In this document: positions 1-57,823 of the stretch, in pieces | How the letters are laid out: each line of letters starts with the position of its first letter | Numbering within the stretch: the first letter of the stretch is position 1 | Source: a virus | Lineage: Duplodnaviria; Caudoviricetes | Direction: 5' to 3' (one strand) | Length of the DNA: 57,823 nt | IMG/VR virus record: IMGVR_UViG_3300024520_000084 | Location: 1-57,823 of that record | Made by a program: the position numbers and the translations under genes | The notes under the pieces: generated by a model | The model's database searches: none | Told to the model about the DNA's origin: nothing | What the model saw: only the letters and a program-made list of their open reading frames with translations

Positions 1-138
1 CAACTGTGGCGACAATGCCTGAATAATCCTCACAAAAGGTATCTGAAGGTCAGACGATTTTACTTCTTCAAAGCCATAACCGACATCCGCTTCAAAAGCT
101 TCCGCCAACTCAGCTGGTAGTGCTCCGTTCTTAGCCAT
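1..138 (-). CDS. 5' part of SSB-like replication protein (continues at 57823-57210 across the circular junction)
   Basis: Manual translation MAKNGALPAELAEAFEADVGYGFEEVKSSDLQIPFVRIIQALSPQL runs off the left end; AGGAG RBS upstream; not in ORF track. Confidence 0.8.
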   Translation of the reverse strand, partial: MAKNGALPAELAEAFEADVGYGFEEVKSSDLQIPFVRIIQALSPQL

Positions 139-141
139 GAT

Positions 142-714
142 TCATTCTCCTTTTATCTTAGCTACTGTTCCAATGTGTGCGTTAAAAATTTCCAAGTCGA
201 TCTCCTGCTTGCTTTCAATCCGCTCGCGTATAAGCTTCTTGAGTGTTTGAGGTTCGACCCAGGTTTTTGCCACGGTTTCAAAACCTTGGTTCTCAAGATC
301 CGATTGCATCGCCCTTGCACGATTATCTTCACTCACGCCAAATCGAACGCTGACATCATTCTTAATAAAGTCAGCCGCCCCTATTTGTCGTAAGTGTTGA
401 AGTGCATTGTCGCGTTGCATTGGATCTTTAGGCATTGTACCGCTAACAAAGGTTGTCAGGCTTACCTTGTTGCCCTCTACTTCAACCTTATCAAGACCCA
501 TTTCAGACATCTTCGCCGGAATAAGGTCATATAAGTAACGCTCCCGCCTTCGCTTTGCGTCTTTCAGTGCATCCTCCGCAAGCCTGACCTCCTTCTCAAT
601 TGATCCCACAGTTTTGATCAACCCAGAAAGCTCTTTGCCTGTTTCGGTTGTAACATCATCAAACGCTTCCGCATCAGCGGTAATCGTACTCCACAAGTCT
701 TCTGTACTCATCAA
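142..714 (-). CDS. Conserved phage replication-module protein (coiled-coil N-terminus)
   Basis: 190 aa ORF, overlaps upstream gene by 4 nt, lies directly upstream of the SSB-like gene. Confidence 0.75.
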   Translation of the reverse strand: MMSTEDLWSTITADAEAFDDVTTETGKELSGLIKTVGSIEKEVRLAEDALKDAKRRRERYLYDLIPAKMSEMGLDKVEVEGNKVSLTTFVSGTMPKDPMQRDNALQHLRQIGAADFIKNDVSVRFGVSEDNRARAMQSDLENQGFETVAKTWVEPQTLKKLIRERIESKQEIDLEIFNAHIGTVAKIKGE

Positions 715-1064
715 CGTATCTCCTCGTCAGGTTTCAAGTTCTCAATGCCGCTGCCGCGCAGACCAATTTTCACGGGATAATAGGACTTCTCCATCTTGTC
801 CCACTTTAAAAGGTTGACACGCCCACGGTTTTCTTCCGCAGCAATAGCAAACGCCACACCAATGATCGCTGGATCACCCATAGCCAACAACCAATCGTCA
901 TCACTGAACCCACGAAGCTTCCGCCTGATTTGCGAAACCACTCGCGCCGGGTTTATATGAATTTGATCGAAGGGACTTGTAAGGGCTTCGAGATCACCCC
1001 ACTGCGAAGCTGACGTTATGTTCGCACGGGTGTTCTCTTGTGTGACAAATACTCTACTGTTCAT
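711..1064 (-). CDS. Hypothetical phage protein (117 aa, MNSRVFVTQEN...GDP motif)
   Basis: Likely start is ATG 1064 after an AGAAAG-type RBS; the longer ORF-track version overlaps the SNF2 gene antisense. Confidence 0.7.
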   Translation of the reverse strand: MNSRVFVTQENTRANITSASQWGDLEALTSPFDQIHINPARVVSQIRRKLRGFSDDDWLLAMGDPAIIGVAFAIAAEENRGRVNLLKWDKMEKSYYPVKIGLRGSGIENLKPDEEIR

Positions 1065-1118
1065 CGCTTTCTTCTTTCTCAGTTCTAACAACACGATCCT
1101 AATGAATAAAAATTGTAA

Positions 1119-1147
1119 TTGCAATAGTAAATCATGGGATATATACT
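1119..1147 (+). promoter_or_regulatory. Sigma70-type promoter for SNF2 gene (probably leaderless mRNA)
   Basis: TTGCAA-17 nt-TATACT; the ATG at 1155 falls about at the predicted +1 with no RBS. Confidence 0.6.
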
Positions 1148-1154
1148 GCCATGC

Positions 1155-2603
1155 ATGGTCGACTACGAATATAAGACTAAACCATACCAGCATCAACACG
1201 ATGTTCTGATGCTTTCTTGGGACAAAAAGAACTGGGCCTACTTTATGGAAATGGGCACGGGCAAGTCTAAAGTGTGCATAGACAACGCCACCATGCTTCG
1301 GGAGCGTGGGGAGATCGACACGTTCATTGTTGTTGCCCCCAAGGGCGTTTACCGGAATTGGGCTAACCTTGAGATTCCGGCGCACATGCCGGATCGGGTT
1401 CGGGAGGATTGCCTGATGGCAATTTGGCGCCCAACACCACCACAGGCCTTGAAGCGGAACTTGTTGAGTTTTATGCAGCCGGCAGAGAACTTTCGCATTC
1501 TGGTGATGAACATCGAAGCACTGTCCACGGTCAAAGGACAAAAGTTTCTGGTCGGGGTTCTCAAGGCGTCACAAGCTCTTCTTGCGGTTGACGAGTCTAC
1601 GGCAATCAAGTCGCCCAAAGCCTCGAGGACAAAAGCCCTTCTCAAAATGTCGGAGCTGGCAAAGTACAAGCGCATCTTGACAGGCTTCCCGGTAACGCAG
1701 TCGCCTATGGATCTATGGGCGCAGTGTCGGTTTCTTGATAAGACCTTGCTTGGAGATTGCGGCGATAATTATTTTCAGTATCAGTATCGTTACGCTGTTA
1801 TGAAGCGTCAAAGCGTTGGCACACATTCCTTTAATCGGATTGTCGGGTACAGAAACCTGGAAGAACTATCTGGTTTTCTTAAAAGTTTTTCCAGTCGCGT
1901 AATGAAAGAGGAGTGCCTCGATCTTCCCGCCAAAATCTATACCCAGAGAAGCGTTACTCTCTCGGACGATCAGGCAAGAATTTATAATGATCTGAAAAAG
2001 TACGCTCTGGCGCACATAGAAGATGACGAGTTTATGACAGCCAATAATGTTATGACCCAGCTTCTACGGATGCAGCAAGTTCTCTCTGGTCATACAAAGT
2101 CCGACAGCGGCCAAGTGATGGAGATTAAGGACAACCGTCTCAACGAGCTTATGGATTGTCTGGAAGAAGTCGAAGGCAAAGCTATCATCTGGTCCCGATT
2201 CCGGTACGACATAAAACGTATCTCGGAGGCCTTAACCAAGAAATATGGCTCATGGTCCACGGTTACCTACTTCGGAGACACGTCTGACGAAGCACGGTCC
2301 AAGGCCATTGAGAACTTTCAGGAAGGCGATGCTCAGTTCTTTATCGGCAACCCGCAGACAGGCGGGTATGGAATAACTTTAACGGCAGCGCAAACTGTAA
2401 TTTATTTTGCAAACAGCTTTGACCTGGCGATACGGATGCAGTCAGAAGATCGAGCGCACCGCATTGGCCAGACAGAGCATGTAAACTACATAGATTTGAT
2501 TTCGGAAGGAACTATTGACGAACAGATTGTCAAAGCCTTGCGAGACAAGATGGATATTGCCAGCGTGGTGATGGGAGAGGAACTTAAAGAATGGCTGAGA
2601 TAG
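1155..2603 (+). CDS. SNF2-family helicase
   Basis: MEMGTGKS Walker A, DES(T) Walker B, LTGFP motif III, GYGITL and QSEDRAHRIGQ motifs. Confidence 0.93.
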   Translation: MVDYEYKTKPYQHQHDVLMLSWDKKNWAYFMEMGTGKSKVCIDNATMLRERGEIDTFIVVAPKGVYRNWANLEIPAHMPDRVREDCLMAIWRPTPPQALKRNLLSFMQPAENFRILVMNIEALSTVKGQKFLVGVLKASQALLAVDESTAIKSPKASRTKALLKMSELAKYKRILTGFPVTQSPMDLWAQCRFLDKTLLGDCGDNYFQYQYRYAVMKRQSVGTHSFNRIVGYRNLEELSGFLKSFSSRVMKEECLDLPAKIYTQRSVTLSDDQARIYNDLKKYALAHIEDDEFMTANNVMTQLLRMQQVLSGHTKSDSGQVMEIKDNRLNELMDCLEEVEGKAIIWSRFRYDIKRISEALTKKYGSWSTVTYFGDTSDEARSKAIENFQEGDAQFFIGNPQTGGYGITLTAAQTVIYFANSFDLAIRMQSEDRAHRIGQTEHVNYIDLISEGTIDEQIVKALRDKMDIASVVMGEELKEWLR

Positions 2604-2619
2604 ATTAAAGGAGAAAATC

Positions 2620-2832
2620 ATGGGAGCCGTTAAACAAGCTATGTTAGACGAGTTGTGGAAAGAGGAATCAGAGCACGTTTTGGATATGTTTATTGAAGGA
2701 ATGCGAAATTCTGGCTTTGATAATGAAGAAATAATCAAAGCCGTTATTGAGCGTTGCGACCCTGATCTGAGTCCCTTTTATGAAGAACTAGTACAACAGG
2801 AAAAACACATGAAGGAGATAACGAATGCCTGA
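2620..2832 (+). CDS. Hypothetical protein
   Basis: 70 aa, AAGGAG RBS, overlaps next gene. Confidence 0.65.
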   Translation: MGAVKQAMLDELWKEESEHVLDMFIEGMRNSGFDNEEIIKAVIERCDPDLSPFYEELVQQEKHMKEITNA

Positions 2833-3016
2833 TATTAAGAAGTACAAAAGTGTAGCGGTGCCAATCCCGACATGGGAGAAGCTTTGGGAGATGGCTGAGA
2901 AGAACCACAGATCCCCCGCGCAGCAGATTGCTTTTTTAGTAGATGTTTCAGAGAACACGCCAAAGGATTCTGACGTGATGCATCTTTATTCTAATTTGCA
3001 GATTGCTGACGCATGA
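2825..3016 (+). CDS. Ribbon-helix-helix (Arc-like) DNA-binding protein
   Basis: KYKSVAV beta strand followed by two helices (TWEKLWEMAEKNHRSPAQQIAFLV); AAGGAG RBS. Confidence 0.7.
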   Translation: MPDIKKYKSVAVPIPTWEKLWEMAEKNHRSPAQQIAFLVDVSENTPKDSDVMHLYSNLQIADA

Positions 3017-3267
3017 ATTTAGAAAACTTTTACCAAGAGGTTCGGGCTACGGAAACCAGTTGCTCCGACCTCACGGGCGCGGGGAAAACAGTTGTTCTTT
3101 TTCGTGTTGCGCTTGAAACAGGTGCGAGGGAAATGGGGATGCTTTCCGTCTTGCATTTGATATCCAAGTTGATGACGGCAACTCTTGGTATTATGAACGA
3201 TGACGATGAATGTTCCTTTGAAGAAATTCTGGATGAATTTGAAGTGGAAAACAAGATATCCCATTAA
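3013..3267 (+). CDS. Hypothetical protein
   Basis: 84 aa, ATGA overlap with upstream gene. Confidence 0.6.
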   Translation: MNLENFYQEVRATETSCSDLTGAGKTVVLFRVALETGAREMGMLSVLHLISKLMTATLGIMNDDDECSFEEILDEFEVENKISH

Positions 3268-3487
3268 TTGGGACTTACCCGTTCATTGGGCGGAAATTCT
3301 TTTTGCTATACGAAAAGAAAATAATCTGTCACGTAAAGATCTTGCTGAAATGTCCGGGGTTTCTTCAAGCACGATTGAAAACTACGAAAAGAAAAAGATT
3401 AAAGAGCCCTCTATTTACAAGGTCGAACAACTCCTTAACGCCATGGGGTATGATTTGGATGCCTTAAAATACCGCAGACATCCCTAA
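3200..3487 (+). CDS. XRE/Cro-family HTH regulator (start probably further downstream)
   Basis: IRKENNLSRKDLAEMSGVSSSTIENYE...PS HTH_3 pattern. Confidence 0.8.
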   Translation: MTMNVPLKKFWMNLKWKTRYPINWDLPVHWAEILFAIRKENNLSRKDLAEMSGVSSSTIENYEKKKIKEPSIYKVEQLLNAMGYDLDALKYRRHP

Positions 3488-3969
3488 CTACCCTTTTTGT
3501 TAGCGTAAAAAATATGCTCCCCTATCTGCTTTTTCTTTTTCAATACCAATGCCCACGATGGTTGGACTGATGTAGCATGATAATGGGTTGCGTCTTCTAA
3601 CCCTTCTATCTTTACACTACTTGAAATAAGCATCCCCGCTATATCGAGGGCCACGGTCCATGGTTTCTTTTCAGCTGGGCGCTCTGGCTTGCCATCACAC
3701 CAATAGCTGAACTGGCACTTGTGGCGAACAGGGTTACCCCTCCAGTATCGGCCCTGTTTTACCACACTGCAAATGTTATCTGGGTATCGGGGGTCATTTA
3801 CCCTATTTCTGATGACAACCCCCACCGCCAGCATCCCACGCCAACCTTGATCCCTGGCCTCGTAATAAACGGCTTCGGCTAGGCATATTCTGCCATCGTT
3901 GTCATCGGCATAAAGTCGCCCACTAACTACGGCCATCGTAATGACTACTACCATCGCAAACTTAATCAT
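3484..3969 (-). CDS. Cell wall hydrolase, SleB/Hydrolase_2 family, with N-terminal hydrophobic segment
   Basis: CLAEAVYYEAR, V..NRV, CQFSYWCDG, ATHYHA, IGEHIFY motifs. Confidence 0.92.
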   Translation of the reverse strand: MIKFAMVVVITMAVVSGRLYADDNDGRICLAEAVYYEARDQGWRGMLAVGVVIRNRVNDPRYPDNICSVVKQGRYWRGNPVRHKCQFSYWCDGKPERPAEKKPWTVALDIAGMLISSSVKIEGLEDATHYHATSVQPSWALVLKKKKQIGEHIFYANKKGS

Positions 3970-4204
3970 TCATCACCCCTTGGCTGTCGCATTCTTGGCA
4001 AGGCTCTGTGACTGCCCAGTTCTTCCTGTCGAACAAATAACCAAGGCCTCGACAAACGGGGCACACTGTTCCCATGGGGTGAGCATATTGCCCTACGACG
4101 CCGTTCTTTGTGCAGCTTGTTTCACCCATTTTCAAGCCGCCCGAAAGTTTGATCTGTCGCCGAAGATCAGCAGCCCCCATTATGGTTTCGTCGTAGACCG
4201 TCAT
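3962..4204 (-). CDS. Small DnaJ-type Zn-finger protein
   Basis: CPVCRGLG and CQECDSQG repeats. Confidence 0.6.
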   Translation of the reverse strand: MTVYDETIMGAADLRRQIKLSGGLKMGETSCTKNGVVGQYAHPMGTVCPVCRGLGYLFDRKNWAVTEPCQECDSQGVMND

Positions 4205-4210
4205 TAAAAA

Positions 4211-4414
4211 TCAGTTCAACTCCTTCCTGAGACGGGCGCGGAGAACCTCCGCATGGCTTTCCCAAATGGCTTTAACCTCTGGATCACGCGCCCTGTCCCG
4301 TGCTTCGGTACATTTGAACGCTTTCTGAAGTAGCCTGTCTGGTTGAGGTTCAGATCCCTGTAACCGAGATCCAATCCACTCCATGCCTTTAAGAAACTTT
4401 TCTGCCTCATTCAT
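4211..4414 (-). CDS. Hypothetical protein (MNEAEKFL...)
   Basis: ATG 4414 overlaps the end of the upstream gene; fits operon packing. Confidence 0.55.
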   Translation of the reverse strand: MNEAEKFLKGMEWIGSRLQGSEPQPDRLLQKAFKCTEARDRARDPEVKAIWESHAEVLRARLRKELN

Positions 4415-4649
4415 CGTCCGGTCCCAAGAACCAGTCATACTTATCAACCATTGCTTTACAGTTTGAACAACCCGAAGCAACCCAAGCAAAGTGGTAAGCG
4501 GTTTCGTTGTGTCCACAATGAGGACAAACAATAACCTTGCCTTTTTTACCAGCGCGACACCATTTATAAACACGCTTCAAACCCTTTGAATTAAACGGTT
4601 CTACTTTTTCTTCCTCAACACACCCAAATAACCATGTTAAAAATCCCAT
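4407..4649 (-). CDS. Small Zn-ribbon protein
   Basis: CPHC and CSNC pairs; AAGGAG RBS before ATG 4649. Confidence 0.65.
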   Translation of the reverse strand: MGFLTWLFGCVEEEKVEPFNSKGLKRVYKWCRAGKKGKVIVCPHCGHNETAYHFAWVASGCSNCKAMVDKYDWFLGPDDE

Positions 4650-4660
4650 TTCATTCTCCT

Positions 4661-5518
4661 TTATAATCCACACATTCCTTCACACTCATTTTGCATCAGA
4701 TCCTTAAACAGTTCTCCCTGTCCAAGTTCCTCCGCAGTACTAAAATCAACATCACGCAACGGAATACGTTTAGCGTGTAAGAACCGTGCGCCTTGAAATC
4801 TTCCTTCACCTTCTCGAAGTAAATCATCCACAACGCAAGCTTCCTCAAACTCTTCTGGAAAATTATGTTTTAAATCCCTCCACTCATTATCATTGTGAAA
4901 GGGACAACCAACACAGGCGCTCTTGACCAGAACCCTGTCTGGATAGTTTTCGGTAAACCACTTCAAGCAATCGCGCCGTGTCATTTCTTTTTCTAACAAC
5001 GGCCAACGGTTTGTGACCCATGAGTCGGCGTTTTCCTTAACCCGCATCATCTCATCCCTGGATATCCCTATCCACATCTCCACCATTAAATCTTTAGGCG
5101 TTCTCTGGCGTGGTTTAAGGCCGGCTAACTCACGAACCTTTTTGCGTATGGGTTTGAGTTTATATTCACTTGTGCATTGTCGTCGGGCCATTCCCTTGCT
5201 GCCGTCTTCGTTAAGAATAAAAAACGGTATGGCGGCAAAACTGTGCCCTGTCGTGTTGATGTTTGTTTCAAGGTCGTTCTTGATATTCCCACGCTGGACG
5301 CGATAAACAGGAAACGATAGTTGCTGTTCGAGCCACTCGAGATGCTGGTACACGGACAATGGTTCCCAGCCCGTGTCAGCAAATACGGCGCAATCAGGGC
5401 GAGGCCCAATCTCACCTTTTTCGGCTTTCAAAGCCATAACAGAAGACTGAACACCAGCACCCAAACTAATCACTCGCAGGGAGGCATTTTCTACCGGATT
5501 GAACCAATTATTTTCCAT
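4661..5518 (-). CDS. PAPS-reductase/adenine nucleotide alpha-hydrolase-like protein, probably Fe-S binding
   Basis: SLGAGVQS PP-loop variant, FADTGWE, RQCT..YK..PI, KSACVGCP, terminal ECEGMC. Confidence 0.8.
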   Translation of the reverse strand: MENNWFNPVENASLRVISLGAGVQSSVMALKAEKGEIGPRPDCAVFADTGWEPLSVYQHLEWLEQQLSFPVYRVQRGNIKNDLETNINTTGHSFAAIPFFILNEDGSKGMARRQCTSEYKLKPIRKKVRELAGLKPRQRTPKDLMVEMWIGISRDEMMRVKENADSWVTNRWPLLEKEMTRRDCLKWFTENYPDRVLVKSACVGCPFHNDNEWRDLKHNFPEEFEEACVVDDLLREGEGRFQGARFLHAKRIPLRDVDFSTAEELGQGELFKDLMQNECEGMCGL

Positions 5519-5526
5519 AATCTATT

Positions 5527-5667
5527 TTAACCGTCTGTAGCATCTTCAAGCCAAGCCTCTTCCTCCGGCGTCTGGGGCGCAGTGTCATGCCACACAGGCC
5601 CGTCACCAAAAACCGCGATGACGGGCGTACCATCAGCAAGCCGTATAGGCATTCTCCATTTTTTCAT
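5527..5667 (-). CDS. Micro-ORF, 46 aa (MKKWRMPIRLADG...)
   Basis: Manual translation; ATGA-coupled to upstream ORF. Confidence 0.55.
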   Translation of the reverse strand: MKKWRMPIRLADGTPVIAVFGDGPVWHDTAPQTPEEEAWLEDATDG

Positions 5668-5726
5668 AGAAAAAGTATCCCCACTACAACAGCAGTTATC
5701 CAAAAGATGGCGTAAGCTTCCAACAT
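5664..5726 (-). CDS. Hydrophobic micropeptide, 20 aa (MLEAYAIFWITAVVVGILFL)
   Basis: GAGGTG RBS; stop overlaps next start (ATGA). Confidence 0.55.
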   Translation of the reverse strand: MLEAYAIFWITAVVVGILFL

Positions 5727-5735
5727 AATATCACC

Positions 5736-5825
5736 TCAAAAATACTGGAAAAACCCAGCGATTAAAGAACCCACAAAAATCATAGCAAAATATTCCCAAC
5801 CCATTTTCTTCTTCCTCTTTTTCAT
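5736..5825 (-). CDS. Hydrophobic micropeptide, 22-29 aa (MKKRKKKMGWEYFAMIFVGSLIAGFFQYF)
   Basis: ATGA overlap with upstream gene; alternative start at 5804. Confidence 0.5.
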   Translation of the reverse strand: MKKRKKKMGWEYFAMIFVGSLIAGFFQYF

Positions 5826-5971
5826 AAAATTAGATCCTCAAAACAATTCTTCTGTTCAGCCGTGATTTCGCCTTGGCAATCACAAGCGTCACAACCAGCA
5901 GTGCCTTCTTCGTCACGCACGTACCCGTTGCCGTAGCACACGGGACATGGAACTTTTTCTGTATCAATCAT
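5822..5971 (-). CDS. Small DnaJ-type Zn-finger protein (49 aa)
   Basis: CPVCYGNG and CDACDCQG; GAGGAG RBS before ATG 5971. Confidence 0.65.
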   Translation of the reverse strand: MIDTEKVPCPVCYGNGYVRDEEGTAGCDACDCQGEITAEQKNCFEDLIL

Positions 5972-5972
5972 T

Positions 5973-6731
5973 CTATTTCTCCTCTCTTTGGTTTGCCAAG
6001 AATACCGCCTTCGCAAAACCTCGCGGCGTTGCACTTCGGATGTTCTTGGTTTTCAGTGATTTCCCACCTGTCTTTGCTTGGATAGGGGATAAGTTGCTCC
6101 CTTTCTTAGGATCTTTTCGCTTGCATACCACGTTGATAAAAGGGACATCCTTTTTCTCTGGCATCGTAAAACCACTCCCTGTCCAAAGACAAGTGCGCTT
6201 TCGGTATGCATCCCGTGGCGGTATTATATCTGGCCAGCGTGGGTGCTGATCATCCCGTGGCAAATAACCCCCAAACTCATAGGGGTTAAACATATGATCT
6301 GGCTTTCTCCACAATCTGGACAAGGCGCCCACAGGGTTTTCAATGTAGTGGGGGCAACCAAACGCCGCCCCCAAGAACGAACATTTCATCACATGGTTCG
6401 CCGCCTCAGTTTGGAAGAAAGGGCGTTCTTTTGCCTTCTTTGACCACCACACAGCACCCGCCGCGCTCAGATCAGTGCAAGGCGGGAAGGCTGACATAAA
6501 AGCCACCTTCCCCGAATGCCGCACCAAAATTTCCAGCAACGTCTCGTGATCGTAAAGATCCGCATGAAAATAAAAAGTCGCCGGACCTTTCCTCATATTT
6601 TTCAGTCCTGTTATGTCCATTGGTTCAGCGACGTGCTGGATGTCATACGCGAAGCAGTCATAGCCGGCCTCTGCCCACGGTTGAAGTGCTTCGCCCGTAT
6701 AGTCATAAAGTGAGATGACTTGATTTTTCAT
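5973..6731 (-). CDS. DNA (cytosine-5) methyltransferase-like protein, compact phage type
   Basis: SLYDYTG motif I-like, FPPCT catalytic motif IV, IENPV motif VI, RSATP.GFA C-terminus. Confidence 0.8.
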   Translation of the reverse strand: MKNQVISLYDYTGEALQPWAEAGYDCFAYDIQHVAEPMDITGLKNMRKGPATFYFHADLYDHETLLEILVRHSGKVAFMSAFPPCTDLSAAGAVWWSKKAKERPFFQTEAANHVMKCSFLGAAFGCPHYIENPVGALSRLWRKPDHMFNPYEFGGYLPRDDQHPRWPDIIPPRDAYRKRTCLWTGSGFTMPEKKDVPFINVVCKRKDPKKGSNLSPIQAKTGGKSLKTKNIRSATPRGFAKAVFLANQREEK

Positions 6732-7005
6732 GTCCCTTGCTCCCAATAAAGGCCCGATTCACCGGCGATAATTCGTAATAGCCGCTTATTATCTCATCCT
6801 GCAGCTGGTCCTCCATTATCTCGGAGGAGCCGCCGCCGCCATTTACCAAACACATCAACGTGTAGTGATAGGAGGTGACGGTGCTGTCGCCTCTAGAGCG
6901 TGTCTCCGTGCGCGACAAAACACGCTCCTTGATTACAATTGTCTGGTAACCCAACAGCGTCTGGTTTTCTTGATCGCGAAGTATATATTCTGATCCAATG
7001 AACAT
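6703..7005 (-). CDS. Hypothetical protein
   Basis: 100 aa, AGAAAGGAG RBS. Confidence 0.6.
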   Translation of the reverse strand: MFIGSEYILRDQENQTLLGYQTIVIKERVLSRTETRSRGDSTVTSYHYTLMCLVNGGGGSSEIMEDQLQDEIISGYYELSPVNRAFIGSKGHEKSSHLTL

Positions 7006-7072
7006 TGTCTTTCTCCTTTCTAAATGAATACTTAACGACGTTGGGTGTTTTCATTTAAGTGACCCCCGTTAA

Positions 7073-7471
7073 TTAATCTAAAATCTCACACTCGTCCTTG
7101 TAATAACTATGAAAAAGTTCAATGAAAGAACTAGTGTTATCTTCAAATTTTATTGTAGGTAAATCAGGATCCGCAATTTCAGAATCTCGAGCTACGACTA
7201 TTTCCGCGCATACAGATAAGAATGCTTGACTGATTTGCATTCTTGCACAAAACCAGCTAACAGTTTGTGTTCCCTCCGAAGCTTCCTGGGCTTCCTGGGA
7301 AAGTAAATTTTCATAAATCTCTGGTTGTATTTGTTCTATCCAAAGATTTAAGAAATCCTTGATATTATCACAAATCAAATTTATAGAATTATCAAAAGAT
7401 TCCTGTTCTTTTAAATTACTTCTTTGAATGATTTCTTCAGGATTTGGAAAATTTATTATTGTGCCTGTCAT
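7073..7471 (-). CDS. Hypothetical acidic protein, AT-rich
   Basis: 132 aa; ATGA overlap with upstream gene; visibly lower GC. Confidence 0.6.
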   Translation of the reverse strand: MTGTIINFPNPEEIIQRSNLKEQESFDNSINLICDNIKDFLNLWIEQIQPEIYENLLSQEAQEASEGTQTVSWFCARMQISQAFLSVCAEIVVARDSEIADPDLPTIKFEDNTSSFIELFHSYYKDECEILD

Positions 7472-8334
7472 ACACTTCCCTCAAAATCCTGTTTTTCTTT
7501 ATCGGTAGCCTCTTCACCAGTGAACAGGCGCAGAGGCTTACCGGCATCCCACCGTAGGAATTGACCGCTGCCAAAGCTCTCTCCATTGAGCCTTGCATCC
7601 AAGGCACGCACCAACCAGTTCAACTTCAACAATTTATGGGGTTGCCTCTGTTTAGCCCTAGCGCCTAGAGCCATCTCATGGTAGCGGAATAAAGGATCGT
7701 TAAGGCTGTTCCACTGTCCTTGTGCAAGATCATTAAACAAGCTGATTGTGGCGGGTGCGTCAATTACTTTTGCCAACCGCCAAAAAACCACAGCGGCCAG
7801 TTCCAGCGAGCCTTCCGTTTTCTGTATCCGTAAGCCGTGTCTCATGGCGGCGTTAACATCGTCAAAGTTCTCGATGAGAAATCGCAGAAGTTCCGCAACC
7901 GTAGGCTTTAATCCTGTACCACCTGAAGAACGCCAGTTGGTATTCTCCCATCGCCAACAGGTGTTTAAAGCTACTGATAATTTGGGCGCTCGTGCATGGC
8001 CCTTCATATGTAAGGTATTTGCCAGAGATCGCGGTCGGTTGGTGTCAATGGTTTCTAAGCCTTCGACTCCTCGAACAACGGCAGTCGTAAAAGATACGTT
8101 AGCGGTGATACAAGCCCATAGCCTGTGCTGGCCATCAAGGACATTTCCTTGTGGGCTTATCTTGATAGTCTCGCCATTTAATGTCCATTTTCCCGCTGAC
8201 ATATCACGGGCAAGACTTTGAACGTGGCGATCCACAATGGGACGGTTGTTCTCCACAACATGCTCCAGCAATTTAGTTGCTTCGGCTGGAGTTATTGTCT
8301 CAATGGCGAAAGTAGGTTCTGGTAATATCGACAT
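7468..8334 (-). CDS. DGQHR / ParB-Srx-like N-terminal domain protein
   Basis: NNRP...LARDM..GKW..NGE...LDGQHRLWA motif. Confidence 0.75.
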   Translation of the reverse strand: MSILPEPTFAIETITPAEATKLLEHVVENNRPIVDRHVQSLARDMSAGKWTLNGETIKISPQGNVLDGQHRLWACITANVSFTTAVVRGVEGLETIDTNRPRSLANTLHMKGHARAPKLSVALNTCWRWENTNWRSSGGTGLKPTVAELLRFLIENFDDVNAAMRHGLRIQKTEGSLELAAVVFWRLAKVIDAPATISLFNDLAQGQWNSLNDPLFRYHEMALGARAKQRQPHKLLKLNWLVRALDARLNGESFGSGQFLRWDAGKPLRLFTGEEATDKEKQDFEGSV

Positions 8335-8386
8335 GGTGTAATCATCTCCTCATTTTATCCCAGCATGATTGCCTCGATATAATGGT

Positions 8387-8417
8387 AGTATAAGCATGGA
8401 CCATGGTACACTGTCAA
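8387..8417 (-). promoter_or_regulatory. Leftward sigma70-like promoter with CATGG-rich spacer
   Basis: TTGACA-19 nt-TATACT on minus strand (spacing long). Confidence 0.5.
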
Positions 8418-8419
8418 AT

Positions 8420-8494
8420 GTTTAATCGGGGTCGGGTCGGGTTTAAATCGGGGTCGGGATCGGGTTTAAATCGGGGTCGGGTCGGGATCGGGTC
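8420..8494 (+). repeat. Tandem TTTAAATCGGGGTCGGG(A)TCGGG units x3 (GGGTC-rich tract 1)
   Basis: Read directly from sequence. Confidence 0.9.
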
Positions 8495-8499
8495 TGCAC

Positions 8500-8528
8500 A
8501 AAAAAGACCCCAGCTTGCGGCTGGGGCC
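8500..8528 (-). terminator. Rho-independent terminator
   Basis: CCCCAGC/GCTGGGG stem; A-run at 8500-8505 gives the U-tract on minus strand. Confidence 0.7.
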
Positions 8529-8602
8529 AGGTTTTCGAGCCGCTGCCAGGATCGGCGCGGCTCACAGGGAGAGGGCGACGATAATCCCGCCGCCCTCCCG
8601 CG

Positions 8603-8776
8603 TCAATCGTTAGAGGCGATCCGCTCTCTCAGTTCTTCGTCGTCATAAGCGCAGCAACAACTATCGCATATCCATTTGTCACCTATGACTTCGTGTGGCG
8701 AGTTGCGAGCGTCGAATACATCTTTGCACAAGTCGCACGTCGTATTGTCGCCATACATTGGATCATGGGTTTTCAT
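8603..8776 (-). CDS. Small Cys-rich Zn-binding protein, 57 aa (MKTHDPMYGDNTTCDLC...ICDSCCC...)
   Basis: Manual translation; below ORF-track cut-off; starts just after the upstream stop. Confidence 0.6.
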   Translation of the reverse strand: MKTHDPMYGDNTTCDLCKDVFDARNSPHEVIGDKWICDSCCCAYDDEELRERIASND

Positions 8777-8778
8777 AA

Positions 8779-9315
8779 CTACGCCCCTGCCCCCTTGTAG
8801 ATTGCAACTGCCTCTGATATCGAAACGTCGTTCAAGACAATTGCGTTCGGATACTTTTTAGCAATTACGGTGCGAATGTTAGAGTGCGATGGAGCTACGT
8901 TGTAGGTGTAGACCTTGCCATCATCAAAAATAGCGACCTTCTTTAGCATCTTCTTGACGTCTTTCATCGTCAACGCATTCTCTACCAAATCGCTTATAAG
9001 AACATCAGGGGATGTGTGAACCATTTCATCGTTACATTTCCATTTAGGTGACTCCATGCAAAATTTCGTTAGGGCGGATTGCGCGGGTGTCTGTTTGGTG
9101 ACGACCTCGGTTCCCATCGTATTAGTAAACGTCGTTTCCACGCGCGCCAGTTCCTCGTCGTTCCAATGGAACTGTAAACCCCCTCCCCACCCATCTTCTA
9201 CGACGAACGCAACAAATTTGTTTGCCGGATCGTAAAGTTTGCATTCCCATCCGTAACCGTCGTGACCGTGAAAGCTTTTAATCGCTTTGACGCTGTATTC
9301 TTCTCTAGTAGACAT
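8779..9315 (-). CDS. Hypothetical early protein
   Basis: Start at MSTREEY with GGAGG RBS; DGWGG motif. Confidence 0.7.
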   Translation of the reverse strand: MSTREEYSVKAIKSFHGHDGYGWECKLYDPANKFVAFVVEDGWGGGLQFHWNDEELARVETTFTNTMGTEVVTKQTPAQSALTKFCMESPKWKCNDEMVHTSPDVLISDLVENALTMKDVKKMLKKVAIFDDGKVYTYNVAPSHSNIRTVIAKKYPNAIVLNDVSISEAVAIYKGAGA

Positions 9316-9574
9316 TTTTGACCCCCTCCATATTGCGGATAGTGGTGTTGTTGGCACGATTAAATCCTATAACAGGCAAAGCGTGAGTCTTAACAATGCA
9401 CGTGGTCATAAACTTGGGCATGTCGCAATCTTCCTCAAGATATAATGTGTCGCCATCTCTGTAGGAAAATGCACTGAAATCATCCGGCTCCAGCCCTATC
9501 TCAAAACAATCCGAAACAGGAACTTCTAGCCATCCGTGCGCTTTATCATGGTGGTGGGTGTATTCTTTTTGCAT
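9305..9574 (-). CDS. Hypothetical early protein (HGW...YLEEDCD family)
   Basis: D.AHGWL.V and LYLEEDCD motifs recognised from small phage/plasmid proteins; AAGGA RBS. Confidence 0.7.
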   Translation of the reverse strand: MQKEYTHHHDKAHGWLEVPVSDCFEIGLEPDDFSAFSYRDGDTLYLEEDCDMPKFMTTCIVKTHALPVIGFNRANNTTIRNMEGVKNVY

Positions 9575-9595
9575 TTGATTATCCTTTAAAAGTTA

Positions 9596-9635
9596 TTGAC
9601 CATGGGAGTATATGGTAGTACTGTAGCAAGGTCAA
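9596..9635. promoter_or_regulatory. Overlapping divergent promoters
   Basis: Minus strand TTGACC-17-TATACT; plus strand TTGACC-17-TACTGT; lies between divergent genes. Confidence 0.65.
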
Positions 9636-9657
9636 CAAGGTAATTTAAAGGTGTAAC

Positions 9658-9864
9658 ATGGAATACGAAATCAAAGATCAATGCCAAGAGTGTGAAGGCT
9701 TTGGAAAAATCGAACACCAGCGAAGCGAAACGCTGTTCTCAGTTTCGATTTGCCCCGAATGCGATGGTGAAGCATTTACCACGGTCCATGAAACATACGA
9801 CAGCATTCAAGATCTTCGCGCCGATTATCCAGATGCGATGGTTAAGGAAATGAAAAAGAGTTAA
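9658..9864 (+). CDS. Small DnaJ-type Zn-finger protein
   Basis: CQECEGFG and CPECDGEA; AAGGTG RBS. Confidence 0.7.
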   Translation: MEYEIKDQCQECEGFGKIEHQRSETLFSVSICPECDGEAFTTVHETYDSIQDLRADYPDAMVKEMKKS

Positions 9865-9952
9865 CTTTGAGGGAGTTGATGTGAGGCTAGCGTTGTGGTC
9901 ATCAGGGGAAACCCCCTAAAATAGATATTCTGCCAGTTCGTTCCCTCAAAGT
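9864..9952 (+). ncRNA. Putative structured regulatory RNA (c4/CI-like architecture)
   Basis: 11-bp closing stem ACTTTGAGGGA/TCCCTCAAAGT, inner stems, two segments complementary to 9973-9989. Confidence 0.5.
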
Positions 9953-9999
9953 GGTTGGTATCTTTGCGAACAAGAATATCGAACAACGCAACGAAGATG

Positions 10000-10036
10000 C
10001 CCCCTAGCCATTATCGTGGTTAGGGGGTTTTCTTTT
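10000..10036 (+). terminator. Rho-independent terminator
   Basis: CCCCCTAGCCA/TGGTTAGGGGG stem followed by TTTTCTTTT. Confidence 0.85.
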
Positions 10037-10045
10037 GCCGTTCCA

Positions 10046-10282
10046 TATATACAGGCGAAATGAAAAAAATGTTTTTGAAAATGAACTTTTGGACCTAAAA
10101 AAGTGTAAAAGTGTAACAAGCACTGAAAAACAGTAGCTAAGTTATTGAAATATACCAAAACTACTCGTAACACTACTCGTAACATGTCGTTACGTTTTAG
10201 GCTGTTTGGTTACACTTCACTAGCCGAGGACGTCCTTGAAATGATGGGAGACTAGGGTTAGTTTTGAAAAACGCTGTATATA
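10046..10282. repeat. Nested inverted repeats, candidate origin or packaging site
   Basis: TATATACAG/CTGTATATA and AAGTGTAAC/GTTACACTT share a centre near 10163; CTACTCGTAACA x2. Confidence 0.6.
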
Positions 10283-10293
10283 GGGGCAACCAG

Positions 10294-10878
10294 ATGAAAA
10301 GACGAATTGATACCAAAGCAGAAGAAATTGAGGACTCTTACGGCAGGAAACTGACCAACCGTCAAAAGACTTTTGCAAGACACTTTGTTGATGGCACGCA
10401 CTCAAATGCTGAGTGCGCGAGGAAGGCCGGATATTCCGACAAGAATGGAATTGCGAAGATCCAAGCGCATAAACTTTTGAACCCCAAATATTTTCCGCAC
10501 GTTGCGGAGTATGTTTTGGAACTGCGGGAGGAACGAGAACGAAAATATGGCGTCACCCTTATGGGGCAACTAAAACGGCTAAGAGATCTTTCCTTGGGCG
10601 CCGAAGAAACCGGACAATTCTCTGCCGCCATAAATGCTGAAAAAACAAGATCTGCTTTGGGTGGTTTAACTACTGACAGGCGAGAGACAAATCACTTCCA
10701 CGCTATCGAAAATATGAGCCGCGAAGAAATAGAAACCCGACTCACTGAATTGAGAAAGTCACACCCAAACGTCTTTGATGCAGATTATGAGGTAGTAGAT
10801 GGTGCAAAAACCGGAGGCAAACTTCTGGAAGAAACTAAGGGAGAAGATGCCGAAGAGTTGGCACACCACACGAATTGA
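10294..10878 (+). CDS. terS: Terminase small subunit
   Basis: LTNRQKTFARHFV...NAECARKAGYS...AHKLL HTH typical of the Terminase_2 family. Confidence 0.82.
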   Translation: MKRRIDTKAEEIEDSYGRKLTNRQKTFARHFVDGTHSNAECARKAGYSDKNGIAKIQAHKLLNPKYFPHVAEYVLELREERERKYGVTLMGQLKRLRDLSLGAEETGQFSAAINAEKTRSALGGLTTDRRETNHFHAIENMSREEIETRLTELRKSHPNVFDADYEVVDGAKTGGKLLEETKGEDAEELAHHTN

Positions 10879-11299
10879 AAACCGCTATGGCGGCGGCGTT
10901 CCAGATGTTCATGTGTGCGCGGAAGGCATACCATTTTGGATAGAACTAAAAACAACCAACACTAACCGCGTAAATGTATCAGCCCATCAAGTCGCTTGGA
11001 ATTTCGCCTATTGTCAGTCAGGCGGCGTAAGTTTTTACCTTGTTAAGGCCCTCTCATCCTCCAACCTATATTTGTTTGACGGGGTCCATGGTCGGGGGTT
11101 AATGGAACATGGCCTCAAGTCGGGCCGCTCGGGGTCTGGGGAGGTCGGGTCGGGGACCATTGTGCCTTGTCTTTGGTCGGGGGACAGTTGGTCGGGGTTG
11201 CTGGACCACATGATCGGGGTCGGTCGGGATCGGGTCGGGCCGGTCGGGTCGGGTTCGGGATCGGGTCGCCCCAGCAGCTGGCCTGGTCCGGGGGTATGA
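10799..11299 (+). CDS. PD-(D/E)XK nuclease (Holliday junction resolvase / VRR-NUC-like)
   Basis: E.NFW, RIEN...GVPDV, FWIELK, HQVAW motifs; C-terminus encoded by the GGGTC tract. Confidence 0.8.
   Translation: MVQKPEANFWKKLREKMPKSWHTTRIENRYGGGVPDVHVCAEGIPFWIELKTTNTNRVNVSAHQVAWNFAYCQSGGVSFYLVKALSSSNLYLFDGVHGRGLMEHGLKSGRSGSGEVGSGTIVPCLWSGDSWSGLLDHMIGVGRDRVGPVGSGSGSGRPSSWPGPGV
11118..11293 (+). repeat. GTCGG/GGGTC-rich tract 2 within 3' end of nuclease gene
   Basis: Many GTCGG(G) copies read directly. Confidence 0.8.
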
Positions 11300-11302
11300 A
11301 AG

Positions 11303-11336
11303 ACCCCGGAGGGGAGAAAGGAAAACCCTCCGGGGT
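11303..11336. terminator. Hairpin between convergent genes (likely terminator)
   Basis: ACCCCGGAGGG/CCCTCCGGGGT stem. Confidence 0.65.
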
Positions 11337-11403
11337 AAACCTGGCCGGCACTGGGCCAGGTTGCGGCGCCTACTCGATGTGTCAACAACCGGCGCCGAAA
11401 TTG

Positions 11404-11682
11404 TCACTTAACAGAAAACCCTTCCTTGTTTCGTCGGTTCAATTCTTCCTTGGCTTGCTCGAGCCTTAATTCTTGCACTGAATCATTCAGCCAGGAATGC
11501 ATGGATAAAGCTTTAACAATGTTTCTCAATTCCCATGACGGTTTTCGGTGTAAATTTTGCATTAGTTTAACTTTCTCTTTGGTTTTTGTTTTACCACACA
11601 AGCCAAAAGTTTTAGGACCATTCCGATACTGAGGTAATTTTGTTTTGTATTGATGCGAAAATCTGGAAGCGTTTTTATACAT
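11404..11682 (-). CDS. Hypothetical basic protein (start may be 11562)
   Basis: WELRNIVKALSMHSWLN motif; follows the GP88-like gene. Confidence 0.55.
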   Translation of the reverse strand: MYKNASRFSHQYKTKLPQYRNGPKTFGLCGKTKTKEKVKLMQNLHRKPSWELRNIVKALSMHSWLNDSVQELRLEQAKEELNRRNKEGFSVK

Positions 11683-11683
11683 C

Positions 11684-12421
11684 TCAATAATCCCTCACCA
11701 CAAAACCGCTTGTGTCGTTTTTGGCTTTCTTGCCTTTGGGATCTAGTCCCACAATAACGGGTGACGGATCTAAGTGTCGCAAGTCATGTTCCGTTCCGTC
11801 AATCACGCGATGGCCTAAGTACGTAGCCGGCTGACCTTTACCAAATACTACCGCGACATTGTGGCCGTTAGCTAAAACGTGGATTGCCTCGTGCTCGTTA
11901 GTTTCGGAGCGGCTGAATGTTAGATGGTAATTGCTTGGCCTATTAGGATTAAGCATTCTTTGCATGTTTTTGGTATAGTCTACAAATTGAACTTCTGGAA
12001 ATTGTTCTGGCAATGTTTGGCCGTCGCGGCCTTTGATATACTCGAAGCTTATGTCTGTTGATCCATTAGGACGAATTGCAAGCCTTTTGTTTTCGCGTTC
12101 TGCCTTGCGTGATAGCAATTCAACATGATGCGACATTTCACGCATAAAAGCTTGCCTATCGGATCTAAAGTATTTTGCTTTATTGATGCGACTTCTACGG
12201 GTATCGTTCATTCCGTTTTCAAGATCTTTGACCATTTCTGCCCTGCCGCTATACATTCCTAGACATAGATCACGACAACCCGCGCTTGAATGTGGGCATA
12301 AATTGCCAACGCCACCCGTCGTATGAGGTGCCATGTAATTGATGCCATTTAGCCAACCGTACTTATCGGCCTTAATAGCCTTCGGGCTATCGGTACTGAA
12401 CAACCTTTTAAACTTAACCAT
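11684..12421 (-). CDS. GP88-like protein with radical-SAM-like Cys cluster
   Basis: NLCPHSSAGCRDLCL, R.NGSTD, QFVDYTK, NYHLTFSRSE, DG..HDLR.LD; start MVKFKR with AAGGGA RBS. Confidence 0.72.
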   Translation of the reverse strand: MVKFKRLFSTDSPKAIKADKYGWLNGINYMAPHTTGGVGNLCPHSSAGCRDLCLGMYSGRAEMVKDLENGMNDTRRSRINKAKYFRSDRQAFMREMSHHVELLSRKAERENKRLAIRPNGSTDISFEYIKGRDGQTLPEQFPEVQFVDYTKNMQRMLNPNRPSNYHLTFSRSETNEHEAIHVLANGHNVAVVFGKGQPATYLGHRVIDGTEHDLRHLDPSPVIVGLDPKGKKAKNDTSGFVVRDY

Positions 12422-12452
12422 TATAAAATCCCTTTTAATTGTTGACGGGTTC

Positions 12453-12482
12453 AGAATACCACCATTCACGGGATAGTGTCAA
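12453..12482 (-). promoter_or_regulatory. Leftward sigma70 promoter
   Basis: TTGACA-18-TATTCT with extended -10 TG. Confidence 0.7.
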
Positions 12483-12487
12483 ACAAT

Positions 12488-12557
12488 TCGGGTCGGTCGG
12501 GTCGGGTTAAAATTTGCCCAGCTGGGCCGGTCGGGTCGGGGTCGGGTCGGGGTCGGG
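12488..12557 (+). repeat. GGGTC-rich tract 3 (canonical G-quadruplex pattern)
   Basis: GGGTCGGGGTCGGGTCGGGGTCGGG at about 12533-12557. Confidence 0.88.
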
Positions 12558-12707
12558 ATATGACGAATTACCGCCGGCGGCGGCGCCGGCGGTGTATGCG
12601 TATTAGTACGTATACAACTAATAAAACCAGGCTCGAGCTTGGTGGCTTGAACCGTAAACCTAGCAAATTGTGCCAAAAATTATTTTTGATTAAATGCATT
12701 TAATCGT

Positions 12708-12737
12708 TTGACGCTATACCATGGATCATGGTACAAC
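12708..12737 (+). promoter_or_regulatory. Rightward promoter containing TACCATG-GAT-CATGGTA inverted repeat
   Basis: TTGACG-18-TACAAC; operator-like palindrome in the spacer. Confidence 0.6.
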
Positions 12738-12769
12738 ATGTATGTTGTCAACAACTAGAAAGAAAGAAA

Positions 12770-13039
12770 ATGAATACATCTAGATTAATAAATGATTTTG
12801 TTAAAGCTTCTAATAATAAAGCAAGTATTGAAAACAAAATTAAGGGACAAACTGAAGAATTACAGCAAGACTTGAAAGAGCAAGAAAAGCAAATTAAAGC
12901 CATGAAAATAGAAATCATGAAAGAAATGGCAAAGTCTAATTCTAAAAGAATAGCTAGCGCCACTAATTTTCTTGTTCATAGGCTTGTTCCTGTTAAATCC
13001 CACACTAAAAACTATATCCTTGTTAACAAAGAGAAATAA
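12770..13039 (+). CDS. Hypothetical coiled-coil early protein, AT-rich
   Basis: Start MNTSRL after AGAAAG RBS. Confidence 0.65.
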   Translation: MNTSRLINDFVKASNNKASIENKIKGQTEELQQDLKEQEKQIKAMKIEIMKEMAKSNSKRIASATNFLVHRLVPVKSHTKNYILVNKEK

Positions 13040-13092
13040 ACCAAACAGGGGAGCGGCTACCGCCGCTCCCACTAACTTAGAAAGATAGAACT

Positions 13093-13320
13093 ATGAGCAA
13101 ACGAGCAGAACAAGCACTAGATGACGCGGTCGACGCATTACGCGCCGAAAATCCAAACGTAGATAATGAGATGGATTATTGGAACGGTTTGAACGCTAAG
13201 TATTTAAGCGAGTTGTTTCCCACGGTTAACTCACCTATGGAATTAAACCAACAGCAATTAGATCAATTAACCGCCGCTGTAGGTGCCGGCATGGTTGCAA
13301 AATTCGGAGAGGATAAATGA
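13093..13320 (+). CDS. Hypothetical protein
   Basis: 75 aa, AGAAAG RBS, ATGA overlap with next gene. Confidence 0.65.
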   Translation: MSKRAEQALDDAVDALRAENPNVDNEMDYWNGLNAKYLSELFPTVNSPMELNQQQLDQLTAAVGAGMVAKFGEDK

Positions 13321-13538
13321 ATAGATATAAACGCGATGACCTTGAAGCTTTACTTGCAGCACTAAACGCGAAGCTTAGACCTAGCGCTCAACTAGAATTA
13401 GATCACGCCGCTTGTTATGGTGGATATTGCCTAGTTTATAAAGAGGCAGCGGGACACCATGCCACGCCACGAAAGCCGATTAGGGAGATTTACCAATACT
13501 TGCAAGGCGCCTTGGATTACGTGACGCCCGATAACTAA
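13317..13538 (+). CDS. Hypothetical protein
   Basis: 73 aa, GAGGA RBS, YGGY motif. Confidence 0.65.
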   Translation: MNRYKRDDLEALLAALNAKLRPSAQLELDHAACYGGYCLVYKEAAGHHATPRKPIREIYQYLQGALDYVTPDN

Positions 13539-13554
13539 TCGGGCTTAGGTACTT

Positions 13555-13586
13555 AGGCCGTAGGTCGATTGATCTGCGGCCTTTTT
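13555..13586 (+). terminator. Rho-independent terminator
   Basis: AGGCCGTAGGTC/GATCTGCGGCCT stem followed by TTTT. Confidence 0.8.
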
Positions 13587-13739
13587 GCTGCCCGTGGCAC
13601 GTCGGGCGCGCGCCGGCCTACTGTCAGACGGAGGATGATAGTAGTGTTTTACGCAAATAATTGCTGGTAATTATCATTCCCGGACCCCCCCACCTTGTTT
13701 TTGAAACAAAGTGGCCCACAATTTTTCACATATATAATT

Positions 13740-13922
13740 TCATTTGAGATCTTCTGGAACAAGGTAGATGGTTCCAAACAGCCGTATTTCGTAGTCAATT
13801 TCGCAATTTACACATTGGGCCATGTTATCTGGATAGAGGAAAAATCTCATACCTTCACAGGACGGGCATTCAAGAGCCTTGGGTCCCTTGTCTTCTCCGT
13901 GTATATTCACGACATCTGCCAT
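13740..13922 (-). CDS. Small Zn-ribbon protein
   Basis: CPSC and CVNC pairs; divergent from terL. Confidence 0.55.
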   Translation of the reverse strand: MADVVNIHGEDKGPKALECPSCEGMRFFLYPDNMAQCVNCEIDYEIRLFGTIYLVPEDLK

Positions 13923-13957
13923 ATGTTATATTACATGGCTTCACATGGGATTTAAAG

Positions 13958-15421
13958 ATGTTAAATGCGCCTGATGACATTGTACGTGAGGTTTTGGCTT
14001 TGGAGGAGGCGAAGAGCACTTTGGACCTTCGCCAACGGGCCAAGGACGATTTCATGGTATTTGTGAAGCATGTATATGATGGGTTTATAGAGGGTACGCA
14101 TCACAAGCAGGTTGCGGAGAAGTTTGAGAAGTTGTCCAAGAACCCCGGTTCACGGATCATTGTCAACATGCCGCCTCGTCATACGAAGAGTGAGTTTGCT
14201 TCTTATTTGTTACCGGCGTGGTTGATAGGGAAGAATCCTGAGTTAAAGATTATTCAGACGACGCATACGGCTGAGTTAGCTGTTCGGTTTGGGCGTAAGG
14301 TGAGGAATCTTATGGGGATGGAGATATACCGGCAGGTTTTTCCTGAAGTGGAGCTTCGAGCGGATTCCAAGGCTGCTGGCCGTTGGGAGACGGGTCAGGG
14401 GGGAGAATATTTTGCGGCGGGTGTGGGTGGTGCGATTACTGGCCGTGGTGCGGATTTATTGATTATTGATGATCCGCATTCGGAGCAGGATGCGTTATCG
14501 GAGACGGCTTTGGAGAATGCGTATGAGTGGTATACGTCGGGTCCTCGCCAGCGGTTGCAGCCTGGTGGTTCGATTGTTGTGGTAATGACGCGGTGGTCGC
14601 TGAAGGATTTGACGGGGAAGTTGATCAAGGCACAGGCTTCGGACGTGATGTCTGACCAGTGGGACATTATAGAGTTTCCGGCGATACTGCCGAGTGACAA
14701 CATCCTTTGGCCGGAGTTCTGGAAGAAGGATGAGTTGTTAAGGGTCAAGGCTTCGTTGTCTTTGAGCAAGTGGAATGCGCAATGGCAGCAGAATCCTACG
14801 GCGGAAGAGGGGGCGATTATCAAGAAGGAGTGGTGGAACAAGTGGGAGGATGAGACGATACCGCCGGTGAGTTACATTATGCAGAGTTACGATACGGCGT
14901 TTAGTAAGAAGGAGACGGCGGATTACAGTGCGATTACGACGTGGGGTGTGTTTCAGCCGGAGGAGGGTGGTGCGGATAATATTGTGTTGATGGATGCGAA
15001 GCGTGGCCGCTGGGACTTTCCTGAATTGAAGGCCAAGGCGATGGAGGAGTATGAGTATTGGGAGCCGGACATGGTATTGATTGAGGCCAAGGCTACGGGT
15101 ACACCGCTCACGGACGAGTTACGGCGCATGGGGATTCCGGTGGTGAATTACACGCCTTCGAGGGGAAACGACAAGCACACGCGGATGCATATGGTGGCAC
15201 CGATGTTTGAATCTGGAAAGGTTTGGGCCCCGGAGAAGCGTTTCGCGGAGGATGTGATAGATGAATGTGCTGCATTTCCTAATGGCGACTATGACGATTT
15301 CTGTGATAGTATGTCGATGGCGCTTATCAGATACCGTAAAGGCGGTTTTGTTCATCTTGACAGTGACGAGGAAGACAGCGAGTCTAGCTTTTCCTTACAT
15401 GCTTCGAGACAATATTATTAA
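13958..15421 (+). CDS. terL: Terminase large subunit
   Basis: MPPRHTKS Walker A, LLIIDDP Walker B, SYDTA, FPNGDYDDFCD nuclease motifs. Confidence 0.97.
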   Translation: MLNAPDDIVREVLALEEAKSTLDLRQRAKDDFMVFVKHVYDGFIEGTHHKQVAEKFEKLSKNPGSRIIVNMPPRHTKSEFASYLLPAWLIGKNPELKIIQTTHTAELAVRFGRKVRNLMGMEIYRQVFPEVELRADSKAAGRWETGQGGEYFAAGVGGAITGRGADLLIIDDPHSEQDALSETALENAYEWYTSGPRQRLQPGGSIVVVMTRWSLKDLTGKLIKAQASDVMSDQWDIIEFPAILPSDNILWPEFWKKDELLRVKASLSLSKWNAQWQQNPTAEEGAIIKKEWWNKWEDETIPPVSYIMQSYDTAFSKKETADYSAITTWGVFQPEEGGADNIVLMDAKRGRWDFPELKAKAMEEYEYWEPDMVLIEAKATGTPLTDELRRMGIPVVNYTPSRGNDKHTRMHMVAPMFESGKVWAPEKRFAEDVIDECAAFPNGDYDDFCDSMSMALIRYRKGGFVHLDSDEEDSESSFSLHASRQYY

Positions 15422-15439
15422 CAATCAAAAGGTTTTGTT

Positions 15440-15610
15440 ATGGTTATAGTTGAGTGGATAATGGATCGTATGAAAGAACCTTCAAGCTATGCCGCTGCTG
15501 GCGGTGCTATAATAGGCTTGGGTATTATCTTTTCACAGCCCCTGCTTATATGGGCAGGTATTGCGGGTGGTGGTATAGGTTTTATTCTAAAAGAAAAGAA
15601 CATCATTTAG
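15440..15610 (+). CDS. Small 2-TM holin-like protein (56 aa)
   Basis: Manual translation MVIVEWIMDRMKEPSSYAAAGGAIIGLGIIFSQPLLIWAGIAGGGIGFILKEKNII; not in ORF track. Confidence 0.7.
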   Translation: MVIVEWIMDRMKEPSSYAAAGGAIIGLGIIFSQPLLIWAGIAGGGIGFILKEKNII

Positions 15611-15620
15611 GCACGGTATT

Positions 15621-16640
15621 ATGGCAACAGATCCACTTCAAAGCGGTCCTTTTGGTGTTGCCAATGGTGGGCCTGTTGCCGATCCGTTTGATTTTACAGG
15701 GATAACCACGACCCCGCAGACCACAGCGGAAAATGTTCAGGACCCTTTTAATTTTACAGGGATACCCTCAACCCCGTACGTTCCTCCAACTGTGCCAAAC
15801 ATTTATCCGGTTGCAGCTGATCCGACAGCGATTGAACAAGTAGATGTCTGGAAGCCGGGACGACCAGTGACGCAACCTGCTGATCCTGACAATCCTCCTG
15901 CTGATCCTCCTGCTGATCCTCCTGCTGATCCTCCTGTAGATACAAGTTGGTGGAAAGACCACCTTCCAGGTTTTACATTTGATCCCGCAACCGGCAAATT
16001 ATCTCTTGCTGAGGGTTATGACCAAGGCCACTTAGGTCATGCTTATATGGAGTATTACGACAAGACCAACCTCCCAAGGGGTGAACTTGGAGGGGGTAAC
16101 TATATAGATAGAGTCGAAGGACAAGATGAAAATGGGGATAGTTATTACACATATACGCTAAGACATGGAGCCCTTTACAACCCATGGGAACCGCGACCCC
16201 CGTACGTTCCTCCATCCGGCACCACGGGAACTACAGCGGCGACTACACCAGCGCCAACTACACCAGCGGAATGGATGAACAGTCTTCCTCAAGGTATGAG
16301 ATACTCCGGTGGGCGTCTTGAAATTGATCCTGCTTACTCTACTGGAGATCCTTCGGGTAGAAGATACGGTTGGAGCTACGACGATAATGCCGAAAGAGAC
16401 GTATTTAATTCACAAGACTATTTAGCCGCGCTTTGGTCGCGTATGTATGGGCGTCGTAGGGGTGATATTCCGGTTTTTGGCGGAGGCTATGGAATTTCAA
16501 GAGAAACAATGGAAGACGATCAATCCCAATGGGATGAATATTCTATTACAGGCCCCAACATGGCTGGTGGCGGAATGATCCGTGGACCAAGCTACTTGAG
16601 CGGCGGAATAGGAAGTTTAGGTTCTACATATTTAAGGTAG
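15621..16640 (+). CDS. Acidic Pro-rich hypothetical protein with GG tags near both ends
   Basis: 339 aa; DPF.FTGI x2, PYVPP x2, PADP repeats. Confidence 0.7.
   Translation: MATDPLQSGPFGVANGGPVADPFDFTGITTTPQTTAENVQDPFNFTGIPSTPYVPPTVPNIYPVAADPTAIEQVDVWKPGRPVTQPADPDNPPADPPADPPADPPVDTSWWKDHLPGFTFDPATGKLSLAEGYDQGHLGHAYMEYYDKTNLPRGELGGGNYIDRVEGQDENGDSYYTYTLRHGALYNPWEPRPPYVPPSGTTGTTAATTPAPTTPAEWMNSLPQGMRYSGGRLEIDPAYSTGDPSGRRYGWSYDDNAERDVFNSQDYLAALWSRMYGRRRGDIPVFGGGYGISRETMEDDQSQWDEYSITGPNMAGGGMIRGPSYLSGGIGSLGSTYLR
15876..15935 (+). repeat. 12-nt coding repeats CCTGCTGATCCT (PADP)
   Basis: Read directly. Confidence 0.85.
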
Positions 16641-16644
16641 TGCT

Positions 16645-17289
16645 ATGCGAAAGCTACTTGTAAAGTACGCTGTTATTGCAGCGGTTCTTTTGCCCTCGTT
16701 TGCTTTGGCAACGGATACAGTAACGACAACTAACACTGCTAATACAGTCAGTAGCTCGTCAAACACGGTCAGCAGTTCCTCAAACACGGTGTCGAATACA
16801 ACAGCCAGTAACACAGTATCCAGTAATACAACTGGAAGTACGGTGATTGACAAGACCCCGTCTACAGCATCTGCGCCATCCGTTATTGTTAATAACTCTG
16901 ATGTTTGTGTGAGCGGAATGAGTTCTGCCGTTCAGACTTCTGTATTTGGTGCGGCGGTTGGTACTACTTTCAGGGACAAGAATTGTGAGCGGTTGAAGCT
17001 GGCTCGCAGTCTCTATGGCATGGGTTTAAAAGTCGCTGGTGTTTCCTTGCTTTGTCAGGACAAAAGAGTTTTTAATGCAATGATGGCCGCAGGGACTCCG
17101 TGCCCTTTTGAAGGAATGATAGGAACGCAGGCAAAACAAGCATGGTTAAAAAATCCCACGGCATCCCCGGAAGGCACAAAAATACGGGCTGATGCGATTG
17201 AGAAAGCGGCGAAAGAAGAATTAGAAAAGCAAGAAGCCGAAGAAAAGGCCGAAGAAGAAAGGCGAAAAGCTGAAGAAGGAGTGGACTAA
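16645..17289 (+). CDS. Exported protein, S/T/N-rich with Cys-containing core
   Basis: Signal peptide (ALA cleavage), NTVSSSS repeats, NCERLKLAR...LLCQD...GTPCP. Confidence 0.8.
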   Translation: MRKLLVKYAVIAAVLLPSFALATDTVTTTNTANTVSSSSNTVSSSSNTVSNTTASNTVSSNTTGSTVIDKTPSTASAPSVIVNNSDVCVSGMSSAVQTSVFGAAVGTTFRDKNCERLKLARSLYGMGLKVAGVSLLCQDKRVFNAMMAAGTPCPFEGMIGTQAKQAWLKNPTASPEGTKIRADAIEKAAKEELEKQEAEEKAEEERRKAEEGVD

Positions 17290-18719
17290 TGAAGATTATT
17301 TCCTCTGCACTCTTTGTTCTTTATTTCGCCTTACTTTGTATAGGAATTTTTGTTATGCACGGCATCGTCAAGGCGGAAGATTTGACGACTTCAAATCTAA
17401 CGTCAAGTATGGGCGATATGACTGCCTCCGGCGGAACTTCTGTAGGCACTGGGTACGGCTGTAGCCAAGGAAAATACTGCACCAGCGGTACTACAGAAGG
17501 TGGAGGCACTTATACATCGACCTTTGACGTGCCCCTAACTGAAGCAGAGTTGAATCAGGGTTTTACAATTAACAGTGGTGTGACTATCAACAGCCATTCT
17601 TCAAACAGCACACTACAGTCTTGTGCAAATGGCCTTTTGCAATCTGGAGATTGCCGAGATGTGTTTAAGCTTACGATTACGCTGAAGGATGACGGTACAA
17701 CGGTTGAGACTTTTGTGCACTCAGAAGAGTTAACCTGGAGTGGTTTAAAAGACTTCACATACGCAGATGCCGTTGGAACAAATAGTTATGGTGTTCTTAC
17801 AGGGATTTTTGAGCTGTATGGCATCGATGCCGGATATCCTACAGGTTACTACGGACCGCAGTTTTCTGATCCGAGCTTGACGATAGACTACCAGACAGCT
17901 TTGGTAACAGAAGACACGACCACCCTGATAACAGACGTTATACAAACAGCGACAGAAACGACGATAATGGATGCCGCGACGGGAGGAACGGGCGTCCCCC
18001 CAGTTTCTATAACTACAGTCGCAACTACTATTCCTGTTTTCCAGACATATACAAGTGCGGCTTCAACAACTCCAGTAGATACTCCATCTACTTCTGCTCC
18101 TGTAGTCACGGCCCCTGTAGATACAACTCCCCCAACAGAAACAACAATGAGTACTCCAGTTGTTGAAACTGCGGTGGCTGCTCCTACAATTGCTCCGGTG
18201 GCTCAACAAACTGAAACCCAGCAGGCAGAGGAGACTCAAGCGGAAGCACAGATAGAAACGGCCATGGCTCCTCAACCTGTAGCCGCTGAAACAACCGAAA
18301 CCGCCGTTGTAGAACCTTCTGAAACAACAGAACCAGCACCTGCCACCAAAACAGTTGCCAAAGCAAAACCTCAGAAAGCTAAAGCACAAAGAAAAACGGC
18401 TTCTAGTGCAACTGCTTCGGTAGCCCCCGTTGCGGTTCCTGTAACCCCAGCGGTTGCGGCCCAAGCTGTTGTGGATAATATTGCTCCTAGCCAAAAGTAT
18501 GGGAACAACGCTCAAACTATTACATTGGTCGCTATGGGTATGATTGCAAATAATAGAGGCTTGTTTAAAGCCTCTGCTCTTCCAGACACAGCTAAGTTTT
18601 TTAAAGACTCTTCTGTTCCTGACGGCCCTTCGATGGTTGATCGCATGACAAACTATCAAGTTTTCGGACAATCGAACGGGTTGCATAATGCACTTGTTGA
18701 AAGTCAATGGAGAAGATAG
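17289..18719 (+). CDS. Exported/membrane protein with mucin-like T/P/A/E stalk
   Basis: N-terminal hydrophobic helix, beta-rich Cys domain, long low-complexity stalk. Confidence 0.75.
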   Translation: MKIISSALFVLYFALLCIGIFVMHGIVKAEDLTTSNLTSSMGDMTASGGTSVGTGYGCSQGKYCTSGTTEGGGTYTSTFDVPLTEAELNQGFTINSGVTINSHSSNSTLQSCANGLLQSGDCRDVFKLTITLKDDGTTVETFVHSEELTWSGLKDFTYADAVGTNSYGVLTGIFELYGIDAGYPTGYYGPQFSDPSLTIDYQTALVTEDTTTLITDVIQTATETTIMDAATGGTGVPPVSITTVATTIPVFQTYTSAASTTPVDTPSTSAPVVTAPVDTTPPTETTMSTPVVETAVAAPTIAPVAQQTETQQAEETQAEAQIETAMAPQPVAAETTETAVVEPSETTEPAPATKTVAKAKPQKAKAQRKTASSATASVAPVAVPVTPAVAAQAVVDNIAPSQKYGNNAQTITLVAMGMIANNRGLFKASALPDTAKFFKDSSVPDGPSMVDRMTNYQVFGQSNGLHNALVESQWRR

Positions 18720-19016
18720 ATGGAATATTTAATCCAAACGCTCGGAGCCAAGCTTTGTTGCATCATAAGCTCCTCGGTGGGAGGCTCAGTGAACGTGCTC
18801 GTCAAGAAGCAGTTTGACTGGATGGGGCTGAAAGATGTCGGGATTGCAATTGTTGTCGGAATTATCGCGGCAGAATGGTTTATTCCGCCTATTATGAAGC
18901 ATTTTACACTTGATATGACTTGGGGTCCAGCTATGGCTTTTGTCATAGGGTATTGTGGTATTCGTTTGTTACCCATAATAGAAAATCGTTTAAAAAAGTT
19001 GATAAAAGATGACTGA
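18720..19016 (+). CDS. Holin-like membrane protein
   Basis: 2-3 hydrophobic segments, AFVIGYCG, basic C-terminus. Confidence 0.65.
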   Translation: MEYLIQTLGAKLCCIISSSVGGSVNVLVKKQFDWMGLKDVGIAIVVGIIAAEWFIPPIMKHFTLDMTWGPAMAFVIGYCGIRLLPIIENRLKKLIKDD

Positions 19017-19629
19017 GGTCGAAGTTGGCGGTGTAAAGTTCAAAGGCGGCAAGATGCTTGCTGTGGTCATGGGCCTATCGACGTTTGTAGGTGGTTTATA
19101 CGGCGCTTTTGAGGTTTACAAAGACTATATGGACATGAAAAAGCAGATTTCTTCCTATAGGGCCCCCGATATGAGCGGTTTTGATAAGAAACTAGCCCTT
19201 ATGCGTAAAACAATGGGCGTTGTGACCAAGGAAATGGCGTCCGTACGGACTAGAGTTCTCGAAGTGCAGGAAATTGTACGTGATACGCGACAAGACACGC
19301 GATCTGACGCGGCGTCTCTTGAGACGGCTATCTCTGCCGTAGATAAACGTTCCAGAACCCTTGATTCTGAGACGAGATCTGCTCTTCGGCAGGGGGAAAA
19401 GACGATACGCAGTATTGTGTCTAGCGCAAATGAAAGATTTGACGCCAAGGTTAACAGCGTCACAGCCTCAACCCGACAATCCGAAAAGAACATGCGCGAT
19501 ATTACAGAATCTGCAACCACAAGGTTTGATTCTAAGATCAACGGTATCGATGCCAAACTGAATGTGTTCGAAAAAAGGCAGGACAAGAAGCTGCGCGACG
19601 CCTTAAACAATCCACTTTTGAAGAGGTGA
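19009..19629 (+). CDS. Membrane-anchored coiled-coil protein
   Basis: N-terminal TM segment, long heptad region, terminal ALNNPL. Confidence 0.75.
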   Translation: MTEVEVGGVKFKGGKMLAVVMGLSTFVGGLYGAFEVYKDYMDMKKQISSYRAPDMSGFDKKLALMRKTMGVVTKEMASVRTRVLEVQEIVRDTRQDTRSDAASLETAISAVDKRSRTLDSETRSALRQGEKTIRSIVSSANERFDAKVNSVTASTRQSEKNMRDITESATTRFDSKINGIDAKLNVFEKRQDKKLRDALNNPLLKR

Positions 19630-19632
19630 CCC

Positions 19633-19794
19633 ATGACTTTCGAAGAAGCAAACGAGCATAAGAAATCTCTACTCTTGGAGGTTGAGATACTAAAGGATCA
19701 ATATCAGCCTACAGAGACCGGAACATTGCGTACGGCAGTCCATGTTCTGGAATGGCGGATCAATGAGATCGATGAGGCTTTTGCGGAGGGTTAG
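19633..19794 (+). CDS. Hypothetical protein, 53 aa (MTFEEANEHKK...TETGTLRTAVHVLEWRI)
   Basis: Manual translation; GAGGTG RBS; fills the intergenic gap. Confidence 0.65.
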   Translation: MTFEEANEHKKSLLLEVEILKDQYQPTETGTLRTAVHVLEWRINEIDEAFAEG

Positions 19795-19796
19795 AC

Positions 19797-20111
19797 ATGG
19801 CAAAACAAAAGAAACTGGAGAAAGACAGCGCGTTCGACGAACTTGACCTGGATGGCGACGGCATTGTCAGCGATGCAGAGTTGGCGGCGTCTGAAGCCTT
19901 GGCGAAACATGAGAAGGCTGATGCGCAAAGACAGATGGCGTGGGTGGCGATGGGATCAATGTTGTTCTTTACGCTTGCCGTGTTTCTGCCTATTTTTCCC
20001 GACGGTAGAATTAAGGCTCTATCGGATTTGTTCGGTCTGTTTTATATTGGCCAGGCTGGCGTTGTCGGAGCCTACATGGGCATGACGGCCTACATGTCTA
20101 AAGGTAAATGA
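19797..20111 (+). CDS. 2-TM holin-like protein with EF-hand loop
   Basis: DLDGDGIVSDAE canonical EF-hand followed by two TM segments. Confidence 0.72.
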   Translation: MAKQKKLEKDSAFDELDLDGDGIVSDAELAASEALAKHEKADAQRQMAWVAMGSMLFFTLAVFLPIFPDGRIKALSDLFGLFYIGQAGVVGAYMGMTAYMSKGK

Positions 20112-20150
20112 AGATAGCACTCTGTTTGAACTTTGACGGGAGATATAGCG

Positions 20151-20696
20151 GTGAAGTTATTAGCCATATTGTTTGCAACATTCGTCTTCAGTTCATCGGC
20201 GCAGGCTGGTGTGACGTTGTGTCAGGGTAAGTACGCGCTTTGCGCGGCTTCGACTTGTCAGCCGACGGGGAAGATGATTTCCACGAATGACGGCAAGACG
20301 TACCCGGAGGTTGTCTGCAAGTGCCCGATCCTAGACGGCGAAGCCATTGCGGACACCAGCATGGGAAACATGCAGGGGTCGTGTGCTCCGACGGATAGCG
20401 AGCATGTGTGGAGTTTGTTCGCCCCTAAAAAGTACTACCGGCAAGAGGCGAGTGGGTTCAGCAGGCTCCCCGAGAAGATGAAAGCCGTGGCACAGCGATG
20501 TGACGCAAGTTTGAATCAGGGGTATGAGGCGAGCAATTGCTTTAGTTTTAACTGTAAGGTTGGCCCTGACGGCATTGCGATCTGTCGTTGCCCCATGGGA
20601 CAAGTTCCCGCCGCCACAACATTCCTAACAGAAGCAGGGCAAGGTAACCCGGAAGCCTGCTATCAGCACCCTGTAAGTTTACCAGTCCAACAGTAG
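20151..20696 (+). CDS. Exported Cys-rich protein (12 Cys)
   Basis: GTG start with GGAG RBS, signal peptide ending AQA. Confidence 0.72.
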   Translation: MKLLAILFATFVFSSSAQAGVTLCQGKYALCAASTCQPTGKMISTNDGKTYPEVVCKCPILDGEAIADTSMGNMQGSCAPTDSEHVWSLFAPKKYYRQEASGFSRLPEKMKAVAQRCDASLNQGYEASNCFSFNCKVGPDGIAICRCPMGQVPAATTFLTEAGQGNPEACYQHPVSLPVQQ

Positions 20697-20709
20697 TCTG
20701 GAGAGATAG

Positions 20710-21099
20710 ATGCTCAAAATCTACCTTCTGGTTATCGTCCTTGGTCTTGTGGGCGGCTCTGTTTATGGTGGGTATTATTATTACCAGGATACGCAGAACA
20801 AGATCAAGATACTGACCGAAAACACTGTCAAACTAGAACAGGCAAAAGAAGCGCAAGACAAGACGATAAAAACGCTTGTTAGAGATGCTAAAAAGTTTAG
20901 GAAGCTGAACAAAGACCTTGGCGTTAAGTTACAGAAGGCAGAGAGTTACAGGAACAAACTGATTGGGAAGTTACGAAAACATAATCTTACTCGATTGAGT
21001 CAGCAGAAACCGAAATTGGTGGAAAAGAAGATAAACCGTGGTACGAAAAAATTATTGGATAGTTTTAAGCGCCTTACTGCTGTCCCCGCTTCTGAGTAG
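20710..21099 (+). CDS. Inner-membrane spanin (Rz-like)
   Basis: N-terminal TM segment plus coiled coil; overlaps a lipoprotein gene. Confidence 0.7.
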   Translation: MLKIYLLVIVLGLVGGSVYGGYYYYQDTQNKIKILTENTVKLEQAKEAQDKTIKTLVRDAKKFRKLNKDLGVKLQKAESYRNKLIGKLRKHNLTRLSQQKPKLVEKKINRGTKKLLDSFKRLTAVPASE

Positions 21100-21427
21100 T
21101 TGTAGCGGCTGGGACGCATTAAAGCGTATTGAAGTCAAGACAGTTGAGGTAGACCGCGTAATTCCTACGCAAAATCGACCTCGTCAGCTTGATCTAAACG
21201 ATATTACCTGGTTTGTTGTCACGGATCAAAACTTCGCTAAATTTAAGGAACGATACACAAAACAAAATGGCAGCTTCCTGTTTTATGCAATCAGTGTCAG
21301 AGATTATGAAACGTTGGCTCTTAATATGGCAGAAATAAAACGGTATGTTGAGCAGCAAAAGCAGATTATAATTTATTATGAAAAAGCACTGGCCCCAAGA
21401 CCAAAACCTGAGAAAACAAGGAATTAA
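21038..21427 (+). CDS. Outer-membrane spanin (Rz1-like lipoprotein)
   Basis: Lipobox LSSC; overlaps the i-spanin 3' end. Confidence 0.72.
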   Translation: MVRKNYWIVLSALLLSPLLSSCSGWDALKRIEVKTVEVDRVIPTQNRPRQLDLNDITWFVVTDQNFAKFKERYTKQNGSFLFYAISVRDYETLALNMAEIKRYVEQQKQIIIYYEKALAPRPKPEKTRN

Positions 21428-21429
21428 TT

Positions 21430-23886
21430 ATGGCTAGAGAACCAACTTCTCTTATTACGGATTCGATGCCTGCTTCAGGCGAGCCTCTTGAGGAGGGCCA
21501 AGACGTTACTATTGAGGATGACGGTGAAGATTTAGATTTCGGTGGTCTTTTGGGGGATATAATACCCCAAGAGGACGGATCAGTTCTTATGGGGCAGCTT
21601 GAAGAAATGGTTCGTCAGGATGTAGAAACCGACCCTGACGCAAACCTTGCCGAAGTCCTTGATGAACGTGTTCTTATGGATATCTCTTCCGACTTGTTGG
21701 GATATTATGAAGACGACAAAAGCAGTCGACAAGAATGGGAAGACGCTTACACGGAAGGTTTAAATCTTCTGGGGATCAGGTACGAAGAGAGAGAAGAACC
21801 TTTCAGAGGTTCGAGCGGTGTGACGCACCCGGTTATTGCGGAAGCTGTAACGCAGTTTCAAGCGCAGGCGTACAAGGAACTTCTTCCAAGCTCCGGCCCA
21901 GTAAGAACGCAGGTTGTGGGCGCGGCTACTCCAGAAGTTCAGTCACAAGCGCAACGTGTCCAGGAGTTTATGAACTACCAGATAGTACACAAAATGGATG
22001 AGTATGATCCTGAGATGGATCGTCTGCTCTTTTACTTACCGCTTGCTGGTAGTGCGTTTAAAAAAGTTTATTTTGACGACATGCTGGACAGGGCTGTTTC
22101 CAGATTTGTTCCGGCAGATGATCTTCTTGTTCCATACAACGCTACAGATTTGCAAAGCTCGTCACGGGTTACTCACGTAATCCGCATGAACTCGAATGAT
22201 ATACGGAAACAACAGGCAGGAGGCTTTTATCGAGACGTTGATCTAGAGCCTTATGATCAGCAAGACGAAATTCGTGAGAAAGAACGGCGTCTTATGGGTG
22301 TTGAGAAAACAACCGCTGATGAACAGGACTGTACAATATTAGAAGTTCACACAGATCTTGATTTGGTTGGTTTTGAGCACCTCAATCCAATTGATGGAGA
22401 ACAGACGGGAATTAAACTTCCGTATATTATTACCATTGATGAGGGAAGTTCAAAAATCTTATCAATTCGTCGTAACTGGGTTGAAGGTGATGATCTCTAT
22501 CGTAAGATAGAGTACTTTACTCATTTTAAGTTTTTGCCAGGTCTTGGCTTCTATGGTTTTGGCCTTCTTCATATGATTGGCGGCTTGGGTCGATCTGCAA
22601 CTTCTATCTTACGACAATTAATAGACGCCGGTACTCTTTCTAATTTACCAGCAGGGTTTAAAGCCCGTGGTATTAGAATCCGTGACTCTGACGAGCCGTT
22701 ATCTCCGGGAGAATTTAGGGACATTGATGTTCCCGGTGGGGCTCTTAGAGAAAGTATTATGCCGCTTCCTTACAAGGAGCCAAGTCAGACGTTGATGTCG
22801 CTTCTTGGTTTTGTAGTGGATGCAGGTCGTCGCTTTGCCGCGATTACAGACATGCAGGTTGGCGATGGCAACCAGCAAGCGGCTGTAGGAACAACTGTTG
22901 CTCTGTTAGAGCGCGGTTCCAAAGTGATGTCAGCCATCCACAAAAGACTGCATTATGCGCAGAAACAAGAGTTCAGGATGCTGGCTCGTGTGTTCGCTGA
23001 ATCACTTCCTCCGATGTACCCCTATAATGTTTATGGCGCAGAAGCGTCGATCAAGCAGATGGATTTTGACGAGCGTGTTGATATAATTCCAGTTTCTGAT
23101 CCTAATATCTTTTCTATGTCTCAGAGGTTGGCGTTAGCCCAGACACAGCTTCAGCTTGCACAAAGCAATCCTCAAATGCACAATTTATATGAGGCTTTTC
23201 GTAGAATATACGAAGCGATAGGCGTGCATAACATTGAGGCTTTGTTGCCTGCTCCCCAGCCGCCTCAACCAGTAGATCCGGCTACTGAAAATGCAGCTTC
23301 TGTAAATATGCAGCCGTTGAAGGCATTTCCCGGTCAAGATCACGACGCACATATGACGGCGCACATCATATTTATGAAAACACCCATACCAGGGTCAACT
23401 CCACCCATTTTTGCAGCTTTACAAGGGCATCTGTGCGAACATATAGCCCTAAAAGCCCGTGAAGAGGTCGAAAAAGAGATGATGGCGGTGCAACAACAGG
23501 TTATGGAGGTCCAAAACGCCATCCAAACAGGTCAAATAGCCCCTGAACAGGCTCCTCAGATGCCTGAAATGCCTGATCCAGAGGCCATGGTCGCTGAAAA
23601 GGTTGCACAATACACTGAAGAAGTGATGGCTGCGCTTATGCCACCGCCTGAAGGCGAGCAAGATCCGCTTGTCGAGCTTCGATCCAAGGAACTGGATATA
23701 AAAGCGGCAGATTTACAGAGAAAATCGCAGGAATTTTCCGAAAGAATCCTTTTTGACATGGCAAAAGAGGAATCCAAGGAAGAATTGGCCGCAGACAAGA
23801 TTGATTCTCAAGAAGACATTGCCTTGTTACGTGCAGAGGTCAATCGTGAGCGTATTCAACAAGGAACAGCTGGTAGAGGAGAATAG
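21430..23886 (+). CDS. Portal protein
   Basis: 818 aa; SRQEWE, HPVIAEA, GSAFKKVY, GFYGFGL motifs; position between terL and head genes. Confidence 0.92.
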   Translation: MAREPTSLITDSMPASGEPLEEGQDVTIEDDGEDLDFGGLLGDIIPQEDGSVLMGQLEEMVRQDVETDPDANLAEVLDERVLMDISSDLLGYYEDDKSSRQEWEDAYTEGLNLLGIRYEEREEPFRGSSGVTHPVIAEAVTQFQAQAYKELLPSSGPVRTQVVGAATPEVQSQAQRVQEFMNYQIVHKMDEYDPEMDRLLFYLPLAGSAFKKVYFDDMLDRAVSRFVPADDLLVPYNATDLQSSSRVTHVIRMNSNDIRKQQAGGFYRDVDLEPYDQQDEIREKERRLMGVEKTTADEQDCTILEVHTDLDLVGFEHLNPIDGEQTGIKLPYIITIDEGSSKILSIRRNWVEGDDLYRKIEYFTHFKFLPGLGFYGFGLLHMIGGLGRSATSILRQLIDAGTLSNLPAGFKARGIRIRDSDEPLSPGEFRDIDVPGGALRESIMPLPYKEPSQTLMSLLGFVVDAGRRFAAITDMQVGDGNQQAAVGTTVALLERGSKVMSAIHKRLHYAQKQEFRMLARVFAESLPPMYPYNVYGAEASIKQMDFDERVDIIPVSDPNIFSMSQRLALAQTQLQLAQSNPQMHNLYEAFRRIYEAIGVHNIEALLPAPQPPQPVDPATENAASVNMQPLKAFPGQDHDAHMTAHIIFMKTPIPGSTPPIFAALQGHLCEHIALKAREEVEKEMMAVQQQVMEVQNAIQTGQIAPEQAPQMPEMPDPEAMVAEKVAQYTEEVMAALMPPPEGEQDPLVELRSKELDIKAADLQRKSQEFSERILFDMAKEESKEELAADKIDSQEDIALLRAEVNRERIQQGTAGRGE

Positions 23887-23888
23887 TT

Positions 23889-24173
23889 ATGGGAAGTACA
23901 TTAGAAGCGCAAAAGAAAAAAGCCCCTAAACCTAAACGGGAGAAATTTACCCGTGATACTTGGAGTGATATGCCAGAAAACCCAACGCTTCCTAGAATTT
24001 ATGGCGGATCAAAAAATTATCGGGGTAAGGCGCGGCCTGAACATTTAATTTATAGAGCACCAAAAGATGGAAAGCCTCCTGTTGTAAAAGGACCTCGAAA
24101 AGTTGAATTGGTTGAAGAACCACTTTTAGAACTTAATGACGGCGGCATGGCCAGAAAAACCAGAGTGTTTTAA
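23889..24173 (+). CDS. Small basic protein with C-terminal LNDGGMA tag
   Basis: 94 aa, GAGGAG RBS. Confidence 0.6.
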   Translation: MGSTLEAQKKKAPKPKREKFTRDTWSDMPENPTLPRIYGGSKNYRGKARPEHLIYRAPKDGKPPVVKGPRKVELVEEPLLELNDGGMARKTRVF

Positions 24174-24358
24174 TGGCAATATCTCGCGCACAAACCCGTA
24201 AACAGTTAACGGGTCGAAGGAAACGTAAGGTTTCCAAGGTTATGAAGGAATATCGAGCGGGTAAGTTGCGTAGTGGTAGTAAGAAGGGTCCGAAGGTTAA
24301 AAATAAAAAACAGGCTATTGCGATAGCCTTGTCGGAAGCTAGAAAAAAGAAGGCGTAA
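24173..24358 (+). CDS. Small highly basic protein (DUF6496-like)
   Basis: KVMKEY..GKL.SG...KQAIAIALSEA. Confidence 0.78.
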   Translation: MAISRAQTRKQLTGRRKRKVSKVMKEYRAGKLRSGSKKGPKVKNKKQAIAIALSEARKKKA

Positions 24359-24374
24359 TGTTTCACGTGAAACA
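24359..24374. promoter_or_regulatory. parS: parS site (ParB-binding palindrome)
   Basis: TGTTTCACGTGAAACA, exact match to the bacterial chromosomal parS consensus; intergenic. Confidence 0.88.
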
Positions 24375-24391
24375 TTGTTGAGGAGTGTGCT

Positions 24392-24661
24392 ATGGTTAAA
24401 AAACGTATGGCTAATCAGATGTCTGATCAAATGGGCATCTCTACGGAAAGAGCAGGTGGTCTTATGAATAAAGCAAGTATGATGAACGACATGGCTGGTT
24501 ATAAAAAGGGCGGTTCAGTTATGGTTATAAGCATAGGGTCAATGAAACCCATGATGCGGAACAAGGAAGAGCATTCGGAGGACAGTTCTCTGATCAAGAG
24601 CACTGAGAACCAGGTTCGTGCTCGTCATTTTAACAATAACGACGGAAAGGGGACTTTCTGA
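24392..24661 (+). CDS. Small Met-rich protein with YKKGGSV tag
   Basis: 89 aa, GAGGAG RBS. Confidence 0.65.
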   Translation: MVKKRMANQMSDQMGISTERAGGLMNKASMMNDMAGYKKGGSVMVISIGSMKPMMRNKEEHSEDSSLIKSTENQVRARHFNNNDGKGTF

Positions 24662-25041
24662 TGCCTAAAACAAAAAGCGGTAAGCCTATTCCTTATAAGG
24701 AAGGTGGTGTAGGAGAGGTTGATGTAATGTTTGGCGAGAGCTATCCCGTTATAAAACAAAAGACAGAAGAGCCAACACGCGGAGAAATGATAGAAATTAT
24801 CTCTGACGTTTTAAAGGTTGGACCAAGCTCTCTTGCGGAGATGTCTACTGAAGATTTAAAAGTAGCCCATAAAAAAGCCATATCACAACAAGGAGAAGAG
24901 GTTGGGGGTAAAAATATGGGCGGGATGGTCCGTGATGAACTAGGTTACATGCAAGGCGGCATGGGCTACACTCCACGCGGTCCTATAAAGTACGCTAAAG
25001 GCGGAGCGGCTAGAGGAAAAAGATTTAGCGGTAGTTATTAA
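24661..25041 (+). CDS. Small protein with four GG tags
   Basis: YKEGGV, KNMGGMV, YMQGGM, YAKGGAA. Confidence 0.65.
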   Translation: MPKTKSGKPIPYKEGGVGEVDVMFGESYPVIKQKTEEPTRGEMIEIISDVLKVGPSSLAEMSTEDLKVAHKKAISQQGEEVGGKNMGGMVRDELGYMQGGMGYTPRGPIKYAKGGAARGKRFSGSY

Positions 25042-25235
25042 TGGCAGACCCAACGACCTTTGCATATTTGTTATTAAAGAGTATACAAGGACGCATAGAA
25101 TTAACACAGGATGCTATCCTGCACGGTTCCCCGAAAGATATGGAATCGTACAAACAGCTTGTTGGAGAACTCAACGGGCTAGAATTTTCTGAACAAGAGA
25201 TTAAGGATCTCTTGCAATCTTCGGAGGAAGAATGA
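25041..25235 (+). CDS. Conserved small phage protein upstream of GroES-like gene
   Basis: G..KDMESYKQLVGEL.GL. Confidence 0.72.
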   Translation: MADPTTFAYLLLKSIQGRIELTQDAILHGSPKDMESYKQLVGELNGLEFSEQEIKDLLQSSEEE

Positions 25236-25690
25236 CCAAAACCTTATACGTGCCCGACCACGTTGCAGCGTCGGAAAATGCCGCAGTAGCTTCTGCGTAT
25301 GTTGAAAAGAATCAAAAAGTTTTAGATCCCTCCCTTGTAGGAAAAAAGCTTAAAGAACGTCTCCCACAACCGACAGGTTGGCGTCTGTTAGTTATGCCAT
25401 ACATGGGGAAAGCGATGACAGAAGGTGGTGTTCACATCCCAGACGCCGTCATAGACCGTGAGGCTCTAGCCACGGTTGTTGCTTATGTTCTCCGGGTAGG
25501 ACCCTTGGCTTATAAAGATAAAGCTAAGTTTGGGGAAGTACCGCTACCGTGGTGCGAGGAAGGCGATTGGGTTTGCATAGGACGTTATGCCGGTGCTCGA
25601 TTTAAAATTGATGGGGGCGAAGTCCGCATTATAAATGATGATGAAGTTATCGCAAGAATTTTAGAGCCCGACGACATAAAGCATGTTTAA
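25232..25690 (+). CDS. groES: GroES-like co-chaperonin (Cpn10)
   Basis: P.GWRLLV, TEGGVHIPD mobile loop, VLRVGP, GDWV...RYAG, RIINDDEV. Confidence 0.85.
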   Translation: MTKTLYVPDHVAASENAAVASAYVEKNQKVLDPSLVGKKLKERLPQPTGWRLLVMPYMGKAMTEGGVHIPDAVIDREALATVVAYVLRVGPLAYKDKAKFGEVPLPWCEEGDWVCIGRYAGARFKIDGGEVRIINDDEVIARILEPDDIKHV

Positions 25691-25723
25691 CCAGAAAGAA
25701 GAAAGAAACCATGGAGAAAAGCC

Positions 25724-26596
25724 ATGCCACCTGATTTAGATGAAGCCACCATTGATGTTGGCGATGAGGAAGAAAAATCTACGGACGTTAGACTTTCTTC
25801 TGAAGAGGAAACTTCAGAAGTAGTTGAACCTTTAGAAAAAGCTAGTGCCTCTAATGAGGAACTTGAAGAATATAGCTCTAATGTAAAAGGTAGGATTAAT
25901 GATCTTACCAAGCGTTTTAGAGAGGAAGAACGTCAAAAGCAGACAGCAATAGAGTTTGCCGAGAATGTTCGCAAAGAGAATGAGAACTTAAAAACCCGTC
26001 TTGATAACCTGGATAAAGGGTATATTGAGCAATTTGAGGGTAGAGTTGATTCTCAACTGGATTCTGCAAAGAGATCTTTAAAAGAAGCCCACGAAGTAGG
26101 TGATGTTGATAAAATTGTGGAAGCTCAAGAAGCTCTTTCACAACTTTCGGTAGAAAGATCTAGAGTGAATGTGGCTAAAACTCCGCCACCTGCGGCTCCT
26201 CAGCCTGCGGCTCCGCCACCTGCGGCTCCTCAGCCTCCGGTTCAAGCAGACCCTAAAGCAGAGAAATGGGCCTCTAAAAATGACTGGTTTGGTGAAGATG
26301 AGGTTATGACATATGCCGCTTTTGGGCTTCACAGACGTTTAATTGAGGATGAAGGCTTTGACCCTACCTCAAATGACTACTACGATGAACTTGACAAACG
26401 AATGAGAAACGAATTTCCTCAGAAATTCGAATCTAATTCTAGGTCTAACGGGGGAAGAAAAGTCGCGTCGGCTGAATCTTCCAAATCCCGCAATAGAAGT
26501 GGACGAAAAACTGTGCGGTTAACCGCCTCACAAGTTGCTATTGCGAAGAGGCTTAATGTGCCACTTGAAGAATATGCAAAATATGTGAGGGACTAA
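25724..26596 (+). CDS. Capsid scaffolding protein
   Basis: Acidic coiled coil, WASKNDWF, terminal LT.SQVAIAKRL.VP.EEYAK. Confidence 0.75.
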   Translation: MPPDLDEATIDVGDEEEKSTDVRLSSEEETSEVVEPLEKASASNEELEEYSSNVKGRINDLTKRFREEERQKQTAIEFAENVRKENENLKTRLDNLDKGYIEQFEGRVDSQLDSAKRSLKEAHEVGDVDKIVEAQEALSQLSVERSRVNVAKTPPPAAPQPAAPPPAAPQPPVQADPKAEKWASKNDWFGEDEVMTYAAFGLHRRLIEDEGFDPTSNDYYDELDKRMRNEFPQKFESNSRSNGGRKVASAESSKSRNRSGRKTVRLTASQVAIAKRLNVPLEEYAKYVRD

Positions 26597-26598
26597 CC

Positions 26599-27084
26599 AT
26601 GACTACTGAGAACACAACTCGCCAAGAGTCTACGAGAACGCCAAGAGCCAATCAAACTCGTGCAAGGCAAGCACGCAGGGAACCTTGGAAGCCACCGTCC
26701 ATGTTGGACGCGCCACCCCCTCCAGAGGGTTACAAACATCGTTGGATACGGGCCGAAGTTATGGGTTTTGATGACCGTAAAAACGTAGCAGCACGCTCCC
26801 GTGAAGGTTGGGAACTGGTACGTGGTGATGAATACCCCGATTTCGATATTCCGACCATCGATGATGGTAAGCACGCTGGTGTTATAGGTGTAGGTGGTCT
26901 TTTACTTGCAAGAGTTCCGGTTGAGATTGTTGAGGAACGTAACGATTATTATCGAAACATGACTCTCAATCAAATGGCGGCGGTTGATAACGACTTAGCT
27001 CGTGAGCAACATCCCGCTATGCCTATTAGTAAGCCTGATAGGCAATCTCGTGTAACTTTTGGAGGTCCTGAAAATCAGGACTAG
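26599..27084 (+). CDS. Conserved head-module protein
   Basis: W.PPS.L.AP, HRWIR, REGWE, GVGGLLLA. Confidence 0.7.
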   Translation: MTTENTTRQESTRTPRANQTRARQARREPWKPPSMLDAPPPPEGYKHRWIRAEVMGFDDRKNVAARSREGWELVRGDEYPDFDIPTIDDGKHAGVIGVGGLLLARVPVEIVEERNDYYRNMTLNQMAAVDNDLAREQHPAMPISKPDRQSRVTFGGPENQD

Positions 27085-27093
27085 GAGAAGAAA

Positions 27094-27738
27094 ATGGCTA
27101 ATTCTAATGGAAGCTTTGGTCTTCGTCCCTTGAGCAAACAGGGCGGAGCCGCTAATTCCACTGGTATGACCCAATACTCCGCGTATGAAATTGCAAACGG
27201 CAATACCAGCAAGTTTTATCATGGCGAACCCGTGATACCTCTTTCTACTGGCTATATTGACGTGCCTGGTGCAGCAGCTGGTGGAACAGTTGGTATGCTT
27301 GGCGTATTTCAGGGTTGTGAGTATGTGTCTAGTACCACTGGAAAAACTGTTTGGAGTAACTACTGGCCCGGTTCTGGGGCAGATTCCAATCACCCGGTAA
27401 AAGCGTTTGTCAATGATGATCCAATGCAGCTTTATGTAATTGCAACGGATGCTTCGTGGACAAGTAAAGCTACGGCTCGTGCCGCAGTTTTTGCTAACGC
27501 TAACTTCTCAACTACTATCACAGGAACAGACGCCACTGGTGTTTCGTTAGGTCGCCTTGCGATCAGTACGATTGCTACCACGGCTGCTCTGCAAATGCGT
27601 ATTGTAGGTTGGGTTGACGATCCAGAGAACGCTGATTTTTCGGCGGCTGGTATCGGGGCAATTGTACGGTTGAATAACCACTTCAATAGCAACAATGGTG
27701 CTATTGCAGCTGGTACTCCTTCAACCACTGGCGTATAG
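27094..27738 (+). CDS. Putative capsid decoration/minor structural protein
   Basis: MAN...FGLRP start, beta-rich, directly before major capsid gene. Confidence 0.65.
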   Translation: MANSNGSFGLRPLSKQGGAANSTGMTQYSAYEIANGNTSKFYHGEPVIPLSTGYIDVPGAAAGGTVGMLGVFQGCEYVSSTTGKTVWSNYWPGSGADSNHPVKAFVNDDPMQLYVIATDASWTSKATARAAVFANANFSTTITGTDATGVSLGRLAISTIATTAALQMRIVGWVDDPENADFSAAGIGAIVRLNNHFNSNNGAIAAGTPSTTGV

Positions 27739-27750
27739 GAGGATTGAAAA

Positions 27751-28659
27751 ATGGCTATTAGTAGAGCCCAACTAGCGAAAGAGCTAGAACCTGGCCTCAA
27801 TGCCCTTTTCGGTCTTGAGTATGCCAGATACGACAACGAATCAGCTGAGATTTATGACACCGAATCTTCAGAGCGTGCCTTTGAAGAAGAAGTCATGCTC
27901 TCTGGCTTTGGTTCAGCCCCAGTGAAAGCTGAAGGTTCAGCCATTTCGTTTGATGATGCCCAAGAAGCGTACACCGCAAGGTATACGCATGAGACTATCG
28001 CGCTTGCTTTCTCCATTACGGAAGAAGCAATTGAGGATAATCTCTATGATCGTCTGGCTTCGCGCTATACGAAAGCTTTGGCACGCAGCATGGCCAACAC
28101 CAAACAGGTGAAGGGTGCAGCTACGTTGAACAATGCTTTTGATAGCACGTTTACTGGCGGTGATGGCAAAGAGCTTTGTGCAACGGATCACCCTCTTGTT
28201 AATAACAATGATCTTCGCAACGAGCCCAGTACAGCTGCTGACCTGAACGAAACCAGCCTTGAGAATGCTCTTATTGACATCGCAGCGTTTGTCGATGAGC
28301 GCGGCCTGAAGGTTTCGGTTCGTGGAGAAAAACTGATTGTTCCGCCAGCGTTACAGTTTGTGGCGGATCGTCTGCTTGAATCCACTCTTCGTCCGGGAAC
28401 GGCTGATAATGACGTTAACGCTTCGCGGAACATGGGTATGCTCCCGCAGGGTTATGTCGTTAACCACTATCTGACAGACACGGATGCTTGGTTTATTAAA
28501 ACCGACGCTCCTCGCGGTTTCGTTCATTTTGAACGGATGGCAATGTCTACTAAGATGGAAGGCGATTTCGATACAGGCAATGTACGATTCAAAGCCCGTG
28601 AGCGTTATAGCTACGGTTACTCTGATCCACGTTGTGTGTTCGGTTCACCTGGCGCGTAA
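27751..28659 (+). CDS. Major capsid protein (Mu gpT-like, HK97 fold)
   Basis: MAISRAQL.KELEPGL, EEAIEDNLY, KARERYS.G.SDPR; GGAGG RBS. Confidence 0.92.
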   Translation: MAISRAQLAKELEPGLNALFGLEYARYDNESAEIYDTESSERAFEEEVMLSGFGSAPVKAEGSAISFDDAQEAYTARYTHETIALAFSITEEAIEDNLYDRLASRYTKALARSMANTKQVKGAATLNNAFDSTFTGGDGKELCATDHPLVNNNDLRNEPSTAADLNETSLENALIDIAAFVDERGLKVSVRGEKLIVPPALQFVADRLLESTLRPGTADNDVNASRNMGMLPQGYVVNHYLTDTDAWFIKTDAPRGFVHFERMAMSTKMEGDFDTGNVRFKARERYSYGYSDPRCVFGSPGA

Positions 28660-28664
28660 GACTA

Positions 28665-28698
28665 TGGGGGAGGGGGCAACTCCTCCCCCACCTTATTT
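28665..28698 (+). terminator. Hairpin/terminator after capsid gene
   Basis: TGGGGGAGG...CCTCCCCCA stem with weak U-tract. Confidence 0.6.
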
Positions 28699-28771
28699 CT
28701 GGGAATCATAGCCCTAGCGACTGTCCCAGCAGACGCTTACGAAGACTCTAGGGCCTATCTCTCGTAAGGAG
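28699..28771 (+). ncRNA. Putative interlocked pseudoknot leader RNA
   Basis: Three perfect crossing helices (6, 7 and 7 bp); the last overlaps the RBS. Confidence 0.5.
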
Positions 28772-28780
28772 AAACTCAAG

Positions 28781-29338
28781 ATGGCTAATACAACTTTTAA
28801 TGGTCCCGTTAGATCTGAAAACGGTTTTGAGCAAATTTCTGTTGCTTCGGGAACAGGCACAGTCACCACGAACCTTGATGTAGATAGCAGCGGTAATTTA
28901 GTTACTACTGGTTATGTTTCTGCGTATGACAATGTAGTCTCGATCACAGACGCTACTTACAGCGTCGAATCAACTCAGTCTGGTGCGGTTTTCGCCCTTA
29001 ACCGCGCAGCAGGTATTGTTGTTACGCTCCCAACAGCGGCGGCGGGTCTTCACTATACGTTTATTGTGGGAACTACTTTTACAGGTGCGGGGCAGATCAA
29101 CACGGACAATGCCAGCGATCTTTATTCTGGTTTTGCACAGCTTTTTGATCCGGCCACGGCTGGAGATACTAACACCTTCATCCCGGATGCAAGTAATGAT
29201 GACACCATTGATCTTGGTGCAGCGGCACAAGGGTGGTTGGTCGGCGGAATTATTCGTTTAAAGGCAACCACGGCTGCTGTGTGGCATTGCGAAGCCTTCC
29301 TCCACGGTGATGGCACTTTAGCTACTCCGTTTGAATAA
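28781..29338 (+). CDS. Putative virion structural protein
   Basis: MANTTFNGPVRS start, TLP.AAAGL beta-rich domain. Confidence 0.7.
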   Translation: MANTTFNGPVRSENGFEQISVASGTGTVTTNLDVDSSGNLVTTGYVSAYDNVVSITDATYSVESTQSGAVFALNRAAGIVVTLPTAAAGLHYTFIVGTTFTGAGQINTDNASDLYSGFAQLFDPATAGDTNTFIPDASNDDTIDLGAAAQGWLVGGIIRLKATTAAVWHCEAFLHGDGTLATPFE

Positions 29339-29344
29339 GTAATG

Positions 29345-29372
29345 TTGGGGGGATTATTCCCCCCAATCTTTT
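29345..29372 (+). terminator. Rho-independent terminator
   Basis: TTGGGGGGA/TCCCCCCAA stem followed by TCTTTT. Confidence 0.75.
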
Positions 29373-29385
29373 AAAGGAGGATTAA

Positions 29386-29790
29386 ATGGCGGATGCTGTA
29401 ACTGCTACCACAGTAGAAGATGGTCCTAAAAAAGCTATTATCTATTGTACAAATACAAGCGATGGGTCAGGAGAGTCTGCTGTTACCAAGGTAGATGTGT
29501 CCGGGCTTTCATCTTTGCAGGATGGAACAGCCTGTACGGGTGTTCGGATCGAGAAGATTTCGTTCACAAATGTTGGTATGAGTGTTAAGATTCTTTGGAA
29601 CGCTTCTACAAATGTTATCGCAGCGGAACTTCCTGCCGATTATTCTGATACTATTGATTACTCTTCTATTAGCGGTCTCCCAAATGTTGCAGCTTCTGGC
29701 GGTAATACAGGGGATATCAAATTTACAACCGTGGGACATGGAAGTGGGGATACTTATTCAATAGTTCTTTATTGTCTGAAACAGTATTAA
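29386..29790 (+). CDS. Putative virion structural protein
   Basis: MADAVT...DG.GESAV.KVDVS...GDI.FTT. Confidence 0.7.
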   Translation: MADAVTATTVEDGPKKAIIYCTNTSDGSGESAVTKVDVSGLSSLQDGTACTGVRIEKISFTNVGMSVKILWNASTNVIAAELPADYSDTIDYSSISGLPNVAASGGNTGDIKFTTVGHGSGDTYSIVLYCLKQY

Positions 29791-29792
29791 TC

Positions 29793-30005
29793 ATGGTTGA
29801 AGATCTTCAAAGAAAGAACGAACTTGATCTGATTAAGATTCAAGGGGAAATAAGGCTTCTTTCTGAGAGGATCGACGTTATAAAGAATAATGACCTATAT
29901 CATGTGCAAAAATCATTAGATTTAATAACTAAGATTTTGTGGGGTGTGGGTGTATTAGTAATAGGACAGGTGGCTATCGCTGTAAGATTGTCCCTCTTCG
30001 GATAG
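29793..30005 (+). CDS. Small coiled-coil protein with C-terminal TM segment (XhlA-like)
   Basis: IKNNDLYH then a hydrophobic helix. Confidence 0.6.
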   Translation: MVEDLQRKNELDLIKIQGEIRLLSERIDVIKNNDLYHVQKSLDLITKILWGVGVLVIGQVAIAVRLSLFG

Positions 30006-30014
30006 GAATTAAAT

Positions 30015-30917
30015 ATGGCAACTTCTGGATCGGTTGATTTTAATCTTAATATGGCCGAAATAACAGAGGAGGCCTTTGAGAGATGTGGCCTCGAGCTTAG
30101 AACGGGCTACGACGCTAAAACGGCCCGAAGGTCTCTAAATCTTTTGTTTGCCGACTGGATTAACAGGGGACTTAATCTATGGACTGTGAACGAAGTTACA
30201 CAGACTTTAGCTCAACTTTCATCAACTTCCTCTATTACATCCTACCCTTTGGGAACTATAACGGCTACGGTAGGGGCCTCTACCAACCTCAGTGTTGGAG
30301 AAACCATTACAGGCGGAACTAGCAGTGTAACGGCCTCCGTTATTACAAAACCAAGCTCAACAACCATAACAGTAACAGTTCCATCAGGTGTTTTTACGTC
30401 TGGAGAGACCATTACAGGCAGTTCAAGTAGTGCTAGTACTACGATATCTGTAAGTCCTAGTTTGGCAGATGTTCAAGCGTCTGGGGATGTTCTTGAGGCG
30501 GTGGTGCGGCGAGATAGCGAAGATATTGCTATAACCAGAATTAGTAGGCAAGAGTATCTTAGTGTTCCTAAAAAGACTACTCAGGGAAGACCAACACAGT
30601 TTTATGTTGATCGTCAGATCACCCCAACAATATCGGTTTGGCCAGCCCCGGAAAACTCTACCGACTCTTTAATTTATTATCGAGTAAAAAAACTCCAAGA
30701 TGCGGACACCTCTGTAAATACTCCCGACATACCTTACCGTTTTTTACCGTGTATAGTTGCGGGGTTGGCTTATCAGATTTCTCTTAAAAGATCTCCAGAT
30801 CGAATACAGATGTTAAAGGCCATATATGAGGAAGAGTTTCTCAGAGCCTCATCAGAAGATATAGAGCACGGTATTCCGCTGCGGTTAGTGCCGACATATC
30901 AGTCTATGAGGGTCTGA
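30015..30917 (+). CDS. Head-tail adaptor/connector-like protein with S/T-rich insertion
   Basis: EEAFERCG, ARRSLNLL, GRPTQFY, WPAP, P.RFLP. Confidence 0.72.
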   Translation: MATSGSVDFNLNMAEITEEAFERCGLELRTGYDAKTARRSLNLLFADWINRGLNLWTVNEVTQTLAQLSSTSSITSYPLGTITATVGASTNLSVGETITGGTSSVTASVITKPSSTTITVTVPSGVFTSGETITGSSSSASTTISVSPSLADVQASGDVLEAVVRRDSEDIAITRISRQEYLSVPKKTTQGRPTQFYVDRQITPTISVWPAPENSTDSLIYYRVKKLQDADTSVNTPDIPYRFLPCIVAGLAYQISLKRSPDRIQMLKAIYEEEFLRASSEDIEHGIPLRLVPTYQSMRV

Positions 30918-30918
30918 T

Positions 30919-31422
30919 ATGCCAAGATATGCTTCTGGAAAATATGCTTTAGGAGTTTCTGACCGGTCTGGAAGAGCGTACCCTTTACATGAAATGGTTT
31001 TGGAGTGGAACGGATTATTAGTGGGGAGAGATGAGTTTGAATCAAAACAGCCTCAATTAGATCCGAAACACCATAGAACAGACCCTCAATCTTTAAAAAT
31101 TAGCCGGCCAGCCAGGGTGGAACCAGCAGTTACAGTTCTTTTGCCTTTTAATCCATTTAAGTCTGGGAACTCAGGAACATCTACTATTACGGTTAATGAA
31201 CCGGGACATGGAAGAAGTACCGGAGATACCGTTAGGTTTAGGACTGTAGCGAATTTTGATGGGTTTACAGAATCTGTTATTGAATCTTCAACCGGATATT
31301 CCATAACAAAAGTGACTGATGATACGTTTACCTTTACTGTCAGCGGTGAAACCGCAACAGTAGGGGATGTTAACGGAGGTGGAGGCGTTGCTTCCGCTGG
31401 CCCTGTAACGGTGAGTGCATAA
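30919..31422 (+). CDS. Virion protein
   Basis: YASGKYA..SDRSG, KQPQL, followed by HG.STGD.V.F domain. Confidence 0.68.
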   Translation: MPRYASGKYALGVSDRSGRAYPLHEMVLEWNGLLVGRDEFESKQPQLDPKHHRTDPQSLKISRPARVEPAVTVLLPFNPFKSGNSGTSTITVNEPGHGRSTGDTVRFRTVANFDGFTESVIESSTGYSITKVTDDTFTFTVSGETATVGDVNGGGGVASAGPVTVSA

Positions 31423-31423
31423 C

Positions 31424-32068
31424 ATGGCTTTTACTTTCACAACGTTAAAAACCTCTATTCAGGATTATACTGACAATGCAGAAAGTACTTTTGTCAGTCA
31501 ATTATCCAGGTTTATTATAAATGCTGAAGAACGTATTCTTAAAGAATGCCAACTAGATGATTTCCGTAAGAGTGTTGCCGGATCTGCCACCCAATCTATA
31601 AAGTTTCTTACGAAACCTACGGACTTTTTAGCACCTTTTTCATTAAGCGCGGTTAATAGTTCTTCTAACGAGTTTCTTGAGTACAAACACATAACTTTTT
31701 TACAGGATTATACCCCAGACCCGTCAACCACTGGAACTCCCGTTTATTATGCCAGTTGGGATGAAGACAGCTTTGTCCTGGCTCCTACACCGGACGCCAA
31801 TTATACAATGGAGCTTCATTACTTTTATCGTCCTCAATCAATAACAGCTTCGAGCGACGGGACAAGTTATCTTGGGACTAACGCAGAGTTGTGCTTGTTG
31901 TATGGGAGTCTGGTTGAAGCATATACGTTTATGAAGGGTGAACCTGATTTATTACAACTGTATAACGCACGGTTTATGGAATCGTTGCAATGGCTTAAAA
32001 ATCTTGGTGAGGCTGAACAGACGCATGACGAATACAGGTATGATACTGTAAGAAAGCCTCCTCAATGA
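31424..32068 (+). CDS. Tail tubular/adaptor protein
   Basis: FI.NAEERI, APTPD.NY..ELHY, LLYGSLVEA. Confidence 0.72.
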   Translation: MAFTFTTLKTSIQDYTDNAESTFVSQLSRFIINAEERILKECQLDDFRKSVAGSATQSIKFLTKPTDFLAPFSLSAVNSSSNEFLEYKHITFLQDYTPDPSTTGTPVYYASWDEDSFVLAPTPDANYTMELHYFYRPQSITASSDGTSYLGTNAELCLLYGSLVEAYTFMKGEPDLLQLYNARFMESLQWLKNLGEAEQTHDEYRYDTVRKPPQ

Positions 32069-32784
32069 CCGACGAAAACTTACATGTTGCTATCGTGGGC
32101 CTCGGCAACACTCAGGGGACTTTTACGTCCTCCATGGCGAACGGGAAGTCGTTTGATGAGGTGTGGGCTATCAACTCTATGATGGTTCCGATAAAGCATG
32201 ACCGTGTTTTTATGATGGACCCAGCTTCCCGGTTTCTGGATACGGAAAACGCAGGGCCGCAAACAGGAGCGATGCGAAAAGCTTTAGGGGACCATCCCGG
32301 ACCCATATACACCTGTACTTTAGATGATCGTGTTCCTGGTGCCGTTCTCTACCCCTTGGAGGAAATTGTCAAAGAGACGGGGCTTTGTTATTTTAATAAT
32401 ACTGTTCCATACGCTGTGGCTTTCGCTATTTACCATAAAGTCACCCATCTTTATCTTTACGGGATAGATTACTCGTATAAATCTAATCTTGTTATGGCAG
32501 AGGCTGGAAGGGCGTGCACAGAGTTTTGGATTTCAGTAGCCATTGCCCGTGGAATGCAGGTAGAGGTGGCGCATGATTCCACGCTTCTCGATACAAACGT
32601 GCCGGATGAAGAAAAGCTTTATGGATATCACCGGCTTGATGATCCTTTGGTTATGTCTGTTAAGGATGGCTGTCTAAGCGTTGCTAAACGATCAGAATCT
32701 TCTCCTCCAGAGCCGACAGACGAGCCAATCCTGTACGGCAGGCACGACAAGGTGGTTTTATTGAAAGAAGCCGTAAATGTTTGA
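32065..32784 (+). CDS. Putative glycosyltransferase-like (Cst-II/Maf-type Rossmann fold) protein
   Basis: VAIVGLG, EVWAIN, F.MD, NNTVPYAVAFA, LYGIDY. Confidence 0.55.
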   Translation: MTDENLHVAIVGLGNTQGTFTSSMANGKSFDEVWAINSMMVPIKHDRVFMMDPASRFLDTENAGPQTGAMRKALGDHPGPIYTCTLDDRVPGAVLYPLEEIVKETGLCYFNNTVPYAVAFAIYHKVTHLYLYGIDYSYKSNLVMAEAGRACTEFWISVAIARGMQVEVAHDSTLLDTNVPDEEKLYGYHRLDDPLVMSVKDGCLSVAKRSESSPPEPTDEPILYGRHDKVVLLKEAVNV

Positions 32785-33067
32785 TATAAGTGCTTCACTT
32801 TCTGTAGGCGACGTTGATGTAGTAACGACGGATAACAGGGGTCTTTCGGTGGAAGAGGCCGCTCAAATGGCTGTAAACAAGATACTTTATGTGTCTAAAG
32901 ATGCCCCAGAGCCCCTTCGAGAACAGGCAATATCCTTTAAAGATACAGTGCATGAGGTTATAGTCCATTACATGAGGTATGCTGTGGCTCAAGATAGGGC
33001 AACTATTGCGGCTAAGTTAAGAGAAGCGGGTCATCCTGAACTGGCAAAAGATTTAAGGAGTTTTTGA
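32777..33067 (+). CDS. Conserved hypothetical protein
   Basis: TT.NRG.S.EE, AP..REQA..FK. Confidence 0.7.
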   Translation: MFDISASLSVGDVDVVTTDNRGLSVEEAAQMAVNKILYVSKDAPEPLREQAISFKDTVHEVIVHYMRYAVAQDRATIAAKLREAGHPELAKDLRSF

Positions 33068-33068
33068 T

Positions 33069-33524
33069 ATGGCAATTACAACAGCGATGTGTACATCATT
33101 TAAGGGTGAGCTATTGTCTGCCACCCATGATTTTGATGCCTCTGGCGGAAACAGCTTTAAGCTGTCTTTATATGCCATAGGAAGTGGTGGAAAAAGTTCC
33201 ACTACGGCAACCTTGGGGGCGGCTACTACAGCTTTCACTACTACAGGGGAAGTTGCATCCAGTGGTAGCTACGTCACCGGGGGATCTGCATTAACTAATG
33301 TAAACCCTGCTACTTCAGGAACAACCGGATATACGGATTTTGCTGACCTTAGTTATACAACCGCTACTATTACAGCCAGAGGAGCCTTAATCTATAACGA
33401 TACGAATGGTGACAAGGCTGTCTGTGCGCTTGATTTCGGCGGAAACAAGACCAGCACTGCTGGTACGTTTACCATAGCGTTTCCTGCCGCCGCCGCTAGT
33501 ACGGCGATTATCAGGATTGCGTAG
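33069..33524 (+). CDS. Tail-associated structural protein
   Basis: AMCTSFK.EL, TITARGALIYN, LDFGG.KTS. Confidence 0.75.
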   Translation: MAITTAMCTSFKGELLSATHDFDASGGNSFKLSLYAIGSGGKSSTTATLGAATTAFTTTGEVASSGSYVTGGSALTNVNPATSGTTGYTDFADLSYTTATITARGALIYNDTNGDKAVCALDFGGNKTSTAGTFTIAFPAAAASTAIIRIA

Positions 33525-33535
33525 AGGACAATGCT

Positions 33536-34171
33536 TTGGCAAACATCAATGGCTGGGGAAGGGGTACTTGGAATGAGGGTGCGTGGAACTCTCCTCTTGC
33601 CGTCGATGTTACGGGCGTTGCGGGTACGGGTGCCGTTGGCACCGTTGTTATTACTCCCAGTATCACAGCTACTGTTACGGGCGTTGCGGGTACGGGCGGT
33701 GTCGGTTCGGTCACGGTTACAGGCACAAGCACGGTTACCCTTACGGGCGTTGCGGGAACAGGGGGTATTGGCTCCGTTACAGTTACCCCTAGTATCTCGG
33801 TTACCCCTACGGGCGTATCGGCTACGGGATCACTTGGAACAGTCACCCCTACGGCTGGCGCAAGCGTCACCCCAACGGGTGTCGCAGGAACAGGAGCCCT
33901 TGGCTCTGTTACTATCACGGGCAATGCGCCAAGTGTTGCGGTCACAGGCGTTGCGGGGACAGGAGAAATTGGCACTGTTACGCTTACGGGTAGCGCAAGT
34001 GTTGTTCCCACAGGCGTTGCTGGCACGGGCGGCACAGGAGAATCAAACGTCTGGAGTCTTATTGACGAGTCACAGACACCTAACTGGTCTGCGGTTGACG
34101 ATTCACAAACACCTAACTGGTCTGCGGTTGATGACTCTCAAACCCCAGATTGGACAGACATAGCGGCATAG
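33536..34171 (+). CDS. T/G/V-rich repeat virion protein
   Basis: About 9 x 18-aa TGVAGTG.(V/I/L)G.V repeats; GWGRGTW start; QTPNWSAVDDS-like x3 end. Confidence 0.75.
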   Translation: MANINGWGRGTWNEGAWNSPLAVDVTGVAGTGAVGTVVITPSITATVTGVAGTGGVGSVTVTGTSTVTLTGVAGTGGIGSVTVTPSISVTPTGVSATGSLGTVTPTAGASVTPTGVAGTGALGSVTITGNAPSVAVTGVAGTGEIGTVTLTGSASVVPTGVAGTGGTGESNVWSLIDESQTPNWSAVDDSQTPNWSAVDDSQTPDWTDIAA

Positions 34172-34180
34172 GAAAAGATT

Positions 34181-37100
34181 ATGGCTTCTACATACACAAC
34201 AGGCTTTAGTTTAGAAAAAATAGGTTCTGGAGAACAGGCGGGTACTTGGGGTACTACGACGAACCACAACCTTGATATTGTAGATAGGTTGGCTTCGTAC
34301 AAAGCGGTGGCTCTTTCAGGAACTACGCACACTCTTACTATCCGAGAAGCCTCTCCTGGCTCTGGCACAGAAAATCTCCAAGACGGAATGTATCGTGTAA
34401 TTAAATTTACCGGAGCTTTGGGTGCAAATAACACTGTAACAATAGCACCAAATACATCACCCGCTTGGTTTATTATTGAAAATGCAACTACCGATTCAGG
34501 CTCAAGTGGCCCATACTCTGTTATTCTTTCCCAAGGTTCTGGGGCAAATGTCACCGTTCAAAACGGCAAAAATGTCATTGTTTATTGCGATGGTGCCGGA
34601 AGTGGTGCAGCAGTTGTTGATGCTTTGGCAGATCTTCAGATCGGAACATTGGAGTGCACAGGAGCAGCGGCGATTGATGGTGCGGCTACATTAGGCAGTA
34701 CGCTTGCTGTTACAGGAAACTCAACTTTTACAGGCGACATAATAAAAGCAACTTCTGGCACAAGCAACTTTGCCGCAGGTGTTAATGCAGGTAACTCAAT
34801 TGCGTCAGGCGGTAACTATAACGTAGTGGTTGGCGATGAGGCTGGCACAGCTATCACGACAGGCGATAACAATGTCCTCATAGGATATGGGGCTGGCGAT
34901 GGCTTTGATGCAGAGAGCAATAATGTAGGTGTAGGCTATAATGCTTTAGGTGGAGCTTCTTATGCAGCTTCTAATAATACTGCTGTTGGCAGCGGAGCTT
35001 TAGGAGCATGTACGACAGGTACTAGTAATGTTGCCGTGGGCTTTCAAGCAGGAGATGCTTTAACAACAGGTACACAATTAACTGCTCTTGGGTACAACGC
35101 TGGTGGTGCAGTCACAACAGGTGTTTTCAATACTGCTCTTGGATATGAAGCATTATTAACTGAAGACACTGAAAGTTATAATACTGCTGTTGGTGCTTAT
35201 GCTATGAGAGTAGCAGACGGGGCAGGTTATACAACTTGTGTTGGGTATAATGCTGGTGCTGCAATTACAACGGGTGATTATAACGTATTTGTAGGAAATA
35301 ATTCAGGAGGTGCAACTACTACAGGTGGAAGTAATACAGCGATGGGCTATCTAGCCCTTACTAGTAATACAACTGCTGCGGGTAATACGGCCCTTGGTGT
35401 CAATGCAATGTACGCAAATACTACTGGTGCTAACAACACAGCGGTTGGTTATTTAGCATTAGATGCAAATACATCAGGAGCTTCAAATACAGCGGTTGGT
35501 ATCAACTGTATGACAACAAACACGACAGCAAGTAGTAACACTGCTGTAGGTAATTATGCACTAGGATTAAATACAACTGGGTCGTCTAATGTTGCTATAG
35601 GTGCGTTGGCTCTAAAGGCAAATACTACAGGAGGAACAAATACTGCTGTAGGTGCTTCAGCTGGCACAGCAATTACAACAGGAGCTAGTAATACTATTAT
35701 CGGTGCTTTGGCTGGTGATGCTGTAACAACTGGTGCTACTAGTGTGATTATTGGTCAGTCTGCTGGTACAGCAATGACCACCGCCGCTGAAAACGTAATA
35801 ATAGGAAATAACGCAGGAGCCGCACTTACTACAGGTGGACAAAATATTCTTATAGGAGATAACGCTGGTGCTGCTGGTGCTATTACAGGCATACGAAATG
35901 TCGCTGTAGGTGATAATGCTCTTTATAGTGTAGTGGCTGGTGGGGGTAATATTGCTATAGGGTATGCTGCTGGTAATGTTGTTTCTTCAGGTGACAATAA
36001 TACTATGGTAGGAACATCAGCAGGTCAGGCAATCACTACTGGAATAAATAATTGTTTTTTTGGGGCGCTCGCTGGTGATGCAACAACTACAGTTCCTAAC
36101 GTAAATGCTTTTGGTTATGCTGCTTTAGGAGCTAATACTACAGGTCAATCCCTTTGTGCTTTTGGTTCTTATGCACTAGACGCTAATACAACGGCTAATG
36201 ATAACGCAGCTTTTGGTCATGTTGCGATGAGTGCAAATACGACAGGTACTGGAAACAATGCCTTTGGTAGTTCTTCTTTGGATGCAAATACTACAGGTTC
36301 TTCAAACACTGCTGTAGGTCACGCTGCTCTTGGAGCAAACACAACAGCAAGTAATAACACGGCAGTTGGATATGCTGCTGGTACAACTCTCACTACTGGC
36401 GGTGCTAATGTTTTTATAGGATATGATGCAGGTAAAGACCAGACTACAGCAGGAGCAAGTACTTTTGTAGGAGATCATGCTGGTGCCAATGTTACAACAG
36501 GAGCTAATAATACTTTCATTGGATATTATTCTGGATTAAATGCTACAACTGCACATAGCTCAGTATTTGTTGGAAAAGATGCAGGTACTGCTTTTACAAC
36601 AGGTAATGCTACTGTTGCCATTGGAATGAGCGCACTTGCTACAGGAACAACTGCATCTGCTACGACAGCCGTTGGATTTGAGTCAGGTAAAGCTCTTACG
36701 ACAGGAACTCATAATACTGCTTTAGGTTGTCAGGCTGCTTTAGCACTTACAACAGCTAACTATAGTACAATTCTTGGTGTTGAAGCTGGTAAAGCTATTA
36801 CGACGGGTAATAATAATACATGTATTGGTTATCAAGCTGGTGATGCTTTGACAACTGGAGGTAATAATATAATTATTGGAACGGGTGCTGACGCTTCTGC
36901 GGTCGGTGTTTCAAATACTATTACTTTAGGTTCAAGTTTAATGGGCGTTCTCAGATGTCAACAAACTAGCATTACCGCACTTTCTGATAGACGAGATAAA
37001 AAAGATATTAAAGACTTAGATGTGGGTCTCGATTTTATCAACACTCTACATCCTGTAAAATTTACATGGAATATGAGAGATGGGGGTAAAGTCGGAATTA

Positions 37101-37312
37101 AAGAAGCAGGTTTTATTGCTCAAGAACTAGACGAATCACAGAACAAATTTGATGCTGAAGAATATTTGCAGCTCGTATTAAAAGATAATCCTGAAAAACT
37201 AGAAGCTGCTATGGGCAAGTTATTGCCTTCAATGGTTAAAGCAATACAAGAACTATCTGCTGAAATTGAAGAATTGAAAAAATGGAAAGAGGAGCATACC
37301 TGCTGTGGCTGA
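34181..37312 (+). CDS. Tail fibre/spike with beta-roll repeats and C-terminal S74 intramolecular chaperone
   Basis: GEQAGTWG.TTN.N N-terminus, many 14-aa NTA.G..A...NTTG repeats, SDRRDKKDI...GFIAQE...VKAIQEL. Confidence 0.9.
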   Translation: MASTYTTGFSLEKIGSGEQAGTWGTTTNHNLDIVDRLASYKAVALSGTTHTLTIREASPGSGTENLQDGMYRVIKFTGALGANNTVTIAPNTSPAWFIIENATTDSGSSGPYSVILSQGSGANVTVQNGKNVIVYCDGAGSGAAVVDALADLQIGTLECTGAAAIDGAATLGSTLAVTGNSTFTGDIIKATSGTSNFAAGVNAGNSIASGGNYNVVVGDEAGTAITTGDNNVLIGYGAGDGFDAESNNVGVGYNALGGASYAASNNTAVGSGALGACTTGTSNVAVGFQAGDALTTGTQLTALGYNAGGAVTTGVFNTALGYEALLTEDTESYNTAVGAYAMRVADGAGYTTCVGYNAGAAITTGDYNVFVGNNSGGATTTGGSNTAMGYLALTSNTTAAGNTALGVNAMYANTTGANNTAVGYLALDANTSGASNTAVGINCMTTNTTASSNTAVGNYALGLNTTGSSNVAIGALALKANTTGGTNTAVGASAGTAITTGASNTIIGALAGDAVTTGATSVIIGQSAGTAMTTAAENVIIGNNAGAALTTGGQNILIGDNAGAAGAITGIRNVAVGDNALYSVVAGGGNIAIGYAAGNVVSSGDNNTMVGTSAGQAITTGINNCFFGALAGDATTTVPNVNAFGYAALGANTTGQSLCAFGSYALDANTTANDNAAFGHVAMSANTTGTGNNAFGSSSLDANTTGSSNTAVGHAALGANTTASNNTAVGYAAGTTLTTGGANVFIGYDAGKDQTTAGASTFVGDHAGANVTTGANNTFIGYYSGLNATTAHSSVFVGKDAGTAFTTGNATVAIGMSALATGTTASATTAVGFESGKALTTGTHNTALGCQAALALTTANYSTILGVEAGKAITTGNNNTCIGYQAGDALTTGGNNIIIGTGADASAVGVSNTITLGSSLMGVLRCQQTSITALSDRRDKKDIKDLDVGLDFINTLHPVKFTWNMRDGGKVGIKEAGFIAQELDESQNKFDAEEYLQLVLKDNPEKLEAAMGKLLPSMVKAIQELSAEIEELKKWKEEHTCCG

Positions 37313-37553
37313 TACCGAAACAAATGTCGTTAACATTGCTGGAACCGAATACGATCCTAATGATCTTACGGATCAACAGAAATACTGGATTACTCAAGTG
37401 CAAGACCTTCAGAGCAAGCGTCAGGCACAACAGTTTCAGTTAGACCAGATTAACGTGGCTTTAGATAGTTTTATGACTGCGTTGATTAATAGTCTTAAAG
37501 ACCCCAAAACCTCTGATTTATTTGATGAAACCAAGGAGAAATTAAATGGCTGA
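37305..37553 (+). CDS. Small tail-fibre-associated protein
   Basis: Overlaps fibre stop; GAGGAG RBS. Confidence 0.65.
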   Translation: MADTETNVVNIAGTEYDPNDLTDQQKYWITQVQDLQSKRQAQQFQLDQINVALDSFMTALINSLKDPKTSDLFDETKEKLNG

Positions 37554-37809
37554 TGAACTTACGGCAGATGAAATTGCCGCACACTTTTCCGCGATGGACG
37601 ATAGCGTAACACTTATTAATGCAACTATTGCTGATGATACTGACGCATTAGAAATGTTTGGCACTGCTGCTGAAGTCAAGCTGATGGTCACACGCAACAC
37701 GGATCATATTGAAATTCAGAAAGAAACGGCTTGGTATAAAGCGTCCGGCAAAACTAAGACCAAATACACAAATGCTGTTACTGCTGGTAAAGCCTACGTT
37801 GCTGGGTAG
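37546..37809 (+). CDS. Small tail-fibre-associated protein
   Basis: AAGGAG RBS; SVTLIN...RNTDH motif. Confidence 0.65.
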   Translation: MADELTADEIAAHFSAMDDSVTLINATIADDTDALEMFGTAAEVKLMVTRNTDHIEIQKETAWYKASGKTKTKYTNAVTAGKAYVAG

Positions 37810-37814
37810 GGTAC

Positions 37815-40085
37815 ATGCCTCTGACCAGAGTTCAATTTAAACCTGGTGTTAACCGTGAAAGCACTTCTTTTGCGAACGAACAGGGCTGGTTTGATTCTGA
37901 CCTGATACGGTTTAGAAAAGGCCATCCTGAAAAGCTAGGCGGCTGGGTAAAGATCTCTGCGAATACGTTGACGGGGACAACTCGTTCTTTACATGCGTGG
38001 ATTACTTTGGGCGCCCTAAAACTTATGGGCGTTGGAACCAATGTAAAATTCTACATTGAGCAGGGCACCCAATACAACGACATAACACCCGTTAGAGCCA
38101 CGGCCACGCTTGGGACTAACCCAGTTACAACGGGAAGTGCTGGTTCGGGCGAGATTACAGTTACTGCTGTTGGACATGGGGCAGCGGAGGGGGATTACGT
38201 TACCTTTAGCGGTGCGACGGCTACTGATGGTCTTACGACGGCAGACCTGAATAAGGAACATATTATCACGCAAGTAGTGTCCGGCAACAGCTACAAGCTG
38301 GACACAGGAGGAAGTGCTACTTCCGGTTCTACCGCTGGAGGTGGCACTGCTATTATCGCAGTTTACCAAATCCATGTTGGTATTGAAGAGTCCGTTCTTG
38401 GCCCTGGTTGGGGTTCTGGTTATTGGGATGGTTCAACCCTTACCTATTCTCAAACCACATTGGACGGCGGTATTAATTCCAGTGTAACGTCAATAGACCT
38501 AACGTCTGCTTCTGACTTTGAAACCGCCTCGACCACTACAAGTGCTGCGGTAGCTGTTGGAGATACCAGCATAAATTTAGCCGATAGTTCCGGGATGCCT
38601 TCTAAAGGCACAATTAAAATAGGCAGCGAACATATTTCGTATAAGACCAATTCAGGCACAGTTCTTGGTGATATTACACGAGGTGCTGATGGAACTACTG
38701 AAGCCATTCATGCTAGTGGTGCGACGGCTACCTTTGCTGGTCTGATACTTATTGATGACGAATTAATTTTATACACAGCAAAATCAAGCAACGACTTAAC
38801 AACCGTTATTCGTGGCACAAGGGGCACTACCGCTGCCGCTCACTCTGATGATGTTATTGTTAAAGAAGCCAACGGCTTTTATGGGTGGGGTGATACAGTA
38901 GCTCCGTTTACTTCTGGTGAAACACGTTTATGGTCACAAGACAACTGGGGTGAGGATCTTATCCTTAATGTTCGTGACGACAACGTCTTTTATTGGGATG
39001 CGTCACTAGGTCTTTCCGCAAGAGCGACGGCACTAAGTAGTCAGACAGGGGCTTCTGGTGCACCGACCACGGCCCGTCAGGTTCTTGTATCAGACACAGA
39101 TCGACACGTTATATGTCTGGGGGCTAACACGATCAGCACTACGGCACAGGATCTTTTGCTTGTGCGTTGGTCAGATCAGGAAAACGCAGTGGATTGGACG
39201 CCTACTGTAACGAACACAGCAGGTTCTATGCGTCTTTCCTCTGGTTCTGAAATTATTACCGGAACACAAACAAGGCAGGAAACGCTTATCTGGACAGACT
39301 CTTCCTTATACAGCATGAGATTTGTAGGTCCTCCTTTTACATTTGCTTTTACTCTTTTAGCAAACAATGTATCGGTTCTGTCCCCAAATCTGGTTGTTTC
39401 TGTTGGGGATCGTGTTTTCTGGATGGATACAGAGAACTTCTTTGTATATGCGGGGCAGATACAGACAATACCCTGTACCATTCTCAGATACGTGTTTGAC
39501 GACATAAACCTCGAGGAAAAACTAAAGTTCTTCGGTGGTTCTAACCGGATGTTTGACGAGATCTTCTGGTTCTACTGTTCCTCTGACAGCGATGATATTG
39601 ATCGTTATGTGAAGTTTAATCATGCAGAAGGAACCTGGGACATTGGTTCTATGTCCAGAACTGCTTGGGTTGATTTCGGATTGTTTAGTAAACCCCGTGC
39701 TGCGGGAACCGTGAGCAGCACAAACTATATCTATGATCACGAATCAGGGACCACGAACGACGGCACCGCAATGACCTCGTATATTGAGTCTTCTGTGTTC
39801 GATATAGGGGATGGTAATCAATTTGCTTTTATCAAAAAGCTTATACCGGATATTGATATATCCAGCGCAGCGGGTAATGGCGTTGATTACATCTTAAAGA
39901 CGAGGAACTACCCCGGAGAGAGTTTAACGACAAACTCCACAAGTTCGGTTACCAGCACTACAAAACAGGCTGATGTAAGGGCACGCTCCCGTTCTGCTGT
40001 GTTGCGTATTCAGAGTAGTGCTGACGATGTTTCCTGGACGTTGGGTGATGTCAGGATGGAAATTCAACCTGACGGGAGGCGATAA
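37815..40085 (+). CDS. Tail nozzle / DNA stabilisation protein (tail tubular B-like)
   Basis: FKPGVNRE, RFRKG.PEK.GGW, LVRWSDQE; beta-propeller-like size and position. Confidence 0.75.
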   Translation: MPLTRVQFKPGVNRESTSFANEQGWFDSDLIRFRKGHPEKLGGWVKISANTLTGTTRSLHAWITLGALKLMGVGTNVKFYIEQGTQYNDITPVRATATLGTNPVTTGSAGSGEITVTAVGHGAAEGDYVTFSGATATDGLTTADLNKEHIITQVVSGNSYKLDTGGSATSGSTAGGGTAIIAVYQIHVGIEESVLGPGWGSGYWDGSTLTYSQTTLDGGINSSVTSIDLTSASDFETASTTTSAAVAVGDTSINLADSSGMPSKGTIKIGSEHISYKTNSGTVLGDITRGADGTTEAIHASGATATFAGLILIDDELILYTAKSSNDLTTVIRGTRGTTAAAHSDDVIVKEANGFYGWGDTVAPFTSGETRLWSQDNWGEDLILNVRDDNVFYWDASLGLSARATALSSQTGASGAPTTARQVLVSDTDRHVICLGANTISTTAQDLLLVRWSDQENAVDWTPTVTNTAGSMRLSSGSEIITGTQTRQETLIWTDSSLYSMRFVGPPFTFAFTLLANNVSVLSPNLVVSVGDRVFWMDTENFFVYAGQIQTIPCTILRYVFDDINLEEKLKFFGGSNRMFDEIFWFYCSSDSDDIDRYVKFNHAEGTWDIGSMSRTAWVDFGLFSKPRAAGTVSSTNYIYDHESGTTNDGTAMTSYIESSVFDIGDGNQFAFIKKLIPDIDISSAAGNGVDYILKTRNYPGESLTTNSTSSVTSTTKQADVRARSRSAVLRIQSSADDVSWTLGDVRMEIQPDGRR

Positions 40086-40252
40086 TGGGTAAGTTACTCG
40101 AAACGTCTCTTCCGATAATTCCAAGCGAATATGATCAGCAGACGATGATTCGATTGGTTCAGGTTGTAGAAAGAGCACTTACAACCAAAGAAATCCCTTC
40201 TGTTATAAGCGGTGAAGATGACACAAACGGCATGAATTGGTTTATGGACTGA
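40085..40252 (+). CDS. Small conserved protein, 55 aa (MGKLLETSLP...NWFMD)
   Basis: Manual translation; 1-nt overlaps with both neighbours; GGAGG RBS. Confidence 0.7.
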   Translation: MGKLLETSLPIIPSEYDQQTMIRLVQVVERALTTKEIPSVISGEDDTNGMNWFMD

Positions 40253-40572
40253 TGGCTTCTGCATATAAAAACATCGCAAAACTGGTTGGAGCTACGGGAG
40301 ATGTTACGATTTATACGTGTCCCAGCGAAACACAGGCTATTATTAAGAACATCCAATTGTATAATAGCCATAGCGGCACTATAGTGGTGTACCCTAAGAT
40401 TACCGACAGTTCGGCATCTGTAACGGTTACGTTAGAGAAGAACAGCATAGGAACTCTCGCAGACACGTCACTCTCTGGGCCTTTTGTTTTAGAGGCCAGT
40501 GACACTCTTTTATTGAATTGCGATACAGCGTCTAAAATATACGCTTTCGCAAGTGTTCTGGAGATTTCATAA
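40252..40572 (+). CDS. Virion protein
   Basis: MASAYKN...IYTCP...VLEASD.L. Confidence 0.7.
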   Translation: MASAYKNIAKLVGATGDVTIYTCPSETQAIIKNIQLYNSHSGTIVVYPKITDSSASVTVTLEKNSIGTLADTSLSGPFVLEASDTLLLNCDTASKIYAFASVLEIS

Positions 40573-42224
40573 TGACGCTTAACACATCACCAAAAACGCG
40601 GGGCGAACCCAGCATTGAGTCTTTGGCTTCTGGCTTGGGAACATTGGGTCGTTATGGCGATAGTTACATGGTTCACGCCGCTGAAGGCGAGACGATTGTT
40701 CCTAGAGAAATTCTTGAAGCCAACCCCGGCCTAAGAGAAGACTTGTTTCGTCAAATGCAGATGGCGGGAATAGAGAACCCCAACCGTTATGTTGTTGGTG
40801 ATCAATTAAACTCCATAAACCCTGTTACCGGCCAGCCTGAGTTTTTCTTCAAGAAGCTGTGGAGAAAAGTTAAGAAAGTCGTTAAGAGATTTGCACCAAT
40901 GGCTGCGATGATAGTTGGAAACATGCTTCTTCCGGGTATCGGTGGCATTATAGCTTCTGGGTTAATGACAAAGGCGCAGGGGGGATCGTGGGGTGATGCC
41001 TTGAAGTCTGCGGCAGTGTCTTACGTTGGGCAGGGTATTATGTCTGGACTTGGAAGTGCCTCATCAGGTGGTGGTTTTATGGAAGGCCTTGGAAAAGGTC
41101 TTTCTACTCCGGTTGAGGCGGCTGGTAATTTATTTTCTGAGGGCGCGGCTAACCCTTGGAACCAAGGTATTTTGGGCGGTACGGCAGGTATTTCAAACGC
41201 TCCCGGTGCATCTCTTAAACAACAATTAGCGAGACAATATGATCCAAACGCCCTATCCAGTGGTGAATATCTAACCGCTGATGGCGCCGCCATCAGCCCA
41301 GCTGCGGTTGAACAGATGACTGCTGAGATGACTGCGGCTAATAGTGCTTCCGGTACGAATTATATAGATCCTATAGAGCCTATGGATTCTCATGTAATAG
41401 ACCGTAACACTTTTAACACTGTTGATGAAGTTGGTGGCATAAATCCCGATGACATGGGTAGGGCATGGTCAATGGAATCGACAACTCCTCCACTTTCAGC
41501 TGCTGAACGAGCCCTTGAAAGCCGTGGTCTTGTAATCCCTAGAGAACAGAGAATTAGGGGAATTAACCTTGATAATTCTATAGAACAACGGGCTTTAGAT
41601 AATCCAATAAAATATGATTTGCACTCTACAGCAGGTGATGCAGGTGGTGCAGCTGATGCAGCCATTACTGACCGTGGAATGTTAGGTAATGCTTTTCGAG
41701 ACTACGTTCAAAGGCCAGCGCAGGAAATTCTTGAACCTTTAGTTGGTAAGGAGTGGGCTGAGACAGCAGCACCATTGGCCGGTGGAGCAGCATTGCTTGG
41801 AGCAGTCTCTTATGCCGGTGGTGCTTGGGACGATGAACCACCACCCCCACCAACCGCTCCAGCCCTCGAGCAAGAAGCTTACCGTAAATGGCTAAAGCTG
41901 TCGGAAACTGAAAAAAACTCTGTGACGGGACAGAATCTATACTGGGCGTGGAACGCTTCAGGTCCTTTTGCAACAAGGGAACAATTTGAACGTCGCACTG
42001 GCGGACCATCAAGCAAACCAGATTGGTACTTCCTTGACGCTGCTGGCGGTGGCGAAGTCATGGGCCCTGGATCAGGAACCTCTGACAGCATTCCCGCAAG
42101 GCTTTCGGATGGTGAGTTTGTGATGACGGCTCGAGCCGTCAAGAACGCTGGCGGTGGAGACAGGGCATTGGGCGCGGCCCGAATGTACGACATGATGAAC
42201 CGCTTTGAGCAAGGAGCCGCCTGA
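40572..42224 (+). CDS. Internal virion/ejection protein with TM-like Gly-rich segments
   Basis: GRYGDS.MVH..EGE, INPVTGQPEFFF, C-terminal AAGGGEV.GPGSGTSDSIPARLSDGEFV. Confidence 0.72.
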   Translation: MTLNTSPKTRGEPSIESLASGLGTLGRYGDSYMVHAAEGETIVPREILEANPGLREDLFRQMQMAGIENPNRYVVGDQLNSINPVTGQPEFFFKKLWRKVKKVVKRFAPMAAMIVGNMLLPGIGGIIASGLMTKAQGGSWGDALKSAAVSYVGQGIMSGLGSASSGGGFMEGLGKGLSTPVEAAGNLFSEGAANPWNQGILGGTAGISNAPGASLKQQLARQYDPNALSSGEYLTADGAAISPAAVEQMTAEMTAANSASGTNYIDPIEPMDSHVIDRNTFNTVDEVGGINPDDMGRAWSMESTTPPLSAAERALESRGLVIPREQRIRGINLDNSIEQRALDNPIKYDLHSTAGDAGGAADAAITDRGMLGNAFRDYVQRPAQEILEPLVGKEWAETAAPLAGGAALLGAVSYAGGAWDDEPPPPPTAPALEQEAYRKWLKLSETEKNSVTGQNLYWAWNASGPFATREQFERRTGGPSSKPDWYFLDAAGGGEVMGPGSGTSDSIPARLSDGEFVMTARAVKNAGGGDRALGAARMYDMMNRFEQGAA

Positions 42225-43525
42225 TGGTTGAGTATAGCCAACAGACCTCGATTCAACAACTTCCGGTCTGGCTTGAGGATTTATCTAAAAAGAACATGGC
42301 GTACGCTCAAGGCGTATCCGAAAACGCAATAACACTACCTGGTCAGCAGATAGCCGGATTAGGGGGAATGACCCAACAGGCCCTTAACACGGCTCAAGGC
42401 ATCGGCGGCTATATGCCTATGTTGAACCAGGCTGGTGGGACCACCACACAGGGGATAAATGCACTTACGCAAGGAATGCAGGGTGTTGGTTCTGGATTTA
42501 CTGGCGGTATGGGCGCGATGCAAAACGCTATATCCGGGCTCCAAGGATCTCCGACAGGACAGGGATACGTTGGACAGGCTGCGGGTGCTTACGGACAGGC
42601 TGGCGGTCAATATGGCGCAGCTGGTTTTGCACCAGGACAGGGGTTTAGCGCGGAAAGCTTTGATCCTTCCAGCGTATCTAAATATATGAATCCTTACGAG
42701 GATATAGCTGTTCAGCAAGCTTTGAAGGATATTCGTAAGGAAGGAGACATTGCTCAAACTTCTCAACAAGCCGCTGGTGTACAGGCCGGAGCGTTTGGTG
42801 GTTCTCGTCAGGGTTTACAGGCTGCTGAACTTGCTGGAAACATCTTTAGGGAACAAGGAAGAACTGCTGCGGGAATGCGCCAAGCTGGTTTTCAAAATGC
42901 AATGCAACAAGCAATGCAGGAATCCCAATTTGGTAGAGGTCAAGCGCAACAAGAGTCACAGTTCGGTAGAGGTCAATCACAACAGGAATCGCAGTTTGGT
43001 AGGCAACTTGGTTCACAAGCATTTGAACAAGCGAGGCAACGTCAGTTGGCCATGGGCCAAGGTCTTGCCGGACTTGGCGCGCAACAGTCAAACATGGCTG
43101 CTCAAAGAGCCCAAGCATTGGGTCAACTAGGAACAGGTTATGCTGGTATAAGCGCAGCGCAAGCTCAAGAAGCTTCAAGAGCCGCTCAAACATTGGGTCA
43201 ACTTGGTGGCCAACAGGCCAACATTGCGGGTATGGGTCAAAACATGATTGGCCAACAGGCACAGCTGCAATCGCAACTTGGCGCTCTACAGCAACAACAA
43301 GCTCAAAGACAGTATGACGCCAACTACCAGAACCAGATGAAACAATTATATGAGCCTTATCAACGATACAGTTGGATGTCTGATATGATTAAGGGAACGC
43401 CTTCCTCTATGTCTACAGTGACCTCAGCAACGTCGCCATCGCAAAGCATCTGGTCACAGCTTATTGGTGGAGGCATTGCTGGTCTTGGGGCTTACAAAGC
43501 TTTTGATAGCTGGAATAAGGATTAA
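42224..43525 (+). CDS. Q/G/A-rich DNA pilot/ejection protein
   Basis: YMNPY, AGAFGGSR, 11-aa QQESQFGRGQ repeats. Confidence 0.75.
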   Translation: MVEYSQQTSIQQLPVWLEDLSKKNMAYAQGVSENAITLPGQQIAGLGGMTQQALNTAQGIGGYMPMLNQAGGTTTQGINALTQGMQGVGSGFTGGMGAMQNAISGLQGSPTGQGYVGQAAGAYGQAGGQYGAAGFAPGQGFSAESFDPSSVSKYMNPYEDIAVQQALKDIRKEGDIAQTSQQAAGVQAGAFGGSRQGLQAAELAGNIFREQGRTAAGMRQAGFQNAMQQAMQESQFGRGQAQQESQFGRGQSQQESQFGRQLGSQAFEQARQRQLAMGQGLAGLGAQQSNMAAQRAQALGQLGTGYAGISAAQAQEASRAAQTLGQLGGQQANIAGMGQNMIGQQAQLQSQLGALQQQQAQRQYDANYQNQMKQLYEPYQRYSWMSDMIKGTPSSMSTVTSATSPSQSIWSQLIGGGIAGLGAYKAFDSWNKD

Positions 43526-43527
43526 GC

Positions 43528-46254
43528 ATGATTAATCGTCGTAGGCCGATACAATCAGTTGTAGAAGGGCGTAAGCTGTTTGCTAATGGCGGAATGGCAA
43601 CACAACAGCCAATGGGTGGTCCTCCGATGGGTGGTCCTCCGCCAATGGGTCCTCCGATGGGTCCTCCGATGGGTCCTCCGCCAATGGGTCCTCCGCCAAT
43701 GGGGGGTCCTCCGATGGGTCCTCCGCCAATGGGAATATTGAACTCGTCTCCTGAATTGTCACAGGCCGCATCTTTTACGAAGTCCCCTCCGTTGCTTGAC
43801 TCCCTGGTCGATGAGATGGCTTCAGGGTACGCGCAGGGTCTTGCAGATAAAACAGCCATGAACGCCGCACCAGTGCCCATGGCCCATGGTGGCATAGTTC
43901 AGGGATTTAATAATGGTGGAGGAAACTTTGCTTCACCTGTAGGAAGAAGAACTTCTGTGGGACCTGGTTCTTCATATGAAGACTTGCTAGCAAGAGCCAT
44001 GATGGACTCAAAAGCATTCCCCGGTGAATTAACCAAAGCTATGTTTCCGTATGAGGCAAGTCTTACAGGTGGCTTTTCTGGTCCTCAAAAAATGCGTCCG
44101 GGGGTTATTGGTCTGGACCCCGGTGATAAAAAACCAATTGCTGCCGCCGTAGAAGCTCCGTTGGCTTATATAGATCAATTAGCGAGGGGTTTGAGTCAGA
44201 TAAGTACTTCGGTCGGTAGATCTATGGTGGATTTTGGAGAATTTGCCTTGACTACAAAACCAGCCGAAACAGACTACACAAATTTCTACAGTCAAATTTC
44301 TACAGTTAATGATCTTCTTCGTAGAATGCCTAACATAAAAGGGGTTTCTTCAAACGATCTTGCTGCTGATATTACTGGCATAGCCAAACAAATTATAAAC
44401 GGTAGCCCGAATATTAGCGGAACGGATCTTTCTGATACTGTTTCGGAACAAATACGAGTTAAGTACGACGACCCTGTTTTAGAACAATACGATTTATCTC
44501 AGGAAGGCGGAGGGTTCAGTACTGAAGCGGAACAAGCAGACGATTTTCTGTCTATGAAAATAAAACGACTATATTCCAGTATGCCTGATGAACAGATCAA
44601 CGAAATCATAGAAGCTAGAAAACTTAATCCCGATTCATCCATAGAAGAAATTGTTACTATGAGTTTTCCTCCTGATGTAGTAGCTAATTTTAAAGCATAT
44701 CCTGAGATTGATGATGATGCCGAAGATAGTTATCCTGTCAATTTTAGGGGAGAGACAAGTTCTGTCGTTGAAAATAGAACCGCACCACCTCCAACAGAAA
44801 AGCCGACAGCACCAGAAGGGCCGGATGAGTACGGAACGAGAGAAGGACCTTATGGAACATACATGAGTGACGAAGATGCTCGTGAAGATATTTTGTCAGG
44901 CGAACTTCGACAAAAAATAGGGGACTTCGGAGGAAAAAAGACTAAAGAAGAAAACGAACGAAACATGAAGTTTTTTATGGATCGTTTTAAAGAACACGTG
45001 CCTGAATATGAAGGAATGTCTGAAGAAGAAAAAGGGTTTGCTCTTCTTGAAGCTGGTCTTCGTGTCATGGCTGGAAAAAGCCCTAATGCTATCACCAACA
45101 TAGCCGAAGGGTTAAAAGGTCTGGGCGCAGAATTTGCTAAAGATAAAAAAGAAAAACGGGCTTATGAGCGTCAGATTAATTTATCTGCTGCTAAATATGC
45201 TCTTTCAGGTGTTGATAAAGAAGAGGCTAAAGCAGATGCTCTTGCTAAAGAAGGACGAGGATTAAAAACTGTTTTTTGGACAGAAGATGTCTATAGCCCT
45301 GATGGAGAATTAAGAGGTAAAGCGGGTACTTCAGGGTTTATTACAAATTCAGAGATTCACGGTGGCACTTATGATGGTAAGTTTGAAGCTGGGTTAGTAT
45401 TAGCTACGGAAAGACTTAAAAATAAAATTAAAGGAAATGCGGATCTTTTTAGAAATATGCTTGGTCAAACCAAAAAAGGAGGTGTTTCTGATGATTTTTT
45501 TGATAAAAAACTTAAATCATATACCGCAAGTTCTTTAAAGTTAAGTGACTATGCTACACAACTAGCTTTGGTTGATGTTAGTGCTGTTATTAATGAAAAA
45601 GGAGATGCTACTGGTCTTGGTTCTTTTGTCGCTAGAAGAGTTAATAACTTTTACAATATTTTTAATATGAAGCGACCAAACGATCAAAAAGTTTCATCTA
45701 TCAAGCAAATTACAACTAAAGATATTGATTCTTTGAAAGTATCTGACGCTAGAAAAACACGTCTTAAAACTATTAAGAGAAGCTATTCATTATTAGATAA
45801 ATATGCTGAAAAAGGACGCGATTCAGAACAATTTCAAGCGCAGCAACAAGAGCTTGCTAACCTTTTAATTAAAGAAATTTTAGGTGAGGGGTCTAAAAAT
45901 GTATCTAATATTGACAGACAACTAGCCTCTGAAATTGTTGGTTTATATTCTGGTTTGTCTAGTATAACAGCTGATAAAGTTATTATTGGTCAAAGACTTG
46001 GCCGAATTAGACAAAGAATTTTAAAAAACTATGAGTCTGAAAACAATAGTATGTCTGCTACTGAGGGTTATTTTTCAAGAATAGTTGATAGATCACTAAG
46101 AAACGTGAAGGAAACATATTTTATGCCTGTTAGGAGATCTGCTTTGGGACAAGTAGAATCTGCTTTGGGACAACCAAAAACTTCAAGACCTGGCTTCAAA
46201 AGTCCGTACACTTTTAAAATTGTAAACGGAAAACGTCGGTACAGTTTTAAGTAG
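43528..46254 (+). CDS. Large internal virion/ejection protein
   Basis: 908 aa, FANGGMA/MAHGGIV tags, GPPM repeats, helical C-half. Confidence 0.7.
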   Translation: MINRRRPIQSVVEGRKLFANGGMATQQPMGGPPMGGPPPMGPPMGPPMGPPPMGPPPMGGPPMGPPPMGILNSSPELSQAASFTKSPPLLDSLVDEMASGYAQGLADKTAMNAAPVPMAHGGIVQGFNNGGGNFASPVGRRTSVGPGSSYEDLLARAMMDSKAFPGELTKAMFPYEASLTGGFSGPQKMRPGVIGLDPGDKKPIAAAVEAPLAYIDQLARGLSQISTSVGRSMVDFGEFALTTKPAETDYTNFYSQISTVNDLLRRMPNIKGVSSNDLAADITGIAKQIINGSPNISGTDLSDTVSEQIRVKYDDPVLEQYDLSQEGGGFSTEAEQADDFLSMKIKRLYSSMPDEQINEIIEARKLNPDSSIEEIVTMSFPPDVVANFKAYPEIDDDAEDSYPVNFRGETSSVVENRTAPPPTEKPTAPEGPDEYGTREGPYGTYMSDEDAREDILSGELRQKIGDFGGKKTKEENERNMKFFMDRFKEHVPEYEGMSEEEKGFALLEAGLRVMAGKSPNAITNIAEGLKGLGAEFAKDKKEKRAYERQINLSAAKYALSGVDKEEAKADALAKEGRGLKTVFWTEDVYSPDGELRGKAGTSGFITNSEIHGGTYDGKFEAGLVLATERLKNKIKGNADLFRNMLGQTKKGGVSDDFFDKKLKSYTASSLKLSDYATQLALVDVSAVINEKGDATGLGSFVARRVNNFYNIFNMKRPNDQKVSSIKQITTKDIDSLKVSDARKTRLKTIKRSYSLLDKYAEKGRDSEQFQAQQQELANLLIKEILGEGSKNVSNIDRQLASEIVGLYSGLSSITADKVIIGQRLGRIRQRILKNYESENNSMSATEGYFSRIVDRSLRNVKETYFMPVRRSALGQVESALGQPKTSRPGFKSPYTFKIVNGKRRYSFK
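43612..43733 (+). repeat. GGTCCTCCG(CCA)ATG coding repeats (GPP(P)M)
   Basis: Read directly. Confidence 0.85.
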
Positions 46255-46260
46255 GAGCGT

Positions 46261-49200
46261 ATGATGGGGTATATTGATGTAGAAACACCAGATGGGATCG
46301 CCAGTTTTGAAGTAGCTGGAACAGAACCTACGGATCAAGAAATGGAAGTTATTCGTTCTACCATCTATGGCCAAAACGAGGATTTACTGTTTCCTGATTT
46401 AAGAAATGTCCCGCAACTTAAAGATATGGTTCAGAAAGAAGAAATTAAAGAAATCCCCGAATACAAACCATCTAACGAGGGTGAAATTGACGATACATCT
46501 TTTCAGTTTATGTACGGAAGAGCCGACAATATAGAAGAAAAAGCTAAAAGACTTGAAACTGAATTTGGTCCGGGGACCTTTAGACAGGTAGAGGGAACCG
46601 ACAAGTTTGTTCTTTTGCTCGATAATGTTTCTCCAGAAAAAAAACAAGAATACGGACTTCCCGATACAGGAGACATTTACGTTAATAAACCAGGCTTTTC
46701 TTGGTACGACATTGCTGGTTTTGGGGGCCAGGAAGCCGCTCCACTGACCGCTGCCTTGGGTACTGGTTTAATATTTTCAGGAGTAGGCATTATCCCTGGA
46801 ATGATTCTTATGGCTGGAGCGGGTGCTGGTGGTAAGGCTTTTGATGAGTTTGTAATTGAAGATCGTCTGGAAAAGATGAACACCCAATCAGATGATCAAG
46901 TCTGGGGCGATGTCGCGTTGACAGGAGCCTTTTATGGTTTGGGTGAAGGTCTTGGCCGTGGGTTATTTGCTCTTGGTCGTCGCATTATTAAAGGTCCCGG
47001 CGCACGACCAGATCCAGCAAGAATTGGTGAGTTAGTTTCAGGTGGTATGGGTCGTCAGGCAGCTACTAATATTGCCCGTGAAGAAGCCAAGACACAGTTA
47101 CGAAGAGCGGTGGCTGAAGGTGCACGGCCAACTGTGTCAGAGGTAAGTCAAAAAGCAATTCTTGGGCGTATGCAGTCTATTTATGAAGGCATTTTTCCAA
47201 ATGCAGCGGCTGCTGCTAAAAACCTTGATTTTGTTAAAACGACTTTGGGTCGTCTTGGCGCGGGTGAGATTGACGATGCAACGGCTAAACAATTGTTATC
47301 GCAACAATCTGAAGCCATTAGCAATCAAGTAGCAAATGCTATGAAAAACGCTAATGTTGACGAGGCTACTCGATTAGCTAACCAACATATGCAAAAAGTA
47401 ATTGACAATGAGTTTAAAGTTTTATTGGACTTATATAACCCAAACAAGGCTCTTTTGACGGGGTGGAAAGATGCTGCTAACAACGCGGCTCGCCTTTTTG
47501 AACAAGATAGTTCTATTTTGTATAAAAAAGCAGAAGACTTGTTGAAAAGTGTTGCCGATAACGAAGGAGGAAACGCTGCGACTTTTAGTGCTAGAGCTTT
47601 GCAAAAAACTGTTGAAGATATACAGGGAGACAAGGCTAGAGTGGCTGTTATGGGTGATGCTTTTAATAGTGGCTTGTTTAAGTACATAAAAGGAAAAGAA
47701 AACTTTACAATGTCAGAACTTATGGGTCTTCGTTCTGCCATACGCTCTGTTGGTAAAGACCCAGCTTTAGTACCTGGAATGAACGATGCTTTAATAGGTT
47801 CAATGGTTAAAAGCATTGATGACACCATAAATAACAAACTAACGTCACTTGCTTCTTCTAGGACTAGAAGCCCTGACCCAAAAGTTTTGTATGTAAATTC
47901 GGCAGGAACCGTAGGGAAACAATGGGACGACGCTACTGCGAACACGTTTGAAGAGGGTGTTATGGCGTGGAAAAAAGCACAGAAGTTTCATGCTAGTGGT
48001 ATTCAAAGATTTAAAAGTTTTTCAGAAGAGTTGCTTCATAACAACATACGATCTGGGGTTACTATTTCTGACAAAGAAGTTATGCAAGCTATTGTTCGAG
48101 ACGGGCAACCAGAAGCTTTGTTACGTTACTTAAAAAGCATAACTCCAAGTGGACGAGCGGCTGAAGGCATACAAACCATACCTCAAAGTGTGTTTGACGA
48201 TGCGGCCAAAGCAGCTAATGCTGGTCAGTTTAAACAAGCTAATAAAATATTGAATGATGCTGGTGTTGATAGAGACATTGTAAAACGCTTGCCTGTTTTT
48301 GCAGAAAGATTAGAAAGAAACGCAGAAACTGGTGCATTAGATCCTTACGCAAGAATGATTGCTTCCGAGTTTTCGGACACAATTCGTAACTTGGGGAACC
48401 TAGCAGCAGCCAGAGCCAACCCTCTTAAATACAGAAACAACGTAAGAGATTCTTTAGCAAAAGAATGGTTGCAACAAAGTTATACTACTTCCAAAGTTGC
48501 CGGAGAATTTTCTCCTACAGTCTTTGCTTCTCGCTTTGACCAACTGGGAAAGACAGCAGACGCTTTGTTTGGAAAAAAGAACGCTACTGCCCTGAGAGAG
48601 TTGATGAAGGACTACCACAAGATTGGAATGTCCAATAAAGAATTTGCAAACGCAACGGCGGAAGCTTTAGGGGCAACGTCAGGGCAGATACGGGCTCGTG
48701 CTCTGGGTCTGACGGGTGGACGCTCCATATCTGATGAGATTGCAGGAGTGCAAGCTGTTATTAAAGAAGCAGAACGTCAAAGTGATGATGCTTTGTTCCA
48801 AGCGTTTGCCAAAGGTAAAATAGACGATGCCGACTCTTTAGTTACAAGCATTTTAAAAAAGCCATCTAACTACGATAAATTAGTCAAACAGTTTGGGGCA
48901 CAACTTGAAGATCCACTAGATAAGGTCGGTGGCGTAAAAGACATGGTTATGGGGCGCATAATGGAAGCCGCTTTTCCACAAGGGGTCCTTCCCGACGTGG
49001 TAGCGTCTGGAGCGTGGGGCGCACCCATGAGAAGACAAATCACCAACCTGAATAGAAACGGCGCACTGGCTAAAGTTCTTGGAGATGGAGACAGGGCTGT
49101 TGGTCAGCCTATTGTTAATGACTTGATCAAAGCATCCAAAATAGGTGAACGCATATCGGATCAGGCTTTAAAAGGTAAACAGGGATTGGCTTCCGCTGCT

Positions 49201-49683
49201 TTTGCCGCAGGTGCCGGAATGCGTTTAATCACTAACCCTCTTGCTTTTGCCGGAGAAGCAGTAGGAATTTTTACCATGGGTCGCATTATGCGCCAGCAAT
49301 GGTTCCTAAATAGCTTGTTACAGCCGCGCTATTCTGCGGGTCTGGGATTGAATCCTTTTTCGGTTGGTGGTCGAAGGTTGCTTCAACAAGGCCAGAGGGC
49401 TGGTGCTGATCTGGACAAAGTAAGTCCTCTTGGTCTGGAACTTAGAGAACGTATCGCACAAGAGGCACGGGCGATGGCCGCTTCTCTTTCAGAAACTCAA
49501 GTAGGACCGGATACACGCGAAGCGGCAACGCAGTTTGTTCAAGAAAATGTTGTTCAACCCGTTATGCAAGCAAGACAAGACATTAACGTACCTAGTTTGG
49601 CTTCCAACGTAGCTGCTCAAGCTCAAACGGTTAGCCCACTACGTCAAATAGAAATAAATAAACTTATGACGGGACGGCCATAA
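46261..49683 (+). CDS. Large internal virion/ejection protein
   Basis: 1140 aa, helical, hydrophobic Gly/Ala segments; last of the ejection cluster. Confidence 0.72.
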   Translation: MMGYIDVETPDGIASFEVAGTEPTDQEMEVIRSTIYGQNEDLLFPDLRNVPQLKDMVQKEEIKEIPEYKPSNEGEIDDTSFQFMYGRADNIEEKAKRLETEFGPGTFRQVEGTDKFVLLLDNVSPEKKQEYGLPDTGDIYVNKPGFSWYDIAGFGGQEAAPLTAALGTGLIFSGVGIIPGMILMAGAGAGGKAFDEFVIEDRLEKMNTQSDDQVWGDVALTGAFYGLGEGLGRGLFALGRRIIKGPGARPDPARIGELVSGGMGRQAATNIAREEAKTQLRRAVAEGARPTVSEVSQKAILGRMQSIYEGIFPNAAAAAKNLDFVKTTLGRLGAGEIDDATAKQLLSQQSEAISNQVANAMKNANVDEATRLANQHMQKVIDNEFKVLLDLYNPNKALLTGWKDAANNAARLFEQDSSILYKKAEDLLKSVADNEGGNAATFSARALQKTVEDIQGDKARVAVMGDAFNSGLFKYIKGKENFTMSELMGLRSAIRSVGKDPALVPGMNDALIGSMVKSIDDTINNKLTSLASSRTRSPDPKVLYVNSAGTVGKQWDDATANTFEEGVMAWKKAQKFHASGIQRFKSFSEELLHNNIRSGVTISDKEVMQAIVRDGQPEALLRYLKSITPSGRAAEGIQTIPQSVFDDAAKAANAGQFKQANKILNDAGVDRDIVKRLPVFAERLERNAETGALDPYARMIASEFSDTIRNLGNLAAARANPLKYRNNVRDSLAKEWLQQSYTTSKVAGEFSPTVFASRFDQLGKTADALFGKKNATALRELMKDYHKIGMSNKEFANATAEALGATSGQIRARALGLTGGRSISDEIAGVQAVIKEAERQSDDALFQAFAKGKIDDADSLVTSILKKPSNYDKLVKQFGAQLEDPLDKVGGVKDMVMGRIMEAAFPQGVLPDVVASGAWGAPMRRQITNLNRNGALAKVLGDGDRAVGQPIVNDLIKASKIGERISDQALKGKQGLASAAFAAGAGMRLITNPLAFAGEAVGIFTMGRIMRQQWFLNSLLQPRYSAGLGLNPFSVGGRRLLQQGQRAGADLDKVSPLGLELRERIAQEARAMAASLSETQVGPDTREAATQFVQENVVQPVMQARQDINVPSLASNVAAQAQTVSPLRQIEINKLMTGRP

Positions 49684-50129
49684 TGCAACTCTCCGACCAC
49701 TTTACCCTGAGTGAGCTTACCAAGTCGTCTACGGCTGAACGGTTGGGCATTGCCAATGAACCAGGGTCCACGGAAGTTGAAAGCCTGATCATGGTCTGTG
49801 ACAAGGTACTGGAGCCTGTCAGGAACCATTACGGTATTGCCTTTGCTCCTAACTCTGGTTTTCGTTGCCTTGAGCTTAATCAAGCTATTGGATCATCTGA
49901 CAATTCGCAGCATGTTGCTGGGGAAGCTGTAGATTTTGAGGTGGTTGGTGTACCCAACAAGGAAATGGCTCTATGGATCATGGACAATTGTGACTTTGAC
50001 CAGTTGATACTGGAGTTTTACAAAGAAGGCGTGCCAGACTCCGGCTGGGTGCATTGTAGCTACACGATAAACGGCGACAACAGGAAATCTGCTCGAGTGT
50101 TCGACGGCAAAAACTGGAGCGCGTTGTAA
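49683..50129 (+). CDS. Peptidase M15A-family endolysin
   Basis: LS.HFTL.E, SGFRC..LN.AIG, SQH..GEAVD, WVH Zn ligands. Confidence 0.9.
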   Translation: MQLSDHFTLSELTKSSTAERLGIANEPGSTEVESLIMVCDKVLEPVRNHYGIAFAPNSGFRCLELNQAIGSSDNSQHVAGEAVDFEVVGVPNKEMALWIMDNCDFDQLILEFYKEGVPDSGWVHCSYTINGDNRKSARVFDGKNWSAL

Positions 50130-50130
50130 G

Positions 50131-51918
50131 ATGGTAGACGTAGGTGGTTATGTTGGTAACATAGTAGACAGCACAGTGGGTATTGGAAAAGATGTTTATG
50201 ACAAGGTCACAAATCCCACCAATCTCACCGCCGGCGATGTTCTTGGAACAATAAACACCGGATTAAATTTAGCGGGACGCGGCCTTCCGGGTATAGCCGC
50301 ATTAGCTTACGTTGCGAACTATCAGGAGCAAGTAGATAGAGACAAAAAGCTTGGCATAAATAATCCTTCTTGGCCTGGAAGAGCCCTTCGTTCGCTGGTT
50401 CCGGGCTTGGTTCAAAAACCTGTTTTTGATGCTTTAGATGTTACAGGAGAGCATTCTTTTGACGGTTACGGCACAGCGGAAGCTGAAGAAGAAGGTGTGG
50501 CTGGGATAGATACGTCAGGAAATACAGCTGTTGGCGGTAGCGAATTTAGCATGGATGGCGACGGCTTTGGCAATGTAGACCCGAACACCGAAATAGACAC
50601 TACTCCCGGCCCTGCGGCACAGCATGGAGGTGACGAAAGCGTTTCTGTGGATGCAACAGAGGCAGAGACGGAAGAGGATTACGAAGACTACGACGAAGAC
50701 CAGTATGCACAAGGTGGTGCTGTTGGTTACAGCCATGGAGGATTTCATCTTTCTGATCTAGCGGATAAAACTTTATACGAAAAAACAGGCACTCTTGGAG
50801 ACTTTGCCGCTAAAGAAAAAATTATTGCAAAAATACTGCCTAAGTTAAGTTCTGATGAAAAAATAAACCAATCTTTAGCTTTTGATAATGTTGTAAGGGA
50901 AGAATATCCGTCTGAGAATTATCCAAATTTAAATTTTAACCAACACTTTCGCCAAAAATTAAAAAGCGCATTACCGGGATCAGGATTAAATTATCAAGGC
51001 GAAGTAGCATCTAGTGATGAAAATTATCAAGCTTTACTTAACTTAGGTCTTTTAGCACAAGAACAACGTGGTCGAGAAGCTGTAGCAACTTACGATTTTA
51101 AAAACACTTTTAAATTTGCTAATGTTCCTGAATTTATGAAAAAAATTGTAATTGATCCTAAACTTAACGTGGGCGTTGCGGGACAATTTTCTTTAACGGA
51201 TATAAACCAGCCTTCATCAAAAGTATATACAACAGGAATTGGCGCACAGTTTCTCCCAGGCGTTAGTGATACAGGTGTAGATTTAAGTGCTGTTTTGAAT
51301 CAACGCGGTATAGCACCTACCGTTAGGGTAGATCAATCCATGGGTCCTGTTAACACTCAGTATCAAAAAACTTTTAACCCTGACCAGCCAGACTTTAACA
51401 AATTAAGGACTTCGTTTAATGTTCCTGTGGGTAACGCATCTGTTGCTGGTAGGTATGGACAACAAAGAACGGAGGGTGCGCCTCCTGTTAACAATTTTAA
51501 CATAGAAGCAAATGTTCCTATAAATGAAGCAAATTTAGCAGCTAACTTTTCTCGTAACCCTGATTCTGATTCAATAAATCTTAACTTATCAGGAATAGAT
51601 TTTGCTGGCGGAGAACTAGGATTTGACGTAGCAAAAACTTTTAACAGTACAGGTGAAGATCCAAGAAAAGTTGGGGCTACTTGGAAAAAGCAAGTTGGAG
51701 AAGGAGAAATAGAAGTCCAAGGCTCCATAAATAATAAAGGACCTGAAGGATCAGTAACTTACCGTCAAGGAGATTTTGAAACGGTAGTTGGTAGAGGTAA
51801 TAGAGACGATGTCTACGGTGGCATGCGGTACAATTACCCATTAAACAAATTTAACAAAATGATAGGACGGGCTTCATCAGGACTTGATCTTGAAGGAATA
51901 TTTTCTGGGTTAAAATAA
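50131..51918 (+). CDS. Hypothetical protein: acidic N-half, GG tags, C-terminal beta-barrel-like region
   Basis: 595 aa; YAQGGAV/YSHGGF then alternating-pattern strands ending YGGMRYNYPL. Confidence 0.65.
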   Translation: MVDVGGYVGNIVDSTVGIGKDVYDKVTNPTNLTAGDVLGTINTGLNLAGRGLPGIAALAYVANYQEQVDRDKKLGINNPSWPGRALRSLVPGLVQKPVFDALDVTGEHSFDGYGTAEAEEEGVAGIDTSGNTAVGGSEFSMDGDGFGNVDPNTEIDTTPGPAAQHGGDESVSVDATEAETEEDYEDYDEDQYAQGGAVGYSHGGFHLSDLADKTLYEKTGTLGDFAAKEKIIAKILPKLSSDEKINQSLAFDNVVREEYPSENYPNLNFNQHFRQKLKSALPGSGLNYQGEVASSDENYQALLNLGLLAQEQRGREAVATYDFKNTFKFANVPEFMKKIVIDPKLNVGVAGQFSLTDINQPSSKVYTTGIGAQFLPGVSDTGVDLSAVLNQRGIAPTVRVDQSMGPVNTQYQKTFNPDQPDFNKLRTSFNVPVGNASVAGRYGQQRTEGAPPVNNFNIEANVPINEANLAANFSRNPDSDSINLNLSGIDFAGGELGFDVAKTFNSTGEDPRKVGATWKKQVGEGEIEVQGSINNKGPEGSVTYRQGDFETVVGRGNRDDVYGGMRYNYPLNKFNKMIGRASSGLDLEGIFSGLK

Positions 51919-53847
51919 CTACTTCGCTGAACCCCAGTTCTCGCCTAACCCTACATCGACCTTGGACGGTATCGTCAATCCCGGAGCGCATGTCTCCATC
52001 ACCTTCTTAATCTCCGTAACCTGTTCGTCGCTCTCTATCGAGAAGCACAGTTCGTCGTGTACGGTGAGCATGGGCCAGTGACCACGGTCCATGCAGTCTT
52101 TCATGGCTTGCTTGGTCTGATCCGCTGCGGAGGCCTGTATGAGCCTGTTAAGGGCCTTGTAAACAAAAGCAACCTGATATCTTTCTGGATTCATACTGGC
52201 CCAGTTCTTATCCCTCTCCTCAATGGGTGTATTCAGAACATCAGCCCAACGCTCCTCAAGCTTATCCGCGTGGATAGGCTTTTTGTACTCCTTAGAATAT
52301 CCTTTCAGTTCTCTCATTGGAAAACGACACTTGCGGCCTAGCAGTGTTCGGATCTCTGCACGCTTGGATGCTATATCCATAACAGACGATGCAAGTCCTC
52401 GAATAAACGGAACCTTCTCGTCGTACTCGTTACGAAGTGTTTTAGCTTCTTTAAAGGGTATATCACCAAGGGTCTGGGCCAACTTACCAATGCCCATGCC
52501 ATACATAATCCCAAGGTTAATTGTCTTAGCGTGGCTTCTCTCAACGCCGGCCATATCAGCAACCAATTGATGAAAGTCCAGATCGTCCTTCTGGTACAGG
52601 TCTACGATCTCTTTAACTCTCTCGTTATCTCTAGTCGCAGGTGTAAGGGATGCGTAATGCATCAACCATCGTGGTTCCTGTGCGCTATAGTCGAAGCTTC
52701 CCCACCGACAGCCTTCTTCAGGAACAAACAATCCCCTAATGAGGGATTTTATCTCTGGGTGTCTGGAGGGAACTTGCTGCAAATTTGGATTACTGGAGGA
52801 AAATCTGCCCGACACAGTTCCACCTTCATCTGAGCGCAACTGGTTAAACTGGCAGTGGATACGGCCATTGTACTGATGATTAAGGATTGTATCAACAAAG
52901 GTCGTGTTAGCTTTGTTATACTCACGAACTTCCAAGATTTTACGAGCAATAGGATGATCATGTGATTTTAAAAAATGTTTTGTAAAGCTTGGCGCATCTG
53001 ACTTAGCCGTTCTCTGGTAACTTAACCCCAGATTATCAAAAACCATAGCTAAACTTTTAGCGTTCCAAGGCTCCAGGTGTATATCTGAATCATCCTTTAT
53101 TTCTTTAAGAAGTTTCTTTTCCTTACCCTCAAGAAAAGTCTTGGTCTGTTCTGCCTTGTCAACGTCAACCTTTACACCACGCCTTCTCATCTCGAAGATC
53201 ATGGGAAGAAGAGACAACTCAACGTCCAATATCCTCTCGCAGTCATCTTCTATAAGTTTCTTGTGGAGAACGTGCCACAAACGCAAAGTCAACGAGGCGT
53301 CCATCTCTGCGTATTCTGCAACCCTTCCGGCTGGCAACTTCCACATCTCTGCCTTGGCATCAACACCGTGTTGGTGAGCCGCTCTTCTTAGTTCATCTTC
53401 AGCTTTCCGCTGACCAAGGTACGTGGCCCCTAGTGCATTAAGAGAATAACTGAACCTGTTCTCGTCCAGCAGTGGCGCAGCAATCATTGTATCGAGTATT
53501 GTTCCCTTGACCTCAATACCCTCTGTAAGCAACCATCCCAAATCGTACTGTGCGTTATGAAAAACCACGGACATGCCGTGATCCAATTGGTCTTGGAGCC
53601 ACCTGAGTACGAGGTCTTTTGCCATGTTCCCCCCACCTTCGTGGGCAATTGGCAGGTAAGCACTCCACTCAGAGGCGGCAACAGCAATTCCTATAAGGTT
53701 GCCGTCTTTTCTAGGCCACCCTGGCCCCAAGTTCAATAGGTTGGGATCTCTTGTCTCAACGTCAACAGCAATGATTTTCTCCCCAGAAAGATCGGGAAGG
53801 TGCTCCGGCGGAAACCATACTTTGTCATCAAAGAGATCTTCACGCAT
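51919..53847 (-). CDS. polA: DNA polymerase family A with 3'-5' exonuclease
   Basis: DVET, FHNAQYD, YAEMDA exo motifs; GRFSSSNPNLQQ, DYSAQE, KTINLGIMYG, TVHDE. Confidence 0.96.
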   Translation of the reverse strand: MREDLFDDKVWFPPEHLPDLSGEKIIAVDVETRDPNLLNLGPGWPRKDGNLIGIAVAASEWSAYLPIAHEGGGNMAKDLVLRWLQDQLDHGMSVVFHNAQYDLGWLLTEGIEVKGTILDTMIAAPLLDENRFSYSLNALGATYLGQRKAEDELRRAAHQHGVDAKAEMWKLPAGRVAEYAEMDASLTLRLWHVLHKKLIEDDCERILDVELSLLPMIFEMRRRGVKVDVDKAEQTKTFLEGKEKKLLKEIKDDSDIHLEPWNAKSLAMVFDNLGLSYQRTAKSDAPSFTKHFLKSHDHPIARKILEVREYNKANTTFVDTILNHQYNGRIHCQFNQLRSDEGGTVSGRFSSSNPNLQQVPSRHPEIKSLIRGLFVPEEGCRWGSFDYSAQEPRWLMHYASLTPATRDNERVKEIVDLYQKDDLDFHQLVADMAGVERSHAKTINLGIMYGMGIGKLAQTLGDIPFKEAKTLRNEYDEKVPFIRGLASSVMDIASKRAEIRTLLGRKCRFPMRELKGYSKEYKKPIHADKLEERWADVLNTPIEERDKNWASMNPERYQVAFVYKALNRLIQASAADQTKQAMKDCMDRGHWPMLTVHDELCFSIESDEQVTEIKKVMETCAPGLTIPSKVDVGLGENWGSAK

Positions 53848-54112
53848 TCTTTTCTTCTGTTATTGCCGCCCATAACGCTGTGTAAGCTGTAGCGTCTACG
53901 CCATTATCTGGGTTTGGGCTCCCTAATTCGTCACGCGATACTTTAAGCAGAACCATGCAGAAAGCAACCTGTTCAGGTGTTATATCTGCCCCTAAATACC
54001 TACTCCATAAATCAGCCACACGCTTGTGCAAAAGCACGTAGTCGCCGTGCTGTTTGGCCCTGTCTCCTCCTACAAGAGACGCTGCTGTCCTTAAAATATC
54101 CACTGGCTTCAT
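53840..54112 (-). CDS. DUF6378-like small protein (nucleotide pyrophosphohydrolase-like)
   Basis: GDR..QHG...LWS.YLG...CMVLLKVSR...DN.VD..AY. Confidence 0.75.
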   Translation of the reverse strand: MKPVDILRTAASLVGGDRAKQHGDYVLLHKRVADLWSRYLGADITPEQVAFCMVLLKVSRDELGSPNPDNGVDATAYTALWAAITEEKNA

Positions 54113-55638
54113 AAAGAATAACTCAAGTTGGTTTGGGGGAGCATAATATGTAAAGCCTTTTTTGTTCTTGTCACCGCAACATAATATACCCTGTGCTCCG
54201 TCGCAGGATTCTTTAAGTATTCCTTGTGCGCTGCGTAAGACAAGTCCGGCACCACCAATACATTGTCAGCTTCTCCACCCTTCATTGAATGAATTGTACT
54301 TATCTTTATTCTAGGGCTTTTGACATTGTCTTTTCTTTTCAAGGCATTAAGCACGTAATTCTTTGTGTCAAGATCAATTTTATTTAAGGATCGATGCCAC
54401 CGTACAGAACCGTCCACCAGTAGCCCTAGCTTATCGGTTGCTTCAGACATGCTTATCAGGGAATCAGGGTCCAGACCTAACAAGGCAGCGGATCGTGGTC
54501 CATGGCCCCTTGAGTACCCTTCCCCAACCGCCATAAAAGTATAAATGTTTCTTAACTTATCTGGTGTAATTGCTACGCCCTTGCACCAATCTTCCCAAGA
54601 CTGAAGAGCCTCGTAAGTCTTGACCGGAATGCTGGGGTGCCCATTACGACTGTATATCCAACCTTCTTGCCTAAGAGCGTAAGCATACTGTGCCGCGATA
54701 CGGTTAGTACGAGCCATCAGACACCACTCGCCTTCGTGTAAAGGAACATCCCAAATATTTTGATGAAACTGAACTATACCTTCTTCGTCACGGGGGCGCC
54801 ATATTTTAGGTGCTCGACCTTCTATGCGACTAACGATGTTTTGGGCTTCTCGCCAAGCGGCTCTAGGCAATCTGTATGATTGGCTTAAAACGGTCTTCTT
54901 TTCTGTTGCGTTTAAAAAGGCTTGAACGTCAGCCCCCTGAAAACCCATGATGGCCTGGTCATCATCTCCCGTGAAAACCTGTATGCGGGGTGTCTGCCTT
55001 AAAACATCAATCATTGCCCACTGTAAGGTTGACAAGTCCTGCGCCTCATCTACGAATAAAGCCTCTATGCCGGGGGGCGCATCCGACCTGATAAAATTCT
55101 CGATCATGTCGGTAAAGTCAATCTTACTACGGACACTCTTATAACCCTCATACGCCGACACCAACCGCTTCAACTCTGGAAAATCAATGGAGTAATCTGC
55201 CAACTGCCGGTGCATCTCTTCAAGCGGAATCCTCTTACTACGCGCCAGATGATACTGGCTCATGTAAAAGTCACCCTTCGACACGCCTAGAGTATCAAAA
55301 TCAGTTTCTATGCTTGCTTTCTTGTTGCCAAAAGGAATGCCTACAGCTTCCCCAATCTTCTTCAAATCATCCTTGCCCATCACCTCGTCAGAGCTATACC
55401 CCCCAGACCGAAACGCCATAGAATGCAACGTCTGAAAGTACGGCAGGTCCTTTTCATCTATACCCCAATCACGGGAAACCCTCTCACGGCTTTCCTGTGC
55501 TGCCTTACGGGTAAACGACACACAGGCAATTCGATCAGGATCAATGCCTTGCTCGATGCACTCCCTGATCTTGTTGGAGTTGGTTTGGGTTTTGCCTGTG
55601 CCAGGTGGCCCAAGGATGGTTTCATGTTCTTCGGTCAA
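54109..55638 (-). CDS. UvrD/REP-like SF1 helicase
   Basis: GPPGTGKT, SFTRKAA, TLHS, DEAQD, GDDDQAI, STIHSMKGGE, YVAVTR. Confidence 0.93.
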   Translation of the reverse strand: MTEEHETILGPPGTGKTQTNSNKIRECIEQGIDPDRIACVSFTRKAAQESRERVSRDWGIDEKDLPYFQTLHSMAFRSGGYSSDEVMGKDDLKKIGEAVGIPFGNKKASIETDFDTLGVSKGDFYMSQYHLARSKRIPLEEMHRQLADYSIDFPELKRLVSAYEGYKSVRSKIDFTDMIENFIRSDAPPGIEALFVDEAQDLSTLQWAMIDVLRQTPRIQVFTGDDDQAIMGFQGADVQAFLNATEKKTVLSQSYRLPRAAWREAQNIVSRIEGRAPKIWRPRDEEGIVQFHQNIWDVPLHEGEWCLMARTNRIAAQYAYALRQEGWIYSRNGHPSIPVKTYEALQSWEDWCKGVAITPDKLRNIYTFMAVGEGYSRGHGPRSAALLGLDPDSLISMSEATDKLGLLVDGSVRWHRSLNKIDLDTKNYVLNALKRKDNVKSPRIKISTIHSMKGGEADNVLVVPDLSYAAHKEYLKNPATEHRVYYVAVTRTKKALHIMLPQTNLSYSL

Positions 55639-57173
55639 AACGGTGGCTCCTCCATTGGTGAGAATGTAACTTCGGGCAGGTCAACTTCACCACGGTACAT
55701 CTCCGGCACAAACCACACCCGCACCGACTTCCAGTTTTCGTTGTTATCAAGAAACCGGTATGTTTTGTTAGCTTTTTCTCCATTGTTCATTTCTTTTAAC
55801 CGCTCAGTGATCTGACCGCGTGTGTATAGCGTAAAATTATTACGCTTCAGAAATTCCTGTAGGGAACTTAGCTTGAAATATGTAACGCTGTCCTCTGTCC
55901 ACGGCTTACCTGTCAACAGTTCCTCTGGGCTGTGTGCCTGTATACGAGAAGTGCAAAAAGTTTCTAATAGTTCTATGAACAGACCCTTTTGAGTCAATTC
56001 CTCTGACACCGATATTCTCGTGGCGTCACTTAACAAACTGTCAATTAAGTCGCGCCAATCCGATTCTTTCATTTTGGCCGGCATCTTGTACATTTGTTCC
56101 ATGCAAGCACGTTGAAACTCCACCTGCATCTGCAACTGCTTGGTAGACAACTCAAGCCTTGCACCGTCAACGTCAACAAACCACACGGGAGGTTCCGACT
56201 CCACCACGGTAAGACCGCCCACAGGCACATGAGAATTAGCGTCCCCCACACCAAACTTCCTGGACCGACACAGTGACTTGTTGCAATGGCTGTGTAGCGG
56301 CTCCTGCTTGCACGTATAAAAATATTCTTTTTTATCCAGCTGCTCTTGAATAATAACAATCTCCCGCGCTGGAAGAGGCGGGGTACAATAATCTTGGTTG
56401 TGTTTCTCCAACAAAACTTTCCAAACACTTGGCGAAGATTGCTTGTAATACACGCCTATATTTAAAAGCGTGTTGTTCCTACCGCCTTCTGGAATGCCAA
56501 ACTCCGTCAGCTGCTGAAGACATGGTGGGCCTTTTGGTAATATATCGTCGCTGTTGCCTAACGATATCTTGGAAAGTTCTTCCGCTGAGATGCGTGACCC
56601 TTCCGCTAAGGTAAGAAAATCCTCTAAAGCTGTGGACGAGCCATCCTTTTTGAGCGCATACCGAGTTGTGTACTCTGCGTTCTGGTAGGGAAGGTTTATA
56701 AAGTTTCCAACATCACCACGCTCTGCCAGAAGTTCTTCCTGCTTTGGAAACACCTCGCAGTTGCCCCATCCAATGACAGCGGCAAACTCAGCAAGACGAT
56801 CTCGAACTTCAGAAGCTGATACTTGTTCGGAGAGAAAAAGAAATAAGTGAGCCCCGCCAGACTTTGACCGGCAGAGTATCAACGGTAATTTAAAACGCTG
56901 TACCTTAGAAAATAAGAGTGGAAGATCAAGATTGTAGTCATCTATATCAAGCGCACCAAAAAGACATTTGTTCGTCTCGTTAATAGGTATTGACCCAACA
57001 CCAATCTTCCCATCCAAATGATCTTGGATAAGGTCCACCGTCAACGGTTCACGGACAATTTCGTATTTTGCCTGCTGCTTGCCGTTTTTCTGGCGGCCCG
57101 AAACTTCTGTCTGTCCATGGGCTCCTTGTGATCCGGTAAAAAGATCAAGAAACCTCTGCGCTAAATCACTCAT
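55635..57173 (-). CDS. Archaeo-eukaryotic-type primase (AEP/prim-pol) with PriCT-like region
   Basis: LDID, RSKSGGAHLF, EVFPKQ, GNFINLP, PPC, EGGRN; start MSDLAQ at 57173. Confidence 0.85.
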   Translation of the reverse strand: MSDLAQRFLDLFTGSQGAHGQTEVSGRQKNGKQQAKYEIVREPLTVDLIQDHLDGKIGVGSIPINETNKCLFGALDIDDYNLDLPLLFSKVQRFKLPLILCRSKSGGAHLFLFLSEQVSASEVRDRLAEFAAVIGWGNCEVFPKQEELLAERGDVGNFINLPYQNAEYTTRYALKKDGSSTALEDFLTLAEGSRISAEELSKISLGNSDDILPKGPPCLQQLTEFGIPEGGRNNTLLNIGVYYKQSSPSVWKVLLEKHNQDYCTPPLPAREIVIIQEQLDKKEYFYTCKQEPLHSHCNKSLCRSRKFGVGDANSHVPVGGLTVVESEPPVWFVDVDGARLELSTKQLQMQVEFQRACMEQMYKMPAKMKESDWRDLIDSLLSDATRISVSEELTQKGLFIELLETFCTSRIQAHSPEELLTGKPWTEDSVTYFKLSSLQEFLKRNNFTLYTRGQITERLKEMNNGEKANKTYRFLDNNENWKSVRVWFVPEMYRGEVDLPEVTFSPMEEPPF

Positions 57174-57180
57174 AAAAATA

Positions 57181-57203
57181 GGGTCCCGCGTTACACGGGA
57201 CCC
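57181..57203 (-). terminator. Hairpin between SSB-like gene and primase
   Basis: GGGTCCCG/CGGGACCC stem followed by TATTTTT on minus strand. Confidence 0.6.
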
Positions 57204-57209
57204 CTGCAC

Positions 57210-57823
57210 CTAGAATGGTACTTCGTCAGAGGATTGATCGGCAATGACTTCCGTTTCCTGTACCGGTGGAGCAATACTCAACTCCCCACTGGAAATGGAG
57301 CCATGAAGTTCCTTGCAGTCATTGTAGGCTTCCAGAGAGGGAACCGGACCCTCAAGGGAAATGCTCCAAGAGCCCCACGATCCCTTATCGTTACCGTCCT
57401 CGACAGACTTTAAACGATAGGTGTTCGCAAATGACGGCAGCGTTGAGCCCTTGTGCTTCTGCATCATCATCATCGACAGCCAGAGACGCGACTTCTTCAA
57501 TTGCGTCTTTTTCATGTCCACAATAGCATTCTCAAGATTGCCGTCTTCGTGAACAATCTTAATGTAATGCTGGGCAGTACGAACCAGTTCGTTGCCGTTG
57601 GCCAGCAACTCCATGCCGGAGTCCTTATCCCGCACGGCTGTTCGTACATCCTTTGAGTCGGCAGACAACTCACCCTCAAACCCGCCGCCCTGATTTCGCG
57701 GTACGAACTCTAAGAACTTCATCTGAAAGAACACGGGAAGTACAGAGACACCCTTGTCCCCATCCCACACCTTGTTGGTCACGGTATTAAAAATGTCTCC
57801 TTGACCGGCTCCCTCAATGTACG
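57210..57823 (-). CDS. 3' part of SSB-like replication protein
   Basis: Frame open to the right end (YIEGAGQGDIFNTVTNK...), MKKTQLKKSR.W, acidic tail ending VPF. Confidence 0.78.
   Translation of the reverse strand, partial: YIEGAGQGDIFNTVTNKVWDGDKGVSVLPVFFQMKFLEFVPRNQGGGFEGELSADSKDVRTAVRDKDSGMELLANGNELVRTAQHYIKIVHEDGNLENAIVDMKKTQLKKSRLWLSMMMMQKHKGSTLPSFANTYRLKSVEDGNDKGSWGSWSISLEGPVPSLEAYNDCKELHGSISSGELSIAPPVQETEVIADQSSDEVPF

Follow-up and report, generated by a model that had tools for sequence, protein, structure and literature searches.

Most of what is known about regulatory RNAs of phages comes from a handful of temperate model phages. In P1, the target of the c4 RNA overlaps the ribosome-binding site of the downstream icd gene, and in P4 the seqB segment of the CI RNA pairs with seqA and seqC. 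The available portion of one account describes c4 as an antisense RNA that is required for blocking ant expression in the immI operon (PMC8198154). In the accessible text of another, the CI and C4 RNAs are hairpin-like substrates of RNase P that are processed from longer transcripts, and processing of the c4 type yields a discrete RNA of ~70-80 nt (PMC5499578).

Here we analyze a locus in a phage group that is uncultured, marine and lytic-looking, at which a compact and constrained RNA element of 173 nt lies on the + strand (positions 9864-10036). Like the c4 RNA of P1/P7, this element has a stem-closed domain within an operon transcript, with two segments that are complementary, in order, to adjacent downstream sites. 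Unlike c4, it has no covariance-model match, its target is not at a ribosome-binding site and is followed by a terminator that appears to be constitutive, and neither an operon of the immI type (icd/ant) nor lysogeny genes occurred among the 30 ORFs scanned.

The likeness to P4 CI RNA, which is processed from a longer RNA, lies in pairing within a transcript beside a termination point; the present element differs in having only a downstream target, no detected homology and no effect of pairing on termination that we could find. With the trp and pT181/pIP501 attenuators it shares a possible short ORF, alternative helices and a final terminator, but it follows coding genes, has no conserved antiterminator, and its terminator forms in every state tested. 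The order of its helices, a-b-a'-b' starting at a stop codon, is that of the H-type pseudoknots of MuLV read-through and of the dnaX type. Unlike these recoding signals, it has a slippery heptamer that is absent from relatives, and alternative frames end within a few codons, with no extended product. Finally, lambda sib, hok and CpxQ-type elements likewise combine a structured 3' region shared with the operon terminator, long-range pairing, a masked Shine-Dalgarno (SD) sequence and, as a candidate feature here, dependence on translation of an upstream ORF (as in mok/hok). In contrast to these elements, the present one showed neither an antisense partner gene nor a peptide that is hydrophobic and toxin-like.

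Genomic setting and parts of the element

The window, by which we mean the whole stretch of DNA analyzed, comprises all 57,823 bases of a complete virus record. By TerL, its nearest isolates are phage 023Pt_psg01, DSL-LC04 and the Pelagibacter phages HTVC027P/HTVC023P, at 60-65% identity. The leftward arm carries genes for DNA polymerase, primase, helicases and a methyltransferase, a PAPS-reductase-like gene, and an endolysin gene. In the rightward arm, a 68-aa Zn-ribbon ORF is followed by the element, a 230-nt non-coding region, terS (10264-10878), terL (13958-15421), the portal gene and structural genes.

The Zn-ribbon ORF (9658-9864, + strand; two CxxCxGxx motifs) is the last ORF 5' of the element in the window and ends with TAA at 9862-9864. 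Its Pfam matches were all sub-threshold (DnaJ central domain, Anti-TRAP), and those in PHROG were weak and Q-like (E 7e-5 across 31 residues). We considered this ORF as a Q-type antiterminator and rejected the assignment: what backs it is weak zinc-finger matches, and the sequence matches of the ORF in PDB contain no Q protein. A profile search with the ORF returned two distant matches, which lie within a 615-aa ORF and are not accompanied by the element.

A sigma-70 scan recognized a leftward promoter at 9635-9607 (TTGACC-17-TATACT) and none for the rightward operon. The divergent control region is flanked by a perfect inverted pair, TTGACC ... GGTCAA (9594-9635), and is kept in the element-bearing relatives. 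A weak candidate for a rightward promoter, TTGACC-17-TACTGT, would overlap the leftward one face to face.

A first-pass annotation of this DNA had listed a closing stem, two inner stems, and two boxes with their downstream targets; direct reading of the sequence found all of them in place. The closing stem, P1, is formed by ACTTTGAGGGA (9864-9874), whose first base is the last base of the stop codon and whose 3' end is an SD-like GAGGGA (9869-9874), and by its exact 11-bp complement TCCCTCAAAGT (9942-9952), which contains the anti-SD TCCCTC. Inside P1 are a TGATG/CATCA stem (9877-9881/9900-9904), a candidate mini-ORF (9881-9919; GTG start, 12 codons, TAA stop at 9917-9919), the hairpin P2' (GGCTA/TGGTC, 9885-9900), and a GGGGAAACCCCC hairpin (9905-9916) in a variable region. 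The 6-nt loop of P2', GCGTTG, displays box 1 (GCGTTGT, 9890-9896), which is the 5' strand of helix H1. Box 2, GATATTCT (9924-9931), provides the 5' strand of H2, and GTTCGT (9936-9941), which abuts the 3' arm of P1, that of H3.

Beyond a linker (9953-9965) follow GCGAAC (9966-9971), which pairs with GTTCGT, the box 2 target AGAATATC (9973-9980), and the box 1 target ACAACGC (9983-9989). The two targets are separated by 2 nt, and the boxes are their exact 7-nt and 8-nt complements in antiparallel order; H1, H2 and H3 measure 7, 8 and 6 bp, respectively. An intrinsic terminator (9999-10036) starts 9 nt after the box target. It consists of a G+C-rich hairpin (-23.0 kcal/mol) with a 13-pair stem (9999-10028; 7 G-C pairs) and a 4-nt loop, followed by a TTTCTTTT tail, the T-tract reaching 10036. 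Taken as a whole, the element runs from a stop codon to a strong terminator.

Structure, conservation and distribution

The structure of the element goes beyond chance, which confirms it as a real structured RNA. The + strand fold had an energy of -70.2 kcal/mol (z -5.21), which none of 200 shuffles equalled, and the fold of the - strand had a z of -3.97. Of 1000 dinucleotide-shuffled versions of the 173 nt, 4 contained a perfect stem of at least 11 bp and 2 contained complements of at least 7 nt arranged as an ordered pair with adjacent targets; these frequencies are optimistic, the criteria having been chosen after the data had been seen. On the opposite strand, the G-U pairs that occur in P1, P2', H2, H3 and the terminator would turn into A-C mismatches; for this reason, and because the - strand folds more weakly, we assign the RNA to the + strand.

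A TerS search identified 127 relatives in IMG/VR, and 80 loci were kept. Single-sequence and profile nhmmer searches were run on 84 loci and then on later loci, and covariance model R1 was run on 83, 15 and 2 sources. Within IMG/VR the element was present in five contigs only (nhmmer; R1 on 83 sources, 466,542 bases), and one metagenome contig scan supplied two more carriers (L124 and L130), for a total of seven contigs besides the window and eight sequences. In the 75 other terS loci neither nhmmer nor the covariance model gave further matches, and exact-pattern scans of viral, metagenome and genome contigs otherwise returned the same contigs or chance matches. The other matches were chance ones as well (best model score 19 bits, E 0.06), and blastn of 9500-10400 against a phage collection gave no match.

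Among the 74 terS loci that have 600 nt of upstream sequence, the element is present in five, and these five are also the only ones with a strong + strand terminator upstream of terS, so the terminator travels with an accessory module. A sixth terminator match, in L077, sits inside a 156-aa gene (L077 2521-2991) inserted between the conserved repeat region and terS; the remaining 68 loci show none. In loci without the element (20 of the 80 were inspected), the divergent promoter region or other small rightward ORFs run directly into the conserved ATATATAC and the repeat region. From this distribution, the small ORFs, the RNA and the terminator make up an accessory cassette and not the general late-gene control of the group.

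The accessory operon of the relatives (L002-L006, L124, L130) varies by whole small ORFs. The types found upstream of the element are Cys-rich ORFs of 53-63 aa, a coiled-coil-like ORF of 61 aa (L004), and an HTH-like ORF of 104 aa (L130), and the extra small ORFs of the relatives matched no informative Pfam family. The sequence was found in 22 sequencing runs, none of which is listed as RNA. DNA contigs from other samples (runs X3, X4, X9 and X20) are near-identical to the window across the element stretch, and the window-type variant is therefore a standing lineage; among the differences listed, run contigs also carry variants like those of the relatives.

In the alignment of the eight sequences, mean column identity is 90%. 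All pair cells form standard pairs, both in the structure made of P1, P2' and the terminator (224/224) and in the box structure (264/264), where the sole change is U-A to U-G, caused by an A to G at one position of the box 2 target in six of the eight. P1 keeps its 11 pairs in every sequence, one of them occurring as G-C (three), G-U (three) or A-U (two). The five pairs of P2' are likewise kept in 8/8, two alternating between C-G and U-G, as are the 12 terminator pairs tested, with one UA to CG double change, and the six pairs between GTTCGT and GCGAAC. Box 1, box 2 and the box 1 target are each invariant in all eight. The linker varies in sequence and measures 13 nt in seven sequences and 14 nt in L006, and all indels are confined to unpaired parts.

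Variable columns number 1 of 42 in H1-H3 and 4 of 31 in P1 and P2' (5/73 for these helices together), 5 of 24 in the terminator, and 46 of 90 in unpaired parts. For comparison, 21 of 64 third codon positions in the neighboring ORF are variable. Fisher tests gave p 7e-5 for H1-H3 versus third codon positions and p 3e-10 for paired versus unpaired columns. Taken by itself, the invariance of H1-H3 is evidence that these segments are constrained rather than that they pair. When conservation and covariation were examined in these homologous loci, as the first-pass annotation had proposed, the pairs held in 8/8 and the covariation was thin: two pairs have double changes, and the observed score was reached in 21 of 500 shuffles for the P1 structure and in 65 of 500 for the box structure, controls that are not decisive because there are only eight closely related sequences. 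Three features of the window are absent from all seven relatives, namely the TGATG/CATCA stem, the GGGGAAACCCCC hairpin and an 11-nt match to the terminator arm; at the position of the hairpin, the relatives have a different sequence that is 9 nt longer.

Searches of the window and of the seven relatives found no Rfam family at gathering score. At E up to 10, a scan of 9500-10400 gave ten matches, with C4, c4-2 and isrK, the families named for this check by the first-pass annotation, not among them; what this permissive scan returned was terminator-driven noise only (PyrG leader, 21.5 bits; ctRNA_p42d, 18.9 bits). By these comparisons the element is a real, conserved and unclassified + strand structured RNA of narrow distribution and no catalogued family.

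Crossing helices and a proposed link to translation

P1 and H1-H3 cross and cannot nest; the element therefore adopts either two alternative folds or a pseudoknot of the H type. The strand 9924-9952 would pair first with 9966-9980 (H2, H3) and then with 9864-9874 (P1), and the helix order P1a-H3a-P1b-H3b, with a 13-14-nt loop opposite the 11-bp P1, fits such a pseudoknot. In a pseudoknot of P1 and H3, the linker 9953-9965 would be loop 3, spanning the 11-bp stem. RNAalifold favors the box fold. In single-sequence folding, the P1 fold was the minimum-energy structure in five of six sequences tested and was within 0.1 kcal/mol of it in L002; in these six of the eight, the two folds are 0-7 kcal/mol apart.

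The 5' end of the element is closely tied to the stop codon of the last upstream ORF. The final A of its TAA is the first base of P1 in five of the eight sequences, and in the other three the stop lies 6 nt earlier in the same frame. This placement holds although the upstream ORF differs, being a Zn-ribbon, a Cys-rich or a third ORF. The 5' arm of P1 carries GAGGGA or GAGGAA in 8/8, and P1 masks this SD-like motif, which is followed by a 6-9-nt spacer of variable sequence and by GTG (four sequences) or ATG (four). The frame of the mini-ORF has 12-15 codons and stops at the same aligned column in 7/8 despite a 9-nt (3-codon) indel; in L002, a 10-nt deletion extends it to 41 codons. Box 1 coincides with codons 4-6, and box 2 begins 5 nt past the stop. 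The predicted peptide is not a hydrophobic, toxin-like one. Those codons that vary all do so nonsynonymously and codons 4-9 show no nucleotide change, which suggests a constraint on the RNA rather than on the protein.

Two other coding possibilities were rejected. A frameshift or read-through reading fails on the heptamer G AAA AAG, which is not conserved, and ORFs conserved on the - strand are broken by 9-10-nt indels. The heptamer itself, a dnaX-like slippery sequence at 9852-9858 in the window, 5 nt 5' of P1 and missing from the relatives, is probably incidental because the -1 frame ends after 8 codons.

Our best explanation, held tentatively and at somewhat less than an even chance, is that the element is a translation-coupled RNA that controls the fate of its own accessory transcript, and not read-through into terS. 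It makes up the 3' end, conserved and structured, of a short accessory operon whose small ORFs are of the Zn-ribbon/Cys-rich kind; a small sub-clade carries this operon between the divergent promoter region and the repeat region before terS. Its 3' segment would pair with GTTCGT, box 2 and box 1 (H3, H2 and H1), with box 1 displayed by the P2' loop. A ribosome that terminates at the abutting stop must melt the 5' arm of P1, and we infer from this that the fold depends on whether the upstream ORF is translated; such coupling is proposed from the geometry of ribosome footprints. On a translated message, the masked SD would be exposed and the rod of H1-H3 favored; on an untranslated one, P1 would close. 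The terminator, if constitutive, would end the accessory transcript and insulate the downstream region. As output, one may consider transcript stability, processing to a stable RNA of 90-170 nt, or translation of the mini-ORF.

The features that set this element apart are the crossing helices, the abutting stop codon, the masked ribosome-binding motif and the lack of an Rfam family. If translation coupling is correct, the element would be a simple device found in nature that couples the passage of ribosomes along a gene to what becomes of the gene's transcript, and RNA family databases would gain a motif. If it is not, there is still an accessory cassette with its own terminator, which would shield the packaging/late control region. 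It is unlikely, in our judgment, that the element is a ribosome-actuated two-state RNA, in which the terminating ribosome flips the P1-closed fold into the box-paired fold and the 3' end serves as a translation sensor. Such a sensor would decide among three outcomes, namely retention of the transcript, its cleavage to a stable c4-like RNA, and re-initiation at the hidden mini-ORF, and it would constitute a regulatory RNA class without a catalogued family.

Other readings of the element

The mini-ORF could be a leader in its own right: with its SD masked by P1 and translation possible only through coupling to the upstream ORF, it would rearrange boxes 1 and 2 through the act of translation and not through its peptide. 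The SD-like motif, spacer and start codon found in all eight sequences, a start column that varies only between G and A, the shared stop column and the upstream stop abutting P1 are what such a leader would lead one to expect. The reading is nevertheless doubtful, as L002 loses the frame, the nonsynonymous changes beside invariant codons 4-9 point to the RNA level, and by our estimate chance could produce an open frame this short (12-15 codons) together with an SD-like motif that lies in a G-rich stem.

According to a reading of the c4/CI type, first suggested by the first-pass annotation, the 5' domain (~9864-9952) would be excised and, by binding the target boxes in the transcript of origin or in sister transcripts, would control whatever follows them. 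The architectural part of that suggestion stood: ordered 7-nt and 8-nt complements to adjacent targets are kept in 8/8, behind a closing stem, with box 1 in a hairpin loop and box 2 single-stranded, and the single variable column among the 42 of boxes, targets and H3 is as expected of mutually constrained antisense partners. The parallel would extend to processing, given that c4 and CI are RNase P substrates from longer transcripts in the accessible text of PMC5499578; c4 is required for the block of ant expression in the available portion of PMC8198154. The claim of homology was not supported, however, in view of the Rfam result. Furthermore, the target overlaps no ribosome-binding site or ORF start (no + strand ORF of at least 40 aa starts between 9864 and 10264, where the next one begins), the genome offers no second target (a search with the 17-mer, allowing up to 3 mismatches, returned its own site and nothing else), and the 30 ORFs scanned include no integrase, repressor, antirepressor or other lysogeny gene. 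No CCA follows P1, and the terminator is unaffected by the pairing. With these points on the other side, we think a c4-like RNA improbable here, though not strongly so.

We see a slim chance that the active part is instead the 3' end, that is, a trans-acting sRNA derived from the 3' UTR, comprising the A/C-rich 9966-9998, the terminator and the U-tail, directed at an mRNA of the host or the phage, with the upstream domain masking the seed. Hfq-type and 3'-UTR-derived sRNAs have an A-rich block followed by a terminator and a U-tract, and the element shows this layout: its strong terminator, which has a long U-tract, is directly preceded by an A-rich block that is conserved and single-stranded; on the other hand, the phage genome contains no target beyond chance-level matches of at most 12 nt.

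The helices are also inverted repeats in DNA, and the family is young and narrow. One could accordingly take them for nested DNA repeats for protein binding or recombination, or for a result of recent common ancestry without function. We hold either of these to be very unlikely, since helices contain G-T/T-G positions, folding is strand-asymmetric, paired columns are far less variable than adjacent synonymous sites, and indels occur in unpaired parts only.

There remains the terminator/antiterminator switch into terS that the first-pass annotation had proposed. The complementarities it named exist in the window: AAACCCCCTAA (9909-9919) is the exact 11-nt complement of TTAGGGGGTTT (10020-10030) in the 3' arm of the terminator, with which it pairs 11/11 at -16.5 kcal/mol, and GGCTAG (9885-9890) is complementary to CTAGCC (10004-10009) in the 5' arm (-8.1 kcal/mol). 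The best duplex of the inner domain with the terminator 3' arm reaches -19.7 kcal/mol in the window and -11.5 to -14.0 kcal/mol in the seven relatives, the terminator hairpins themselves having -20.7 to -25.5 kcal/mol, so that a strong competing helix is confined to the window. The 11-nt complement is specific to the lineage of the window because it depends on the window-specific hairpin sequence. In all eight sequences the terminator stem formed with a probability of 0.94-1.0 under three conditions (free, with the 5' domain masked, and masked through box 2), the value of the window (0.94-0.95) being slightly below those of the relatives. By this modeling the terminator is constitutive, and a small lineage-specific leak in termination is possible in the lineage of the window. 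With an antiterminator match missing from 7/7 relatives, a -23 kcal/mol hairpin that outcompetes it under every mask, and 68 of 74 terS loci that have the same downstream region yet no strong upstream terminator, we set the read-through switch aside as highly improbable, notwithstanding the two complementarities, the slightly lower terminator probability and the standing of the window variant as a lineage.

Between the terminator and terS lies the non-coding region 10037-10295, and the related terS loci that were inspected have conserved it. It contains nested inverted repeats (CCATATATACAG/CTGTATATAGGG and GTTTTTGAAAATGAAC/GTTAGTTTTGAAAAAC), two AAGTGTAA(C) copies facing GTTACACTT, and direct copies of CTCGTAACA. 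The two sides of a repeat box vary together from phage to phage: GTGTAAC/GTTACAC, GTGTACC/GGTACAC (L046), GTGGGAC/GTCCCAC (L055, L065) and GTGTTCC/GGAACAC (L062). The RNA fold of the region has a z of only -2.25, and the region looks like a set of candidate iteron-type sites, which might serve a phage-specific DNA-binding protein, pac/cos recognition by TerS, or an origin.

A TATATAGGGGCA-like motif (10275-10288), directly upstream of the terS start, mirrors ATATATACAGGC at 10045-10056 and may be a late promoter or the start of a leader. The same kind of motif occurs just before the first late gene in L076, L077 and L078, in L077 before the inserted gene.
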